In this document: one piece after another, positions 1-64,000 of the stretch
Layout of the letters: every line of letters starts with the position of its first letter
Position numbering within the stretch: the stretch's first letter is position 1
Assembly: GCA_977020255.1 (NCBI GenBank)
Contig: CDROCS010002432.1
Location: forward strand, 124,001 to 188,000
Source of the DNA: Obrimoposthia wandeli
Lineage: Eukaryota
DNA length: 64,000 nucleotides
Direction: 5' to 3'
The notes under the pieces: generated by a model
What the model saw: the letters and a program-made list of their open reading frames with translations, nothing else
Databases searched by the model: none
What the model was told of the DNA's origin: nothing
Translations under genes and position numbers: made by a program

Positions 1-1
1 A

Positions 2-298
2 CAGCAAGATAGAGCAACGGGTATCCGTTTCAGCCTACAAGATTACCTAATACTGGTAGATGAAACAGGGCGAATACTCAGAGACGACAAACGTGGGGCG
101 ATTACTCCTGAAACCACTGCGATACTCACGAGGTTACATATCAGTAATGAAAGCTGGCTAAAACTGACGACGAATTTCGAAGGTATCTTCACAGGCGCCG
201 TGGGTAGTGCAGAGCATTTGTGTGCATTTACAGAGCATGTAGGGTTGCATCGAACACACGGTCTAACAAACGCTAAAGCTTGTTTAAATAGCGCGTAA
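2..298 (+). mobile_element. 3' end (5'-truncated by window) of a RAYT/IS200-related Y1 transposase of the Alteromonadales/Vibrio type
   Basis: Not in the ORF track. Manual translation from nt 2 is open to TAA 296-298: QQDRATGIRFSLQDYLILVDETGRILRDDKRGAITPETTAILTRLHISNESWLKLTTNFEGIFTGAVGS...NSA*. GIxFSLxDYLxLVDxTGRxxRDDKRGAI is the C-terminal motif I recognise for this family; the catalytic HUH region lies outside the window. Confidence 0.7.
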
Positions 299-410
299 CT
301 CTATTTTTAACCCAGGTTATATTTATGTTTCCTTGATGGGGGCAAGATTAATGCCGCTATAATTCAGTGGGATGAAGGAATATCGCTCAAAAATTACCAT
401 TTAGTGTCAA

Positions 411-536
411 TTATTATGGGTGGCATAGTTTCCTGTTCCAATAGGTAACTGTTCATTACTCCATCGTTATAGCTTGTATTTATTATGGGTGGCATAATTT
501 CCTGGGCATAGTTTCCTGTTTCATAGTTTCCTGTTC
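411..536 (+). repeat. Cluster of short direct repeats downstream of the transposase
   Basis: TTATTATGGGTGGCATA(G/A)TTTCCTG at 411-435 and 480-504, then GGCATAGTTTCCTGTT at 505-520 and CATAGTTTCCTGTTC at 522-536: four copies of a CATA(G/A)TTTCCTG core. Confidence 0.85.
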
Positions 537-635
537 TCAAGTAAGGTGCTAAGTATGTGAGGAATATATCAAATTGTGCTTAGGTCTTTAATTTACCTAT
601 AAATCATTTTATTACATGAGAAAGGTTGTATATTT

Positions 636-1328
636 GTGAATTTTTTTAAACATTTATTTGCTATTGTTGCGCTGATGGCAAGCCTGAACAGCGCTGCTGA
701 AACAATCACCTTGGCTGTTGAGAATAGCTGGCCACCTTTTGCTGATAAGGATGGTAATGGAATTTCCAAAGAAATCATTCAAGCAGCGTATAACTCAGTA
801 AATATGCGTGTTGAATTCATTGTTGTGCCATATGCTAGGGCATTAAGAATGGTTGAACAAGGGCAAGTGGATGGTGCCTTCAATGTGGCAAAACAAAAAA
901 GCACGTTGGAAAAGTTTCACTTTGGAGAGGTGCCTATTTTCCAAACCAGCGCCTCTTTTTACTACCACATTGACTCAGCGATGAACTTTACCTCTAACAA
1001 TGAAATACTTAAAGACACCTCTGTTGGCGTTATTATTGGCTACGAATATGGTGATAATTACGAAAAAAATAAACACCGATTTAAAGAAGTCAAAGTCGCT
1101 AATCAAGCACAACTATTTCAGCTCTTGAAAAAGAAGAGAATCGATGTGGCAATTATGTTTGATGAAGTTGTTAAAAGTAAGTTAGATAATATGCAACTCG
1201 ATTTCGATGACATCAGAAAAGGCAGTATCAACCACGAAAGCTATATTCATGTCGCCTTTAGTCGGGCAAAAGATACGGCTAAAGCTATGCGCTTACTCGA
1301 TAAAGGCTTACGTAATATTAAACAATGA
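636..1328 (+). CDS. Periplasmic substrate-binding protein (SBP family 3, polar amino-acid type), orphan
   Basis: Signal peptide; ENSWPPF, VPYARAL..V..GQVDG and RID.AI motifs typical of orphan family-3 SBPs. Confidence 0.85.
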   Translation: MNFFKHLFAIVALMASLNSAAETITLAVENSWPPFADKDGNGISKEIIQAAYNSVNMRVEFIVVPYARALRMVEQGQVDGAFNVAKQKSTLEKFHFGEVPIFQTSASFYYHIDSAMNFTSNNEILKDTSVGVIIGYEYGDNYEKNKHRFKEVKVANQAQLFQLLKKKRIDVAIMFDEVVKSKLDNMQLDFDDIRKGSINHESYIHVAFSRAKDTAKAMRLLDKGLRNIKQ

Positions 1329-1364
1329 ACCTTAAGTTTAGTGATGTTTTTCTTGTTTGAGCTA

Positions 1365-1413
1365 ATGTAATTGATTTTCTGCTCTGATTAAATTGTGTGG
1401 CATAATAGGTTTT
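1365..1413 (-). pseudogene. ~50-bp degenerate copy of the 3' part of the neighbouring phosphotransferase gene
   Basis: 1365-1399 ATGTAATTGATTTTCTGCTCTGATTAAATTGTGTG matches 1817-1851 at 34/35 nt. The minus strand reads HNLIRAENQLH versus HNLVRAENQLH in the intact gene. Confidence 0.8.
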
Positions 1414-1694
1414 ATTTAATGTGGGTGTCTTTTTTAGTTTAGTTATTGTTCAATTACTTTAGATTTTACAGTGACTAACGTTGATATTTTATTTTTGAAT
1501 GTGGCACATGTATTCGACGAAGAAATAGAAGAGCCTTCAAATTACATGTAAAATTTTGTCGATTAAAATGGCTTGAATAATTGGTATCATGGCAATGAAA
1601 ATTACTATCGATGGATTGCTAAAAAGTTTGTATACGAGGTGTTGATACCGGTTATACAACCTCAAGATGAATTGTAAAAGTATTAAGATATTCT

Positions 1695-1730
1695 AGCTTG
1701 GTACCTATCATTACAGGAAAATACCAAGCT
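1695..1730. terminator. Inverted repeat just past the phosphotransferase stop (possible terminator)
   Basis: AGCTTGGTA (1695-1703) ... TACCAAGCT (1722-1730); long loop and no clear U-tract. Confidence 0.4.
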
Positions 1731-1750
1731 CACTTAAAAGTTATAAATTT

Positions 1751-2839
1751 TTATTCTGGCGTTGATAACACTATGTCGGCCAATAAACTGTCTTGCTGGC
1801 AAAGCAACTTATACAGATGTAATTGATTTTCTGCTCTGACTAAATTGTGTGTAGCGTAGTCGGTTTTAAAGTATTTATCGCCGTTTAAAAAGTCAGTTAA
1901 AAATCGAATGGCTAGCATATAAGGCATTAATTTTACGCCTAGCAATAAACTTTTTTGTTCGGCTCTTGTTAAGCTGCCATTAAAACCCGCAATATAGCCA
2001 CGACTTAGTGCTGCTATTAAATCAATGTTGATCACCATATCATTTAATTCGGCGCTATCTTCAGCTATTGAAGCGCAACAACTTCGTACCATATCACCAA
2101 AGTCGTGCATCAAGTAACCCGCCATACAGGTGTCTAAATCGATAACGGCAATGGGTTTATTGGTTTTCTTGCTGAAAAGTAAGTTGTTAATTTTAGTGTC
2201 GTTGTGTGTTACACGCAAAGGGAGTTCTTTGGTGATCTTTATTACATGATCAATAAAATTTTGTTGAGATTGTATAAAGTCGATATTACTGTGGGCTTGC
2301 CTGATGCGCTCATTTGAGCTGTTTTCAATCGCTAAACTCAGTTGTTCTACTCGACTAGATAAAGAATGAAAGTTAGGGATGATTTCAGCCAGTTGTTTAC
2401 TGTCAAAATCACTCAATGCTAGCGAAAATTGTGCAAAGGCGTTGGCGACGTCGTTGGCCTGTTCTATGTTGTTGATAGATTCCAACGTATAGCAATGCTC
2501 GATGTAATGTAAGCTGCGCCAGTATTCTCCTGCTACTTCGACATGATTTTTACCATCTACGCTGCGCAACTGCCAAATAGGTGTTAGGGCATAGTGATGT
2601 TTTTTGTACTTGCCGGTTAAGTGTTCGCTGATCAAATCTATATTATTAGTGACATGCTCAGGCACATGAAACACTTGTTTGTTTAAGCATTGTAAAACAA
2701 AGATTTTATCATCAGTTTTAACTAAATAGGTGTTGTTAATCAGGCCATTACCGAGCGAGCTGACTTTGCAGTCAGCTAGGGAATAACCGAACTTAGGAAG
2801 TACTAAGGCGAGTGAGTGATTAGGTATAGTGTCAGTCAT
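1751..2839 (-). CDS. APH-family phosphotransferase, N-acetylhexosamine 1-kinase-like
   Basis: LGNGLINNTY, HNDTKINN (Brenner-type motif), VIDLDT, DFGDMVRS. Confidence 0.8.
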   Translation of the reverse strand: MTDTIPNHSLALVLPKFGYSLADCKVSSLGNGLINNTYLVKTDDKIFVLQCLNKQVFHVPEHVTNNIDLISEHLTGKYKKHHYALTPIWQLRSVDGKNHVEVAGEYWRSLHYIEHCYTLESINNIEQANDVANAFAQFSLALSDFDSKQLAEIIPNFHSLSSRVEQLSLAIENSSNERIRQAHSNIDFIQSQQNFIDHVIKITKELPLRVTHNDTKINNLLFSKKTNKPIAVIDLDTCMAGYLMHDFGDMVRSCCASIAEDSAELNDMVINIDLIAALSRGYIAGFNGSLTRAEQKSLLLGVKLMPYMLAIRFLTDFLNGDKYFKTDYATHNLVRAENQLHLYKLLCQQDSLLADIVLSTPE

Positions 2840-2934
2840 CTTTTATTTGTTAACCTGAATTTTGGCTCGTCGGAGCTCGATGTCGACATAAAATCAACAG
2901 CTTAAAGGAAATTGCCATAAGGTTAAAGTGCACT

Positions 2935-4302
2935 TTATTCAATATGAAGCGGTAAGGAGATAATAAAACATGCGCCAGTGATTTCTTTAATCAATAGCGC
3001 TTTTTCTTGCGCGTTTTTTATTTTGTTGGGCAATAACTCCGCTCTATTTTTAGCGTGAATCGTACCATTATGCCAATGAACAACTTTCTCTGAAATTGCT
3101 AAGCCTAAGCCAAAATGACCAAGTTCTCGAGAGCGGTCAGCATCGAGTTTTACAAAAGGAGAAAAGATACTATCGATGCTTTCCGGTGGGATGCCTTTAC
3201 CATCGTCTTCAATGCTAATATGTAAAAAATTATTCTGAGAATAAGCAGAAAGCGTCACCGTGCTTTTTGCGTATTGCACCGCATTGCTAATTAAGTTTTG
3301 AATAGCACGATAACACCAATGAAAATCAAGCGATAAACTTACGTCTTGTTTGATAAATTCAGCGCTTGCTTGGTACTTTAGTGTCACGTTATGTTGTTCG
3401 GCTAGCGACTGAAAGTCAGCATTGATGGTTTCAAGTAAATGATTGATGTTTATTAATTCACGTTTTAAATGAAAACCTTGTCGCTCCATGCCAGCATAAT
3501 CTAAAAAGGCAGTGGTCATGTCTTCCATGCGAGTTAATTCAGTTTCCATACGTGCTAGGTAGACATTTTTTTTCGTGATGTCTTTAGTGTCCATAGCGGC
3601 TTCAACACCAAATCGCAAGCATGACATAGGTGTACGTATGTCATGTGACATGCTGCGAGCAAGAATTTTATTGTCCGCGACTAACTTCTCTATTTGAGCC
3701 GCCATGCGATTAAAGCTACTTTCCAATAAGCTGATATAAGAGAAGCGACTTGCTGGCACACGTGCATTTAAATGGCCCGCGCCAATGCTAGCTGCTGTGT
3801 TAGTGAGTAAATACAAACGCCGCGTTAAAGGGAATAGCCAAATTAATAAAATAAGACAGACTCCTAGGTAGAGAATAGCGGTTAGCAAAATATTAATGTT
3901 TTGATTTTCTATTTCCACAGCAGGCAATGATAATTGAATAATGTAATCAGGGTGGCCAGATAATTTTTTTAATAAATAGGGCTGGGTTTCTGATGCTAAT
4001 AATAGACCACCTGTTTGTGTTAATTTGCTATTAAGCTCGCTAGGTAAGGCAATGTTTTCGCTCTTATCTAGCAGCAATGTCACTTGGAAAGCCTTGCTTA
4101 GTTTTTCACTCAGGGTAGCTAAGTTTTCAGCAGAGCTGGCTGAAAGTTGGCTGTTAAAACCTTCAATTAACTGTTGATAAATAGCGTATTCATCTTGTGC
4201 TTGTTCGGGCTCTTGCTTAGCAACAATTTTGTCTAAGCCCCAGGTAATGATGAATAGTGAGCCAATAACCGTCAAAATAATGCTGATGTATAAACGACGC
4301 AT
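2935..4302 (-). CDS. Sensor histidine kinase (RstB/CpxA-like; two TM segments, HAMP, HisKA, HATPase)
   Basis: H-box SHDIRTP, N-box NLISNAVQY, G1 EDDGKGI, G2 GHFGLGLAI. Confidence 0.92.
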   Translation of the reverse strand: MRRLYISIILTVIGSLFIITWGLDKIVAKQEPEQAQDEYAIYQQLIEGFNSQLSASSAENLATLSEKLSKAFQVTLLLDKSENIALPSELNSKLTQTGGLLLASETQPYLLKKLSGHPDYIIQLSLPAVEIENQNINILLTAILYLGVCLILLIWLFPLTRRLYLLTNTAASIGAGHLNARVPASRFSYISLLESSFNRMAAQIEKLVADNKILARSMSHDIRTPMSCLRFGVEAAMDTKDITKKNVYLARMETELTRMEDMTTAFLDYAGMERQGFHLKRELININHLLETINADFQSLAEQHNVTLKYQASAEFIKQDVSLSLDFHWCYRAIQNLISNAVQYAKSTVTLSAYSQNNFLHISIEDDGKGIPPESIDSIFSPFVKLDADRSRELGHFGLGLAISEKVVHWHNGTIHAKNRAELLPNKIKNAQEKALLIKEITGACFIISLPLHIE

Positions 4303-4304
4303 AG

Positions 4305-5036
4305 TTATAACGTGCTTTGTTTTTCATTAGTCCAAGCATCGGCAACAAATAGATAACCTTTGCCCCAAACCGTTTTAAACTTTCGAGGTTTTTGTGGGTC
4401 GTCATTAAATATTTTACGTAACGTTGATAGCATGACATCAAATCGACGGTCTTGTCCGTCATACTCTCTATTTTTCAATGCTTTGAATACGGTATCACGA
4501 TCAACTACTTCACCAGCATGGCGAGCTAAGAAACATAGAAAGGCGAATAAGCTTGTTGATAACTCTATTTCATTACCTTGGTAAGTGACTCGATTAGCTT
4601 CGATATTAATGAGCAAATCACCGTGTTGTATATCAGAAGAAACTTCAGCTGTCGGGGTGTTTTGTTTCAATGCACCTGAGATGCGAGCTAATAAAGCACG
4701 TGGGCGTACTGGCTTGATAACATAATCGTTCGCACCAGCTTCAAGGCCAATAACTTCATCAAATTCATCGGCGCGTGCTGTTAGCATAATTATGGGTGTT
4801 TGCATTTTTTGTCGAATTTGGCGACAAACTTCAATACCATTTAAACCTGGTAACATCACATCAAGTAAAACTAAATCAGCTTGAAACTTTTCTAAGCACG
4901 CCATGACTTTATCGCCGCGGGTGCAGTGCATAACGCTAAAACCTTGTTCGGTCAAGTATTCACTTACCCAATCGCCTAACGTAAGGTCGTCTTCAACTAA
5001 TAATATTTTTGGGGAATTGGTCATCATTTTTTCCAT
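4305..5036 (-). CDS. OmpR-family response regulator (RstA-like)
   Basis: ILLVEDD, LLDVMLPG, KP, and winged-helix KTVWGKGY. Start placed at ATG 5036 (TAATG overlap with the upstream stop); 5027 is an alternative. Confidence 0.92.
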   Translation of the reverse strand: MEKMMTNSPKILLVEDDLTLGDWVSEYLTEQGFSVMHCTRGDKVMACLEKFQADLVLLDVMLPGLNGIEVCRQIRQKMQTPIIMLTARADEFDEVIGLEAGANDYVIKPVRPRALLARISGALKQNTPTAEVSSDIQHGDLLINIEANRVTYQGNEIELSTSLFAFLCFLARHAGEVVDRDTVFKALKNREYDGQDRRFDVMLSTLRKIFNDDPQKPRKFKTVWGKGYLFVADAWTNEKQSTL

Positions 5037-5449
5037 TAAAATAAACGCCAGCGGCGTTTTCTCGGTGAAGCTTCGTGTACCCAACTCACCTCGATAAGTG
5101 CGTGGGCTATCACCTGTTCTTGATCATATGCGACCAACTTGTATTGTAAACTTTTACTTGATTCAAACTCAAACGTGGCCGTGTTTTGCTGCTGGTTATA
5201 CCAACAGTCCAACGCCTGTTTTTTGCCTTCTTGATAAATACAATAATTACCTTTAACAGGGGCTTGCCATCGTAATGTTACGGATGCAAAACATTGTCGT
5301 CCTTGTGTTAATGTAACGCATTTTGCTGGCATAGCTGACAGATTGGTACTTAACGTGATTGTCGCTGGTTGCTGCTGTGCTGACGCTGTAAAAGTGCCGT
5401 ACAAACCATAAGTTAATAAGACAACTCCTATGTCCCATTTAGAAAACAT
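5036..5449 (-). CDS. DUF3019-family secreted protein
   Basis: Signal peptide; P.KCVTL.QGRQC, CIY, CW motifs; sits between mipA-like gene and response regulator. Confidence 0.75.
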   Translation of the reverse strand: MFSKWDIGVVLLTYGLYGTFTASAQQQPATITLSTNLSAMPAKCVTLTQGRQCFASVTLRWQAPVKGNYCIYQEGKKQALDCWYNQQQNTATFEFESSKSLQYKLVAYDQEQVIAHALIEVSWVHEASPRKRRWRLF

Positions 5450-6302
5450 AGATCACCCCCAGCATAACTTGCGTGATATTTTGGGCATCAACAAGCGGAC
5501 TTTCTTCTATGCTTTTAGAATAATAGCTATGGCTTATCCCGCCTGAGAATGACCATTTTTCAGAAATCGGATGCTGAGCAAATAACTCTAACTGTACGCG
5601 GTTGCCAGAATCTGACTGATGAAAAGGGCGTGCTGCAGTGATTTCACTTGAATTAACGCCATAGTAATAATCCATCACTTTTTGGGAGTAGTGGGTGTAT
5701 CCAGCGCTTAAGTAGATATCCCAGTTTCTATAAGGCAAAACATAGCTATAAAAAACATCAATAACCCAACCATTGGCACTACTGAGTGGTGCTAAGGTTG
5801 CAACATCTACTGACAGAACGGAGTTTCGATGATACCTAGAATAACGCAGGCCAATACCATCTCCTGCTGTTCGTTCTTTAAGTCCTGCTAATGTTGGGAT
5901 ACTTTTACCCGCATTGTCGATAATATCGTCGGGAATGTATCCTGACACGTAGGTTTTACTGATAATATCGAGTTCCCAGTCAGGAGTGACTTTCAGTTGA
6001 TAGCCAAGCTCGGCACCTTGCAGTAATCCTGAAGCGCGTCGATGATTTGATTGGATGAAAAACCCCTTGTAGTAAACATCGAGTAGCAATGAAGCACCAA
6101 AATAATCAAAGGCATCTTCTTGATCTTGGCCTTTAAGTAGCGAAGGATTATAAATAAGTGACATATTCGCCATGGCTTGCCAGCTAAACGTTTCGTTGAA
6201 CACCGTTGTTTCATTTTCGGGAATTTTTTCATTGGCAACGCAAAAAAAACTACTGGCGGATAAAAGGATGAAAATTAGCGATAGCAGGTATTTATTCTGC
6301 AT
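5439..6302 (-). CDS. MipA/OmpV-family outer-membrane protein
   Basis: Signal peptide, alternating beta-strand pattern, DYYYGV motif, C-terminal YVF. Confidence 0.85.
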   Translation of the reverse strand: MQNKYLLSLIFILLSASSFFCVANEKIPENETTVFNETFSWQAMANMSLIYNPSLLKGQDQEDAFDYFGASLLLDVYYKGFFIQSNHRRASGLLQGAELGYQLKVTPDWELDIISKTYVSGYIPDDIIDNAGKSIPTLAGLKERTAGDGIGLRYSRYHRNSVLSVDVATLAPLSSANGWVIDVFYSYVLPYRNWDIYLSAGYTHYSQKVMDYYYGVNSSEITAARPFHQSDSGNRVQLELFAQHPISEKWSFSGGISHSYYSKSIEESPLVDAQNITQVMLGVIYVF

Positions 6303-6428
6303 GATTAGACCTTATCAATATTGTTTCATGTGCCATTTCGAATGCCGTATTGACTGTCGTACTGAGTATCATCTTGAGTGTCGTCATAGGTAAATTCTGA
6401 GTTTTATTGTTATTATTTTGAACCTGTA

Positions 6429-6442
6429 TGTTAACAAATGTA
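6429..6442 (-). promoter_or_regulatory. Possible RstA-box-like site upstream of the mipA operon
   Basis: Minus strand TACATTTGTTAACA versus E. coli RstA box TACATNTNGTTACA (12/14). Confidence 0.35.
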
Positions 6443-6535
6443 AAGCTGCTGCGTGATAGCTAAGCACAGATAAATTGTTTAAAAAATGTAAGTAATAATA
6501 CCTTGCTAGCTTATATTCACTTGCCTCGTTCATAC

Positions 6536-7366
6536 TTAATGGCTATGTTTTCGGGCTAAACGCTTTAAATTATTGATTGCTGCTGATGATGTTGAATAAG
6601 CTAAAACAATTTCCCGAGTCAATTGTAAGCCGGTTATTGGCCTAAAGACTACTTCGCTTTGTTTAATGATCTCGCTATGAGCCGGTAAAAAGGCACAACC
6701 TAAACCAGCATGCACTAGCCCAATAGCATAGTCGATGGTGGTTATTTTTGCTCGCACATCTAGGCTAATGCCTGCTAGTGCTAATGTATCTTGTAAATTA
6801 TTCCATGCACTGCAAGGCGTTCGCTGAATAAAAGGTAAGCCATCCAATTGCTTCAAGCTGACGGTATCGTTTAGTGCAAGTATATGGTCATAGGGCAAAG
6901 CCAGTAAGTAGTCTTCGTGCCATAGGTCAATATACTGCTCGTTTTCGGCTAATTCATCTTTCAAAATAATACGGGCATCAACATTTTCGGTATGCGGCAC
7001 TAAAGTGAGTTCAACAAAAGGTTTTGCTGAGGTAAAGTCTTTGAGTAATAAACTCATACGCTCAACGCCTAAACCACGGGTAACGCCCAAGTTAAATGGC
7101 TGTTTATTGGTTTTTTCGGCAAAAACCGTTTTAATAGCACCGGCTTGTCCTAATAATTTTTTGGCTAACGGAAAAAGTTTTTGGCCTTGCTCGGATGGCG
7201 TTACGCCACGAGCATGGCGAATGAAAAGCTGAACATTAAGTTGTCGCTCTAATTGTGCTATTGCTGCCGATATTGAAGGTTGCGCGATATAGCAGGCTTT
7301 TGCGGCGGCACTAAAGCTTTTTAATTCATAAACCGAAATAAAATAATTGAGTGATTTTAAGTCCAT
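6536..7366 (-). CDS. LysR-family regulator divergent from gcdH (GcdR-like)
   Basis: N-terminal HTH (SFSAAAKACYIAQPSISAAIAQLE) plus LysR substrate domain; divergent arrangement as for P. aeruginosa gcdR-gcdH. Confidence 0.9.
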   Translation of the reverse strand: MDLKSLNYFISVYELKSFSAAAKACYIAQPSISAAIAQLERQLNVQLFIRHARGVTPSEQGQKLFPLAKKLLGQAGAIKTVFAEKTNKQPFNLGVTRGLGVERMSLLLKDFTSAKPFVELTLVPHTENVDARIILKDELAENEQYIDLWHEDYLLALPYDHILALNDTVSLKQLDGLPFIQRTPCSAWNNLQDTLALAGISLDVRAKITTIDYAIGLVHAGLGCAFLPAHSEIIKQSEVVFRPITGLQLTREIVLAYSTSSAAINNLKRLARKHSH

Positions 7367-7387
7367 GTTGTTCTTTTTTTCTTATGT

Positions 7388-7402
7388 ATAGGAAAAAACT
7401 AT
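7388..7402. promoter_or_regulatory. LysR recognition site (T-N11-A palindrome)
   Basis: ATAG-GAAAAAA-CTAT in the lysR/gcdH divergent spacer. Confidence 0.6.
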
Positions 7403-7494
7403 AGCAGATAACAAAAAATAATATTTTAACTTTGGCTTAGTATTGCTTATTATTTTTGCACTTTAATTGTATTCACACTCATACAGGTAACTTC

Positions 7495-8688
7495 ATGTCT
7501 AATTCAAACAGTGCAAACCGTCCATCGTTTAAATGGCAAGACCCACTTTTACTCGAATCATTATTGTCTGAAGAAGAGCGAATGATCCGTGACAGTGCTC
7601 ATCAGTATTGCCAAGAAAAGCTCATGCCACGTGTGTTAGAGGCAAATCGTAATGAAGTATTTGATGTTGCAATTATGCGCGAATTAGGTGAATTAGGCCT
7701 GCTAGGTGCCACGTTACCGGAAAAATACGGCTGTGCTGGCGTAAATTATGTCACCTATGGCTTAATTGCCCGCGAAGTTGAACGTGTCGATAGTGGCTAC
7801 CGTAGTGCGATGAGTGTGCAATCGTCATTAGTGATGCACCCAATATATGCTTACGGCAGTGAAGATCAGCGCATGAAGTATTTACCTAAGTTAGCAACCG
7901 GTGAATACATTGGTTGTTTTGGTTTAACTGAGCCTAATTCAGGTTCAGATCCCGCCAGTTTACTCACCCGTGCGACGCCTGTTGATGGCGGCTACCGTAT
8001 TACCGGTAATAAAATGTGGATCACCAATTCACCTGTTGCCGATATTTTTGTCGTTTGGGCCAAGCTTGACGGTGTTATTCGTGGCTTTATCTTAGAAAAA
8101 GGCATGGAAGGTTTAAGTGCACCAAAAATTGAAGGTAAGTTTTCCTTACGCGCATCGATCACCGGTGAAATTGTTATGGACAATGTTTTTGTGCCTAGCG
8201 ATAACATGCTGCCTAATGTTAAAGGGCTATCAGGGCCATTTGGTTGTTTAAATAAAGCACGTTACGGTATTGCTTGGGGCGCATTAGGTGCTGCTGAGTT
8301 TTGTTGGCATGGCGCACGTCAATATACCCTCGACCGCGAACAATTTGGTCGCCCTTTAGCCGCTACGCAGTTGGTACAGAAAAAGTTGGCTGATATGCAA
8401 ACAGATATCAGTGTCGGCCTATTAGCTTGTTTACAAGTTGGCCGCTTAATGGACACAGATCAATTAGCACCAGAAGCTATTTCGCTCATCAAACGTAATT
8501 CATGTGGTAAAGCACTAGAAATTGCACGCATTGCCCGTGATATGCATGGCGGTAACGGCATTGCTGATGAGTTCCATGTGATTCGCCACATGATGAATCT
8601 TGAGGCGGTGAATACCTATGAAGGCACCCATGATATTCATGCCTTAATTCTCGGTAGAGCACAAACTGGCTTACAAGCTTTTTTCTAA
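7495..8688 (+). CDS. gcdH: Glutaryl-CoA dehydrogenase
   Basis: [58 protein letters not shown] are GCDH-specific. ATG 7495 preferred over 7456. Confidence 0.93.
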
Positions 8689-8702
8689 AATCAGTAACCA
8701 AT

Positions 8703-8729
8703 AAAGGCGTAGTTAATACGCCTTTTGTT
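8703..8729 (+). terminator. Intrinsic terminator-like hairpin between gcdH and the E1 gene
   Basis: AAAGGCGTA-GTTAA-TACGCCTTT followed by TGTTT. Confidence 0.6.
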
Positions 8730-8833
8730 TATCTGGCATTTGCGTTTATCTGCCGTCATGTACGGTACTGAAAATAGCTTTACAACGTTAATGTTACACC
8801 GCAGTAATAATAAAAATGTTCCGTGGAGATATC

Positions 8834-11038
8834 ATGTCTGATCGTAATCAGTTGGTGAAAGAAAATTTTATCAATTTTGTTCGTGCCCAAACCTTGCCTG
8901 CATCAACCTGTGCGTTAAGCCCGAGTGATGTTGGCTTAAGCGCCGCGGACATTATTGACTTGTTTGAAACACAAGCCATGAGTCGTCACTTAGATTTACA
9001 GTCGCGGGTGATGCAGAAAAAAGGCCAAAGCTTTTATACTATTGGTAGCTCTGGCCATGAAGGGAATGCTGCTTACGCGAAAGCATTTCGTCCAACTGAT
9101 ATGGCTTTTTTACATTATCGCAGTGGTGCTTTTGTTATACAGCGCGGTAAACAAGTCCCCGGCCAAACGCCTTTATATGACATGCTATTGTCATTTGCCG
9201 CCTCGAAAGACGATCCTATTTCCGGTGGTCGTCATAAAGTACTGGGTAGTAAAGCGCTCTCTATTCCACCGCAAACCAGTACCATAGCGTCACATTTACC
9301 CAAGGCGATGGGCGCAGCTTATAGTATTCCACTGGCGAAGCGTTTAGCACATAAAGGTGAAATCCCTGATGACGGCATCATTATTTGTAATTTTGGTGAC
9401 GCCTCATCAAACCACTCAACAACGCAAGGCGCAATTAACAGTACGGCTTGGGCGTCGTATCAGTCGATACCTATGCCGATTGTCTTTATTTGTGAAGATA
9501 ATGGCATTGGTATTTCAACCGCGACGCCGGCAGGCTGGATTGCCGCTAACTATAAAAACAGAGTCGGATTAACATATATTTATTGTGACGGCCTAAATAT
9601 TTTAGACACCTACAAAGCCGCGAAAGAAGCAGAACGTATTGCCCGAGAACTGCGTAAACCAGTATTTTTACATGTGCGTACAGTGCGCTTACTTGGCCAT
9701 GCGGGTTCAGATGCGGAATTTGTTTATCGAGAACTTGACGATATAACCGCCACTGAGTTTCAAGACCCGCTATTACACACGGCACGTATTATCCTAGAGC
9801 ACAATTTATTAACGACTGAAGAACTGATCGCCATGTACGAAAATATTGCCCTGCGTATTACGGTCATTGCTGACAGTGCGGCCAGTAAAGAAAAGCTCAC
9901 CAGTGCTGATGCTATTATGGCGAGTATTATTCCTGAATTTACTAAAGCACGAAGCTCAGTAACAGTGAGCGGTGAAACTCGAACAGAAATTTTCCAGCAC
10001 GAAAAACACAACTTAACCAAAAAGCAGCATTTAGCGAAACTGATTAATTGGACCTTGATCGATCTAATGGCTGAATATCCTAATATCGTTATGTGCGGTG
10101 AAGACATCGGGAAAAAAGGTGGCGTTTATAATGTTACGGCTAAGCTGTGTGAGCGTTTCAGTAAAAACCGAGTCATTAATACTCTGCTTGATGAGCAAAC
10201 CATTTTAGGCACGGCTATTGGCTTGGCACATAATGGTTTTCTACCGATACCTGAAATTCAGTTCTTAGCTTATGTGCATAACGCGGAAGATCAAATTCGT
10301 GGTGAAGCAGCAACCTTACCGTTTTTCTCTAATGGCCAATTTACGAACCCTATGGTGATTCGCATTGCCGGCCTAGCTTATCAAAAAGGTTTTGGCGGCC
10401 ATTTTCATAATGATAATTCTTTTGCGGTTTTTCGTGATATTCCAGGATTAATTATTGCGTGTCCGTCAAATGGTGCCGATGCGGTGGAAATGTTGCGTGC
10501 CAGTGTGCGTTTAGCACAAGAGCAACAGCGCATGGTGATATTTTTAGAACCCATAGCACTTTACATGGCGAAAGATTTACACCAAGAAGGTGATGGCCTG
10601 TGGACCTTTAAATACCAGCCTCCGAAATTGACGGATAGTACCATTGATTTAGGCGTTAAGGTCGCCGGCGAAGGTAAGCAGCTTTGTATTTTAACTTACG
10701 GCAATGGTTATTATCTGTCGCGCAAAGCACAAGTATTACTGGCTGAGCAGGGCATTGATGCACGCGTTGTTGATTTACGTTGGTTAGCTCCACTTGACGA
10801 AAAAGGTATTTTGGCGCAGGTGAATGCTTGTGAGCAGGTGTTAATTGTTGATGAATGCCGCCAAACCGGATCTATTAGTGAAGCTTTAGTGACGCTAATT
10901 CATGAGCAAGCGACGAACCGTTGTAAAATAAAACGGGTTACGGCCAGTGATAGCTTTATTCCATTGGGCGCAGCCGCTTATGAAGTGCTGCCATCAGTGG
11001 AAAATATTGTCATGGCTGCGAAGGAGATTTGCCAATGA
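8834..11038 (+). CDS. ThDP-dependent 2-oxoacid dehydrogenase E1, fused alpha+beta
   Basis: Alpha: GDAS...CEDNG ThDP motif and RLLGHAGSD loop. Beta: GEDIG..GGV, DEQ, EIQF, VVDLRWL.PLD. GGAG RBS precedes ATG 8834. Confidence 0.88.
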   Translation: MSDRNQLVKENFINFVRAQTLPASTCALSPSDVGLSAADIIDLFETQAMSRHLDLQSRVMQKKGQSFYTIGSSGHEGNAAYAKAFRPTDMAFLHYRSGAFVIQRGKQVPGQTPLYDMLLSFAASKDDPISGGRHKVLGSKALSIPPQTSTIASHLPKAMGAAYSIPLAKRLAHKGEIPDDGIIICNFGDASSNHSTTQGAINSTAWASYQSIPMPIVFICEDNGIGISTATPAGWIAANYKNRVGLTYIYCDGLNILDTYKAAKEAERIARELRKPVFLHVRTVRLLGHAGSDAEFVYRELDDITATEFQDPLLHTARIILEHNLLTTEELIAMYENIALRITVIADSAASKEKLTSADAIMASIIPEFTKARSSVTVSGETRTEIFQHEKHNLTKKQHLAKLINWTLIDLMAEYPNIVMCGEDIGKKGGVYNVTAKLCERFSKNRVINTLLDEQTILGTAIGLAHNGFLPIPEIQFLAYVHNAEDQIRGEAATLPFFSNGQFTNPMVIRIAGLAYQKGFGGHFHNDNSFAVFRDIPGLIIACPSNGADAVEMLRASVRLAQEQQRMVIFLEPIALYMAKDLHQEGDGLWTFKYQPPKLTDSTIDLGVKVAGEGKQLCILTYGNGYYLSRKAQVLLAEQGIDARVVDLRWLAPLDEKGILAQVNACEQVLIVDECRQTGSISEALVTLIHEQATNRCKIKRVTASDSFIPLGAAAYEVLPSVENIVMAAKEICQ

Positions 11039-12102
11039 GTTCATTAGAAAATAATGTCGCTAAAAGTAAGCAAAGAGCCGTTGTTATTTGCCCAGGGCGT
11101 GGTACTTACAATAAAGAAGAATTAGGCTATTTACAGCGTTTACATGGAGATAAAACTGAGATCATTAACCTGATAGATGGCTACCGTGATAGCAAAGAAC
11201 AAGTGAAAGTGTCTGAGCTCGATGCTATGGAAAATTTCAGCATGCGCCTACATACTGCTGGCGAAAATGCTTCCGCGCTGATTTATGCTTGTGCATTAGC
11301 TGACTACCAAGCGATTAATAAAGCTGAGTTTGATATTGTTGCAGTGACGGGTAATTCGATGGGGTGGTATATTGCGCTAGCCGTAGCACAGGCGCTTCAA
11401 CCTCAGCAAGCGATTGAGTTAATTAATACCATGGGCTCAATGATGACGGATGGTGTTATAGGTGGACAAATGATCTACCCAATCATTAACGATGATTGGC
11501 AAGTTGATGAACAAAAGCAACAACAGCTAATGCAGTGGCTGGCAGAGGCAAATCAACCCAGTGGTTGTGAAGTTTATCTATCGATTAACTTAGGCGGCTA
11601 TTTAGTTTTTGGTGGCAATAAGGCTGGCTTAAAAGCACTTGAGGTCTTATTACCTGTGGTGCAAGACCGTTATCCGATGAACTTATTTAATCATGCTGCT
11701 TTTCATACCCCCTTACTTCAAGATGTTTCGACACGTGCTATGTCGTTAATGTCAGCAGATATTTTTAATGCGCCCAAAATACCGTTAATTGATGGGACAG
11801 GGCATATATGGCAACCCTACAGTTGCGATGTTGACCAGTTATATAACTACACCCTGAATACCCAAGTAGTAACACCATATAACTTTTCAAAAGCAATAGA
11901 AGTGGCTATTAAAGAGTTCGCGCCAGATAAGTTGATTATATTGGGACCAGGCTCTACCTTAGGTGGTGCTGTTGCGCAAAGTTTGATCAGCCATCATTGG
12001 CATAACTTACAAAACAAGTCGGACTTTATAGCGTTGCAAAAACAAGACCCTTTTATACTCGCAATGGGCTTAGCTGAACAGCGTAACAAGGTGCTCAGAT
12101 AA
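11035..12102 (+). CDS. FabD/acyltransferase-fold protein with altered specificity residues
   Basis: CPGRG (versus FPGQG), GNSMG nucleophile motif, AAFHTPLL. AAGGAG RBS and ATGA overlap with the E1 stop. Confidence 0.8.
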   Translation: MSSLENNVAKSKQRAVVICPGRGTYNKEELGYLQRLHGDKTEIINLIDGYRDSKEQVKVSELDAMENFSMRLHTAGENASALIYACALADYQAINKAEFDIVAVTGNSMGWYIALAVAQALQPQQAIELINTMGSMMTDGVIGGQMIYPIINDDWQVDEQKQQQLMQWLAEANQPSGCEVYLSINLGGYLVFGGNKAGLKALEVLLPVVQDRYPMNLFNHAAFHTPLLQDVSTRAMSLMSADIFNAPKIPLIDGTGHIWQPYSCDVDQLYNYTLNTQVVTPYNFSKAIEVAIKEFAPDKLIILGPGSTLGGAVAQSLISHHWHNLQNKSDFIALQKQDPFILAMGLAEQRNKVLR

Positions 12103-12162
12103 GTTAAAATAGGTCTAGAATAAATATTAGAAATAATTGTATAAAATAGAATGGCTGAAATT

Positions 12163-12180
12163 TTTTTATTTTTATACAAT
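12163..12180. promoter_or_regulatory. Possible ARG box (argR autoregulation)
   Basis: TTTTTATTTTTATACAAT fits WNTGAATWWWWATTCANW at 15/18; an inverted ATTGTATAAAA lies at 12136-12146. The AT-rich context weakens the call. Confidence 0.3.
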
Positions 12181-12212
12181 AGAGCATAGAAATTTCCGTT
12201 TTGAGTTAACTA

Positions 12213-12695
12213 ATGATAACAAGCCGTAAAAAAAATGAAGCAGAATTGATACTTGCGTTTAAGGCATTACTGAAAGAGCAGTGTTATGGCTCACAAAGTC
12301 AACTTGCGGATGCCCTTGCTTTGCAAGGCTTTAAAAACATGTCTCAAGCGAAAATATCTCGTTTGTTATCTAAACTTGGCGCAGTAAAAATGCGTAACGC
12401 CAATGAGCAAGTCGTATATATTTTACCTGATGAGCTAGCGGTGCCAAAATCAAAGCAAGCGATTCAGTCGGTAGTTATTAGTGTCAAACACAATAATATG
12501 CAGATTATTCTAAAAACGGGCATTGGTGGCGCGCCACTAATTTCAAGAATGCTGGATAGCTTAGGTGAGTCGACAGGGATCCTCGGGACATTGGCTGGCG
12601 ATGATACTATTTTTATTGCACCAACAGATGTAAATCGTATTGCTGAGATCACTAAAGATATTAGCTTGCTGTTAGGCGTATCAGTTCAAGATTAA
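12213..12695 (+). CDS. argR: Arginine repressor ArgR (family member/paralog)
   Basis: SQ..ISRLL.KLGAVK HTH and C-terminal GTLAGDDTIFI arginine-binding motif. Confidence 0.88.
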   Translation: MITSRKKNEAELILAFKALLKEQCYGSQSQLADALALQGFKNMSQAKISRLLSKLGAVKMRNANEQVVYILPDELAVPKSKQAIQSVVISVKHNNMQIILKTGIGGAPLISRMLDSLGESTGILGTLAGDDTIFIAPTDVNRIAEITKDISLLLGVSVQD

Positions 12696-12719
12696 CCTTA
12701 TTTGAGACAAGTAGACCAT

Positions 12720-12756
12720 AAAAAAAGGGTAAACATAATATGTTTATCCTTTTTTT
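12720..12756. terminator. Bidirectional intrinsic terminator
   Basis: AAAAAAAGGGTAAACAT-AAT-ATGTTTATCCTTTTTTT. Confidence 0.85.
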
Positions 12757-12790
12757 GTTTTTAAAATGTATAGTATTAACATGGCCTTAG

Positions 12791-12834
12791 GTCATGTGAC
12801 AGTCATTGTCATATGACATTTAGGGGGACTGTCA
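12791..12834. promoter_or_regulatory. Palindromic operator-like site upstream of the membrane protein/XRE pair
   Basis: GTCATGTGACA-GTCAT-TGTCATATGAC (one mismatch); TGACAGTC (12797) and GACTGTCA (~12827) are mutually inverted. Confidence 0.5.
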
Positions 12835-12913
12835 CTTACCTGACGGCGTAATGAAAAGTTAATCTTGTTTAAATAGCTCCACTTTAATGAGCAAGTAACA
12901 GCAAGGAATAAAT

Positions 12914-13348
12914 ATGAAAAATAATAATTTAGCTACAGAGAGTGAAGCGATAGCTAGTGTAAATTATAGCGATGGCTTTACGTTCGATTTTAATGATGAT
13001 GGCCGCTTAATTAATGTTTTTGGCTCGGCATGGACCGGCAAAGAGACCGTGTCATTTAATGGTAAGGTTATTGCTAAAAAGCGTTCTTATACACGTAAAT
13101 CAATACTAGAGTTTACGGTTGAAGGTGACCGATATGAAGTTGAGTTCAACATGGTTGATATGTTGCGGGGTGAGCTGCATTGTACATTGATTAAAAATGG
13201 TGTGCATTTTAAAACCTTGAGAAAGGCACTGGTGAATAAATATCAAATAACCTCAAAATCATGGTGGAAGATGTTACTTTTATTCTTTGTTGGTGGGTTT
13301 TCTGGATATATAGCGGTGCATTTTATTTTTAAATTTTTTGGCGAGTAG
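12914..13348 (+). CDS. Hypothetical protein with C-terminal TM helix
   Basis: 144-aa ORF, AAGGAA RBS, hydrophobic C-terminus. Confidence 0.75.
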   Translation: MKNNNLATESEAIASVNYSDGFTFDFNDDGRLINVFGSAWTGKETVSFNGKVIAKKRSYTRKSILEFTVEGDRYEVEFNMVDMLRGELHCTLIKNGVHFKTLRKALVNKYQITSKSWWKMLLLFFVGGFSGYIAVHFIFKFFGE

Positions 13349-13377
13349 TCCAAGTATGTTAATAGGAGCTACAAACC

Positions 13378-13698
13378 ATGGAAATTAATGCCTTAAAGGT
13401 AAAAGAATTACGAACTGAACAGCTTTGGACGCAACAACACTTAGCTGATGCATGTGACATAAGTTTACGGACCGTACAACGAGTAGAGCGCTACGGTAAT
13501 GCTTCAAATGAAACACTGATGAGCTTAGCCGCAGTGTTTAATATTGACAAAAAAACACTGCTTGTTGACGTTGAACCCGTAGAAGTTATTGAACATGTTG
13601 CAGGGTTAAGTCAAAAGCAATTATTAATATTGGCAACAGCTACAGGTACTGTTATTGGCGCATCTTTAATGTATTTAATGATGTTAATAGAGCTTTAA
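13378..13698 (+). CDS. XRE/Cro-C1 HTH protein with C-terminal TM helix
   Basis: WTQQHLADACDISLRTVQRVE HTH_3 motif; hydrophobic tail; AGGAG RBS. Confidence 0.85.
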   Translation: MEINALKVKELRTEQLWTQQHLADACDISLRTVQRVERYGNASNETLMSLAAVFNIDKKTLLVDVEPVEVIEHVAGLSQKQLLILATATGTVIGASLMYLMMLIEL

Positions 13699-13875
13699 TA
13701 ACTAAAGGGAATAATGATGATGTTTAAAAAGTATTGGTTAACTTTAGATGCAGCACATCAGTAAACCATGACTGTATTATTAACATTGGCGGGTCTGGCA
13801 AGCCTATTTAACATTGGACACTTGATTGGATAATTTATTTAGTAATGGCTATACCTCAATAGGAAATAGTCAAAG

Positions 13876-13904
13876 TAGCTCTTAACAACTAATGTTAAGA
13901 GCTA
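13876..13904. terminator. Hairpin past the galM stop
   Basis: TAGCTCTTAACA-ACTAA-TGTTAAGAGCTA, perfect 12-bp stem. Confidence 0.6.
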
Positions 13905-13931
13905 AGAGTTAGTATTATTTAACAAAATCAA

Positions 13932-15023
13932 TTAGCCACTATTAGAAAAAAAACAACGAGTTTTACTATAAAAAGGCGTTTCAGGCTGAAGTAGGGTATT
14001 ATTAATATTTGCCCCAAAATGTTGATTGGCCAAACGCAGTGGCTCGAAACAAAATGCGCCATGCTTTTGATAAATGAAGTTTTCCTTACCTTTTTGACTG
14101 CCATCAATGTAATTTGCAGTATATAAAACCAAGCTAGGTTGATCGCTATATAGTGCCAATTGTCTGCCTGACTTTGGCTCAAATGCTTTAGCCAGAAATA
14201 CTCTTTCATTGATGGCGCTATTATTACTTAACCAATAATTATCAAAACCTTTGGCAATGGCTATTTGCTCATCATCACTGTTAATATGCTTACCAATGGC
14301 GGTTAATTGACGAAAGTCATGTTTGGTATTGTTAACGTTTCGAATTTCGCCCGTCGGGTAAACGTGTTTATTCATGGGTAAAAAGTGATCAGCATTTATT
14401 TGAATTTGGTGTTGATAAATTTCCCCTGAACTGTGTCCTGCTAAATTGAAATAACTATGCTGAGTTAGATTGATTACGGTGGTTTTATCTGTTGTAGCAA
14501 AATATTCAATGGATAATTCATTGTTATTATTTAAGCTATATTTTATTTTGAAATCAACGTTGCCCGGAAAACCATTATCACCATCTGGGCTGCTATGTTG
14601 AAGTATCAGGCTGACTGTTTCCGTTGTGCTTTCTGTTGTTGCCTGCCATAGCTGTTTATTTAATGCTTGTAAGCCGCCATGGAGTTGATTGTCGTTATTA
14701 TTAATACTCAGTTGATAGTGTTTACCATTAATTGATAATAGCCCTTGATCAATTCGCCCTGCATAACGGCCAATAATAGCACCAAGGTAGTAGGGATCTG
14801 TTTCATAAGCGCCAATATTATCGTAACCCAGTACAATATCGGCGGATATGCCGTGTTTATCGAGTGTATTCAGAGCGACAATGATACCGCCATAGTTGGT
14901 AATTTTAACTTCAGTACCTTGTCTATTGGCTAAAGTGAAAAGTTGTACATTTTCGCCATTATTTAATCGACCAAAATCATCTTGGTCGATGCTAAGACAA
15001 TGAATGTTAGGCTTGGCGAACAT
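13932..15023 (-). CDS. galM: Aldose 1-epimerase (mutarotase)
   Basis: GAIIGRYAGRI, LHGG, NLTQHSYFNL, FCFE motifs. Confidence 0.88.
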   Translation of the reverse strand: MFAKPNIHCLSIDQDDFGRLNNGENVQLFTLANRQGTEVKITNYGGIIVALNTLDKHGISADIVLGYDNIGAYETDPYYLGAIIGRYAGRIDQGLLSINGKHYQLSINNNDNQLHGGLQALNKQLWQATTESTTETVSLILQHSSPDGDNGFPGNVDFKIKYSLNNNNELSIEYFATTDKTTVINLTQHSYFNLAGHSSGEIYQHQIQINADHFLPMNKHVYPTGEIRNVNNTKHDFRQLTAIGKHINSDDEQIAIAKGFDNYWLSNNSAINERVFLAKAFEPKSGRQLALYSDQPSLVLYTANYIDGSQKGKENFIYQKHGAFCFEPLRLANQHFGANINNTLLQPETPFYSKTRCFFSNSG

Positions 15024-15183
15024 GCTTTATTCCACAAATGAAAATAACTCGTTGAAGATCATTTACAGCAGGTAGTTATGGGCTGCTAGGTTATTATTTA
15101 AAGAATAATATAGACGATATCAGTGCTTTAATAACAGTTGATTAGCAACAGAAAGCGAATATCTTCACTGTTGCTTATCAGCT

Positions 15184-16155
15184 TTAGTGACTACGGTTAG
15201 CAGCAATATGTGCTAAGGCAATCAATGCTTGCTTGTGTTCTGATTCAGGCAGCATAGCAATAGCATTAATGGCCTTGTCTGCTTCTTGTTCTGCTTTTTT
15301 CTGAGTATAAACTAATGCACCTGTTTGTTTCATGGCCGAAAGAATAGCATCTAAATGTTCCATACCGTCGCCATGTTCAATAGCATTTCTGATCATAGTT
15401 CTTTGTTGGTCATTACCATGCTCCATTGCATATAAAAGTGGCAATGTTGGCTTACCTTCAGCGAGATCGTCGCCAACGTTTTTACCCATTTCTTGTGCGT
15501 CAGCCGTGTAGTCCATAATATCGTCAACCAATTGAAAAGCGGTGCCTAAATGCTTGCCATAATTTTGCATGGCCAGTTCAGTTGCTTGGTCTTGTTTGGC
15601 AATAACAGCCGCAAGACGCGTCGCCGCTTCAAATAACTTCGCTGTTTTGCAATAGATAACCTGCATATAACTATCTTCTGTAGTGTCAGGGTCATTACAA
15701 TTCATTAACTGTAATACTTCACCTTCAGCAATAATGTTGGTTGCATCAGATAAAATGTCCATGATTCTTAAATTGCTTAATTCACTCATCATTTGAAATG
15801 AACGAGAATATAAGAAGTCACCAACTAACACGCTAGCACTGTTACCGAACATAGCATTCGCTGTTTCACGACCACGGCGCATGTTTGACTCGTCAACTAC
15901 ATCATCATGTAAGAGGGTGGAGGTATGAATAAACTCAACGATTGCTGCAAGTTGTAAATGCTCATTACCTTGATAACCAATAGCTCTGGCTGCTAATACG
16001 GTCAGGAGCGGACGCATGCGCTTGCCGCCGCCATTGACAATATACACACCTAATTGATTAATAAGAGCAACATCAGAGTGAAGTTTAGAAAAGATAAGAT
16101 CGTTGACTGCTGTCATGTCTTGTTGAGCTAAAGCTTGGATATTTTTGATATTCAT
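15184..16155 (-). CDS. ispB: Octaprenyl-diphosphate synthase
   Basis: GGKRMRP, LLHDDVVDES..RRG, FQLVDD; divergent from rplU. Confidence 0.95.
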   Translation of the reverse strand: MNIKNIQALAQQDMTAVNDLIFSKLHSDVALINQLGVYIVNGGGKRMRPLLTVLAARAIGYQGNEHLQLAAIVEFIHTSTLLHDDVVDESNMRRGRETANAMFGNSASVLVGDFLYSRSFQMMSELSNLRIMDILSDATNIIAEGEVLQLMNCNDPDTTEDSYMQVIYCKTAKLFEAATRLAAVIAKQDQATELAMQNYGKHLGTAFQLVDDIMDYTADAQEMGKNVGDDLAEGKPTLPLLYAMEHGNDQQRTMIRNAIEHGDGMEHLDAILSAMKQTGALVYTQKKAEQEADKAINAIAMLPESEHKQALIALAHIAANRSH

Positions 16156-16516
16156 AAAGCGTAACGAGTTACCTTAAATTTACGTTCTATCAACGTATTA
16201 AATAATTATACAACCACTTAAAGTGAGCTTAAAAGTCTATTAGCCATGCTATCAATTTTAACTAAGGAATACCCTTTGTTTTAACTAATTTATACGGAAT
16301 ATAACGTTGGCATGAGGTTCAATGGGTAACTATAAACCTGCAAACAACAATTTTTTTAACTATCACTAAGCGAACAATCATTTAGTCCGATTAATATTAT
16401 GTTAGAATACTAGCGATTTCATTGGCCAATTTTACACGAAATTCATGACGATAGAAGTTTTCCGAGTGAGAAGTTTTTGTTTAGGTGAAAATAATAATAA
16501 ATCATTACTTTTATAC

Positions 16517-16553
16517 TTGCCCTAACCGATTTCTTCGCGTAGAATTCGCGCCC
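16517..16553 (+). promoter_or_regulatory. Sigma70 promoter of rplU-rpmA with GC-rich discriminator
   Basis: TTGCCC-17 nt-TAGAAT-TCGCGCCC. Confidence 0.7.
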
Positions 16554-16607
16554 TATAATTTTAAATTTAAGCGTCGTCCTTAGATGATGACGCAGTACGG
16601 AGTAGCT

Positions 16608-16919
16608 ATGTACGCGGTATTCCAAAGCGGTGGTAAACAGCATCGTGTAACTGAAGGCCAAACAGTTCGTTTAGAAAAAATTGAACTTGAAATTGGTGCT
16701 GCAGTAGAATTCGAAAACGTTTTAATGATCGCCGATGGCGAGAGCATCAATGTAGGCGCGCCTTACATTGCTGGTGGTAAAGTTGTTGCTGAGGTTGTAA
16801 ACCAAGGTCGCGCTGACAAAGTTAAAATTGTTAAATTTAAACGTCGTAAGCATTCACGTAAAGAAGCGGGCCATCGTCAATGGTTCACTGAAGTGAAAAT
16901 TACTGGCATTAACGGCTAA
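16608..16919 (+). CDS. rplU: 50S ribosomal protein L21 (bL21)
   Basis: [14 protein letters not shown]...; GGAG RBS before ATG 16608. Confidence 0.98.
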
Positions 16920-16935
16920 TTAGGAGCGATTTACA

Positions 16936-17193
16936 ATGGCACATAAGAAAGCTGCGGGTAGTACACGTAACGGTCGTGATTCAGAAGCTAAACGCCTAGG
17001 TGTTAAACGTTTTGGCGGCGAAGCCGTTTTAGCGGGTAACATCATTGTTCGTCAACGTGGAACTCGTTTTCACGCTGGTAGCAACATGGGTATCGGTAAA
17101 GACCACACTCTATTTGCTTTATCTGATGGTAAAGTACAATTTGAAGTTAAAGGTCCTAAAAACCGCAAGTTTGTAAGCATTATCGCTGAGTAG
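16936..17193 (+). CDS. rpmA: 50S ribosomal protein L27 (bL27)
   Basis: [16 protein letters not shown]... Confidence 0.98.
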
Positions 17194-17209
17194 TAATACG
17201 CAAACTTAT

Positions 17210-17240
17210 AAAACCCTGCTGTTACGCAGGGTTTTTTTTT
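17210..17240 (+). terminator. Intrinsic terminator after rpmA
   Basis: AAAACCCTGC-TGTTAC-GCAGGG followed by T10. Confidence 0.9.
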
Positions 17241-17245
17241 GCAAC

Positions 17246-17308
17246 TAATACCAATCTAACTAATTACCTGATCATTTCAACTGGTTGAAACAGCCAACTA
17301 CTGCGTTG
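17246..17308. repeat. Possible truncated copy of an Alteromonadales intergenic TAATACCAATC... repeat
   Basis: TAATACCAATC...CTGATCATTTCAAC-TG-GTTGAAA...ACTGCGTTG. Resembles from memory the left arm of a dispersed repeat family; unverified. Confidence 0.35.
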
Positions 17309-17514
17309 CTTAATAGTTAATACAACTAATTATTAAAATAAATGCCTTATATTTGAATGTTTTTTCTAAGTATAAAGTAGAGTCGCTAATTAATAACATT
17401 GGTTAAATTTATGACTATTCGTTACAAATTGTATAAAAAATGACATTGTTCAAACCAAATTGAAATAAATCATTTATAATACACAGCAGAAGATAAAATT
17501 TTGGAGTGTTTTAA

Positions 17515-18681
<1,167 letters not shown>

Positions 18682-18701
18682 AACGTGCTGATTTTCCATC
18701 G

Positions 18702-18736
18702 AAGGTGCATTTGTAGCAATACAATGCACCTTTTTT
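18702..18736 (+). terminator. Intrinsic terminator after obgE
   Basis: AAGGTGCATT...AATGCACCTT followed by T-run. Confidence 0.75.
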
Positions 18737-18797
18737 GTTATCTGTAATAACGTATAATACGTTAAAATTTAGCAGATATATAAATGATAGAAACCTT

Positions 18798-19286
18798 ATG
18801 ACCATACTCTCAATGATCGTGGCGCACGCTGATAATCGTGTTATCGGTAAAAATAATGATATGCCTTGGTATTTGCCGGCTGATTTAGCCTACTTCAAAA
18901 AAACAACCTTGGGGAAGCCGATTATTATGGGGCGCAAGACCTATGAGTCTATTGGAAGACCTTTGCCAGGGAGAAAAAATATTGTTATTTCCCGAGATGA
19001 TAGCTACCAAGCGGCGGGTGTTGAGGTGGTTAATTCTGTAGAGGATGCTTTAGCTTTGGTTGAAGATTGCGAAGAAGTTATGGTGATTGGTGGCGGTGCT
19101 ATTTATCAACACTGCTTAGCAGCTGCACAGCGCCTTTATATCACCCATATTGACGCTAATATAACTGGCGATACCTATTTTCCTGAATATGATTTAAATG
19201 TATGGAAAAAAGTCTCTAGTACGCTTCTCCCTAGTGATGATAAAAACCCCTATCAATTAGATTTTTCTGTATATGAAAAAGTGTAG
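18798..19286 (+). CDS. folA: Dihydrofolate reductase
   Basis: IG.NNDMPW.LPADL..FK, MGRKTYESIGRPLPGR.N, IGGG; start at ATG 18798. Confidence 0.96.
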   Translation: MTILSMIVAHADNRVIGKNNDMPWYLPADLAYFKKTTLGKPIIMGRKTYESIGRPLPGRKNIVISRDDSYQAAGVEVVNSVEDALALVEDCEEVMVIGGGAIYQHCLAAAQRLYITHIDANITGDTYFPEYDLNVWKKVSSTLLPSDDKNPYQLDFSVYEKV

Positions 19287-19306
19287 ACTAATCATTGATG
19301 AGATAT

Positions 19307-19334
19307 AAAAAAGAGCGCTTAAGCGCTCTTTTTT
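19307..19334. terminator. Bidirectional terminator between convergent folA and MCP gene
   Basis: AAAAAAGAGCGC-TTAA-GCGCTCTTTTTT. Confidence 0.9.
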
Positions 19335-19361
19335 ATTTGATAGACTTTAGTTAAGGAATAA

Positions 19362-21380
19362 CTAAAGTTTAAACTCTCGTACTGATTGTTGTAACTCTTC
19401 AGCTAAGCGTGCTACTTCGCTGCTTGACTCGGCTGTTTGTTGTGAGCCAGCAGTGGTTTGCTCAGCAATGGCAACAATAGACTCCAAGTTTTCACTTATT
19501 TCGTGAGCTACAACACTTTGTTCTTCAGCAGCGGTGGCAATTTGTGAACTACGATCAAAAGCTTCATGTACTGCATGTGTAATAGTATCAAGCGCTTTTT
19601 CAGCTTCAACACTTTGCTCTACACAGTTGGTTGCTTGTTGTTTACCTGCATCCATCACTGAAACTGCTTTTTCAGCACCGCCTTGAAGCACTTCAATCAT
19701 GTTTTGAATCTCTTGGGTAGAGACTTGCGTGCGACTTGCTAGTGTTCTTACTTCATCAGCAACAACAGCAAAGCCTCGGCCATGCTCACCAGCACGAGCG
19801 GCTTCTATCGCAGCATTGAGTGCTAGTAGATTGGTTTGGTCTGCAATGCTTCTAATGACATCGAGAATGCCACCAATTGACGCACTATCTTGTTGTAGTT
19901 TATTGATAACTTGTGAGGCAGACTCTACTTCATTAGCGAGTAGCTCGATAGTCTCACGGTTACGGCTAGAAATAATTTTAACACGTTCCGCTTCGTCATC
20001 TGCTTGTTTAATTTCGCCTAAGGCATCATTAGCGCTAGACAATACGCTATGCGCTGTACTACTCATTTCTGTTGTTGCCGACGCTGCTTGTTCTACTTGT
20101 GTGCGTTGCTCATTAATTGCCGTTGTGCTTTGTGCTGTTACAGCTGAGGTTTCTTCGGCAGCTGTTGCTAACTGAGTTGAGCGACTCACAATACTTTGAA
20201 TTAAATTTCTTAAGCTATCAATTAACAAATTGCAGTTACGTGAAAGTTGCGCAAATTCATCATTACCGCTTTCATCTAATTTACGAGACAAATCACCAGA
20301 AGCAACCACATTCAGCATTTCGTTTACGCGGTGTAATGGGCGGGTAATACTCGTGAGAGTTATCCAGGCAATTATAATAGCCGAAACAATCGAAATTAAA
20401 GTAATTAGAAAGGTGTTGCGTGTGCCATCAGATACCGACTCTTTAACTAAAGCACCCGTTTCTATAGTCGTTTTATTAGCTAAATCTACTTGTGTAGCTA
20501 ATATTGCATTCGCGCTGCTTATCCCATCTTCAGCGGCTTTCAAGCTAACCGTTGCTGCTGCGATTGCATTTAGCTGATTTGTTTTATTGATAAAAATGTT
20601 ATTACTACCAGTAATATAACCTTGCAGATCAGAAAAACTATCAGTCAACTCATCAGATATATCAGTCATACCTTGTAAGTTAAGTTCATTAACAACGTCA
20701 TTAACTGATTTTTCAATATCATTGAAAGCATTTTCAATTTCACTAGCCACTAACTCTGCTGATTGCAGATCTTTAACCTCACGAAACTCAAAAGAAGAAC
20801 TAACAATACTATTAAGTAAAGTCTCTAAACGCTCAGCTAAACTTACCGCACGTTGTAATGTTGTAGAAGCAAGTTCATGATCCCCCAAGTCCAATAAAAC
20901 AGTTGCGGTGTCATCTGCTTTTTCTTCAATAATATCTATTTTATCGATTAGAGCTAGACGTTGTTCTATCGCTGTTTTTCGATTACTGAGAACGTTACTG
21001 ATAGCATTTTCTAAATTATCGTAAACCGTATCGACTTCACGTAGGTTCTCAATCAAGCTGGTTTCTTCTTGTACAATGCTTTTCAGATTTTTTAACTGTG
21101 CCCTGAAATCACTTTTATTTTCATCAAAAGCAAGTTGGTTTTCGGCAAGAGGGGGAAGGGCTGTTTGGTAATAAGCACGAAGTGTTAAGTTGCCAATGCC
21201 TGTTAAATCGGTCGCTAACTTGTTACTTCCTTTTAATGTTGGTATCGCAAGTTCATTTTGCTGTTTTGTGGCGCTGTCAATAGTATCTAAACTACTCCAT
21301 GATATTACGCTAGTTAAAATAAGTAAAAGTGAAATAATGGTAAAGCCACCAATTATCTTCATTGCTACTGTTAATTTCAT
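19362..21380 (-). CDS. Methyl-accepting chemotaxis protein (large helical periplasmic sensor, HAMP)
   Basis: Two TM segments, [38 protein letters not shown] hairpin. Confidence 0.95.
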
Positions 21381-21558
21381 AGATCCCACCAATATGTAAA
21401 TTAAATTATGTATAGATTATCAGCTCAATAATAAGCGTTATTATTGATGTGAGTCACCATTAATTATTATTAGACTACAAAGGAAAACAGATAAGTCTTT
21501 TCATTAGTATAACAAGCTGAGTTACTTTTGAAACCTATGTCTGTCTTATCTTGATTTT

Positions 21559-22380
21559 TTATCTTACCTTACTTTTATGTGATTGTTCTGTAAATAGCTT
21601 TTTATCATGCCATCTTAACATTGTGAGGTGCTGCCCCCAAACGCAGCCAGTATCAAGAGCGTGAATATTATCGTATGAGCAAACACCCATCAAAGCCGCC
21701 CAGTGACCAAATACCCATTGGGTATTCTTTTTAATATGCTTAAACTCAAACCAAGGAGCTAAATTTTTAGCTGCATCATTAGGGTTGTCTTTGCAGGTGA
21801 AATTTAAACTACCGTCAGTGTAGCAATATCGCATTCGGGTAAGCGAATTAATGGTAAACCTAAAACGGCTTAGCTCATCATCTGCATCTGTCCAACTTGT
21901 TGGTTGTTCTCCATACATATTACTTAACCAATGCGAGCCAGCGGAAGAGTTTAAATACTGTTGCGCTATTGTCGCTTGTATAAGTGCAGTTTCAGGAGTC
22001 CACTGAGGTGATAACCCAGCGTGACTCATATAGGTTTCTTCATCAGGTAGTTTTTGGATAAGGGGCTGTTGAATTAACCAGTCCATTAATGGCGCAACGT
22101 CAGGAGCTGACAATAATGGGCCTAGTAAGTCCTGAGCTTTTACTTTTTTGATACCGTGATAAACGGACAGTAAATGTAGATCATGATTACCTAATACTAC
22201 CTTGGCATTATTATTTAGCGACTTAATGAATCGTAAGGTTTCAAGAGAATTTGGCCCTCGGGCAACTAAGTCACCAGCAACATAAAGTTGGTCGTTATTA
22301 GATGAAAAGCCAACTTTCGTTAATAAAGCATCTAGTTCGCTATAACAGCCCTGAATATCACCAACAAAATAGACTGTCAT
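21559..22380 (-). CDS. apaH: Symmetrical bis(5'-nucleosyl)-tetraphosphatase
   Basis: GDIQGC, GDLVARGP, LGNHD, FGHWA, LDTGCVWG. Confidence 0.95.
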   Translation of the reverse strand: MTVYFVGDIQGCYSELDALLTKVGFSSNNDQLYVAGDLVARGPNSLETLRFIKSLNNNAKVVLGNHDLHLLSVYHGIKKVKAQDLLGPLLSAPDVAPLMDWLIQQPLIQKLPDEETYMSHAGLSPQWTPETALIQATIAQQYLNSSAGSHWLSNMYGEQPTSWTDADDELSRFRFTINSLTRMRYCYTDGSLNFTCKDNPNDAAKNLAPWFEFKHIKKNTQWVFGHWAALMGVCSYDNIHALDTGCVWGQHLTMLRWHDKKLFTEQSHKSKVR

Positions 22381-22389
22381 AAACCTGCT

Positions 22390-22782
22390 CTAATTTAATA
22401 TGTTGGGTTTTGCTAAACGAAATACCGGGATATCAACCTGAATCAATTTTGCCGAACTTGTTTGCATTTGATAATGCCCTTGCATATTGCCTAAGGGAGA
22501 CTTTAATAAACAACCGCTGCTATAAGTAAAACTTTCGTTGACCTTAATATAAGGCTGTTGACCAATAACACCATCACCAGATACTTCGCTGGTGTCGCCA
22601 TTCGCATCTGTAATCAACCAATAACGGCTTAAAAGTTGGACTGCTTCAGCGCTATTGTTGGTAATAGTAATGGTATAACTGAAAACAAATTGTTGCTCAG
22701 CCTCAACAGATTGCTGAGCAATGTATTGGCTAACAACTGACACCGAAACGTCAGTTGTTAACATCGTACTTTCATCATTCAT
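22390..22782 (-). CDS. apaG: ApaG protein
   Basis: [20 protein letters not shown]. Confidence 0.95.
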
Positions 22783-23596
22783 CGTTAGTTTCTATCGGAT
22801 TATCAGTGACAAAATTCGCTAACATAACAAAATCTGCTAACGATAAGTTTTCAGGACGTAAGCCAGGATCAATACCTAACTGTTCTAGTTGCTCAGCAGA
22901 AATTAATTTTTTGAAACTATTACGTATTGTTTTTCGGCGCTGGTTGAATGCAGCTAAACACACTTTATTGAGTGAGTTAATATCTTTCACTGGGTTTTTA
23001 ATGGTTTTATGTGGTATCAACCTGACAATAGCAGAGTCCACTTTAGGTGCTGGTTTGAAAGCTTCAGGACCTATTTCCATAACCGGGATAACTTGACATT
23101 GGTACTGTGTCATTATTGATAAACGACCATAAGCTTTACAGTTTTCACCGGAAGCCATGCGCTGCACAACTTCTTTCTGCAGCATAAAGTGCATGTCTTT
23201 TACTTTGTCTTTAAAGGTCAGTAAGTGAAAAATAAGCGGTGTCGAAATGTTATATGGCAAGTTACCAAAAATACGTAACGGCTTTTCATCACTCGCTAAC
23301 TGTGAAAAATCGAATTTTAAAGCATCTTCTTCATAAATAGTTAACTTTGGTGCTAAAAATGGATGATGACGTAGTCTGTGTGCTAAATCTCTGTCGAGTT
23401 CGACTACGCTTAGTTGACCTGCTCGATCGACTACAGGCTCAGTTAGAGCACCTAATCCAGGGCCGATCTCAACTAAATTTTCATTTGGCTCTGGATTAAT
23501 AACGTCAACAATATTACTGATAATAGCGTCGTTATGTAAAAAGTTTTGTCCAAAGCGTTTCTTAGCTTGATGACCTAAATGGGAATTTTTACTCAT
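22775..23596 (-). CDS. rsmA: 16S rRNA m6(2)A dimethyltransferase (KsgA)
   Basis: [25 protein letters not shown]. Confidence 0.97.
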
Positions 23597-23619
23597 AGTT
23601 TATTTTTGCTCGATTAATC

Positions 23620-24603
23620 TTATGCTTGATTGTTAGCTAATGATATTGCGCTGTTGATGGCTTCATTAAAGCTGCCAACATCAGCGGTACCGGTACCCGC
23701 TAAATCTAAAGCGGTACCGTGATCAACAGATGTTCTAATAAATGGTAGTCCAAGGGTTATATTGACTGATGCGCCAAAACCTTTGAATTTCAATACGGGT
23801 AACCCTTGATCATGAAACATACTTAAAATGGCATCTGCTTCATCCAAGTATTTTGCTTGAAAAATCGTGTCAGCAGGCAGTGGGCCAATAAGATCCATGC
23901 CTTCTAGGCGTAATTCATCTAAAGCAGGGATCATAACATCTATCTCTTCACGTCCGAGATGTCCGTCTTCACCGGCATGTGGGTTTATACCACAAACATA
24001 TATTTTCGGATTTGGGATGCCAAATTTATCAATCAAATCTCGATGTAATATGCGGGTTACTTTCTGTAGTCTTTCCCGAGTAATAGCTTTAGAAACATAA
24101 GCTAAAGGAATATGCGTGGTTACTAGCGCGACTCTTAACCCTTCTGTTGCTAGCATCATGACGACGTCAGAACAATTTGCCTGATGAGCAAAATATTCAG
24201 TGTGGCCGCTAAACGCTATGCCGGCTTTATTTATTAACCCTTTGTGCACAGGGCCAGTAACGACAGCATCAAACTCACCAGAGATATTTTTTTCACTGGC
24301 AACACGCAAAGTTTCAACGACATAATGGCCGTTATTAACGTTAAGAATGCCAGGTTGACAAATATCATCTAACTCAACAGGCAGCACAATCAGCGTGCCT
24401 GCTTTGTGAGCTTTTACTGGGCCATCAGCATCATATAATTCAATGTTTAATGGTAAGTTCAATAGTTTTGCTCTTGAACTTAATAACTCAGCAGAAGCGA
24501 CAGCCACAATTTGAGTTGGCCAATCTTGTTGCGCTATTTGTATCAACAGATCAGGGCCGACACCTGCTGGCTCTCCTGGCGTTATTGCAATTCTTTTTAA
24601 CAC
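23620..24603 (-). CDS. pdxA: 4-hydroxythreonine-4-phosphate dehydrogenase
   Basis: [32 protein letters not shown]. Confidence 0.96.
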
Positions 24604-25901
24604 TATTTTTTTTCCACTTCGAGTATTTCTATGTAGGCTTCATCACGTAACTCTTTAATCCAACGCGCACCTTCCATACCAAATTGACGGTTGTAAAGTA
24701 ACTGATAAGCGCGACTTTCGTTCATTTGCTCAGTGGCATCTTGAATTCTTCGACCGGTTAATTTAGCAATATGCCAGCCAAATGATGAACGAAATGGCTT
24801 ATGCACTTCATCAATATCCAAACTAGCCAAAGCTTCTGAGAACGCAGGGTCGTATTTAGTTGGATCTGACCAACCTAAATCACCGCCTCGCACTGATGTT
24901 GGTCCATCAGAATGTTTTTTCGCTAGTTCAGCAAAGTCAGCTCCAGCATCTAGTTGGTCGAGTAAATCTTGCAATAAAGCTTGAGCTTTTGCTTCACTAA
25001 GTATTATTGAAGGTTCAATCAAAATATGGCTTGCTTTGACTTCTTCAACCTCCATGGTTTGGCGACCACGAACATCAACCAACTTTACGATACTAAAACC
25101 TAAACCGGTACGGATTGGACCAAAGATACTACCCTTTGTTTGCCCATCTACTAATTCAGAGAACAAAGTCGGTATTTCATTGATGCTCTTCCAGCCTAAA
25201 TCACCACCTTCTAGTGCGTTCGCGCCGCTAGATGAGGTCATAGCAATGTTAGTAAAGTCGCTACCATTATTTAATAACTCAAGTACTTTATCGGCACGTA
25301 TTTTAGCGTCATTAATATCACTTTGTTTTGGATTTGTTGGAAATTCTATTAAAATATGCCCCAGTCGATATTCTACATCAGCATTAGTTTGTTCTTTCAT
25401 TACTGATAATAGATTGATGATTTCTTGAGGTGAAACGTAAATACGACGGCGTAAACTGGCACGACGCACTTCGCCAGAAATAAGTTCATTACGTACATTT
25501 TCTCGATATCTTTCATAATCTAGGCCGTCAGAAACAAGCGCTTGACGAAATGCATCAAGTGATTGATTGTCCTCTTTAGCCATATTCGATAGCGTTTCAT
25601 CTAGTTGGGCATCACTGATTTGAACACCCATGCGATCACCTAACTGTAATATTACGCTGTCATTAATTAATTTTTCCATTACTTGAACTCGTAATGCTCG
25701 TTCAGATGGCAATGCCTTGTTATTTTTTTTTGCTTGTAAGGTGACTGAAGTGATGAGATCTTTTATTTCAGACTCTAAAACGACACTGCTATTAACGATA
25801 ACAGCGACTCGGTCTAGCTCAACTTCAGCAGCGAAAGCTTGCCCAATAGAGCCAAAACCAAGTACCGAACCAAGAAGTAATAATTTCAATGAATTTTTCA
25901 T
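24603..25901 (-). CDS. surA: Periplasmic chaperone/PPIase SurA
   Basis: LDRVAVIVN, two parvulin domains (GGDLGW); start moved to ATG 25901 (MKNSLK, signal peptide). Confidence 0.94.
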
Positions 25902-25920
25902 GTAACGTAAATTTCTTTTA

Positions 25921-28197
25921 TTAGTTATTGAGGAAGTAAGGGCGTTTATAGCCGAATATACTCGAATTAAACATATCTCCAACACTGTTGGAAGGTTTGT
26001 TGCTATTTATACCATTATATACAAATTGAATGTTAAAACTGCTGTCAAATGCATCACGATTGTCATCTATATTGCCGATTTCGTCTATTTTTGAGTTAAT
26101 GTTGCGATGATACGTAAAACGAATTCCCCAACAACAACTACTATATTCGAGTCCTGCGTAACTTTCTATGCTTCGCTTGCCTTGTAAGTCTTGTGTAAAA
26201 CGACCCACAAGTTGCCATTGCTGAGCAATCTTAACATTTGTTGCCATTGACACTTGTTCTAATGTCTCTCCTGAGACATCGCGAGCATATCGATGGTTCA
26301 ATTGAATTGTTTGATTGTTGGAAAATAAATAATCAATGGTGGTTTGGCTTTTATTTGTCTCACGAGAATCCGTATTGTATTGAATATCTGAGCTAAACTG
26401 CCAATCAGGACTTAGATGCACAAATATGTCGGCAGCAAGTGCCGATTTATCAACTAAAGTGTCTTGCCCGCTGCTGTTGAAATTGCTCTCATTAAAATAA
26501 ACGATACGACCTAAACTAAAACGTAGTACTTCATTATTTTCTTCAGTTAATAACCGACTTGTGACCCCCCAAGATACTTGGTTGGCTTGTGCTATACGAT
26601 CGATACCACTAAAGCGGCGATCGCGAAATAAGCCATTGTAATCATCTTGTAAGTTTGTGGTATCGTAAATGCCGATATTGTCTTGGTCTTTTTCAGGGAT
26701 ATAAAGATATTGTAACTGTGGCTCTAATGTTTGACGATAACCGCTATTAAATAAAGTCAAATCTCGATCAAAATTTACACCACCATGCAAACGTACCTTA
26801 GGTAAAGTTCTGCTAACATTTTTTTCTAATAGCGGATCATTATTGAGATTAGTTTGATGATAATTAGTTTGGAGTACTTTAAGTTCAGAGTTTACAAACC
26901 ATGCCGGAGTTGCAATAGGGTAAAGTAAGCCTGCTTCTACATGATATCGCTGCGCGGTTGGTTTGGTTTTATCTGCGCTGTCAAAACTTGATAACTCAGA
27001 ATAAATGTCAATAATACCGTCAAAGTCATCTAGTTTTTGCTGACGACTAATCTCTATTTGCGGTAAGGTTTTATAGCTGCGTTGATGGTTACCTAATACT
27101 TCAAAATCTTGTAGTTTTAGCCTCGTTTGCCAGTTTTCAGCAAAATAAGCAATTTCACCTACTTGGTATAAGTAAGAGTCATTATCATTAAACTGGCTGC
27201 TACCTAAATCCACTAGGTAGTTATCATCACTGATTGTCGTGTAATCGACATGAGCTCTAAAACGTTCTGCAAAAGTACCGACATGCTGAAAACGTGCTAA
27301 ATATCGAGCATCATTATTAGTTAGTTTTTTATCTTTATTAAGATATTCAATATCAACTTTACCAGATTGAAAACCCTGCATATATCTATATTCAGCGATA
27401 AGTTGTGTGCCTCTTTCTGACATGTAGCGCGGTGTAATTGTCGCATCCATATCTGAGGCAATATTAATATAATACGGTGTCTCTATTTCTATGCCGGAAT
27501 TATTTGAGCTGCTAATCGTTGGGTATAAAAAACCAGATTGTCGATCGTTACCTATCGGCATAGTCAAATAAGGCACATACAAAACGGGTATGTCAAAAAG
27601 CGTAAAACGAGCGTGATAAGCTTCTAATGATTTTTCATCTGATGAAATGTTAATTTCACTGGCGTGCATTTGCCAATCAGGTACTGCGCCATAACAGGTT
27701 GTAAAGCTTGAGTCAGTAAAGCTTAAGGTTTCGCCATTACCATCAATATTAATTTTTTTCGCACTACCATGACCAGCAGAACCATTTAACTGATATGAAG
27801 TGGTGGTAAGCGAGGTTGTTTTTTGTAGTTGATTGATATTCAACGAGTCAGCAAAAATATCGATACCACTATTCTGAAAGTGAATATCGCCACTTGCATT
27901 AACTGTTGATGTGGTGCGATTAACCGATAATTGATCAGCAACAACAGATTTATCTTGGTTTAATAAAGTAACGCCACCAGTAAAGTTGGCATATTCACCT
28001 TTTTTTATGCTAGAAGTGGACGATAAAATAGTAAAGTTTTCGTTTACTTCTTTACCCGTTTTCCTCGCAATATTAGCATAACTTGGGATCGGACATTGAA
28101 CCGCAATATTTTTATTTGTTTCAGTATTTTGCGCGTTGCTGGTAAAAGTACAAGGCAACAGAAAGACAAGGGAAATTTTATTTAAGGGAAAACGCAT
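25921..28197 (-). CDS. lptD: LPS-assembly protein LptD
   Basis: SFTTC, RQSGFLYP, PYY.NIA...D.T.TP, QTLEP.LQYLY, CCWG; upstream of surA. Confidence 0.95.
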   Translation of the reverse strand: MRFPLNKISLVFLLPCTFTSNAQNTETNKNIAVQCPIPSYANIARKTGKEVNENFTILSSTSSIKKGEYANFTGGVTLLNQDKSVVADQLSVNRTTSTVNASGDIHFQNSGIDIFADSLNINQLQKTTSLTTTSYQLNGSAGHGSAKKINIDGNGETLSFTDSSFTTCYGAVPDWQMHASEINISSDEKSLEAYHARFTLFDIPVLYVPYLTMPIGNDRQSGFLYPTISSSNNSGIEIETPYYINIASDMDATITPRYMSERGTQLIAEYRYMQGFQSGKVDIEYLNKDKKLTNNDARYLARFQHVGTFAERFRAHVDYTTISDDNYLVDLGSSQFNDNDSYLYQVGEIAYFAENWQTRLKLQDFEVLGNHQRSYKTLPQIEISRQQKLDDFDGIIDIYSELSSFDSADKTKPTAQRYHVEAGLLYPIATPAWFVNSELKVLQTNYHQTNLNNDPLLEKNVSRTLPKVRLHGGVNFDRDLTLFNSGYRQTLEPQLQYLYIPEKDQDNIGIYDTTNLQDDYNGLFRDRRFSGIDRIAQANQVSWGVTSRLLTEENNEVLRFSLGRIVYFNESNFNSSGQDTLVDKSALAADIFVHLSPDWQFSSDIQYNTDSRETNKSQTTIDYLFSNNQTIQLNHRYARDVSGETLEQVSMATNVKIAQQWQLVGRFTQDLQGKRSIESYAGLEYSSCCWGIRFTYHRNINSKIDEIGNIDDNRDAFDSSFNIQFVYNGINSNKPSNSVGDMFNSSIFGYKRPYFLNN

Positions 28198-28645
28198 TTA
28201 TGGTCCGGATAATTAACTTTAAAAAATAAAAAGCCTAGATTCAGAGCGGCATTTTACCGCTAAAGGCTATAATAATATAGCAATTTTCATTGACCTGCTA
28301 ATTAGTTATACTGAAACCATTTTCAATGACATAATTCATTGAGCTATAGCCGCTGCATATGTGCGGCACTAAATTAAAGTAATGTGAATGATAAATGACG
28401 GTTGTTTTATTTTAACACACTGATAAAAAAGATGAATAGTTTGATTCGTTTGTCAGTATTGAAATGAATTTTTTGGTGAGTTATTTATATTTTACTTTCG
28501 AAACTACTCTCGAAAACAGAAACTAAGTCATGAATATAACTTTTGTTTTTTAAGGTTACCCTGATATGTCTCATTCACTTACTCTTGGTAATACTTTAAA
28601 GTTACTTGCGTTGAACACTATTATTATTTCTAGAGAACTCACCTA

Positions 28646-29650
28646 TTGAATAATTTAAGAACTACAGAACTATTACGTTGGCTAGCTTGTCACTTCCCAG
28701 ATCAAAGTATTAGCTTAGCACCGCTCACCGGAGATGCAGGCTTTAGATGCTACTTTCGCTTTCAATACCAAAATCGGCACTATATTGCCGTCGATGCACC
28801 TGCGGATTTATCCAATAACCTCGCCTTTATAAAGGTACAGAGTATTCTCTTCGAGCAGAGTGTTACGGTCCCCGAAATTATTGCCGCAGATCTTGAACAG
28901 GGCTTTCTTTGTTTAAGTGATTTCGGTGATAATTTACTTGCTGACAAGATTTCTAGAGAAAATATGCAGCAATACTATGGTAAAGCTATAACTGAACTGG
29001 AAAAAATGCTGCAATGCAAAACCTCATTAGTTGAGACTTTACCGCATTACGATGCAGCATTTATTGCAACGGAATTGGCGATATTTAATGATTGGTTATT
29101 AGAGAAACACCTAAACATTCATTTGAGTGCAGAAGAAAAAAGTAAACTTAATGGGTGTTTTGATGTCTTAGTTTCAGCATTAACTGAACAACCTAAAGTC
29201 TTTATGCATCGTGATTATCATAGCCGTAATATTATGCTATTAGACGATGATAAACTTGGCATTATTGATTTTCAAGATGCTGTGCAGGGCCCTGTTATTT
29301 ATGATCTGGTGTCGTTACTTCGAGATTGCTACGTACGCTGGCCGAATGAATTATTAACACCACTAATTGAGGGCTATCGTCAAAGGGTGCAAGGCCAGCT
29401 ACCTGATGAAAACTTAACGCAAGAAAAGTGGCAATATTGGTTTGATTTAACGGGCTTACAACGCCATATCAAGGCAAGTGGTATCTTTGCTCGTTTGCAT
29501 CATAGAGATAATAAGTCAGGTTATTTAGTCGATATACCACTCACTTTATCTTATATACAAGATGTTAGTCGACAATATGATAAACTCGATTTTCTACATG
29601 ACTTAGTCACTAATCGCGTAATTCCTGCTTTAAATGCAGCAGATAAATGA
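28646..29650 (+). CDS. amgK: MurNAc/GlcNAc kinase AmgK
   Basis: GDAGFR.YFR, HRDYHSRN, IDFQDA, QRHIKA.GIFARL; upstream of murU; TTG start. Confidence 0.88.
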   Translation: MNNLRTTELLRWLACHFPDQSISLAPLTGDAGFRCYFRFQYQNRHYIAVDAPADLSNNLAFIKVQSILFEQSVTVPEIIAADLEQGFLCLSDFGDNLLADKISRENMQQYYGKAITELEKMLQCKTSLVETLPHYDAAFIATELAIFNDWLLEKHLNIHLSAEEKSKLNGCFDVLVSALTEQPKVFMHRDYHSRNIMLLDDDKLGIIDFQDAVQGPVIYDLVSLLRDCYVRWPNELLTPLIEGYRQRVQGQLPDENLTQEKWQYWFDLTGLQRHIKASGIFARLHHRDNKSGYLVDIPLTLSYIQDVSRQYDKLDFLHDLVTNRVIPALNAADK

Positions 29651-29719
29651 AGTTAGAGTTGTTGCCAATATTATGGTGATAGAGATCAGGTGTTTTTTTA
29701 TTAAATTTAGGTTTTTTTC

Positions 29720-30427
29720 ATGAAAGCAATGATATTAGCAGCAGGGCGTGGTGCACGCATGAGGCCGCTAACAGACAGTTGTCCTAAGCCATTGTTAAAA
29801 GTTCAAGGCTTGCCACTGATTGAGCACCACATTAGAAATTTAGTGGCAGCAGGTATTGAAGATATTGTTATAAATCACGCTTGGCTAGGTGAGCAGATTG
29901 TCGCTTATCTTGGAAGTGGCAAGCAGTTTTCAGCTAATATTAACTACAGTGAAGAGTCTGTAGCGTTGGAAACGGCAGGAGGGATCATTAATGCGCTTGA
30001 TCTGCTAGCTGAACAAGATGATGACGTGTTTTTGGTGATTAATGGCGATATTTTTTGCGATTTTGATTTAACAAGTTTACCGACATTAAAAGCCGAATGT
30101 AATGCGCACTTAGTCTTAGTTGAAAATCCTGAGCATAACCCAAAGGGAGACTTTCAATTGGCAGCAGGCATGTTGATGAACCGAAAAAAAAATCAACAAG
30201 CTTCTTATACTTTTAGTGGTATTGCACTTTATCGAAAAAGTTTTTTTAAGCAATATGATGAAAATACAGCAACAGATAACAATAAATTGCTACAACCTGC
30301 AGTACAGCCTTTAGCTCCTATGTTGAGAGCGGCTGCAGAACAACAAACCGTATCAGCAACTATCATGAAAAATGCATGGACTGATGTTGGTACGCCTGAG
30401 CGTTTAGCTAAGCTAAATGCTATTTAA
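29720..30427 (+). CDS. murU: N-acetylmuramate alpha-1-phosphate uridylyltransferase MurU
   Basis: MKAMILAAGRGARMRPLTD..PKPLL, LETAGGI, WTDVGTPERL. Confidence 0.9.
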   Translation: MKAMILAAGRGARMRPLTDSCPKPLLKVQGLPLIEHHIRNLVAAGIEDIVINHAWLGEQIVAYLGSGKQFSANINYSEESVALETAGGIINALDLLAEQDDDVFLVINGDIFCDFDLTSLPTLKAECNAHLVLVENPEHNPKGDFQLAAGMLMNRKKNQQASYTFSGIALYRKSFFKQYDENTATDNNKLLQPAVQPLAPMLRAAAEQQTVSATIMKNAWTDVGTPERLAKLNAI

Positions 30428-30453
30428 ATAGTTATTAATTATTGAGTTTCACG

Positions 30454-31263
30454 ATGCGAATTTGGGGTAAGGTTTTAGGTTTTTTATTTGGTTTCATGCT
30501 GAGTAAGAATATTTTTGGTGCATTAATAGGAGCATGGATTGGTCATCGCTTTGATAAAGGTATTGGGTTAGATTTTAGTAATTTAGGTAGCGCTAAAAGT
30601 GATACTGACCGCCAGGCGGCATTTTTTTATAGTACTTTTTCAGTCATGGGGTACATCGCAAAGGCCAACGGACAAGTTAGCCAGCATGAAATAGCGTTCG
30701 CCACCGCTTACATGGATAAACTGGGTTTAAAAGGCGCGTTACGCCAACAAGCTCAAGAAGCTTTCAGAGATGGAAAAACAACAGGTTTTCCTCTGGATGA
30801 AAGGCTGGCTAAGTTAAAGTCTGCTGTTGGAAATCGCCAGGATTTATTATTATTATTTCTGGAAATTCAAATTCAAGTGGCATTTGCTGACGGGAGCTTG
30901 GATGAAGATGAACGTGAAGCATTACATAATATAGCTAATGGTTTAGGTTATTCCGCCAAAGAGTTAGATAAATTACTCGAAATGATCATTGCTGGTGCTA
31001 GCTTCCATCAACATGGTCAGAGTGGACGAAATAACACTTTTGAGTCATCAGGCAAACATCTAGAAAATGCTTACAAAGTGTTAGGTGTTACAGATAAGAG
31101 CTCAGCGAGTGAGATCAAAAAAGCTTACCGTAAATTGATGTCACAACATCACCCTGATAAATTAGTTGCGAAAGGTTTACCACCAGAAATGATGGAAACA
31201 GCTAAGCAGAAAACACAAGATATTCAGGCTGCATACGAACTCATCACCGCTCAAAATAAGTAA
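30454..31263 (+). CDS. djlA: Co-chaperone DjlA
   Basis: MRIWGK N-terminal TM, TerB-like middle, C-terminal J domain (HHPDK). Confidence 0.93.
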   Translation: MRIWGKVLGFLFGFMLSKNIFGALIGAWIGHRFDKGIGLDFSNLGSAKSDTDRQAAFFYSTFSVMGYIAKANGQVSQHEIAFATAYMDKLGLKGALRQQAQEAFRDGKTTGFPLDERLAKLKSAVGNRQDLLLLFLEIQIQVAFADGSLDEDEREALHNIANGLGYSAKELDKLLEMIIAGASFHQHGQSGRNNTFESSGKHLENAYKVLGVTDKSSASEIKKAYRKLMSQHHPDKLVAKGLPPEMMETAKQKTQDIQAAYELITAQNK

Positions 31264-31304
31264 TAGATAAGTAATAGATAAGTGATAGATAAGTGATAGA
31301 TAAG
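31256..31304 (+). repeat. 11-bp tandem repeat ATAAGT(A/G)ATAG x4.5 across the djlA stop
   Basis: ATAAGTAATAG ATAAGTAATAG ATAAGTGATAG ATAAGTGATAG ATAAG. Confidence 0.9.
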
Positions 31305-31482
31305 AGAATGCTAAAGTTATCGTTATATTAACGTTATAGGGTCAGCAGTCATTATTTGAAGCCAAGTTGCGTTAAAAGTACAATTTAATGTGTTAAACAA
31401 CATTAGCTTTGCTTGCAAGGGAAGTTGTAACTCGCGTACACTAATGTCGAATTTTATTTATTCATCCATTTAGGTAGCACAA

Positions 31483-31773
31483 ATGTACTTTTCAGTAACT
31501 AACAGACGATATATCGCAGTATGGCTTAGTGCTATATTGCTATTTTTGTCTGTGGCTGCTTCTGCGCATAGTGTTGAACATATCGATGATGGTGCAAAAA
31601 CGCACTGTACTTTGTGCTTTCACCAGCATCAATTTGATCAAGTACTACCGCAGCAAGACGTCAAACTTGGGTTTATTTGCCAACAGTATGAGCCTCTCAT
31701 TACTGTTCAACCGACATTAGCACTTACTCACAGTGTTACTTACCTGAGCCGTGCCCCTCCCGTTTCTCTTTAA
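31483..31773 (+). CDS. DUF2946-like leader protein with CxxC/His site and C-terminal RAPP arrest-like motif
   Basis: TM helix, AHSVEHIDD, HCTLCFHQH, ending SRAPPVSL*; immediately upstream of a metal-uptake operon. Confidence 0.8.
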   Translation: MYFSVTNRRYIAVWLSAILLFLSVAASAHSVEHIDDGAKTHCTLCFHQHQFDQVLPQQDVKLGFICQQYEPLITVQPTLALTHSVTYLSRAPPVSL

Positions 31774-31870
31774 GATATTATTTTACAATTTTTAGCTTTA
31801 TTTAACCAATTTGCCAATAAGGCAATGGGTTTGTGTACACGTATTTAATTTATTTTAGAGATTTATAAAC

Positions 31871-33118
31871 ATGAAAAATTTTCAATTTTTTCCTGCAGTG
31901 TTGTCTGCACGGTTACCTATGAGAGTAAGTGCAGCATTAGTTATATCTGGTTTTTTCCCTTTGCTTACACATGCACAAACACCAACACTTTCTAATCCAA
32001 CGGTCAGTGCTGTTTTAGATGGTTATTATCAAAGTGATGATCGCTTGATGACCGAGCGAGGAAAAGGCTTTGGGCTTGGCGAAACCGAATTAGCCTTTAG
32101 TGCCAGTATTGATGATATGTTTTACGGAAAGTTAACCACGGTTTTTGAATCGCATGATGGAGAGAGTGAAGTTCATGTTGAAGAAGCGTTTATTCAAACA
32201 ATGGCGCTTCCTAATGGTTTTAGTGTCCGTGCAGGGCGTTTTTTGTCAGATATTGGCTACTTAAATAATCAGCATCTGCATACAGATTCTTTTACCAGTA
32301 GACCAAGTGCTTATCGAGCATTTTTAGGTGGTCATTATTTCGATGACGGTTTAAGAATTAGCTACATTGCGCCAACAGACTTGTATTGGACCATGGGGGC
32401 TGAAGCTTTTTCTGGAGACAGCCTTCGCGCCGCAGATGAACACGGTGAACGTGAGTTCGACAGTACCGGTGTTTACACCGCTTTTACTAAAATTGGTGGC
32501 GATATTGGTATTGAAAGTTCATGGCAATTAGGTGTGAGTTATTTGCGTAATGAGAATGGCCAATTAACACCAGAAGAGCATGATGAAGAAGAGCATGAGG
32601 ATGAGCATGCTGAAGACGAACATGGCCATGATCATGCTGCAAGTTATACGGGTAAAAATACCTTTGTCACCGACTTTGTTTTTAAATGGGCGCCCAATGG
32701 TAACTATAAATACCAACATTTAACGTTAAGTGCAGAGTATTTTCGCGTTAGTGATTTTATGACATCAGAAATACATGATGAACACGAAGAAGAAGAACAT
32801 CATGACGAAGCGAGTGAAAATAGTAAAGATTACCATCAAGCTTGGTATGTTAGTGGCGTTTATCAATTCTCACCGCATTGGTCTGCAGGTTTGCGCTATG
32901 GAAAACTTGATAGCCAACTACAACATGAAGAACATTTTGACCGACAAAAACTTAAAGAGACAGAGCTTAGCGTAGCTTGGCACAACAGCCATTTTTCTAC
33001 GGTTAGATTAGAGCTTAGTCATCAAAGTAACACGGGTTTTGAAAGTGCTCAAAATGACAATGTGCTAACTTTGCAATATGTTATGACTTTAGGAGCTCAC
33101 AGTGCGCATCAATTTTAA
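31871..33118 (+). CDS. His/acid-rich outer-membrane beta-barrel protein of the type annotated zinc-regulated OM receptor
   Basis: Signal peptide, GLGETELAFSASIDD, EEAFIQT, GRF.S.IGYLN..H.H, loops EEHDEEEHEDEHAEDEHGHDH and HDEHEEEEHHDE, C-terminal GAHSAHQF. Confidence 0.75.
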   Translation: MKNFQFFPAVLSARLPMRVSAALVISGFFPLLTHAQTPTLSNPTVSAVLDGYYQSDDRLMTERGKGFGLGETELAFSASIDDMFYGKLTTVFESHDGESEVHVEEAFIQTMALPNGFSVRAGRFLSDIGYLNNQHLHTDSFTSRPSAYRAFLGGHYFDDGLRISYIAPTDLYWTMGAEAFSGDSLRAADEHGEREFDSTGVYTAFTKIGGDIGIESSWQLGVSYLRNENGQLTPEEHDEEEHEDEHAEDEHGHDHAASYTGKNTFVTDFVFKWAPNGNYKYQHLTLSAEYFRVSDFMTSEIHDEHEEEEHHDEASENSKDYHQAWYVSGVYQFSPHWSAGLRYGKLDSQLQHEEHFDRQKLKETELSVAWHNSHFSTVRLELSHQSNTGFESAQNDNVLTLQYVMTLGAHSAHQF

Positions 33119-34028
33119 ACTTATCTTAACCAGTGCTTTATTAACGTTAAGTCACAGTGCTTTCGCGCAATTTAATATTTTTGCTTGTGAGCCTGAATAT
33201 GCAGCTTTAGCAAAAGAGCTTGCTCCTGATGCGCGCATATACTCGGCAACAACCGCAATGCAAGACCCGCATCAAGTACAAGCGCGCCCTAGCTTAATTG
33301 CAAAAATGCGCCAGGCGGATTTAGTGATCTGTGCAGGTGCAGAATTAGAAATTGGTTGGTTACCTATGCTGCAAATGAAAGCAGCTAATAGCCAAGTGCG
33401 TAGCACAGACAAAGGATTATTTTTTGCCGCTGATCATATAGATACTTTAGACAAAATGGCTAATGTTGATCGCAGTATGGGTGATGTACACAGTCAAGGT
33501 AATCCACATGTACACTTTTCGCCACAACGCATGCTAGTCATTGCTAATAGCCTAACTGAAAAACTTATACAACTTGATGCTGGTCAAGCAGAAAGCTATA
33601 GATCGCAGTTAAAGAGCTTTACGCATCGCTGGCAATTAGCGAGCGTAAAATGGCAGGAAATGGCTAATGAGCTTAAAGGCTTGAAAGTTATTGCTTACCA
33701 TTCAACTTTTCGCTATTTGTTTGACTTTTCGGGCATCGAGCAAGTTGCAGATTTAGAGCCTAAGCCCGGATTACCGCCAACAAGTGGCCATTTAGCCAAA
33801 CTGTTAAAGCGTGCAAGTCAGGGGGATATTAGTTCCATTGTGATTGCTTCTTATCAAGATCAGCGTGGCGCTAATTGGCTAGCAGAAAAAGCTAATTTAT
33901 CGGTTATTGTGTTACCACTTTCCGTGGGAGGCAACGAACAAAGTAATGACCTATTTAGCTTATATGACAGTGTGCTGGACTTGTTGGTACAAGAGCTTCG
34001 TGCACAAAAACTTCATAAGCTTGGGTAG
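33102..34028 (+). CDS. Metal ABC substrate-binding protein (cluster A-I, ZnuA/TroA-like)
   Basis: QDPH, GDVH.QGNPH, YH..F.YL, EPKPG.PP; GTG start overlapping the upstream gene. Confidence 0.88.
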   Translation: MRINFKLILTSALLTLSHSAFAQFNIFACEPEYAALAKELAPDARIYSATTAMQDPHQVQARPSLIAKMRQADLVICAGAELEIGWLPMLQMKAANSQVRSTDKGLFFAADHIDTLDKMANVDRSMGDVHSQGNPHVHFSPQRMLVIANSLTEKLIQLDAGQAESYRSQLKSFTHRWQLASVKWQEMANELKGLKVIAYHSTFRYLFDFSGIEQVADLEPKPGLPPTSGHLAKLLKRASQGDISSIVIASYQDQRGANWLAEKANLSVIVLPLSVGGNEQSNDLFSLYDSVLDLLVQELRAQKLHKLG

Positions 34029-34037
34029 GAATATTCG

Positions 34038-34817
34038 ATGGATTATGAGTTGTTCACAATTTTGTTACCGGCATTTGCTGCCGGTGTTTTAGTGCTTTCG
34101 ACACATGTTGTGTTGGGTAAACAAGTATTAAAGCGTGGCATTATTTTTATTGATTTAGCTATCGCACAAATTGCCGCTTTAGGCGCAATTGTTGTCGGTA
34201 TGAATCATGATATTGCTGAACTGGCCTATGCGAGCATTTGGATGCCAGCATTATTTGCTTTAGCTGGAGCAGGCATTATCGCTTGGTTGGCAAAGCATAT
34301 GGCAGAAGAGTTAGAAGCGATGATAGGTTGCTTCTATGTACTATCTGCCGTTGCTGCTATGTTGTTACTATCCAATGATCCGCATGGCGCTGAGTTACTT
34401 AAACAGTTAATGTCGGGACAAATTTTGTGGGTAAGTTGGCAACAGTTATTGTTACCAACTGTGGCTTATAGTGCTATTTTAGCGTTGATCTTTATTAGGC
34501 CTAAAGTGTTAGATGGAGCATTCTTCTATCTATTATTTGCCATTGTGATCACTTTATCGGTAGAGCTCGTTGGGGTGTATCTTGTTTTTAGTACGTTAAT
34601 CTTGCCTGCATTGGCAATTAACAAGTTAAAAGGAAGTAGGGCACTACTATGGGCCTATGGTGTTGGCTTAGTTGGCTATTTATTAGGTTTATATTTATCA
34701 GCAAGCTTCGACCTACCCAGTGGTGCAGCTATTGTCGCCACTTTAGCACTCAGTGCCATTGTGTTTAGGTTGTTAAACAGACTAGCGTTAAAAGATGGTC
34801 AGGTTAGCGAATTGTAA
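34038..34817 (+). CDS. Metal ABC-3 family permease
   Basis: Polytopic; H..LG..VL.RGIIFIDLA.AQ.AALG, ELVGVYLVF..LILPA. Confidence 0.82.
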   Translation: MDYELFTILLPAFAAGVLVLSTHVVLGKQVLKRGIIFIDLAIAQIAALGAIVVGMNHDIAELAYASIWMPALFALAGAGIIAWLAKHMAEELEAMIGCFYVLSAVAAMLLLSNDPHGAELLKQLMSGQILWVSWQQLLLPTVAYSAILALIFIRPKVLDGAFFYLLFAIVITLSVELVGVYLVFSTLILPALAINKLKGSRALLWAYGVGLVGYLLGLYLSASFDLPSGAAIVATLALSAIVFRLLNRLALKDGQVSEL

Positions 34818-34869
34818 TGTGATTTTAGATCACTATGTCATAAATATTATCAGTGCTTAGCGCTAAGAC

Positions 34870-34906
34870 AAAATCCTCTTGAAGTTATTCGAGAGGATTT
34901 TTTTTT
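34870..34906 (+). terminator. Intrinsic terminator closing the metal-uptake operon
   Basis: AAAATCCTCT...AGAGGATTTT followed by T-run. Confidence 0.85.
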
Positions 34907-35444
34907 GCCTTTTTATTACACACAGAAAACTTGGAAAATAAATAAGAGGAGTTTCATAGAGGGTAGCGCAGTAAGGGGGGAGAACATTCGCAACATATCA
35001 GTAATCGTTGTGCTTGAGGAGTAATTTAGAATTTTTACATACTCCTTCGATTAAAATGCTAATGGCTTTTACTAAAAGCCAGATAATCCAAAGCGTGGTA
35101 CGTAAATAACTTTATGCATTGCAGAATCAATATTTTATTGTTGTATATGCAATTAACACAAATAAAAACAATTTTAATTTCATTAAAAATTTCTTTTCAG
35201 GTTATCAAAGCCATATTCATGAGTAGCGTACTACTTATCTATGTTTTAAGGCTCAAAGTTGAATGGAAAGTAATCATAATTAAGTATTGGATAGCTTGAA
35301 GTTAAGGCAAATATAGTTGCTTAACATAGGCGACTGAATTAGATTGTGCATGCCGTTCTGCTTTTAAAAAAAGCAGTATTCGGATGATTTATATAAGAAT
35401 AACAGAGTAAAAATAATAGGAAAAACACATAAAAGGAAAGCATA

Positions 35445-38041
35445 ATGAAAATCACTTTGAATAATAAAAACACTCTCGCGTTAAGCATTACTGCTGCGTT
35501 ATTAGTTACACAAAGTCATCAAGTTTTTGCCGCAGAAGAAACAACTGCAAAAGGAGTAGAGCGGATACAAGTTACCGGCTCTCGTATCAAACGTACAGAT
35601 ATGGAAGGACCTTCGCCTGTACAATCAATCGATAAAGATCAAATCAAAAGTATGGGTTATGACAATTTACAGCAGCTTTTAGAGCGTATGCCTGTAGCCG
35701 GTAGTGGTACTTTTTCCACTCGAGGTAATAGTCAAGATTCAACCGCTAACGGTGCTGCCGCTGTAAGTTTGCGAGGTTTAGGTCCAGATGCAACACTAGT
35801 CTTGATTAATGGTCGCCGAGTTTCAACGAGCGCATTCGCTGAAAATATCACTAATTCATTTGTCGATATTAACAGTATTCCCGTTTCAGCAATCGAACGT
35901 ATTGATATCTTAAAAGATGGAGCTTCAGCAATTTATGGTTCAGACGCTGTTGCTGGTGTTGTTAACATCATCATGAAAAAAGATATTGAAGGCATCGAAA
36001 TTAACTTAGGTTATGGTGCAACTGACGGGCCTAATTATAATGAAAAAACCGCAAGTTTAGTTTGGGGAACATCGACAGAAAACAGTCACGCGTCTATTAT
36101 TCTTGATCATTTCAGTAACAGTGAGCTAGGTGCTGATGAACTAGGACGTTTTGGTACCGCTAACCAAAGTCCTTACGGCGGCGAAGATTTCCGTTCTTCC
36201 CGTGGTTATCCAGGGTATTTTTATGTAAATGGCGTTAAAACTATTGATCCTGATTGCCCTGCTGATCAAGCAACATCAACAGGTAGTTGCTTGTTCGATT
36301 ATGGCCCATACAACCTTGTTGTACCAAAAGCAGAGCGTGTTGGCGCACTGGCCCAATTCGATTACACCTTTAAAAATGACATAACAGCTTTCATGGAAGT
36401 GGCTATTCAGCATAACTCTTCAGAAGCTGGTGGTGCTGCGACACCTTTAGATGAATCTGCAGGACTAACTGTTCCTGGGAGTCATCCAAATAATCCGTTT
36501 GGTCAAGATGTTAATATCGGTCGCTATCGACCTGTTGATGCTGGTGCTAGACGCTGGGATATCGAATCAGACTCAATGCGCATGGTGGCAGGTTTACGTG
36601 GTCAATTTAAAGATTGGGATTGGGAAGTTGTTAACAAAAAGGCCGTAGTAAATCATTACAAACGGGTAAACGTGACCAAGGTTGGGTAAGAGTTGATTTT
36701 CTTCAAGAAGAAATTAACGCGGGTAACTACAATCCTTTTGGTGGTGTAACTAATCCTGATGATGTTATTGACAGAATCACGACTAGCTTGGTTCGACAAG
36801 GCGTATCACATATAACCTCTTATGATGCAAATATCACGGGTGAAGTTTTTGTATATGAAGGTAACCCTGTCATGATTGCCACTGGTATCGAATATCGTGA
36901 AGAAGATGTTGAAGATATTCCCGATGACCAATTTCAACGCGGATTAATTTTTGGTACTGAAGCTGTAGCAGCCCAGGCTAGTCGTGATCAATACGCAGCT
37001 TATGTTGAGCTTTCATTTCCTGTTACCGACGATTTAGAATTACAATTAGCAGGCCGGTATGATCACTATAGTGACTTTGGCAGCACAACAAATCCTAAAG
37101 TAGCCATACGTTGGGCTGCTGCAGAAGACGTCACAGTTCGAGGTTCTTGGGCGCAAGGTTTTAGAGCACCATCGTTAGCTCAAATTGGTTTAGGACCATC
37201 ACAAAATAGTACATTTTTCGTTGACACATATCGCTGTGAAGCAACAGGTTTAGATTGTGTCGCACTTGATTACAATACTGAGTTTTCAGGTAATGATCAG
37301 TTGGACGCTGAAGAGTCAGAATCTTGGAATGTGGGTGTTATTTGGGCACCAAGTGAAGGGTGGGGCTTAAGTGTTGATATCTGGAACATTACTCAAGATA
37401 ATAAAATAGATCAGCAAAACTTTGGTGATTTATATAATGCAACTTGTAATGACCAAAGCAGCACTGTTTGTGAACGCTTACCTGCGCAAAACGGTGAGGC
37501 TTTAGGTGTTCTCGATTTAATACACAGTAGTTTTGTTAACGTTTCTTCACAAAAAGCCGGCGGTATTGACACCTCAATTAACTACACAACTAGCTTTGAA
37601 GGTTACGGTGATTTCAAATTTAATTTGGAATGGGCTTACTTAGACACATTTGAAAAAGATGATCTGGAATACATTGGTGAATATGGCTACCCAGAGCATC
37701 GCTGGATTGCTAGTACCAACTGGTCGAACGATGACTTCTCTGCCAATTTAAATATTAGCTACACTGGTGAGTTCGAAGATACACCTGATATCGACTTTGA
37801 TGGCGCTTTGGATTTCGAAGACAATCAGTCGAGAATGGTTGATTCACAAATATTGGTTGATGTTCAAGGCAGTTATCATTTCTCAGATAATTTACGCGTT
37901 TCAATTGGTGTGAATAATTTGCTTGATGAAGAGCCACCATTTGCTATTGGTGATGGTAATTCAGATCTTTATGGTTATGCGCAAGGTACACATAACCCGA
38001 GAGGTCGTTATCTATATACTAAAGTAAGTGTAAGCTTCTAA
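35445..38041 (+). pseudogene. TonB-dependent receptor (~865 aa if repaired) split by a 1-nt frameshift near 36633
   Basis: TonB box ERIQVTGSRIKR, plug (TLVLINGRR, IERIDILKDGASAIYGSDAVAGVVNII), C-terminal RGRYLYTKVSVSF. Frame switches at GTT GTT AA/CAA AAA GGC; the downstream frame (QKGRSKSLQTG...) runs into ORF 36788..38041. May be a sequencing error. Confidence 0.85.
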
Positions 38042-38060
38042 ATTAAAGCACTTTTCTAAT

Positions 38061-38088
38061 AAAAGCCTAGCGACGTCTAGGCTTTTTT
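38061..38088 (+). terminator. Intrinsic terminator after the TBDR
   Basis: AAAAGCCTAG-CGACGT-CTAGGCTTTTTT. Confidence 0.88.
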
Positions 38089-38243
38089 ATGCCTAAATTT
38101 CGATAATAAGCTTAATCAGACAAACATTTGAGTAACGTTATGAGTGAACAAAATCAGTTGTAATTTTTACGCGTTAACTGAAGAACTTTTATCAGTCAAA
38201 GCACATAGGTGATAAGCTATAATAGTTATTTTCGTTTATATGA

Positions 38244-39341
38244 GTCATCAACATCAGCCATCAAGATAAAAACACAGCAGAGCAAAATCTTCCCACAATA
38301 GCGGTATCAAATTTAAAGCTCAAAATAGCGACTTTAAATTTATTTAATTATCTTGAACCGCCGAATGCTTATTATGATTTTGAACGCATTTATAGCGCCG
38401 AGCAGTGGAAAAAGAAACAACGGTGGATCAGCGACTATTTATCTGAATTTCAACCAGATATTATCGGATTTCAAGAGGTTTTCAGTACCGAATCATTAAA
38501 AAAACTCGTTGCCGAGCAAGGTTACGCTTATTTTGCTGTGGTTGATCAGCCACAAATTGTTGACGACTTCATTTATCGAGGACCCGTTGTCGCTATTGCC
38601 TCTCGTTATCCTATTGTTGAGATTAATGCCATAGCACCCAATGCTGAACTCGCGGTAGCGCTTGGTTTAAATAGTGGTTTTTCTTTTAGCAGGAAAATTT
38701 TAAGAGCAACAGTCGATGTACCGCATATGGGGAGCTGTGACTGCTATGTTGTACATTTTAAATCTAAGCGGTCAATGATAAGTCTAGATGAAACAGACAA
38801 AACTCGCACAGCAGAGAAAAGTATTATTGAGAGTTTAAAAGCTCAAGTGGCTGGCGGATGGGGCTCAACCATACAGCGTGGTAGTGAAGCCGCGTTACTC
38901 ATGATTGAAATGATCAACCGACGTGAAACAACAGGTAACCCCATGGTATTAATGGGAGACTTTAATAATACCTTAGCAGACGGAGTACTCAATCACTTAT
39001 TAACAAATAACTTACGCTTTGTTTCTGCAATTGACCGTGATGCCTACTTAGCAAAATACTGCTTACATGATGCCTGGGATTTATTCAATGCTATGGCTAC
39101 GAATGAAGCGAATCAAGAGCTTAACTTAAAGCGCACGCCAACTCACTACTTTGGAGCTGGTAGCTCTGTACTTGACTATATTCTATTGTCGTGTGAATTT
39201 GATGCTAGCTATCACGATAGTCTGTATCAGGTAAGTGGTTATGACACTTACGACCGACATTTAATTAATCCAATTTTCGATCGAGATGGAGAAAGTACAG
39301 ATCACGGTATAGTGCTCATAACACTATCATTAAGGTCATAG
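38244..39341 (+). CDS. Endonuclease/exonuclease/phosphatase (EEP) family protein; start codon missing or frameshifted
   Basis: Frame of ORF 38538 is open from 38244 and holds the N-terminal motifs IATLNLFNY and PDIIGFQEVF; downstream VHFKS, MGDFN, LDYI, TDHG. The nearest ATG (38240) is out of frame. Confidence 0.8.
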   Translation, partial: VINISHQDKNTAEQNLPTIAVSNLKLKIATLNLFNYLEPPNAYYDFERIYSAEQWKKKQRWISDYLSEFQPDIIGFQEVFSTESLKKLVAEQGYAYFAVVDQPQIVDDFIYRGPVVAIASRYPIVEINAIAPNAELAVALGLNSGFSFSRKILRATVDVPHMGSCDCYVVHFKSKRSMISLDETDKTRTAEKSIIESLKAQVAGGWGSTIQRGSEAALLMIEMINRRETTGNPMVLMGDFNNTLADGVLNHLLTNNLRFVSAIDRDAYLAKYCLHDAWDLFNAMATNEANQELNLKRTPTHYFGAGSSVLDYILLSCEFDASYHDSLYQVSGYDTYDRHLINPIFDRDGESTDHGIVLITLSLRS

Positions 39342-40023
39342 TAGTATTTACGGGCATATAGCAAGGTAGGGTAAAAGGGCATCATAACTTATCTATAAAT
39401 ATCCAATGCCACATACCGAGTTAAAACAATAGCAAAGTAAAATGTCATGAGACACATAGCGTCATTTACTCTTCAATACTCTAATGGTTGATACTTCAAT
39501 TACTGGCGCTTGAAAACTGACTAACTCAAGGGATGAGTTTATGCGCTCTTTTGGAGCCTAAATCAAACACTACTTATGACCTGTTTACTCATTATTAAAA
39601 GCAAGCGCTTGAGATCTAAAATTTAAAATATGTGCAGTACGGCCTGATTTTCCTAAAATCAACTATTAAGCAAGATAATTTACTCTATAATTCAACTTAC
39701 AGATAAACCATACAGACTGATACTTTACTATCATCTCATTCAGCCTCTCTATCCAGTAGAAATAAGGCAATACAGAAAAATAAAGCGGTGTTCACCTAAA
39801 AAATTAATTGAATGTAAGTTAAATTTACTTAATTTAAGTCATTTATATAAAATTAACCAAACATTGAATTACACAGTGGCACCTATAACCACGAAAGATA
39901 GTGTTTTGATTGAGTAGTTTTGACAGACTGGACGCTGCGCACTCGTCTTTAGCTCAATAAAAACACCGTTCGTACGAATAAGCAACAAACAAACATTAAT
40001 TGATAATTAAATGCAATTAAGTG

Positions 40024-40060
40024 TTGACGTGAGGCGAGAAATCTCTAAAATGCGCTCCAC
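40024..40060 (+). promoter_or_regulatory. rrn P1 promoter
   Basis: TTGACG-16 nt-TAAAAT-GCGCTCCAC (GC discriminator), AT-rich upstream element. Confidence 0.85.
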
Positions 40061-40196
40061 TTCTTCGGGACAAGTCGAAGAGGTTGTTTTAATGAGTTAT
40101 CTCTTTCAGTTTAGGCTGATTTGGTTAACTTAACGTTTTAAAGATTGGTTTTGAAAGTTTTGAAAAGAAAGTTTAAAATAAATTCGAAATAAAACG

Positions 40197-40232
40197 TTGA
40201 CATCGAAACAGAGACGCGTAGAATACGCATCT
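40197..40232 (+). promoter_or_regulatory. rrn P2 promoter
   Basis: TTGACA-16 nt-TAGAAT-ACGCATCT. Confidence 0.85.
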
Positions 40233-40329
40233 CGCTTCAAAAGGGGCCTGCAGCGCAAAGCGAAAATCTTTAAGTATAAGAGAATGAGATTCTGTATCGG
40301 TTAGTTCACCTCCTCCGAGGAAGCTAACT

Positions 40330-40340
40330 TTCTTTAACAA
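40330..40340 (+). promoter_or_regulatory. rrn leader boxA antiterminator (second copy at ~42630-42640 in the ITS)
   Basis: TTCTTTAACAA, matching the boxA core CTTTAACA. Confidence 0.75.
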
Positions 40341-40579
40341 TTAGTTATCATGCAATTTGTGTGGACACTCACATTAACGTTGATTTTACATAGTTATCCT
40401 CGGATAACAAAAAAACAGCTTAATATGATGTCACACAAAAAATAAGTATCATTTAAATCTTCGGATTTGAATCATACGTTTTATGTAGTTACTTTCTTCT
40501 TTAGTCGGATAGGAAGTAACACGACAGAATTCATTGAGCAGTAACACATCGCTTGCGATGAGGTTACACAAACGATTTT

Positions 40580-40865
40580 TAATTGAAGAGTTTGATCATG
40601 GCTCAGATTGAACGCTGGCGGCAGGCTTAACACATGCAAGTCGAGCGGTAACAGAGATAGCTTGCTATCTGCTGACGAGCGGCGGACGGGTGAGTAATGC
40701 TTGGGAATATGCCTTTGAGTGGGGGACAACAGTTGGAAACGACTGCTAATACCGCATAACGTCTACGGACCAAAGGGGGGGACGCTTCGGCACCTCTCGC
40801 TCATTGATTAGCCCAAGTGAGATTAGCTAGTTGGTAAGGTAATGGCTTACCAAGGCGATGATGCC

Positions 40866-40906
<41 letters not shown>

Positions 40907-40907
40907 T

Positions 40908-40938
<31 letters not shown>

Positions 40939-40939
40939 A

Positions 40940-40976
<37 letters not shown>

Positions 40977-41363
40977 TGCCGCGTGAGTGAAGACGGCCTT
41001 AGGGTTGTAAAAAAGCACTTTCAGCGAGGAGGAAAGGTTAGTAGTTAATAACTGCTAGCTGTGACGTTACTCGCAGAAGAAGCACTTTTCCGGCTAACTG
41101 TGCCAGCAGCCGCGGTAATACGAGGGGTGCAAGCGTTAATCGGAATACTGGGCGTAAGCGTGCGTAGGTGGTTTGTTAAGCAAGATGTAAAGCCCCTGGC
41201 TCAACCTGGGAACTGCATTTTGAACTGGCAAGCTAGAGTTTTGTAGAGGGTAAGTGGAATTCCTAGTGTAGAGGTGAAATTCGTAGATATTAGGAGGAAC
41301 ACCAGTGGCGAAGGCGACTTTCTGGACTGTAACTGACGCTGAGGCACGAAAGCGTGGGGAGCG

Positions 41364-41404
<41 letters not shown>

Positions 41405-41499
41405 TCAACTAGCCGTCTGTGGTCTTGAACCGTGGGTGGCGTAGCTAACGCGCTAAGTTGACCGCCTGGGGAGTACGGCCGCAAGGTTAAAACTCAAAT

Positions 41500-41549
<50 letters not shown>

Positions 41550-41626
41550 CAACGCGAAGAACCTTACCATCCCTTGACATCCAGAGAAGAGACTAGAGAT
41601 AGACTTGTGCCTTCGGGAACTCTGTG

Positions 41627-41658
<32 letters not shown>

Positions 41659-41664
41659 TGTGAA

Positions 41665-41699
<35 letters not shown>

Positions 41700-41740
41700 A
41701 TCCTTATTTGCCAGCGCGTAGTGGCGGGAACTCTAAGGAG

Positions 41741-41793
<53 letters not shown>

Positions 41794-41886
41794 CTTACGG
41801 GATGGGCTACACACGTGCTACAATGGCAAGTACAGAGGGCAGCAATACCGCGAGGTGGAGCGAATCCCACAAAGCTTGTCGTAGTC

Positions 41887-41937
<51 letters not shown>

Positions 41938-41948
41938 TAGATCAGAAT

Positions 41949-42005
<57 letters not shown>

Positions 42006-42064
42006 GGTTGCAAAAGAAGTGGCTAGTTTAACCCTTCGGGGAGGACGGTCACCACTTTGTGATT

Positions 42065-42095
<31 letters not shown>

Positions 42096-42128
42096 CCTAG
42101 GGGAACCTGGGGTTGGATCACCTCCTTA
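40580..42128 (+). rRNA. rrs: 16S rRNA (Colwellia-like variable regions; 5' half carries foreign-looking substitutions and indels)
   Basis: AGAGTTTGATCATGGCTCAG, GTGCCAGCAGCCGCGGTAA, GGATTAGATACCC, AAGTCGTAACAAGGT, GGATCACCTCCTTA. Confidence 0.98.
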
Positions 42129-42250
42129 TCTTGAAGTAAAACAGCTTAATGAGAACCTTGGTTCTACGAGTGTTCACACAAATTACATGATAACAAATTA
42201 GAAGAAGTCCAAACATGCTAGCTTCGGACGTAAATTCTTGAAAGAGAAAT

Positions 42251-42266
42251 AGGTCTGTAGCTCAGC

Positions 42267-42299
<33 letters not shown>

Positions 42300-42327
42300 G
42301 GCAGTTCAAGTCTGCCCAGACCTACCA
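42251..42327 (+). tRNA. tRNA-Ile (GAT)
   Basis: AGGTCTGTAGCTCAG...CT-GAT-AA...GTTCAAG...AGACCTACCA, 77 nt. Confidence 0.97.
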
Positions 42328-42411
42328 ATTTACGCCATTTGCTGCGTTGGTTCATCACTCGTGTAGAAATACCTACACTTCGCGATAAACCGCCTTGCAA
42401 CTGACGTAAAT
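42328..42411. repeat. 84-nt nested hairpin between the two spacer tRNAs
   Basis: ATTTACGCCA/TGACGTAAAT outer stem, TTGC/GCAA, GGTT/AACC, central GTGTAG-AAATAC-CTACAC. Confidence 0.75.
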
Positions 42412-42450
42412 CTGAGTTTATGTTCTAGCTTAAAGTGTGTTTCCCATTGC

Positions 42451-42526
42451 GGGGCTATAGCTCAGCTGGGAGAGCGCCTGCCTTGCACGCAGGAGGTCAG
42501 CAGTTCGATCCTGCTTAGCTCCACCA
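42451..42526 (+). tRNA. tRNA-Ala (TGC)
   Basis: GGGGCTATAGCTCAGCTGGGAGAGC...T-TGC-AC...GTTCGATC...AGCTCCACCA, 76 nt. Confidence 0.97.
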
Positions 42527-42894
42527 CTTCTTCACTAAAGAAAGAGACCAAACTTAAACTATCTCTAGTTGATAAGTTAAGTTTGGTTTTTTAAACCACG
42601 ATTTATGCCGAATGCGTGCATTAATTGAATTCTTTAACAATCTGAAAGTTGATATGTCAATATAAGGCAAATGTGTCGCGCTAAATTATAAATACCAAGC
42701 TGTTATTAATAGGAATAAAACACAGATGATTACGGGTCCTCGCGCAACCCGGTAGTTTATTTCGTTTAGTTTAAATAAATGTAATATTACCACTCTTATT
42801 CAAGACACACTTTGTGTGCGTGAAAAATGTCCTTACAATTGGTGTCGGGATTAGTCTCCGATGTGTTCTTTGTGTCTTTTGATAAGGGTTGTAT

Positions 42895-43868
42895 GGTTAA
42901 GTGACTAAGCGTATACGGTGGATGCCTTGGCACTAAGAGCCGATGAAGGACGTGGTAAGCTGCGATAAGCTCAGGTGAGGTGATAAAACCGTTATAGCCT
43001 GAGATGTCCGAATGGGGGGAAACCCACCCGTCGTAAGGCAGTACGGTATCATTAAGTGAATACATAGCTTAATGAGGCGAACAGGAGAACTGAAACATCT
43101 AAGTACCCCCGAAGGAAAAGAAATCAACCGAGATTTCCTAAGTAGCGGCGAGCGAACGGGGATCAGCCCTTAAGTGGTTTGTAAGTTAGTGGAATCTACT
43201 GGAAAGTAGAACGATACAGGGTGATAGTCCCGTACACACGAAAATAAACTTATCATGAAATCGAGTAGGTCGGCACACGTGAAACGTTGACTGAACATGG
43301 GGGACCATCCTCCAAGGCTAAATACTCCTAACTGACCGATAGTGAACCAGTACCGTGAGGGAGAAAGGCGAAAAAAGAACCCCTGTGAGGGGAGTGAAAT
43401 AGAACCTGAAACCGCATACGTACAAGCAGTGAGAGCCGGATTTAGTCCAGTGATTGCGTCGCTTTTGTATAATGGGTCAGCGACTTATATTCTGTAGCAA
43501 GGTTAACCGAATAGGGGAGCCGTAGCGAAAGCGAGTGTTAACTGCGCGTTTAGTTGCAGGGTATAGACCCGAAACCCGGCGATCTACCCATGGGCAGGTT
43601 GAAGGTTGAGTAACATCAACTGGAGTGACCGAACACACGTATGTTGAAAAATGCGGTGATGACTTGTGGGTCGGAGTGAAGGCTAATCAAGCCGGGAGAT
43701 AGCTGGTTCTCCCTGAAATCTATTTAGGTAGAGCCTCGCACGGAACATTGGGGGTAGAGCACTGTTAAGGCTAGGGGGTCATCCCGACTTACCAACCCTT
43801 TGCAAACTCCGAATACCAATGAGTGATATGCGGGAGACACACTACGGGTGCTAACGTCCGTTGTGAAG

Positions 43869-43901
<33 letters not shown>

Positions 43902-44786
43902 AAAGTACTAGTTAAGTGGGAAACGATGTGGAAAGGCATAGACAGCTAGGAGGTTGGCTTAGAAGCAGCCATCCTTTAAAGAAAGCGTAATAGCTCACTA
44001 GTCGAGTCGGTCTGCGCGGAAGATGTAACGGGCTAAACTAGTCACCGAAGCTGTGGATTTGAACTTAGGTTCGCGGTGGGCAGCGTTCTGTAAGCCGTTG
44101 AAGGTGAGTTGTGCCAAAGCTTGCTGGAGGTATCAGAAGTGCGAATGCTGACATGAGTAACGATAAGGGGAGTGAAAACTCCCCCGCCGAAAGACTCAAG
44201 GTTTCTGTCCCATGTTAATCAGGGCAGAGGTAAAGTCGGCCCCTAAGGCGAGGCGGAAACGCGTAGTCGATGGAAACAGATTAATATTTCTGTACTTCTA
44301 TATATTGCGAAGGAGGGACGGAGTAGGCTGGGTGAGCACGGCGTTGAAATTAGTCCGTGTGAAGTAGGTAGGCGGTTGACTTAGGTAAATCCGGGTCTTC
44401 ATTCAACGCTGAGATACGAGACGAGACTCTACGGAGTTGAAGTCATTGATGCCATGCTTCCTGAAAAGCTTCTAAGCTTCAGATATATAGGAACCGTACC
44501 CCAAACCGACACAGGTGGTTAGATGTAGAGAATACTAAGGCGCTTGAGAGAACTCGGGTGAAGGAACTAGGCAAAATAGTACCGTAACTTCGGGAGAAGG
44601 TACGCTCTCTAGTGTAATGAAGCCCTTGCGTGCACAGGAGTCAAGTAACCAGGTGGCTGGAACTGTTTATTAAAAAACACAGCACTGTGCAAAATCGAAA
44701 GATGACGTATACGGTGTGACGCCTGCCCGGTGCCGGAAGGTTAATTGATTGGGTTAGTTTTCGGACGAAGCTCGCGATCGAAGCCC

Positions 44787-44830
<44 letters not shown>

Positions 44831-44833
44831 GCT

Positions 44834-44870
<37 letters not shown>

Positions 44871-45255
44871 CATGGCCACACTGTCTCCACCTCGAGACTC
44901 AGTGAAATTGAAATTGGTTAAGATGCCGTATACCCGCGGCTAGACGGAAAGACCCCCGTGAACCTTTACTATAGCTTGACAGTGAACATTGCTCCTACAT
45001 GTGTAGGATAGTGGGAGACTATGAAACCATGTCGCTAGATGGCCAATGGTGGAGTCTACCTGGAAATACCACCCTTGTATGCGTGATGTTCTAATCCTAG
45101 GGCCCCTAATCGGGCTTGGGGACACTGTCTGGTGGGTAGTTTGACAGGGCGGTCTCCTCCTAAAGAGTAACGGAGGAGCACGAAGGTTGGCTAAGTACGG
45201 TCGGACATCGTACGGTTAGCAATGGCATAAGCCAGCTTAACTGCGAGACAGACAC

Positions 45256-45342
<87 letters not shown>

Positions 45343-45383
45343 GAACAGGCTGATACCGCACAAGAGTTCATATCGACGGCGGT

Positions 45384-45426
<43 letters not shown>

Positions 45427-45428
45427 TC

Positions 45429-45461
<33 letters not shown>

Positions 45462-45794
45462 TGGTACGCGAGCTGGGTTTAGAACGTCGTGAGACAGTTC
45501 GGTCCCTATCTGCCGTGGGCGTTTGAGAATTGAAGAGGGCTGCTCCTAGTACGAGAGGACCGGAGTGGACGAACCGCTGGTGTTCGGGTTGTTATGCCAA
45601 TAGCATTGCCGGTAGCTACGTTCGGAACTGATAACAGAAAGCATCTAAGCGGGAAACAGGCTTTGAGATGAGTTCTCACTGGAGCTTTAAGCTCCTAAAG
45701 GGTCGTTGGAGACTACAACGTTGATAGGTTGAATTGACAGAAGTGCTGAGAGGCATTGAGCTAACCAATACTAATTACCGTGAGGCTTAACCAT
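42895..45794 (+). rRNA. rrl: 23S rRNA (numerous small indels relative to canonical sequence)
   Basis: GGTTAAGTGACTAAGCG...GGATGCCTTGG start; GAACTGAAACATCTAAGTA, CCTCGATGTCGGCTC, AGTACGAGAGGAC; ends GAGGCTTAACCAT; ~2.9 kb with no large intervening sequence. Confidence 0.97.
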
Positions 45795-45947
45795 ACAACA
45801 CCCAAAGTGGTTTTGTAGGTTTGACTAACATTCGAAAGAATGACACACGTACATAAATAGAATTGAATAAAATTCCGAACAAAAAACGTATTTATTATCA
45901 CTTGAGACAAAGTCTCACTGATACAGCTTTCAAGATTGACCCCTTTT

Positions 45948-46065
45948 TGTCTAGCGACAATAGCGACATGGCCCCACCTGATCCCATTCCGAACTCAGAA
46001 GTGAAACGTGTTAGCGCCGATGGTAGTGTGGGAGTTCCCATGTGAGAGTAGGACATTGCTAGGCT
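45948..46065 (+). rRNA. rrf: 5S rRNA
   Basis: TGTCTAGCGAC...CCGAACTCAGAAGTGAAAC...GATGGTAGTGTGGG...TTGCTAGGC; ends pair as helix I. Confidence 0.96.
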
Positions 46066-46077
46066 TCTATTTAGAAG

Positions 46078-46105
46078 AGCCCGTTACGAAAGTGACGGGC
46101 TTTTT
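46078..46105 (+). terminator. rrn terminator 1
   Basis: AGCCCGTTAC-GAAA-GTGACGGGCT followed by TTTT. Confidence 0.9.
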
Positions 46106-46173
46106 GCTATCTGAAATTTAAAACACATACAGCTACATGGCCCCACCTGATCCCATGCCGAACTCAGAAGTTA

Positions 46174-46223
46174 CCGCTCTTAGACATCCTGTCTTCGCGG
46201 AATTAGTGCATCCATGCACGTCA
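46174..46223 (+). repeat. Double-hairpin repeat, copy 1
   Basis: CCGCTCTTAGACATCCTGTCTTCGCGGAATTAGTGCATCCATGCACGTCA. Confidence 0.85.
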
Positions 46224-46278
46224 GCGTGTTAGCGCCGGTGGTAAAGAGCGTGTGGGTGTTCTTCTCTTTTATGTGAGA

Positions 46279-46329
46279 CCGTTCTTGCACATCCATGTTC
46301 CCACGGTATTAGTGCATCCATGCACGTCA
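46279..46329 (+). repeat. Double-hairpin repeat, copy 2
   Basis: CCGTTCTTGCACATCCATGTTCCCACGGTATTAGTGCATCCATGCACGTCA; last 22 nt identical to copy 1. Confidence 0.85.
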
Positions 46330-46350
46330 TTGCTAGGCTTCTATTTAGAG

Positions 46351-46379
46351 AAACCCGATTCGAAAGCGTCGGGTTTTTT
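46351..46379 (+). terminator. rrn terminator 2, duplicated with the pseudo-5S
   Basis: AAACCCGA-TTCGAAAGCG-TCGGGTTTTTT followed by GCTATCTG, as after terminator 1. Confidence 0.85.
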
Positions 46380-46403
46380 GCTATCTGGCGTTTGAGAAAT
46401 TAA

Positions 46404-46515
46404 AGCGATAAGTCATAAGCTATCAGTTTTGAGCGGTCAGCTATCAGTTTTAAAACATAACCCACTAACAGCTGATAGCTTTGATCTGATAACTTGAAAC
46501 TGGTCACTGATCGCT
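46404..46515. repeat. Short-period array: 4 x AGCTATCAG-like then 4 x its reverse complement
   Basis: AGCGATAAG 46404, AGCTATCAG 46418, AGCGGTCAG 46432, AGCTATCAG 46439; CTGATAGCT 46472, CTGATAACT 46486, CTGGTCACT 46500, CTGATCGCT 46507. Confidence 0.75.
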
Positions 46516-46638
46516 TTGAACTTAAAGCTTCAATTAACATAGAAAAAAAGTGGGCTGGGTATCGATGAGGGGTTGTTGAGTTTGTTATGAGAAAGAGCAT
46601 CGTTCGTAATGAACGACACTCATTGTACTTATGCTGCT

Positions 46639-47382
46639 TTATGTTTTATTTTTAAACCGACGTGATATAAGCCCCATTATCCCTAATGCAAAAATAGCGA
46701 GTGTAGATGGCTCAGGTACATTTACTTCTCTTGTAGTACCTTCAATGCCTATGGTGAAGCCATTCCAATACTCATCACTTAGGCTATTCCAACTGACTTG
46801 CTCAAAAGCGCCCTTAAACTGGATAGTGCCATGAGGTTCGCCGGTTCCAAGTAATTGATATTCAAACTCTCCATTACCAAGATCGACAACCTTCTTTCTA
46901 GATGTACCGTTGCCAAAATAGCCAGGGCTTTTACCATCAACTGACCCAACAGATAAAATGTCGAAATCTTGGTTAAAGGAATAGCCATTTTCGTTTAAGC
47001 TAACATAGGAGAATACAATATTAGCTACAGATTCAGAAAAGGACAACGTTTGAGTACCTTGGTTCTGCAAGGCTATCATTTCAGACGCTGTTGGAATGTT
47101 ATCAACTACTGAACTGGTATATGGAGAAAGAGCCGCACTTTGAGAGTTTTCAAAATAATCAGTTCCCGTACCTGTCTGTAGAAAGGCAATGCCTTGCTGA
47201 TTAGTATATGTAATATCAACACTTGAGGTATTAGTTGTAAATTCTCCCAACACTTCCGTTGATGTTCCTGACTGCCAATCGGCCCAGTAGATAACGCCAG
47301 CGTTAGCTGTGTTTATCATGCAACCTGCAGATAAAGTGATACCAATCAGTGCTGTATTTAAAAATTTTGATTTCATTTGCAT
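46639..47382 (-). CDS. PEP-CTERM (exosortase-sorted) surface protein
   Basis: Signal peptide ending ANA; C-terminal VPEPSTLAIFALGIMGLISRRFKNKT. Confidence 0.92.
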   Translation of the reverse strand: MQMKSKFLNTALIGITLSAGCMINTANAGVIYWADWQSGTSTEVLGEFTTNTSSVDITYTNQQGIAFLQTGTGTDYFENSQSAALSPYTSSVVDNIPTASEMIALQNQGTQTLSFSESVANIVFSYVSLNENGYSFNQDFDILSVGSVDGKSPGYFGNGTSRKKVVDLGNGEFEYQLLGTGEPHGTIQFKGAFEQVSWNSLSDEYWNGFTIGIEGTTREVNVPEPSTLAIFALGIMGLISRRFKNKT

Positions 47383-47451
47383 TCCTTTTTAGTCTATTCC
47401 ATTAATTTGACGATAAATATATTAAAAAATTAATTTATTCATGAAATTAGA

Positions 47452-47544
47452 TACAAAATATATACCAAGATTAAAATATCTTTATAATCAATGATGTAGA
47501 ATTCGACCAAACAAGATGTTAATTTTTTGTAAAGTATCCTGACA
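47452..47544 (-). promoter_or_regulatory. Possible sigma54 promoter plus enhancer for the PEP-CTERM gene
   Basis: Minus strand TGGTAT-ATATT-TTGTA (47467-47452; -12 reads GT rather than GC) and TGTCAG-N5-TTTACA (47544-47528). Confidence 0.35.
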
Positions 47545-47847
47545 AATAAACGATCAAAATACTAATTTACATGCTCTTCCGCGTTAGTACAGTCCAGGTC
47601 AAAAACTGGATTAACTATCTAAAAGTTTCACGTTACAGCCACTAAATTGTATTTAAAATGAGTGTTGCTTAACTTTGCGATTAACTTTCAGTTAATTTCT
47701 GAAATACTCCTCCTCAATACAACAAGTTCACATCCTCAAATAGATCGCTATGACCATATATCGCTTAAATACTTACTGAAAATTGATGTACCAAAGTCTA
47801 TAACTGCTATATGTTATGGCCATTAGCATTTCATGATGGAAGTACGT

Positions 47848-48165
47848 ATGACTTTAAAAGTGAACTTAGAGCAGTTTCTTGATGAGAAGGGCGCAGTCAT
47901 TGAGCTTACCGAGCAAGCAAATCAGGTGTTTAAATTTTTGACAGAAATAGTACTATCCGTTTCGCAACATATTGAACAGCCAGTGACATTTGTTGATGTA
48001 AAGTGCAACAGTCGTGCTGAAGGGCTGACTTGCCAGGGAAGTATTGAAGCAAGCTGTATCAACAACCACATGATTGACTGGCATTGTGATTCTTGTGATA
48101 TTTCAGGAACAATTTCGAAGTGGCAAGGAACGTTGTGGGATAGGCAGAAGCGTATAATGCACTAG
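47848..48165 (+). CDS. Small Cys-rich hypothetical protein (possible zinc ribbon)
   Basis: C-x8-C...WHCDSC...WQGTLWD; followed by a terminator. Confidence 0.7.
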   Translation: MTLKVNLEQFLDEKGAVIELTEQANQVFKFLTEIVLSVSQHIEQPVTFVDVKCNSRAEGLTCQGSIEASCINNHMIDWHCDSCDISGTISKWQGTLWDRQKRIMH

Positions 48166-48192
48166 TGCTAAAATATTTATAGCTGTAGAAGC

Positions 48193-48226
48193 AACAAAGG
48201 CGTAACCGAAGTTACACCTTTGTTTT
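48193..48226 (+). terminator. Intrinsic terminator
   Basis: AACAAAGGCGTAAC-CGAA-GTTACACCTTTGTTTT. Confidence 0.75.
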
Positions 48227-49197
48227 ATTCTCTTCATTCCTTGAGAGCTATAAATCCATCTAACAGAGTATTAAATCATGTAATACTTTCGCCATCCTAG
48301 CGACTATCCTTAGTGGTTGCTCATTTGACACCATCTTGGTATCAGTCTTAATTCCGTTCCTTGACTGCTAAGCTACTTCCTGTAACTCATTGCTTCCTAG
48401 CTGTGTTAATAATACGTCACATCGATTTGCTGAGATATGTAGGCAGTAAATTTAATATGTACTTAAACTTTACCTGTTTGCTAGTGTTTTTAAATACACT
48501 TATTATTCAGAAGGTTAGGCTTGTTTTTTTTATTATATTTAAAAGGTTATTGATAATTCGCACGCAGGTTGCAGACATGTCTTACAAAAATAAGGGACAA
48601 GTTGGCAGATAAAAAAGCTGAGTGAGTCATTGTGTTCGTTTTCGAGTGAGTTTAGCGCCTCAATATTGTTGCTTTATCAAGCGTTTTTGATAAGTAACTT
48701 CTGCACTTGATTTTTGTGTGAATAAAAAGTGCAATATGAGTAGAGTTGACAGACTCATCACCTCTAGCGAGTCGTAACTTTGAAATTAGTTAAATGTTTA
48801 TTAATTAAAGGTGAGGTAATAGTTAGGAACGAGTAGTTAATACTAGTTCTTACGGAGAATGGGATTTAGGATGCTCTTGCCAGTCAGATAATAAACACCA
48901 CTTAATTGATCTTGATTAAGTGGTAGTGACGGTCATGTTTAAGTATCGTTTTCAAAATTTAGTACTAAAAATTTAAAACCGCATATGCAAAAAAAAGTTT
49001 CTGAAACCGATAAAAATGCCAGAAGGGAGTTATGAACGCAGTCACTTTCTTGGATATAAAAGTGCATTCCCCCAATTATCTCAATGCGCTCAATAAACGA
49101 ATATCAGTTCAGTGGCAAAAATCAAAACTCTTTTTTCATATCAACGAGAGTGTACTTGAACACAACGTGTTTTTCAAGACAGTTGTCGCCTAAATTG

Positions 49198-50262
49198 TTA
49201 AGCAGCTTCTTTGTTTTGCTCTGGATTTAACTCCACAGCGCCTATTGGCTGCCAGTTTCTCTCTTCTTTTGACCATCGCTTTGGATGTTCATTTCTTTTT
49301 GTCTGATATAACACTTTTCGTTTTGCTAGTATCTCAACATCCAGACCATCATGTCTCTGGCTCGGTGTCACAAACTTGATCCTGCTATGGCGATGCTCAT
49401 TGTTGTACCAATAAACAAATTCTTTTACCCATTTACGCGCTTCATCTAACGATTTAAAACCTTCGCTAGGCCAACGAGGATGATACTTTACCGTTCTAAA
49501 CAGTGATTCTGAGTACGGATTATCGTTACTTACCCTTGGGCGACTGCGTGAGGTAACAACACCTAAATCGTACATCTTAGCTCGCATCGTCAGACTCTTC
49601 ATAGGCGCACCATTATCTGAGTGCAACACTAAGTCTTTCTTCAAGCATTTCTCTGCCCAAACGCTACGCTCTAGTAGTTCTGCCGCTTGCTCACCTGTTT
49701 CGTTGTAGTGAACTTCCCAACCGACTACTTTACGGCTGTAAATGTCTTCTATCATGTACAGGTAATAGTGTTGACCTATCACCGCTGTAGGCATGTAGCT
49801 GATATCCCAACTCCACACTTCATTCTTCTTTTTAGCGGTATAACTTGTTGGCTTTTTATGAATGTTTCTCGGTTTAGCCTTACCTCGGTGGTGCAGCATG
49901 TTTTGGGCATGCAATACACGGTAAAAACTCGACTCCGATGCGATATATTCACCTCTGTCAGCGAGTATCGGCACAATTTGGCTTGGCGGTAATGAGGCAA
50001 ACTCTTCGCTGTTACAAACATCAATCACAGCTTGTCTTTCAGCTTGACTGAGTTTGTTCCCAGGCTCCGGCCTCAACGCTGTTGGCCTTTTATCTGCGCC
50101 AATTTCACCGTCTATTCGCCAACGTTGTAAGGTTCTTGTTGAGAAACCAATAACTTCACAGGCCTTATCTTGCCTCGCACCCGACGCTACGGCGGTGCTG
50201 ACCAACTGTGCATGCTTCTGCCTATCGGTCAGCGAAATTAACTGTCCTCTTTTTCCTTCCAA
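49198..50262 (-). CDS. IS3 transposase OrfB (DDE integrase core), probably expressed as an OrfAB fusion by -1 frameshift
   Basis: WSWDISY, HSDNG, SNDNPYSESLFRTVKY, WYN.EHRHS; A-rich GGAAAAAG in the orfA/orfB overlap. Confidence 0.92.
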   Translation of the reverse strand: MEGKRGQLISLTDRQKHAQLVSTAVASGARQDKACEVIGFSTRTLQRWRIDGEIGADKRPTALRPEPGNKLSQAERQAVIDVCNSEEFASLPPSQIVPILADRGEYIASESSFYRVLHAQNMLHHRGKAKPRNIHKKPTSYTAKKKNEVWSWDISYMPTAVIGQHYYLYMIEDIYSRKVVGWEVHYNETGEQAAELLERSVWAEKCLKKDLVLHSDNGAPMKSLTMRAKMYDLGVVTSRSRPRVSNDNPYSESLFRTVKYHPRWPSEGFKSLDEARKWVKEFVYWYNNEHRHSRIKFVTPSQRHDGLDVEILAKRKVLYQTKRNEHPKRWSKEERNWQPIGAVELNPEQNKEAA

Positions 50263-50738
50263 TAGGCATCGAACTTTTTTCCTAATACAAGCAATGCGGC
50301 AGCCTCTGCTAAGGCTTTTTCTTTCCTACGCAACTCACGCTCTAATTCTTTAATACGATTCTTGTCAGACTTTTGCTCAGGCGTAGTCTTTACTCTTTTT
50401 ACCTGCTTAGTCGTTGTGTTACCTGCGATACACGCTTGTTTCCATGCTTTGATTTGCTCAGGATACAAGCCTTTTACTCGACAATATTCACTTAACTCAA
50501 CTGCCGATAGTGTGGCGGTTTCCAATACAACTGAAAACTTTTCCTCACTTGACCATTTATCTGATGAACTTACTTTTGACACGTTTAAACCTGAGGTATT
50601 AAATTGCTTTTGCCAACTATACAGGGTTGAAAGGTTAATGCCTTCTTGCTCTGCAAACTTTCGAACTGACAAACCACTTTGACTGAGCTTAGTTAATATT
50701 GCTTCTTTAAACTGACTTGAATACCTTTGATAATCCAC
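50238..50738 (-). CDS. IS3 transposase OrfA (tandem HTH)
   Basis: YSSQFKEAIL, ELSEYCRVKGLYPEQI..W, RIKELERELRRKEKALAEAAALL. Confidence 0.9.
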   Translation of the reverse strand: MDYQRYSSQFKEAILTKLSQSGLSVRKFAEQEGINLSTLYSWQKQFNTSGLNVSKVSSSDKWSSEEKFSVVLETATLSAVELSEYCRVKGLYPEQIKAWKQACIAGNTTTKQVKRVKTTPEQKSDKNRIKELERELRRKEKALAEAAALLVLGKKFDAYWKEKEDS

Positions 50739-51219
50739 TTGCTTTAACTTACCGCACCCTGTTTATTTATAAAATTAATTGAGGCGACAACTATCCTGAC
50801 ACAGGGGGCAACGACTTGAACAAAATATTTTATAATCGATGCGAAACTGTATTTGCAGAATAAATGAGAATTTTGCATATATAGAAATTTGTCATCTCAA
50901 TATATTATTACTGCTTAGAATTAATATGTTTCGTAAGGTATTTTTATCAAGAGTATGTTGAACCAATGTAAAATTTTTTGGGCGTCATCATTTATGTTAT
51001 CAGGTAAATTGTGCTGTTATTTGAAATGAACCTTTGTACCCAAACCACTTGAAGATGCAGTTTCAGCGCTAAGCTAGGAAACCAGGTCAAAGCGCAGCAC
51101 AGTTTTTTTGCTCAAGACAAAAGCGTTATTAATGAAGCAGAACAACCCTAAATTAGCCATAGCTCATTTAGGCATAAAAAAAGTGATCAATACACTTTCC
51201 TTAAATCGTGTAGCTAAAT

Positions 51220-52377
51220 TTAAAAGTCCCATATTTGTGCATAATCATATCTCAATCCAATTGAAATTGAGCTAAAATCAGCTAATTGATCAAAGTTTCT
51301 ATATAAATACTCTATGTGGAATTTAATATCAGCGTTCGGTAACCATTCTAATGTTAGATTGGCGCCATCATGATCTTTAGTTAATGAATTTACCTTATCA
51401 TCTTTAAAATCAAAATAGCCTGCTTTTAATTTGTAATTGTTAGACAATGGATAAGCTACAGATAGGTCAAATGTGTGGCCATTTCGTCCTGTGATATCTT
51501 CACGTTTGTAATCTTTATTTTGGTAGGCAACAGCTGCATAAATGTCATTATCAAACGTATATGCCATAGCAACAGCATAAACCTTATCATCACCTAATTT
51601 AGTTTCTGATGCGAAAATACTTTGCTCTAAATATGTTGCAGCTAAGTGGAAGCCGCCTTTATCATAACTTACCCCTGCATTTAACATATCACTATTATTA
51701 TCGCCCTCGCTGCCATTAAACTGACTAGTTACCATCCATGTTAAATCATTTTTTTTCAATTGATATGAAATCATATTATTCACAAAAAATGGGCTCTCGA
51801 CATCATAGGCATACGGGCTATTACTGTGATCAAAAATATCGCTATATTCAGCAATAAAAAGATATTGCACAGGTCGCTGTTTACCAATCGCCACTTTACC
51901 GTATGGCGTATCTATACCGGCATATACTTGTCGTGCTTTACCTAAATCAGCATTATCAGATAAATCAATACTCCATTCACCATGCAAAATAGCAGTCCAA
52001 CCTGTTTGGAAGTTATAAGTTGACTTAAAGCCAGCATTTGAAAGTGCATCTCTTACATCGAACGCTTTTACATGGTTTTCATCGTGATAACCCAATGTCG
52101 GTCTTAGCGATGCGTAAACTTTCATATTCTTATTGGTTACTTTTATAGGGTTTACTATGCTTGCTTCTGGTTTTTCTATATCTATAGGCTTATTAACTGA
52201 AGTATCAATAGGTAAGCTACTGTCTAGCAGGATTTTTCTTTCGATGGAAATAATTTTATTTTGAATATGGCTCAGCTGATTTTTTAATAAAGCTAACTCT
52301 TCTTGTATCTCATTCGCCGATACATTGAAAGTAATCATAAAACTTAAGATAACGTAATATAGTTTTGTTTTTTGCAT
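51220..52377 (-). CDS. Gram-negative porin with N-terminal coiled-coil extension
   Basis: Signal peptide, heptad segment EIQEELALLKNQLSHIQNKI, porin motifs ARQVYAGI.TPYG.V.IGKQ, aromatic C-terminus. Confidence 0.75.
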   Translation of the reverse strand: MQKTKLYYVILSFMITFNVSANEIQEELALLKNQLSHIQNKIISIERKILLDSSLPIDTSVNKPIDIEKPEASIVNPIKVTNKNMKVYASLRPTLGYHDENHVKAFDVRDALSNAGFKSTYNFQTGWTAILHGEWSIDLSDNADLGKARQVYAGIDTPYGKVAIGKQRPVQYLFIAEYSDIFDHSNSPYAYDVESPFFVNNMISYQLKKNDLTWMVTSQFNGSEGDNNSDMLNAGVSYDKGGFHLAATYLEQSIFASETKLGDDKVYAVAMAYTFDNDIYAAVAYQNKDYKREDITGRNGHTFDLSVAYPLSNNYKLKAGYFDFKDDKVNSLTKDHDGANLTLEWLPNADIKFHIEYLYRNFDQLADFSSISIGLRYDYAQIWDF

Positions 52378-52636
52378 AATAGAACCCTATAAAATTAAGT
52401 AACTCGAATCTGTAATAACAGAAGGTAAACTCTAAAATACTGTTCTTTGAATACTTTATGCTTTTTACACTTTATCGAACGCTTTTATTCACTTTGCGTA
52501 TCAAACACATGCATGAAAGCTAAAGTGCACAAGAGGCATTGGCGAGAACAATCATGCTATAAAACTCTCGTCGTGTTCAAAGTGTTTTTAAGCGAAATAA
52601 ATTTCAACCTTAAAAACTCAATAGCATCTAGTTAAC

Positions 52637-54494
52637 TCAAACTTTAAACTTATCTAAAATGTTATTTTGATCTCTAACACTTTGTAATTGTTCGTTTGTA
52701 GCCTGATTTGCCTGGCTGGCAGATTCAGAAACTTGAACTGATAAGTCTTTGATCTTCACTGTGTTAGTATTTATTTCTTCTGCTACTAGACTTTGTTCTT
52801 CAGCTGCAGATGCAATTTGTATATTCATATCATTAATACGTTTAATTGCGTCATGGATTTGGTGTAATGCGTCACCTGTTTTTTGCGCTTGCTCAACAGT
52901 GCTATGTGCAGCTTCTTGGCTTGCATTCATTGCCAATGAAACGGTTGTTGCACCTGATTGCAATTTATCAATCATCGTACGAATTTCTGTTGTAGATTCA
53001 GTCGTGCGAGAGGCTAAAGTTCGCACCTCATCAGCAACCACAGCAAAGCCTCGTCCTTGCTCGCCTGCTCGGGCGGCTTCAATCGCAGCATTTAATGCTA
53101 ATAGGTTTGTTTGATCGGCAATATCATTAATAACTTGTAATACCGATTCGATATTGCTGTGCTTCCTGCGACAATAACCGCGGCTTGTTTCAATACGACG
53201 CATCGATTAATGACGTTGTTCTGTCCACGACTTCGGAGCCAAGCTTAGTAGCGTCTTCTCCTTCTTGGGCTGCTGATGCCGCACTCTGTGCATTCGATGC
53301 TACATTGGCAGCCGTCGTTGCCATTTCATTCATTGCAGTAGCTAATAATTCAATTTCTTGTAACTGTACCGTCATCGCACTAGAAGATTGCGAAGCTCCT
53401 TCACCCATAGCCACCGCACCTTGATATATTTCAACGCCATAGGCTTTTAGCTGGGTAACTTGGCCTTGCAGGTTTTCTGTAAAGGTATTAAAACCAACGG
53501 CCAACTCTGAAAATTCTTTGTCTGTTTTGGTATTTAAACGTTTGGTTAAGTCACCATTACCTGAAGCGACATCATTAATCGCCTCATTTAGCGCATCAAG
53601 AGGATAAAGCAGTCTACTCATCAAAAATTGCAATATTAAAGTGCTAATAATTAACGCAAGTATACTGTACAAAATAGCATTGTCTCGCATGTTGTAGATG
53701 GACTGATATGCTATTTTTTCATCTAATAAAACACCAATATACCAATCTTGATTCAGTACTTTATTAAACCTAAGGTTATATTCTTTACCTTCAATATTTA
53801 CCTGTGATATTGCTTGAGTATTGATTATTGAATCAGGTAGAAAAACATCCATATTTTTACCGTTATAACTTGCTTCTGGATGAGCAATAACAGTGCCTGT
53901 TTCCGTAACAATAAAAAGGTAACCTGCGTTAAAAAGCTTAACATTATTAATAAGATTAGATAAAGTAGCGAGACTCAAATCAAAAAATATTGAGCCAATA
54001 AATTTACCATTGTCATTTATTGGTGTAGCAATAGAGATAAGTATTGTACCCGTTGCAGAATCAGCATATGGTGCGGTGATAATTAAATCGTTTTTTTCTT
54101 TAGCACTTTTATACCAAGGGCGAACTCTCGCATCCCAATTTTCTCCGGGGTTCCAGTTAGGATCATTTTTAAAGTATGGATCATTTGTTTCAAACCCCCC
54201 ACCAATGAGTATAAATGAATCTTTAATAGCGGGCTGAGTAATTATACTGGTGATAGACTCATTGGTTGGATTACCTTCTATTAATGATGTTGCATATTTA
54301 GCCATCGCTTTTTTACTATCTAATTCTGATGCAACAGTGTTACCAACACCTTGAACAATATCAGAAATACTTTCCTCAATTGTTTTGTTTAATTCGCTTT
54401 TAACATTTAAATACTGAGTTGTATTGAGTAAACCAATAGTAATTAATAATAATGCAGAAGATGCAAACGCTATTTTATGAACAAATTTCATCAT
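52637..54494 (-). pseudogene. dCache-type methyl-accepting chemotaxis protein broken by clustered indels near 53150-53200
   Basis: WDARVRPWY and APYADS.TG (dCache_1), HAMP, then signalling hairpin in ORF 52637..53203. The junction passes through three frames (...LIDA / RIE / QAAVIVAG / SNIESVLQV). Confidence 0.85.
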
Positions 54495-55115
54495 TTTCTC
54501 TCAAAAAGTCATATTATCTGAATTGATTAACTCACTAGCTAATCGCTCTATATCAATAACTTATTCTTAGATATACTGAAAAGAAAACTATAAATTTGTA
54601 TTATTCAGTATTTATCAGCTCAAGTTGATCAAATTTTAGTATAAGTTATAAATTCAATATCGATGGATTAATTACGTATAATTTTGATATTAATCAGCTT
54701 TATGAATGACTCTTGGCGTTTATTTGTGCTTAAAAAATAAACGACTATAAGCTTAAGTCCATTAAATTAGCTATCTTTATGTGGTAGTCAGAAAAGAGTC
54801 TGTATGCTGTATAGCTTTGGCACAATAAGCTCAGTGTTCTATCAAACTACCAATAAAAAGTAGCCACGTTCAGTAAAATATGAATAAATAAATTTGATAT
54901 ACATTATGTTCTTGGTTCGCATGGAGACCGTGTTACGTTTTATTAAATGTAATTAGGCGTTAAGTGATTAATATTTTTGCTGTAGCAGTATAGTGAGACC
55001 AAATATTCTTATAATAACCTGACTGAGTATGTTAAAAATGTTGGTTTTTACACGCTATTATTAACCGTTAATAATAGCTAATTGGTAGTTCACGTCGATG
55101 CTGTTTTTTAGGCAC

Positions 55116-55141
55116 AAAAAAAGACGCTACAAGGCGTCTTT
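55116..55141 (-). terminator. Intrinsic terminator after tRNA-Ile2
   Basis: Minus strand AAAGACGC-CTTGTA-GCGTCTTTTTTT. Confidence 0.85.
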
Positions 55142-55152
55142 AATCGTTAAGA

Positions 55153-55229
55153 TGGTGGCCCCTCCCTGACTTGAACAGGGGACCTGCCGATTATGAGTCG
55201 GATGCTCTAACCAACTGAGCTAAGGGGCC
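55153..55229 (-). tRNA. ileX: tRNA-Ile2 (CAT anticodon, lysidine-modified, reads AUA)
   Basis: Reverse complement GGCCCCTTAGCTCAGTTGGTTAGAGCATCCGACTCATAATCGG...GGGGCCACCA; acceptor stem and anticodon loop match E. coli ileX rather than tRNA-Met; lies downstream of rpoD as in E. coli. Confidence 0.9.
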
Positions 55230-55271
55230 ATCTTTTTATAATTGCTTGTGAACCAATAAAGGTTTATCTAA

Positions 55272-55309
55272 GCGGCGGGAAGTATAAGCATTTTTTATTT
55301 TGTTGTCAC
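55272..55309 (-). promoter_or_regulatory. Sigma70 promoter of tRNA-Ile2
   Basis: GTGACA-17 nt-TATACT-TCCCGCCGC. Confidence 0.65.
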
Positions 55310-55401
55310 CATTATAAAGTTAAAAAACTCGATAAAAAGGTCTGTTAGTATAATAGTTGAGCGATTTGCTATGTCATTAATCGCCCAACAGTGATTATTA
55401 G

Positions 55402-58158
55402 CTATTTTAGTTGTTTTCTGGTTAATAAAATCATCATAAATATTATGAAATAAGCTATTGAGCCGCCACCCGATGATTTACTTTCTTTTGGTAAAGGCAA
55501 AGGTGTCGTTACTGGTGGAGTTATTACGGTTAACGTGACTGTTTCACTGGTTGATAATCCCTTAGAGTCAATAGCGGTGAATGATAATGTTAATTCTCCG
55601 GCATCAGAAGGAGCTACAAAGCTAGTAACTAAAGTGTCAGGGTTAATCAAATTAATGCTCGTGCCCGCAGTTTGTTGCCATAAGTAGGTCATAGGATCAT
55701 TTTCATTGTCTGTTGCCGTAGCGCTTAGGTTGACCGTTGCTCCTGTATTTATTTCACTATTTTCAGTTATTGTTACTGTTGGTGCTGAATTATTGTCATC
55801 GTCTGAAATCGTAACAGTGAAGGTGGTTATAGTGCCTAAATTACTCTCGGCTACTGGCGATAAGGTAAGGGTAAACACTTCATCAACTTCATTGTCTTGA
55901 TCATCGATAATGGTGAGTGTAATATTTTTCTCCGTTGAATCACCATCGGCCCAGTTTACGGTTCCTGACGCTGATTCTACATCTTTACCAATAATCGCTG
56001 TACCAGCGCTTAATAAGTATGAAACTGACACGGCGCCTTGTGAACTGCCTTGTCGAGCAAGTACTACGTTGAGGGTACCTTGGTTTTCAGCTACAGTGGC
56101 TTCAGCCACAGTGAACGCTATTGCACCATTGTCGATAGCACCATCAATATTGACAGTTAAATAGCTATTACGGCCCAACGTTGCTCCGTTACTTGGTTGA
56201 CTTAAGCGAACAAAGAACTTTTCTTGAAACTCTTCACCTGTTGAATCGTTGGCGATATCAATATTGATAGTTTTGTCCGTTAAGTCATTTTCAGCCCAAG
56301 TTAATGTGCCGGAGATTGGCGTGTAATCACTATTTTCTTGTGCACTACCAGGCAATAGTTGATAGTTAACGCTCACGGCTTCGTTTGTATTACTGGCGCT
56401 ATCACGCTGGATGCTAACAGCTAATGTTTCACCTTGGTTTGTGTCTAGCGCTTTACTATTAAAACCTATCTTTCCTTGTGTAGACTCTCGTGTACGGTCT
56501 TTTAAAATATATAAGCCACTACCAATATCGCTAACTAAAATATTTCCTGAAGGTAAAAAAGGGTAGGTACCCCAAGCTCCATTAAAGCCGGCGTTATTTG
56601 ATGGTGTGTATGTATCAAAAAAGCCAACATCCACTGGATTTGCTGGATCAGTAATATCTAATACCGTTAAGCCGCGCTCATAATTCGACATGTAATATCT
56701 ATTACCACGTACAAAGCCGTTATGGTCTATAGCGCGTGTTGGGCCTGTCCATTGTCCTACTTGAGTGGGATTATTAAGGTCGGCAATTGAAAAAATACGT
56801 ACAGTCGAGTTTAAACCACCGTCTTTTTCGTCAAATTCGTCATGCAAGAATATATGTTGTTTATCTTCAGTGCCCCAACCTGAGTGTACGTATTGATCGC
56901 TTTTAGCTACATCGTCGTATTCACCTGTGCCGAGTAACGTTGTTGCTGAAGTGTCGGTAATATTCCAAAGTTTCATTTCTTTTTCATTAAAATCGATGAA
57001 AACGACGCAGTCACCGCCACCGGTATTACATTGGCTGTCTTTTCTACTATCGGTAATATTGATCGATGCACCGTCGTGGGTATAACCTGAGCCAAAAGAT
57101 GTATTTGGCAATGCAACTAGTGTTGCTGGCGTTTTTAATGAGTAACTATGAAACGCACCACTAAATTTGTTACTGCCCACTAGCTGTAAACTTGGTGTTA
57201 AGCCGGGTAAGGCGGTGTTAAGTGTATAGTCAACATTGGTGATGTAGACATTGTGCGCTTGACTAACAACTCTATTTTTCTCAACTAAGCTAACCGAATT
57301 GGGTAATTGGTTAAGATTGATAATGGTAACGTAGTCGGTTGTGCCATCTATTGTGGCGTAAGCATAGGCTTGCCAAGCATTGATGGCACGGTCAAAATAT
57401 TGATAAACTTTAATATCGCGCCAACTAGAATTAAGCCCTGAAATTGTACCAACTTCTTGTGGATCTTCTGGGTTAGTTACATTAACTACAGCGATACCAT
57501 TACGTAAACCGATTAAAGCATATTCATCACCCGTGTTTAAATCTACATGTCCCCAAATATCATTAGCAGCATTTGGGCGGCTAGAAAATTCATTTAAAGG
57601 CATATGTGCGAGTAAATCTATATTGCTACAAGCAAAGCTACCAGCTAAGCCATCAACGCAATCTACACTTGTTTGCTTTTCATTAAGGGTATAGTAGCTA
57701 TCAAGCTTACGTTGAAGGGCTTTACTTTCTGGACTGTTCTCAGCGAATAGCGACTTACCATCGGCAACTATAATAAAACCTTGTTGGCGTAGAGGCTCAG
57801 CCATATCCAGAGGAATATTAGTTAATTTGGTTGGGTTGGTCGCAGGGCTTTGACTTTGAAAGTGATCGAAACGATTATATCCACCTAAAATAGGCACTAG
57901 TGCACTCTTTAGGTAAAACAGCTCTTCACTTGAGTTGATGGTGTATTCACCAGCCGAGACTAATATATTATCGCCTTTATTCGCTTGTTGGACTGCGTAA
58001 GCAATAGTTTTACAAGGCCTAAGTACCTGATCGCACTTTCCTGTGTCTTTACCTGTAATGGAAACAAAGCGTGCTTTATCATGCTCAGAATGTGCAAATG
58101 CTTGGTGGCAACTGAGTAAAGTTACCGTCACAAATAATATCCATGCTATACGTAACAT
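55402..58158 (-). CDS. Choice-of-anchor B family surface protein with two Calx-beta domains, a PKD/Ig-like repeat and GlyGly-CTERM tail
   Basis: Signal peptide AFA|HSEH; CVDGLAGSFACSNIDLLAH, NDIWG, WRDIKVY, HSGW, DHN, SNYERGL, GAWGTYPFLPSG; Calx-beta (W..GD...K.I...I.DD...E.DE.F); SSGGG-TM-RK end. Confidence 0.85.
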   Translation of the reverse strand: MLRIAWILFVTVTLLSCHQAFAHSEHDKARFVSITGKDTGKCDQVLRPCKTIAYAVQQANKGDNILVSAGEYTINSSEELFYLKSALVPILGGYNRFDHFQSQSPATNPTKLTNIPLDMAEPLRQQGFIIVADGKSLFAENSPESKALQRKLDSYYTLNEKQTSVDCVDGLAGSFACSNIDLLAHMPLNEFSSRPNAANDIWGHVDLNTGDEYALIGLRNGIAVVNVTNPEDPQEVGTISGLNSSWRDIKVYQYFDRAINAWQAYAYATIDGTTDYVTIINLNQLPNSVSLVEKNRVVSQAHNVYITNVDYTLNTALPGLTPSLQLVGSNKFSGAFHSYSLKTPATLVALPNTSFGSGYTHDGASINITDSRKDSQCNTGGGDCVVFIDFNEKEMKLWNITDTSATTLLGTGEYDDVAKSDQYVHSGWGTEDKQHIFLHDEFDEKDGGLNSTVRIFSIADLNNPTQVGQWTGPTRAIDHNGFVRGNRYYMSNYERGLTVLDITDPANPVDVGFFDTYTPSNNAGFNGAWGTYPFLPSGNILVSDIGSGLYILKDRTRESTQGKIGFNSKALDTNQGETLAVSIQRDSASNTNEAVSVNYQLLPGSAQENSDYTPISGTLTWAENDLTDKTINIDIANDSTGEEFQEKFFVRLSQPSNGATLGRNSYLTVNIDGAIDNGAIAFTVAEATVAENQGTLNVVLARQGSSQGAVSVSYLLSAGTAIIGKDVESASGTVNWADGDSTEKNITLTIIDDQDNEVDEVFTLTLSPVAESNLGTITTFTVTISDDDNNSAPTVTITENSEINTGATVNLSATATDNENDPMTYLWQQTAGTSINLINPDTLVTSFVAPSDAGELTLSFTAIDSKGLSTSETVTLTVITPPVTTPLPLPKESKSSGGGSIAYFIIFMMILLTRKQLK

Positions 58159-58298
58159 CCGATAGTCCTCATGTTAATAAAATGTTATAAATGCTACTTT
58201 AGCGCACTAATATAATTTTTACATCATTGCTTTGAGCTGGCATTATTTATTTTTGCTGAAAATTTAGCCTTTATACTTATAACGGATCGTTGGAGCTT

Positions 58299-59186
58299 AT
58301 GCTAATTAAAAAAAAGTATGCGTTATTTATCATTATTTTGGTTTTACTTTGTGCTTATTGTTATACCCAAAGTTTAATGTCATTAACCAGTAAATCTATG
58401 AAGGTTCAGTTATTGTGGCAGAATGAATCACTTAACTGCCAATCAACCTTCACGGCAGGCCAAGAAAATAACACCTGGTTTATTGAGCAATTTCAATTTT
58501 TTATTAGTGATATTCAATTTGGCTCAGACTCTTCAGGCTGGCAGCCAGCAAAATTAAGCAAAACTGATTTTCAAACCAATAGCACTGTTTTACTTGGCAC
58601 TAACTGCTCAATGAATCAACAAGATATAACCTCAACTCATCAAGGCAGCTGGAGTATTGAGTTTGCCGCAGACACCGTAATGAATGATAGCAGTCGAATG
58701 AGGTTTACTTTAGGTGTACCGTTTGAAAGCAATCACTTAAACCCAATCAGCCAACAAAGCCCGCTTAATCTATCCTCTATGTTCTGGGTTTGGCAAACAG
58801 GACACAAATTTTTACGCCTCGAACTTGCAGGCAACAATAAACAATGGCTATTTCATTTAGGCTCGACGGGATGTTATTCAGCAAGTGTAATGCGCGCCCC
58901 GAAAAAAGCTTGTCGCTATCCAAATCGCTTTGATTTCGATATCCCCATTGCTAATAACGATGGCGAGCAACTCACGCTCAATGTTGACCTAGCTGAACTT
59001 TTGAAAAATGTACCATTGACGATAACATCAAGTTGCCAATCAGAAGCTGATAGCGTTAATTGCCAGCAATTATTTACTAACTTATCTCTGCACAAGGAAA
59101 GTAACAGCACTGAAAATGTCGCTGAAATTTTTGTTGTCACGACTGCTAAAGATATTAACAAAGGCGCTGATATTGAAGTTGAATAA
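58299..59186 (+). CDS. MbnP-family copper-binding periplasmic protein
   Basis: FTLGVPFESNH.NP, MFWVWQTGHKFLR (WxW), FHLGSTGC, C.YPNR. Confidence 0.8.
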   Translation: MLIKKKYALFIIILVLLCAYCYTQSLMSLTSKSMKVQLLWQNESLNCQSTFTAGQENNTWFIEQFQFFISDIQFGSDSSGWQPAKLSKTDFQTNSTVLLGTNCSMNQQDITSTHQGSWSIEFAADTVMNDSSRMRFTLGVPFESNHLNPISQQSPLNLSSMFWVWQTGHKFLRLELAGNNKQWLFHLGSTGCYSASVMRAPKKACRYPNRFDFDIPIANNDGEQLTLNVDLAELLKNVPLTITSSCQSEADSVNCQQLFTNLSLHKESNSTENVAEIFVVTTAKDINKGADIEVE

Positions 59187-60315
59187 ATATAAAGGCACTG
59201 TAACTGCTATTACTTTGAGCATTTTTCTTTTAGGTTGTGATGTAACAGAAAAAAAAGATAACGATTATCAGTGGCCGATCCTTGATGGTTTCCCTAAACC
59301 ACAAGTTCCTGAAAATAATCCTATGAGTGATGAGAAAGTCGCACTTGGGAAAAAAATATTTTTTGATAAAAATTTGTCCGCTAATCAGCAGCAATCTTGT
59401 GAGAGTTGCCATCAACAGCAGTTTTCATTTTCTGAATCCTTATCTGTGTCTGTAGGCTCAACAGGAGTGTCGCATCGGAGAAATGCACCAGTGCTAGTCA
59501 ATGTTGCTTATAACAAAACACTGACTTGGGCGCATGATGGTATTACGACGTTAGAGCGACAAATATTACTGCCGATGTTTGCTGAATCGCCCATTGAATT
59601 AGGTATTACTGGTCATGAAAAAGAAGTTTTAGCGCGTTTTACTAGTAAAGAATATGTTGAGCTTTTTGCTCTCGCTTTTCCTGAACAAGTGCTGAGTTTT
59701 GAGCTTATAGTAAAAGCGTTAGCGAGTTACGTGCGAAGCTTAATTTCATTGAACTCTCCTTTTGATCAATATGCATATTTGGGTGACGACCATGCTATTT
59801 CTACTTCTGCTATTCGCGGCATGAATTTGTTTTTTTCTGAACGTCTAGAGTGCCATCATTGTCATGGCGGGTTTAACTTCACACAGTCAACGGGGCATGA
59901 ACAACAGTTAATTGATCGCAGACCATTTCATAATACCGGTTTGTATTATGTTGAAAACCAAGCTAGAAAAGCTGGTTATCCGACTATAGACACTGGGCTT
60001 GCTGAAATATCGACGATAACAAAAGATAATGGTCGTTTTAGAGCGCCAACGTTGCGCAACATCCGCCATTCAGCTCCTTATATGCATGATGGTAGCGTCG
60101 CTACACTTGCTGAGGTTATCGACATTTATGCTGCTGGTGGTCGTAATATTGAGCATGGATTATATCAAGGGGATGGCCGAGCTAATCCCCTGAAAAGTCA
60201 GTTTATTAAAGGTTTTAAATTAACGTCGGATGAAAAACTAGATCTGTTAGCATTTCTTGATACGTTAACTGACGAAGAATTTTTGACCTCGTCAAAGCAT
60301 CAGCTAAATGAGTAG
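59173..60315 (+). CDS. MbnH-family di-heme cytochrome c (bCcP/MauG superfamily)
   Basis: NP...KVALG..IFFD..LS, CESCH, RNAP.L.NVAY, CHHCH, FRAPTLRN....APYMHDG. Start uncertain (59116 or TTG 59173); possible lipoprotein LLGC. Confidence 0.88.
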   Translation: MKLNKYKGTVTAITLSIFLLGCDVTEKKDNDYQWPILDGFPKPQVPENNPMSDEKVALGKKIFFDKNLSANQQQSCESCHQQQFSFSESLSVSVGSTGVSHRRNAPVLVNVAYNKTLTWAHDGITTLERQILLPMFAESPIELGITGHEKEVLARFTSKEYVELFALAFPEQVLSFELIVKALASYVRSLISLNSPFDQYAYLGDDHAISTSAIRGMNLFFSERLECHHCHGGFNFTQSTGHEQQLIDRRPFHNTGLYYVENQARKAGYPTIDTGLAEISTITKDNGRFRAPTLRNIRHSAPYMHDGSVATLAEVIDIYAAGGRNIEHGLYQGDGRANPLKSQFIKGFKLTSDEKLDLLAFLDTLTDEEFLTSSKHQLNE

Positions 60316-60415
60316 AGTGAAGTGCTTTAGGTAAGTGATATTTTTCAATACTATCGACATTCCTGTTTAACTTTTACTGTAATTTTCACTTCCACTTTCA
60401 GCATAAATTTAAGAC

Positions 60416-60444
60416 AAAAAAAATCCAGCAATTAGCTGGATTTT
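60416..60444 (-). terminator. Terminator after rpoD (probably bidirectional with mbnH)
   Basis: AAAATCCAGC-AATTA-GCTGGATTTT with an 8-A run on the + strand. Confidence 0.8.
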
Positions 60445-60477
60445 ATATTTTTCTGTCAGCTATAAAGCAGCTGAAAA

Positions 60478-62316
60478 TTACTCGCCGTCTAAGAAACTCT
60501 TAAGTTGCTCAGAGCGTGAAGGGTGACGTAATTTACGTAACGCTTTTGCTTCAATTTGACGAATACGTTCACGTGTAACGTCAAACTGCTTACCAACTTC
60601 TTCAAGGGTATGATCGGTGTTCATATCGATGCCAAAACGCATTCTTAACACTTTTGCTTCACGTGCAGTTAAACCCGCTAGAACTTCATGTGTTGCATGT
60701 TTTAAGTTTTCAGAAGTCGCTGAATCAACAGGTAATTCACCGCTACCATCTTCAATAAAGTCACCTAAGTGAGAATCTTCATCATCACCAATTGGCGTTT
60801 CCATTGAAATTGGTTCTTTAGCGATTTTTAACACTTTACGAATTTTATCTTCCGGCATGATCATGCGTTCAGCTAATTCTTCAGGTGTTGGCTCACGACC
60901 CATTTCTTGTAACATTTGACGTGAAATTCGGTTAAGTTTATTAATCGTTTCAATCATATGTACCGGAATACGAATAGTACGCGCCTGATCGGCAATTGAA
61001 CGAGTAATCGCTTGGCGTATCCACCACGTAGCATAAGTTGAAAACTTATAACCACGACGGTATTCAAATTTATCAACGGCTTTCATTAAACCGATGTTAC
61101 CTTCTTGAATAAGATCCAAGAATTGTAAACCACGGTTAGTGTATTTTTTAGCAATTGAGATAACTAAACGTAAGTTAGCTTCAACCATTTCTTTTTTCGC
61201 ACGACGAGCTTTTGCTTCGCCGATCGACATACGACGGTTAATGTCTTTAATGCCGTGAACATTGAGATAAGTCTCTTCTTCTATCATGTTCAATTTGTAT
61301 ATGCAGCGCTCAACATCTAATTCGATGTCAGCCATTCTCTTCGAGTGAGGAAGACCTGCTGCTTTTTGTTCTTCAAACCAATCTTTCGAGGTTTCATTAC
61401 CAGGGAAGATTTTGATGAACGTTGTTTTTGGCATACCAGCACCAACCACACAGTGTTTCATGATCAAGCGTTCTTGAACACGTAAACGGTCCATAACACT
61501 GCGCATGTTTTTCACTAAGCGATCAAATACTTTTGGTACAATTCTAAATTCTTTAAATACTTCAGCTAGTGCATCAATGGCTGATTGTGCATCAGCATGA
61601 CCACGCCCTTTAGCTTTGATAACGCCATTGGCAAATTCGTATGCTGTACGTAAGTCATTGAATTTTTCGCGAGCTTCTTCAGGGCAAGGACCGGTATCTT
61701 CTTCTTCCTCGTCTTCATCATCGTCTGATTTATCTTCATCTGCCAATTCTTCTTTAGACAGTTCAGAGCCGATATGAGTCGCTGCGGCTGGAATTTCTTC
61801 ATCTTCAGCATCAGGGTCTAAAAAGCCAACGATAATATCGCTCAAGCGAACTTCTTCAGCTTCAAAGTTATCCCATTGCTCAAGCAAGTAGTTAATTGCT
61901 GGCGGGTATTCTGAAACAGAACGTTGTACTTCTTTGATACCTTCTTCGATACGCTTAGCGATAACAATTTCGCCTTTACGTGTCAGAAGTTCCACTGTAC
62001 CCATTTCACGCATATACATACGTACGGGATCTGTAGTTCGACCGATTTCACTTTCAACAGTAGCAAGTGCTTGGGCAGCCGCTTCAGCAGCATCTTCATC
62101 AGTATTACCTTCTGTCATCATTAACGTATCGTTATCTGGTGCAGTTTCGAATACTTGAATACCCATGTCGTTGATCATTCTAACAATGTCTTCAACTTGA
62201 TCTGAATCGATAATATCCTGAGGAAGATGATCGTTAACTTGTGCAAAAGTTAAATAACCTTGCTCTTTACCTTTGGTTATTAACTCTTTAAGTCTAGATT
62301 GCGGGGCTTGATCCAT
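60478..62316 (-). CDS. rpoD: RNA polymerase primary sigma factor
   Basis: [58 protein letters not shown]. Confidence 0.98.
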
Positions 62317-62453
62317 TGACGAGTGTCCACCTATTTATGGCTATCAAAATTAAAACAGTAAGCCGGAAATTATAGCGAAATGTTTACTAAATTACCAGTG
62401 ATAAACTGTTCTATGTCGTTAATTTAATACTGAGATAAATTCAGTACCTTATG

Positions 62454-64000
62454 TTATTTTTGCTCACTGAGTAGGCTATGTAGTTCACCTATCTCAGTTT
62501 TAGTTAAGCCAACTGTGCGTTGTTTTTCCATTAATTCATTTGAACGATTTTCTAAAAACTTGTTCAGAAAATTTTCAATAATATCAAGAAACGTATCTTC
62601 AGCATGTATAGCTTCGATATGATGCTGTATACACATTATTTTGGTTAACTGTTTTCCTGCTTCTTGATCTCTAAAGTGCTCAATAAGCTGAGCGCTGTTT
62701 GCTTTCGGGTTTTGTTTACATAACATGATTAACTCGTTAAGTAATGGTATGCCCGGTAAGTTCAAATCAGCTAAAATTTTTGGATCAGGTAACTTATCTA
62801 CTATATGGGGATGCTCAAGTAATAATGCAATAGCTAATCGAATTGGGGTATTTTTAATGTGCTTATTTCGTTTGGCTGTCCCTGATTCTTCTGGTTTTGT
62901 AACAAAATTAGTTTGCAGTTTTTTTAATTGCGCTTCATTGTTCGCACCAAATTGGTTAGCTAACTTAGTGACAATGGCATCTTTTAAGTTGCTTTCGGGT
63001 AATTTGGTTAAATAAGGATAAAAAGCGGCAATGGCTGCGCCTTTACCTTCAGCAGAAGTCATGTCTAGTTGTGATAGCAGATGATCAAACAAAAATTGTG
63101 AAAGCGGTGTTGCGTTGTCTAATACAGTTTCAAATGCTGCTTGGCCTTGCTCACGGATCATCGAGTCTGGATCTTCTCCGTCAGGTAAAAAAACAAATTT
63201 AAGGCTAAACCCATCTTGAATTAACGGCAGGGCATTATCCATTGCGCGCCATGCTGCGTCACGACCGGCTCGGTCGCCATCGTAACAACAAATAACTTCT
63301 TTTACGGTGCGAAATAAGGTTTGTAATTGCTCAGGTGTTGTTGCCGTGCCAAGCGATGCAACAGCGTAATCAACACCATGTTGGGCAAGTGCTACAACAT
63401 CCATATAGCCTTCAACAACGACTAAGCGTGTCAGTTGTTTGTTCGCTTGTTTTGCTTCAAACAAGCCGTATAACTCTTGGCCTTTATGGTAAATACGTGT
63501 TTCTGGCGAGTTGAGGTACTTCGGATTACCGTCGCCTAATACCCGGCCACCAAAACCGATAACACGGCCACGTTTATCACGAATTGGAAACTGTATTCGA
63601 CCGCGAAATCGGTCATAAGGTTTGTTTTTATCACCTTGAATGGCCATACCTAAGTCGACAAGTTGCTGATTTATCTGACCACTACGGCCAAATACTTTCA
63701 TCATGCCGTCCCAAGCATCGCTGATATAACCAATACCGAAACGCTTAACTATTTCACCGCTTAAGCCACGACCTTTTAAATAATCTATGGCGACGTCTTT
63801 ATCGGTAGCAACCTTTAGTTGCTGTTGAAAAAACTGACTGATTTGCGCCATTAATTCATAGTCATCTTGTTTTTGTATGTAGGCTTTTTGATCTTGCTTT
63901 TGTTGTGCTGGTGAGCGGTTGTTCTGTTCGCGTGGTACTTCCATATTATAATGGGAAGCCAATTCTTCTACCGCATCAGGAAACTCTAAACGCTCGAATT
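62454..64000 (-). CDS. dnaG: DNA primase (5' end outside window)
   Basis: YDRFRGRI.FPI, KYLNSPET, VVEGYMDV, YDGDRAG, GEDPDS; frame open to the window edge. Confidence 0.97.
   Translation of the reverse strand, partial: FERLEFPDAVEELASHYNMEVPREQNNRSPAQQKQDQKAYIQKQDDYELMAQISQFFQQQLKVATDKDVAIDYLKGRGLSGEIVKRFGIGYISDAWDGMMKVFGRSGQINQQLVDLGMAIQGDKNKPYDRFRGRIQFPIRDKRGRVIGFGGRVLGDGNPKYLNSPETRIYHKGQELYGLFEAKQANKQLTRLVVVEGYMDVVALAQHGVDYAVASLGTATTPEQLQTLFRTVKEVICCYDGDRAGRDAAWRAMDNALPLIQDGFSLKFVFLPDGEDPDSMIREQGQAAFETVLDNATPLSQFLFDHLLSQLDMTSAEGKGAAIAAFYPYLTKLPESNLKDAIVTKLANQFGANNEAQLKKLQTNFVTKPEESGTAKRNKHIKNTPIRLAIALLLEHPHIVDKLPDPKILADLNLPGIPLLNELIMLCKQNPKANSAQLIEHFRDQEAGKQLTKIMCIQHHIEAIHAEDTFLDIIENFLNKFLENRSNELMEKQRTVGLTKTEIGELHSLLSEQK

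Follow-up and report, generated by a model that had tools for sequence, protein, structure and literature searches.

The window, i.e. the whole 64,000-nucleotide stretch analysed here, is Colwellia-like marine bacterial DNA in which a LysR-family regulator gene is divergent from a short run of genes encoding GcdH, a fused ThDP-dependent E1 and a FabD-fold acyltransferase, hereafter AT (Table 1). All the parts listed in an earlier note on this DNA (the divergent LysR and its box, gcdH, the fused E1 and the ATGA-coupled FabD-fold gene) are present. Its claim that the cluster holds no E2, E3, ACP or FAS/PKS gene is borne out by profile searches, which covered 2.9-18.7 kb of the window and found none, and a motif scan of all 64 kb likewise turned up no E2, E3 or lipoyl motif. 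Lysine genes are absent from the window too, which speaks against the module favoured below.

Table 1. Features of the gcdH-E1-AT locus (positions counted from the first letter of the window)
Feature	Position	Strand	Basis
LysR-family regulator	6536..7366	-	Pfam HTH_1 and LysR_substrate; divergent from gcdH
ATAG-N7-CTAT LysR-type box (T-N11-A)	7388..7402	.	half-sites kept in related spacers
gcdH, decarboxylating glutaryl-CoA dehydrogenase	7495..8688	+	similarity to solved GcdH/GCDH; catalytic residues
Hairpin plus T-run resembling a terminator, in the gcdH-E1 spacer	8703..8725	+	consensus scan and sequence
Fused alpha/beta ThDP-dependent E1, candidate 2-oxoadipate dehydrogenase E1	8834..11038	+	Pfam domains
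FabD-fold acyltransferase (AT), E1 partner	11035..12102	+	ATGA overlap with E1 stop; modelled fold

The regulatory end of the locus is GcdR-like in its arrangement, with a divergent LysR gene and, in the spacer shared with gcdH, a T-N11-A box lying 21 nt ahead of the LysR start. In 28 of 80 related loci, every one of them gammaproteobacterial, a LysR gene lies in this position. Of 26 LysR-gcdH spacers, from taxa ranging from Colwellia to Shewanella and Motiliproteus, 25 retain the half-sites while the N7 between them varies, which is far more than chance would give. The gcdH product, read from its best start at ATG 7495, has 397 aa like its relatives and matches solved enzymes over its full length (3gnc, E 1e-189, 634 bits; human 1sir, E 1e-187, 625 bits). 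It keeps Glu370 and Tyr369, which we take to be catalytic, as well as Arg94 and Ser98, the presumed carboxylate-binding residues (human numbering), and NTYEGT and a 13-letter protein stretch are likewise conserved. The spacer between gcdH and E1 is 145 nt long here and holds the hairpin; in 15 other taxa it measures 5-60 nt, so gcdH, E1 and AT generally form one operon. In Colwellia, the hairpin may attenuate read-through from gcdH into E1, and its position counts against the catabolic module favoured below. Expression in a relative is weakly indicated by metatranscriptome contigs that cover gcdH, E1 and the E1/AT junction.

The E1 is a single chain of 734 aa, as in its relatives, when read from its best start (ATG 8834, with GGAG upstream), and it exceeds the Pfam cut-offs for E1_dh (101.5 versus 22 bits), Transket_pyr (81.4 versus 27) and Transketolase_C (70.8 versus 25.9). 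Its ThDP-binding motif of the GDG...NN type, FGDAS..NH...CEDNGIGIS, is invariant in sets of 73 and 17 family members, and so are GHAGSD and GGHFHND across the family, which align to the alpha and beta catalytic His of alpha2beta2 E1s. The two invariant His are the counterparts of His291-alpha of human E1b (His271 in Bacillus stearothermophilus) and of His146/His128-beta, whose role we take to be the reductive acylation of lipoamide. Of the solved structures, 34 match at E<=1e-5, and each is an alpha or a beta chain from an E1 of the PDH/BCKDH type, with no OGDH or DHTKD1 chain among them. The best of these, the heterotetrameric E1s of Thermus thermophilus (1um9), B. stearothermophilus (1w85) and human (1dtw), resemble the window E1 in all three Pfam domains, in the ThDP motif and in both His, but differ in that alpha and beta form one chain here, in the low level of identity (E 1e-40 for beta, 1e-20 for alpha) and in that a FabD-fold gene is coupled to it instead of a cognate E2/E3 in the operon. 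Both the E1 and the AT lack a redox cofactor domain and any conserved redox motif.

The AT has no Pfam match and scores far below the cut-offs of TIGR00128 (54.3 versus 260.9 bits) and MdcH (51.3 versus 297.9); its predicted structure (pLDDT 96.5) nevertheless adopts the FabD fold, with TM scores of 0.72-0.84 to 3k89, 1mla and 6u0j (Foldseek E 5e-18). With the malonyl-CoA:ACP transacylase FabD (1mla, 3hjv, 3k89) it has in common the nucleophilic Ser in a GxSxG turn, the catalytic His and the counterpart of Gln250: Ser108 (in GNSMGWY) and His224, which correspond to E. coli FabD Ser92 and His201, are invariant in 42 members, Gln277 occurs in at least 90% of them, and Arg22 and Arg51 are also nearly invariant. 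In contrast to FabD, to which it is 16-20% identical, the AT reads GNSMGWY for GHSLGEY, lacks an ACP or fab context and has an E1 as its partner. The position of FabD Arg117, the binder of the malonyl carboxylate, is occupied by Met within TMG (some members have V, A or T), and that of Gln11 by Arg, two exchanges that together would suit a longer dicarboxylyl group.

How tightly are the two proteins linked? In a survey from the AT side, which sampled 80 of at least 598 genomes, the AT directly follows a fused E1 in 79 of 79 loci, including relatives at 30-39% identity, and from the E1 side the AT is next in 65 of 73 metagenome loci. Stop/start overlaps (ATGA, TAATG, TGATG) join the two genes in most loci, and in eukaryote-like marine contigs the E1 C-terminal domain and the AT are naturally fused in one ORF, the fusion gene standing head to head with a GCDH gene. 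Judged by this adjacency, overlap and fusion, the AT is the dedicated partner of this E1. The remaining eight E1 loci (8/73), scattered over the E1 tree and some still beside gcdH or AmaB/LysDH, have no AT, which means that the AT is dispensable or encoded elsewhere. No E2/E3 family recurs in the E1-AT neighbourhoods (165 loci, 1.95 Mb), and the same loci contain no ORF with a DHRxxDG, CxNxGCxPSK or lipoyl-Lys motif.

The company kept by the pair points to its substrate. In two surveys, gcdH adjoins E1-AT in 50 of 80 and 35 of 80 loci, arranged in four different ways, with the orthologues in the former being 70-94% identical. This adjacency recurs across many phyla, with cases in Gamma- and Alphaproteobacteria, in Bdellovibrionota and on a eukaryote-like contig. 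About 17 clusters (7 genome and 10 metagenome loci) further include genes for a lysine 6-dehydrogenase-like protein (LysDH-like; best solved relative 3abi), the aminoadipate-semialdehyde dehydrogenase AmaB (NF050084, 824 bits), a D-amino-acid transaminase and an AsnC regulator; this tie to lysine-to-2-aminoadipate genes argues for 2-oxoadipate as the substrate. To our knowledge, 2-oxoadipate oxidation is the sole ThDP step adjoining GcdH in known pathways. The substrate of the E1 is probably 2-oxoadipate or a close dicarboxylic 2-oxoacid. The proposal of the earlier note that the cluster leads from 2-oxoadipate to glutaryl-CoA is well supported by context, given the AT/E1/GcdH linkage, the fusion, the lysine genes and the kept box; it is in this context that the choice of substrate is grounded, and no gcdH was found near the distant E1-AT pairs (AT relatives at 30-39% identity), so the substrate may differ between clades. 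In a marine Roseobacter, a 2-aminoadipate branch to glutaryl-CoA has been described without a gene assigned to the 2-oxoadipate step (PMC5653290).

We would give roughly even odds to the view that gcdH, E1 and AT form a LysR-controlled catabolic module converting 2-oxoadipate via glutaryl-CoA to crotonyl-CoA, in which the E1 and AT would act as follows. 2-Oxoadipate, coming from lysine via 2-aminoadipate and possibly from tryptophan too, would be decarboxylated by the fused E1, in this view a ThDP enzyme from the PDH/BCKDH (alpha2beta2) lineage that is specific for 2-oxoadipate; the E1 would then reductively glutarylate a lipoyl arm, as its relatives do. This borrowed arm would belong to an E2 or GcvH whose gene lies outside the cluster, and the housekeeping Lpd would reoxidise it. 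The AT, whose translation is coupled to that of the E1 and which probably binds the E1, would take the glutaryl group on Ser108 and pass it to CoA, the job of an E2 catalytic core, and GcdH would finally oxidise and decarboxylate glutaryl-CoA. What the data show are the identities of the genes, their conserved linkage and catalytic residues and the natural fusion, whereas we infer which substrate the E1 uses, which protein donates the lipoyl arm, and in which direction and to which acceptor the AT works; that the AT is a transacylase to CoA we rate a little short of an even bet, and we know of no FabD-fold enzyme that uses a lipoyl arm as donor. More tentative still is the notion of a coreless unit of fused E1 and FabD-fold AT, in which the AT would replace the E2 core and be acylated either by a borrowed lipoyl arm or straight from ThDP. 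Of the two roles formerly suggested for the AT, replacing or assisting E2, assistance fits the data better because both His are invariant, some E1s occur without an AT, and an oxidant is needed, an E1 plus a Ser-His AT having none for the ThDP enamine.

Could the AT be no more than an accessory? The E1 might plug into a housekeeping E2/E3 core that itself makes glutaryl-CoA, as DHTKD1 does with DLST and DLD, leaving the AT as an accessory, for example a scaffold or an editing hydrolase or transacylase that removes wrongly attached glutaryl groups from the thiols of lipoyl, ACP or CoA. The two invariant lipoyl-acylation His agree with this, as do the E1 loci without AT, several of which retain gcdH or lysine genes, and the observation that in the loci examined the AT never occurs without the E1, as expected of an accessory. 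Nevertheless, we consider this scenario unlikely, as the invariant Ser-His dyad, the translational coupling and the natural fusion speak for a stoichiometric catalytic function, and the position matching B. stearothermophilus E1-beta Glu285, which we take to be a PSBD contact, is Arg here in a stretch that is not conserved. The strict form of the earlier idea dispenses with lipoate altogether: Ser108 would take glutaryl directly from glutaryl-ThDP after oxidation by some acceptor, giving an E1-AT 2-oxoadipate:CoA system. It would account for the missing E2, E3 and lipoyl genes in the 165 loci and for a pair that is self-contained across very distant clades and fused in one organism, but the lack of redox domains or motifs and the retained lipoyl-reaction His make it improbable, and no E1 that works in this way is known to us.

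The remaining alternatives concern the substrate and the chemistry of the E1. Databases name it a 2-oxoisovalerate dehydrogenase E1 or a BCKDH E1, in keeping with its BCKDH/PDH structural relatives, so that E1-AT might act on a branched-chain or other 2-oxoacid and load the acyl group onto CoA or ACP, the proximity of gcdH reflecting a shared regulon rather than consecutive steps; the distant pairs without gcdH, and an AT relative at 29% identity that adjoins an 80-aa ORF and an AsnB-like gene, would be in line with this. Against such a reading stand a GcdH adjacency recurring in four gene orders, several lineages and a eukaryote-like contig, and AmaB, LysDH and transaminase genes in the same clusters, and we deem it as improbable as the lipoate-free system. 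Least probable is a non-oxidative 2-oxoadipate decarboxylase yielding glutarate semialdehyde, with an unrelated role for the AT: although it explains why E2/E3 are missing from the cluster, the clusters contain neither an aldehyde dehydrogenase for the semialdehyde nor a glutarate CoA-transferase to reach the GcdH substrate, and both reductive-acylation His are kept.

A full-text literature search found no published description of a fused E1 paired with a FabD-fold AT, in agreement with the earlier note, whose author knew of no biochemical description of it. If true, the coreless E1-AT unit would supply the 2-oxoadipate dehydrogenase so far missing from bacteria and algae and would be a new architecture for 2-oxoacid oxidation, present in hundreds of bacterial species and as a single fused protein in a marine eukaryote. 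ThDP E1-like enzymes that work without a classical complex and load an acyl group onto a thiol carrier, as proposed here, are exemplified by QncN/QncL/QncM and NapB/NapD, in which an E1/transketolase-like enzyme, a lipoyl E2-like protein and an ACP yield glycolicacyl-S-ACP; these systems are biosynthetic, bring their own lipoyl E2-like protein and ACP and have no FabD-fold partner, whereas the context here is catabolic. In the glutarate route of Pseudomonas putida, the gene order is gcdR-gcdH-gcoT (gcdG). A divergent LysR and a gene after gcdH that supplies glutaryl-CoA occur there as they do here, but in P. putida a type III CoA-transferase makes it from glutarate, whereas E1-AT implies entry from 2-oxoadipate (10.1101/557751; PMC5974017). 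The proposed reaction and the next enzyme are the same as in the human 2-oxoadipate dehydrogenase complex (DHTKD1 as E1a, DLST as E2o, DLD as E3) followed by GCDH, and DHTKD1 likewise has no E2/E3 of its own and borrows both (10.1101/2020.01.20.912931; PMC8146983). DHTKD1 is a homodimeric OGDH-type E1 without an AT partner, whereas the window E1 is an alpha-beta fusion whose matches among solved structures are all of the alpha2beta2 type; in the explanation we favour, the latter would be a functional analogue rather than a homologue of the human enzyme.

The stretch carrying the fused alpha/beta 2-oxoacid dehydrogenase E1 and the FabD-fold acyltransferase (AT) is Colwellia-like gammaproteobacterial chromosome. 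Relatives of AT and E1 that are 93% and 97% identical, respectively, occur in marine assemblies, and the named relatives of both proteins, 80-90% identical, belong to Colwellia and Cognaticolwellia. The cluster has the composition that the earlier note ascribed to it, i.e. LysR, gcdH, the fused E1 and an AT gene overlapping the E1 stop, with no E2, E3, ACP or FAS/PKS gene nearby; neither E2/E3/lipoyl motifs nor lysine genes were found anywhere in the window.

Coordinates of the features discussed, in the window unless a related locus is named
Feature	Location	Strand	Remarks
Response regulator, 137-aa ORF, OmpV-like gene	4305-6302		upstream of LysR
LysR	6536-7366	-	
ATAG-N7-CTAT LysR box	7388-7402		exact coordinates
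gcdH	7495-8688	+	start codon revised; length as in relatives
Terminator-like hairpin	8703-8725		gcdH-E1 spacer; 9-bp GC-containing stem, then TGTTTAT
Fused alpha/beta E1	8834-11038	+	start codon revised; length as in relatives
FabD-fold AT	11035-12102	+	ATGA overlap with E1 stop
144-aa ORF and 106-aa HTH_3 protein	12914-13698		between argR and galM; GC 0.354
E1-AT fusion gene	L172:4397-8081		eukaryote-like marine contigs; also L173, L174
GCDH homologue	L172:3860-2379		head to head, upstream of the fusion gene
AT relative, 80-aa ORF, amidotransferase	L081:393-3762		

AT is named 'ACP S-malonyltransferase' in databases; it has no Pfam match, and its FabD and MdcH scores are weak. Its structure model is nevertheless confident (pLDDT 96.5) and adopts the FabD fold. 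Across 42 diverse members of the family, Ser108 (in GNSMGWY) and His224 are invariant, the counterpart of FabD Gln250 is retained and FabD Gln11 is replaced by a nearly invariant Arg, while the malonyl-binding Arg117 of FabD is Met in AT. The roles attached here to conserved residues of FabD, E1 and GCDH are those that we take to be established in the literature. With the carboxylate-binding arginine thus moved from position 117 to position 11 (FabD numbering), the site would be suited to a dicarboxylyl group that exceeds malonyl by two carbons. Clustering at 50% identity (E<1e-30) gives 124 clusters, a distinct family of moderate size. In locus L081, a relative only 29% identical to AT precedes an 80-aa ORF lacking a Pfam match and an asparagine-synthase-like amidotransferase. 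The 392 nt upstream show no E1, and this relative may belong to a sister subfamily that has a small carrier protein as its partner.

An AT-based genome scan matched at least 598 species, and 80 loci were retained. The fused E1 directly precedes AT in all 79 loci having upstream DNA, as the earlier note would lead one to expect, and in most AT loci the E1 stop and AT start codons overlap or abut; even where an AT relative is only 30-39% identical, a fused E1 precedes it and the two genes share 4 nt. When an E1 profile was used instead, 80 metagenome loci were obtained, and AT lies immediately 3' of E1 in 65 of the 73 with room downstream. An HMM search in all six frames found no AT in the other eight (L107, L111, L122, L123, L136, L138, L142 and L162), whose E1s are 50-57% identical and scattered over the E1 tree. 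A GcdH-like gene directly follows E1 in L122 and in a further E1 locus, L140, and AmaB and a LysDH-like gene come after E1 in L142. E1 can thus occur without an adjacent AT.

The two proteins are also found naturally joined. Among the apparent AT fusion proteins, P0240 is the only credible E1-AT fusion; P0171, P0182, P0192 and P0165 were rejected as chimeric fragments. In the fusion ORF the C-terminal domain of E1 is joined to an AT that retains the catalytic Ser and His. The contigs have a GC content of 0.64, coding sequence split by gaps of ~150-230 nt and a nearby metacaspase with a SAP domain, and from this gene structure and these neighbours we infer a eukaryotic origin. Given the unbroken adjacency on the AT side, the distant pairs, the E1-side counts and this fusion, AT is a dedicated partner of the fused E1.

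E1 itself is a single chain that unites all three alpha2beta2-type E1 domains. Its best solved relatives are the BCKDH E1s of T. thermophilus and P. putida and the PDH E1 of B. stearothermophilus, with no OGDH or DHTKD1 chain matched among the solved relatives. Database names include '2-oxoisovalerate dehydrogenase E1' and 'dehydrogenase E1 component subunit alpha/beta', and some NCBI records label close relatives 'MFS transporter', an evident annotation error. Invariant across the family are the ThDP motif and the two histidines that serve decarboxylation and reductive lipoamide acylation in alpha2beta2 relatives. The counterpart of B. stearothermophilus E1-beta Glu285, a contact of the peripheral subunit-binding domain (PSBD) of E2 and the single such contact considered, is an Arg lying within an unconserved stretch.

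What substrate might such an enzyme serve? The GcdH of the window is canonical both in its scores (634 bits against Burkholderia GcdH, 625 bits against human GCDH) and in its residues, Arg94, Ser98, Tyr369 and Glu370 all being in place. A canonical GcdH adjoins E1-AT in 50 of the 80 genome loci and 35 of the 80 metagenome loci, in four gene orders: gcdH-E1-AT; gcdH divergent from E1-AT (Micavibrio, Bdellovibrionota); E1-AT-gcdH (one marine clade); and E1-gcdH without AT. Some clusters, among them those of Hoeflea, Nitratireductor and Aliiroseovarius, have four additional genes, encoding a lysine 6-dehydrogenase-like protein (best solved relative 3abi), an L-piperideine-6-carboxylate (2-aminoadipate semialdehyde) dehydrogenase (824 bits, cut-off 730), a D-amino-acid transaminase and an AsnC regulator. 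Together these genes would spell a route from lysine through 2-aminoadipate semialdehyde, 2-aminoadipate, 2-oxoadipate and glutaryl-CoA to crotonyl-CoA; the conversion of 2-oxoadipate to glutaryl-CoA alone would be left to the ThDP E1. Further gene families each occur in at most 9 of the 80 neighbourhoods, and 165 loci (1.95 Mb) are devoid of E2 catalytic, E3 disulfide and lipoyl-lysine motifs. Seven Hyphomonadaceae- or Parvularculaceae-like loci (L049, L053, L058, L066-L068 and L077) have no gcdH near E1-AT; they carry a divergent nitroreductase-family gene, YceI and cytochrome b561-YceI genes and a Crp-family regulator.

The functions that we infer for the E1-AT module derive from this context and from conserved residues. 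Conversion of a 2-oxoacid to an acyl-CoA requires a prior two-electron oxidation of the ThDP enamine, for which the lipoyl disulfide is the acceptor in the E1 family, and an E1 with a Ser-His acyltransferase alone therefore cannot yield acyl-CoA. The strict reading of the earlier proposal, in which E1 and AT act without any lipoyl protein, would require a further oxidant, and for that reason we rate it very improbable. Because neither E1 nor AT contains a redox domain and the histidines of the lipoyl reaction are invariant, a lipoyl arm acting in trans is favoured. E1 would reductively glutarylate the lipoyl arm of a protein supplied in trans, AT, synthesised alongside E1 and probably in complex with it, would transfer the glutaryl group via Ser108 to CoA, and dihydrolipoamide dehydrogenase (Lpd) would reoxidise the arm; we consider the chances of this scheme to be evenly balanced. 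It is also conceivable, if rather unlikely, that a resident E2 performs the transfer and AT is an accessory. The E1 loci devoid of AT keep this alternative alive, as they indicate that AT is not always needed beside E1.

We class the system as a 2-oxoacid dehydrogenase E1 with a partner lacking precedent. A FabD-fold enzyme as obligate partner of such an E1 would be a new enzyme partnership and, if AT performs the transacylase job of E2, a second solution to the acyl hand-off in this family. We know of no gene assigned to the conversion of 2-oxoadipate to glutaryl-CoA outside animals, a step that pathway maps fill with the OGDH complex. In agreement with the earlier note, no description of the E1-AT pairing was found in full-text searches of the literature outside subscription journals, nor was any bacterial gene for this step. 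Among the publications retrieved, those on 2-oxoadipate dehydrogenase concern DHTKD1, and those on Pseudomonas describe HglS or glutarate routes; Agrobacterium uses CaiB. In a labelling study of the marine Roseobacter Phaeobacter, the 2-aminoadipate branch reaches glutaryl-CoA by an enzyme left unnamed (PMC5653290). The gcdH-E1-AT module may close this gap, for which it is a concrete and widespread candidate, and thousands of entries bearing the malonyltransferase and 2-oxoisovalerate dehydrogenase names would then be corrected.

As to regulation, the LysR gene and its box are conserved in gammaproteobacteria, the box occurring in 25 of 26 spacers with a variable N7. The hairpin behind gcdH may act as a partial terminator, keeping gcdH at a higher level than E1-AT; the gcdH-E1 spacer is shorter than 60 nt in 15 other taxa. 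RNA contigs came from one metatranscriptome only, from a relative 90-95% identical, and speak to presence in an RNA library rather than to operon structure. Upstream, the cluster is flanked by an RstAB-like two-component system, the 137-aa unannotated ORF and the OmpV-like gene, and the synteny of the response regulator with the latter two is common to Colwellia and Shewanella loci (L024, L025, L030, L031). Downstream lie argR, the 144-aa ORF, the HTH gene, galM, ispB, rplU, rpmA and obg. The 144-aa ORF, which has no family match, and its HTH_3 neighbour also occur as a pair in Cognaticolwellia aestuarii (L002), and look like a small inserted cassette, perhaps toxin-antitoxin-like.

What the first reader, a model, noticed from the sequence alone, without database searches (positions are those of the whole stretch)
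46126..46379. Broken second 5S rRNA copy carved into pieces by two copies of a ~50-bp double-hairpin repeat
Seen: right after the intact 5S and terminator, the 5S+terminator unit recurs. It lacks the 5' helix-I strand, and two related inserts replace short internal stretches (GAAA after CAGAAGT; GTAGGA after GTGAGA). Both inserts read CCG-TCTT..ACAT-CC-(A)TGT....CGG-ATTA-GTGCAT-CC-ATGCAC-GTCA, with two mini-hairpins and a CCG/CGG closing stem; the last 22 nt are identical. The 5S piece between them has drifted (GTAAAGAGCGTGTGGGTGTTCTTCTCTTTTATG). Inference: a small palindromic mobile repeat has inserted twice into an rRNA duplicate, or this is a 5S-derived ncRNA with expansion segments. Polishing errors would not easily create two coherent structured repeats.
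Basis: partly seen in the sequence, partly recalled or inferred. Interest (0 to 1): 0.7.

Follow-up and report, generated by a model that had tools for sequence, protein, structure and literature searches.

The report
Dead 5S gene invaded by mobile hairpins
A dead duplicate of the 5S ribosomal RNA gene in a Colwellia-like marine bacterium holds two copies of a 51-base double-hairpin mobile repeat, which proves to be widespread in marine Gammaproteobacteria and to gather at the tail ends of ribosomal RNA operons.

Summary
After the intact 5S gene and its terminator comes a second 5S-plus-terminator unit. It lacks the 5' strand of helix I and is interrupted by two related inserts of 50 and 51 nt.

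It is not an assembly artefact. Contigs from three other public studies span the same junctions.

It is a pseudogene, not a 5S-derived RNA. It fails the Rfam 5S model and no promoter-like site was found. Homologous copies in at least five Colwellia/Cognaticolwellia genomes have each lost different parts.

The inserts belong to a large family, not a local oddity. Its 20-nt tail occurs in more than 120 loci of many gammaproteobacterial orders. Two of its helices covary strongly. Copy number runs from 0 to at least 37 per genome. Copies occur in tandem arrays and in frame inside ORFs. In Colwellia's family they cluster at rrn 3' ends, always in the rRNA sense.

Read on the opposite strand, the element is two AUGGAU-loop hairpins. 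That makes it a stand-alone relative of the TwoAYGGAY motif (RF01731), although that model does not detect it.

No transposase was identified, and Y1/RAYT genes do not co-occur with it. This scan had already noted a similar 48-nt element elsewhere in this assembly.

The parts
45950..46064 (+). Intact 5S rRNA gene ending the rrn operon (16S 40580-42128, 23S 42895-45794)
   Evidence: Rfam RF00001, 93 bits, full length
46075..46108 (+). Terminator hairpin and T run after the intact 5S
   Evidence: Inverted repeat I2, arms 46075-46087 and 46092-46104; sequence
46131..46171 (+). Pseudo-5S, 5' segment (helices II-III); 95% identical to the functional gene; the 5' strand of helix I is missing upstream
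   Evidence: Repeat D2; partial RF00001 match at 46143-46173, 26.7 bits, below the threshold of 38
46174..46223 (+). Insert 1: 50-nt double-hairpin element, well preserved
   Evidence: Model R1, 71.0 bits; DNA fold -9.7 kcal/mol, z -3.5
46224..46278 (+). Pseudo-5S central segment with a derived, expanded and broken helix IV, shared with relatives
   Evidence: Repeats D4 and D6; alignment A2 with L093, L036 and L096
46279..46329 (+). Insert 2: 51-nt double-hairpin element; its inner hairpin carries a mismatch
   Evidence: Model R1, 73.9 bits; fold; a copy sits at the same site in L093, L075 and L036
46330..46349 (+). Pseudo-5S 3' segment (3' strand of helix I plus trailer), identical to the functional copy
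   Evidence: Repeat D1
46353..46379 (+). Second terminator hairpin and T run
   Evidence: Sequence; homologous to the terminator of the intact second 5S on contig C1760

Best explanation
The locus is the decaying second copy of a tandem 5S-5S arrangement at the end of an rrn operon in a Colwellia-like bacterium. It was colonised by a non-autonomous mobile element of about 51 nt. Shown: the element has an outer stem around an inner hairpin, a short linker, a second highly conserved hairpin and a GTCA end. Both hairpin loops read ATCCAT. It is mobile at the DNA level: its distribution is patchy, it forms head-to-tail arrays, and it inserts without target duplication. It enters ORFs, where 51-nt copies keep the frame open and 50-nt copies break it. 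In Colwellia's family it accumulates at rrn 3' ends in the rRNA-sense orientation. Inferred: the pseudogene carried elements at three sites (after GTGA of loop B, after GAGA, and after GGACA). Recombination between directly repeated copies then deleted or moved the 8-nt piece between them, which is why short 5S stretches look 'replaced'. Also inferred: the two ends of the pseudogene stay 95-100% identical to the live 5S through gene conversion, while the part shielded between the inserts drifts. Most speculative: the element moves as single-stranded DNA, the way IS200/IS605-type elements do, using an enzyme not yet identified.
For: Pseudogene status rests. An intact tandem 5S-5S on contig C1760 of the same organism shows the ancestral state. 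Homologous broken copies in L093, L036, L075, L096 and L088 share the derived helix IV piece and the element after GAGA, but differ in every other part. Helices 1 and 2 show 166 double-change cells against 45.7 in shuffles (0 of 500 shuffles reach this), and slid controls give at most 43. The right hairpin covaries in other subfamilies. The element is in 59 of 151 genomes of the family and 20 of 150 other sampled genomes of the class. A clean filled/empty pair shows a 51-nt insertion and no duplication. Five in-frame ORF copies were found, one of them inside an AAA_12 helicase domain. GTAGGACA lies between two copies in L036 and in a contig of X1. Every rrn-linked copy seen is in the sense orientation, at six or more distinct positions. 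Independent contigs span the locus.
Against: No transposase was found. Y1_Tnp does not co-occur, and one genome with at least 37 copies (G031) has none. Once rrn-linked copies are removed, the replication-strand bias is only 17 to 5. Local GC skew gives 58 to 38. The order of events at the three sites is a reconstruction. In L036 the GTAGGACA piece sits at the loop-B site, not at its native place. Expression of the locus could not be tested. Part of the rrn clustering reflects one insertion spreading between operons by gene conversion.
Confidence: 0.8

Rival explanations
1. The interrupted copy is a functional 5S-derived small RNA, and the inserts are expansion segments kept by selection.
For: The central 5S piece, the element after GAGA and a terminator are kept together in four lineages. 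Both window inserts still score near the family maximum.
Against: The 5' strand of helix I is absent, and the copy scores 26.7 bits against a threshold of 38. No promoter-like site was found, and a terminator stands directly upstream. The whole unit folds no better than shuffles, z -0.32. Relatives lose the 5' part, the 3' part, or insert 1 independently, and the new helix IV pairing shows uncompensated changes. One relative has an IS inside it (L088).
Confidence: 0.07
2. At rrn 3' ends the elements have been domesticated as RNA elements. They might act as processing or termination helpers in the pre-rRNA, or as Csr/Rsm-binding GGA hairpins when read from the opposite strand. The pseudogene copies would then be by-products.
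For: All rrn-linked copies share one orientation at several independent positions. The second hairpin is highly conserved across orders. On the minus strand both hairpins present AUGGAU loops like those of TwoAYGGAY, which a preprint reports were proposed as Csr/Rsm binding sites.
Against: At rrn the GGA strand is antisense to the rRNA. Away from rrn, orientation relative to neighbouring genes is near random: 44 same to 31 opposite for upstream genes, and 42 to 58 for downstream genes. Many genomes of the family have no copy. The conservation of the tail is partly an artefact of searching with it.
Confidence: 0.1
3. The structure is an assembly or polishing artefact of a long-read metagenome-like assembly.
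For: The 21-nt tail occurs only twice in the 1.35-Gb assembly, both times here.
Against: Contigs from three other studies reproduce the junctions. Isolate genomes such as Colwellia sp. C1TZA3 carry homologous arrangements. No adapter-like sequence is present.
Confidence: 0.02

Closest known systems
TwoAYGGAY RNA motif (Rfam RF01731; Weinberg et al. 2010, PMC2864571; extended and called mobile-element-like in preprint 10.64898/2026.09.22.753630)
   Same: Read on the minus strand, the element is two successive hairpins with AUGGAU loops, the second one longer and with internal loops. In Gilvimarinus, copies lie 0-34 nt from four of the RF01731 matches, on the strand opposite to the model orientation, so they read in the same direction as RF01731. 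Like TwoAYGGAY, copy number varies widely between genomes.
   Different: It has no basal stem enclosing both hairpins. RF01731 finds nothing in the window inserts at E up to 10, nor in 15 element-bearing loci at its gathering score. Three of five genomes tested have 4-27 element copies and no RF01731 match. It is only about 51 nt, stands alone, forms head-to-tail arrays, and sits in rRNA operons and ORFs.
Rickettsia palindromic elements (RPE), from my own knowledge and as cited in PMC3733652
   Same: Both are small palindromic repeats that insert in frame into protein-coding genes and into RNA genes, and are tolerated there.
   Different: There is no sequence relation. RPEs are about 100-150 bp and occur in Alphaproteobacteria. 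Here the RNA-gene target is a pseudogene or a spacer, not a working gene.
REP/REPIN elements moved by RAYT, and hairpin-ended miniature derivatives of IS200/IS605
   Same: Both have hairpins with covarying stems. Both lack target duplication and prefer 3' intergenic regions. A lean in replication-strand orientation resembles that of a true IS200-like element in genome G058.
   Different: It has no GTAG tag and does not fit the CGTC-tagged families. The two hairpins are direct, not inverted. Y1_Tnp genes show no co-occurrence.

Membership tests
5S rRNA (RF00001) | Score at or above the gathering threshold of 38 bits over the full model | tested here: not met
   Only 46143-46173 matches, at 26.7 bits. 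The neighbouring gene scores 93 bits.
5S rRNA (RF00001) | Helix I formed by the 5' and 3' ends | tested here: not met
   The 5' strand is absent upstream of 46131. Only the 3' strand, 46330-46339, remains.
TwoAYGGAY (RF01731) | Two successive hairpins with AYGGAY terminal loops | tested here: met
   On the minus strand the conserved hairpin and the consensus inner hairpin read AUGGAU. Insert 1's inner hairpin has the shorter loop variant (A)GGA(U).
TwoAYGGAY (RF01731) | A common basal stem around both hairpins, and a score at or above 43 bits | tested here: not met
   No RF01731 match at E up to 10 in 46100-46400. None at gathering score in 15 loci holding the element.
REP elements moved by RAYT | A GTAG (or CGTC) tag beside the palindrome, and a cognate Y1 transposase in the genome | tested here: not met
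   No GTAG tag. The stem and loop rules for CGTC families do not fit. PF01797 is in 35 of 59 element-positive genomes against 87 of 151 overall.
IS200/IS605-type miniature element | Hairpins near both ends and insertion without target duplication | tested here: met
   Structure. The filled/empty pair at the 5S-terminator junction shows 51 nt added and no duplication.
IS200/IS605-type miniature element | Orientation tied to the replication fork | tested here: inconclusive
   38 to 5 over all loci, but 17 to 5 after removing rrn-linked loci, and 21 to 11 when two Cellvibrionaceae genomes are added. GC skew gives 58 to 38.
Csr/Rsm sponge RNA | A transcribed RNA with several GGA hairpin loops that binds CsrA | not testable with these tools
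   Four GGA hairpins lie on the minus strand of 46174-46329. No promoter-like site was found, and the RNA runs hold only the conserved 5S part.

The most novel reading that the evidence does not exclude
The 51-nt element is a distinct, self-contained mobile module: a stand-alone two-hairpin core of the TwoAYGGAY kind. It would be moved as single-stranded DNA by an enzyme not yet recognised, and it would preferentially enter the exposed sense strand at the heavily transcribed 3' ends of rRNA operons. From there it spreads between operons by gene conversion and between orders by horizontal transfer.
Probability: 0.3. Interest if true: 0.65.

Novelty: new variant of a known kind. Interest (0 to 1): 0.45.

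Why it matters
The locus itself is an ordinary pseudogene. Its value is as a natural record of how a very small structured repeat behaves. It captures three insertion sites in one 120-nt gene, deletions and shuffling by recombination between copies, and conversion tracts that stop at the inserts. The element links a catalogued but unexplained RNA motif (TwoAYGGAY) to clear DNA-level mobility: empty and filled sites, tandem arrays, and in-frame ORF insertions. It also shows a marked preference for rRNA operon tails. That gives a concrete handle for finding the enzyme that moves these elements. It would also help decide whether their CsrA-like loops serve a protein that acts on DNA or on RNA. 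For annotators, it explains contig breaks and odd partial 5S matches downstream of rrn operons in marine Gammaproteobacteria.

Tried and rejected
- **Sequencing adapters** as the source of the inserts: no resemblance (my own knowledge of the adapter sequences).
- **Known RNA families:** Rfam at the gathering threshold and at E up to 10 gave nothing for the inserts.
- **Literature search by sequence:** no paper holds the 14-mer.
- **GTAG/CGTC-tagged REP families:** read and rejected on stem, loop and tail rules.
- **Y1/RAYT transposase as the mover:** no co-occurrence.
- **Strong replication-strand bias:** the first count of 38 to 5 was largely driven by rrn-linked copies, which follow the direction of replication for their own reasons. 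I corrected it to 17 to 5.
- **Local GC skew** was too noisy to settle the question.
- **Whole-unit fold of the pseudogene:** no better than shuffles.
- **Conservation of the 20-nt tail as evidence of selection:** not usable, because the relatives were found with that very 20-mer.
- **Expression:** the RNA runs found hold only the conserved 5S words, and the single read-laying run went to the DNA runs.

Full report
**What is there.** The window is a bacterial contig inside a 1.35-Gb, 6912-contig assembly. It carries an rrn operon: 16S, two tRNAs, 23S and a full 5S gene at 45950-46064, which scores 93 bits. A terminator hairpin follows. Then the 5S-plus-terminator unit recurs at 46131-46387. 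Its segments match the live gene at 95%, 95%, 92% and 87%. Two things are wrong with it. The 5' strand of helix I is missing, and two related inserts interrupt it at 46174-46223 and 46279-46329. Both inserts fold into the described double hairpin.

**Not an artefact.** The 21-nt tail of the inserts occurs only at these two places in the whole assembly, which at first looked suspicious. Contigs of other public runs settle the matter:
- A 286-nt contig from a plastic metagenome (X3) covers 46046-46331 with 8 differences and no gaps.
- A 172-nt contig from an estuary metagenome (X2) covers 46083-46254.
- Contigs of X4 cover both inserts.
- A 127-nt stretch of X1 is identical to the window. X1 may be the source sample, so I do not count it as independent.

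**A pseudogene with a history.** Rfam recognises only 46143-46173 as 5S, at 26.7 bits against a threshold of 38. No promoter-like site lies in 45800-46700. The unit as a whole folds no better than shuffled sequence, z -0.32.

Another rrn end of the same organism, on contig C1760, has two intact 5S genes in tandem. Its second copy has compensated changes in helix I and a terminator like the one here. That is the likely ancestral state.

Homologous broken copies turned up in:
- Colwellia sp. C1TZA3 (L093)
- a Colwellia MAG (L036)
- a Cognaticolwellia MAG (L075)
- Colwellia sp. 1_MG-2023 (L096)
- a second Cognaticolwellia MAG (L088)

L093, L036 and L096 share with the window a derived, expanded and broken helix IV. 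L093, L036 and L075 share an element after GAGA. Everything else differs between lineages. The 5' segment is nearly intact only in the window. The 3' strand of helix I survives only in the window and L088. Insert 1 is present only in the window and L036. L088 has an IS inside the copy. The new AAAGAG/CTCTTT pairing carries uncompensated changes. This is decay, not conservation of a fold.

**Why 5S stretches look 'replaced'.** The empty homologue of the insert-1 site in L093 differs from the window's filled site by only one or two bases next to the insert. The 8 bases missing at insert 2 (GTAGGACA) are found between two element copies in L036 and in a contig of X1. I infer that elements once flanked that piece and that recombination between the direct copies removed it in the window's lineage.

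In L075, L093 and L036 the stretch from the GAGA element to the terminator is gone. Recombination with an element between 5S and terminator would explain this, and such an element still exists in L093 and L096. The pseudogene's two ends are 95-100% identical to the live gene, while the middle has drifted. That fits gene conversion tracts stopped by the inserts. This last point is inference.

**The element family.** The hits span Colwellia, Thalassotalea, Pseudomonadales, Cellvibrionaceae, Bermanella, Thiotrichaceae and others.

Ninety-five non-redundant copies plus the two window inserts align to a consensus of about 51 nt. It has an outer stem, a TCCT internal loop, an inner hairpin, a CAT-T linker, a second hairpin and GTCA.
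- The outer stem and inner hairpin covary strongly: 166 double-change cells against 45.7 in shuffles (0 of 500 shuffles reach this), with slid controls at 43 or fewer.
- The second hairpin is invariant only because I searched with it. Other subfamilies change it in a compensated way.

A covariance model (R1) gives these counts:
- 2 strong copies in this assembly, plus a few variants on other contigs
- 4 to 27 copies in five named genomes
- 59 of 151 genomes in the family of Colwellia sp. C1TZA3, with 0 to at least 37 copies each
- 20 of 150 other sampled species of the class

**Signs of DNA-level mobility.**
- Head-to-tail arrays with a 50-51-nt period occur in L037, L072 and L119.
- One unambiguous filled/empty pair at the 5S-terminator junction shows 51 nt added and no target duplication.
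- A junction of the form A^TTGC recurs in the 5S gene and at two sites in IS91-like transposase genes.
- Most copies are intergenic, often between convergent genes.
- Eight lie inside ORFs. Five 51-nt copies keep the frame open: three in IS91-like transposase genes, one inside an AAA_12 helicase domain of a 1172-aa protein, and one in a 747-aa protein. Three 50-nt copies shift the frame.

**Stable-RNA bias.** In this family it clearly gathers at rrn 3' ends:
- All six copies in G040 lie about 25 nt upstream of 5S genes.
- Six of eleven copies in G058 are rrn-linked.
- Arrays of four or five copies follow 5S genes in G012 and G145.
- Other copies lie directly after 5S (L170, L173, L093, L096) or in the 23S-5S spacer (L113, L173).

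Every rrn-linked copy is in the rRNA-sense orientation. Gene conversion between operons inflates the counts, but at least six distinct positions are involved. G003 has 15 copies and none near rrn, so the bias is specific to some lineages.

**Mechanism.** Using dnaA positions as origins, element orientation follows the replichore in 38 of 43 loci. Most of that comes from rrn-linked copies, which follow the direction of replication for their own reasons. Without them the count is 17 to 5, and 21 to 11 when two Cellvibrionaceae genomes are added. Local GC skew gives 58 to 38. This is suggestive only.

A true IS200-like element in G058 shows the expected orientation switch at the same inferred origin and terminus, which supports the replichore assignment. 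Y1_Tnp genes do not track the element: 35 of 59 against 87 of 151 overall, and one genome with at least 37 copies has none. Single-stranded-DNA transposition by an unidentified enzyme is my best guess, not a result.

**Relation to known things.** Read on the minus strand, the element is two hairpins with AUGGAU loops plus a CAGGAG stretch. This is the AYGGAY signature of TwoAYGGAY (RF01731). A 2026 preprint reports that these loops have been proposed as Csr/Rsm binding sites. It describes TwoAYGGAY as mobile-element-like, with variants that carry extra AYGGAY hairpins.

In Gilvimarinus, copies lie 0-34 nt from four of the RF01731 matches, reading in the same direction as RF01731. In G095 they lie near RF01731 matches as well. 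Even so, RF01731 does not detect the element. The element has no basal stem, and most genomes that carry it lack RF01731. I therefore class it as a stand-alone variant of that kind, not a member.

It behaves like Rickettsia palindromic elements in tolerating ORF insertion, but is unrelated in sequence. It does not fit the GTAG or CGTC REP families.

At rrn the GGA strand is antisense to the rRNA. Elsewhere orientation to genes is near random. I see no sign that the copies regulate their neighbours.

Two earlier notes of this scan agree with this reading: a 48-nt double hairpin with CsrA-like loops in Colwellia, and TwoAYGGAY-like repeats in Oleispira.

**Verdict.** The locus is a silent, decaying 5S pseudogene. 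The wider interest lies in the element family and its rrn preference.

Noticed in passing
window 46418-46530: Directly downstream of the second terminator is a patch of repeated AGCTATCAG / CTGATAGCT motifs, direct and inverted (family D5). A similar patch follows the rrn operon on contig C6174 (L025 1660-1760). Contigs of X1 and X4 join the first terminator straight to it. Its function is unknown.
   Followed up: no
L004 1490-1860 (own assembly, contig C1760): Two intact 5S genes in tandem. The second has a fully compensated variant of helix I and its own terminator, so functional 5S-5S tandems exist in the same organism.
   Followed up: partly
L031, L033, L034, L041 and about 30 more loci of one Pseudomonadales MAG (MT5bin.1): Here the 51-nt element is embedded in a longer repeat of roughly 150 nt that ends many contigs. 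It looks like a high-copy composite miniature element.
   Followed up: no
L059, L065, L069, L079, L120: Copies sit inside IS91-like transposase genes at two recurrent sites, both of the form A^TTGC. The IS could carry the element between genomes.
   Followed up: partly
G058 chromosome: At least 27 copies of an IS200-like Y1 transposase gene. Their strand switches at about 1.5 Mb and, between 2.6 and 4.1 Mb, around the dnaA gene at 3.8 Mb. This is a textbook replication-linked orientation pattern.
   Followed up: partly
L088 5300-5800 (reverse strand): In a Cognaticolwellia MAG the homologous pseudo-5S is cut by what looks like the end of an IS, with a transposase C-terminus reading into it. 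The element and the 3' strand of helix I remain.
   Followed up: no
L185 (G095 2560300-2564600): Three RF01731 matches and two copies of the 51-nt element are interleaved within 4.3 kb next to a leucine-leader-like match. This is a dense cluster of AYGGAY-type repeats.
   Followed up: no
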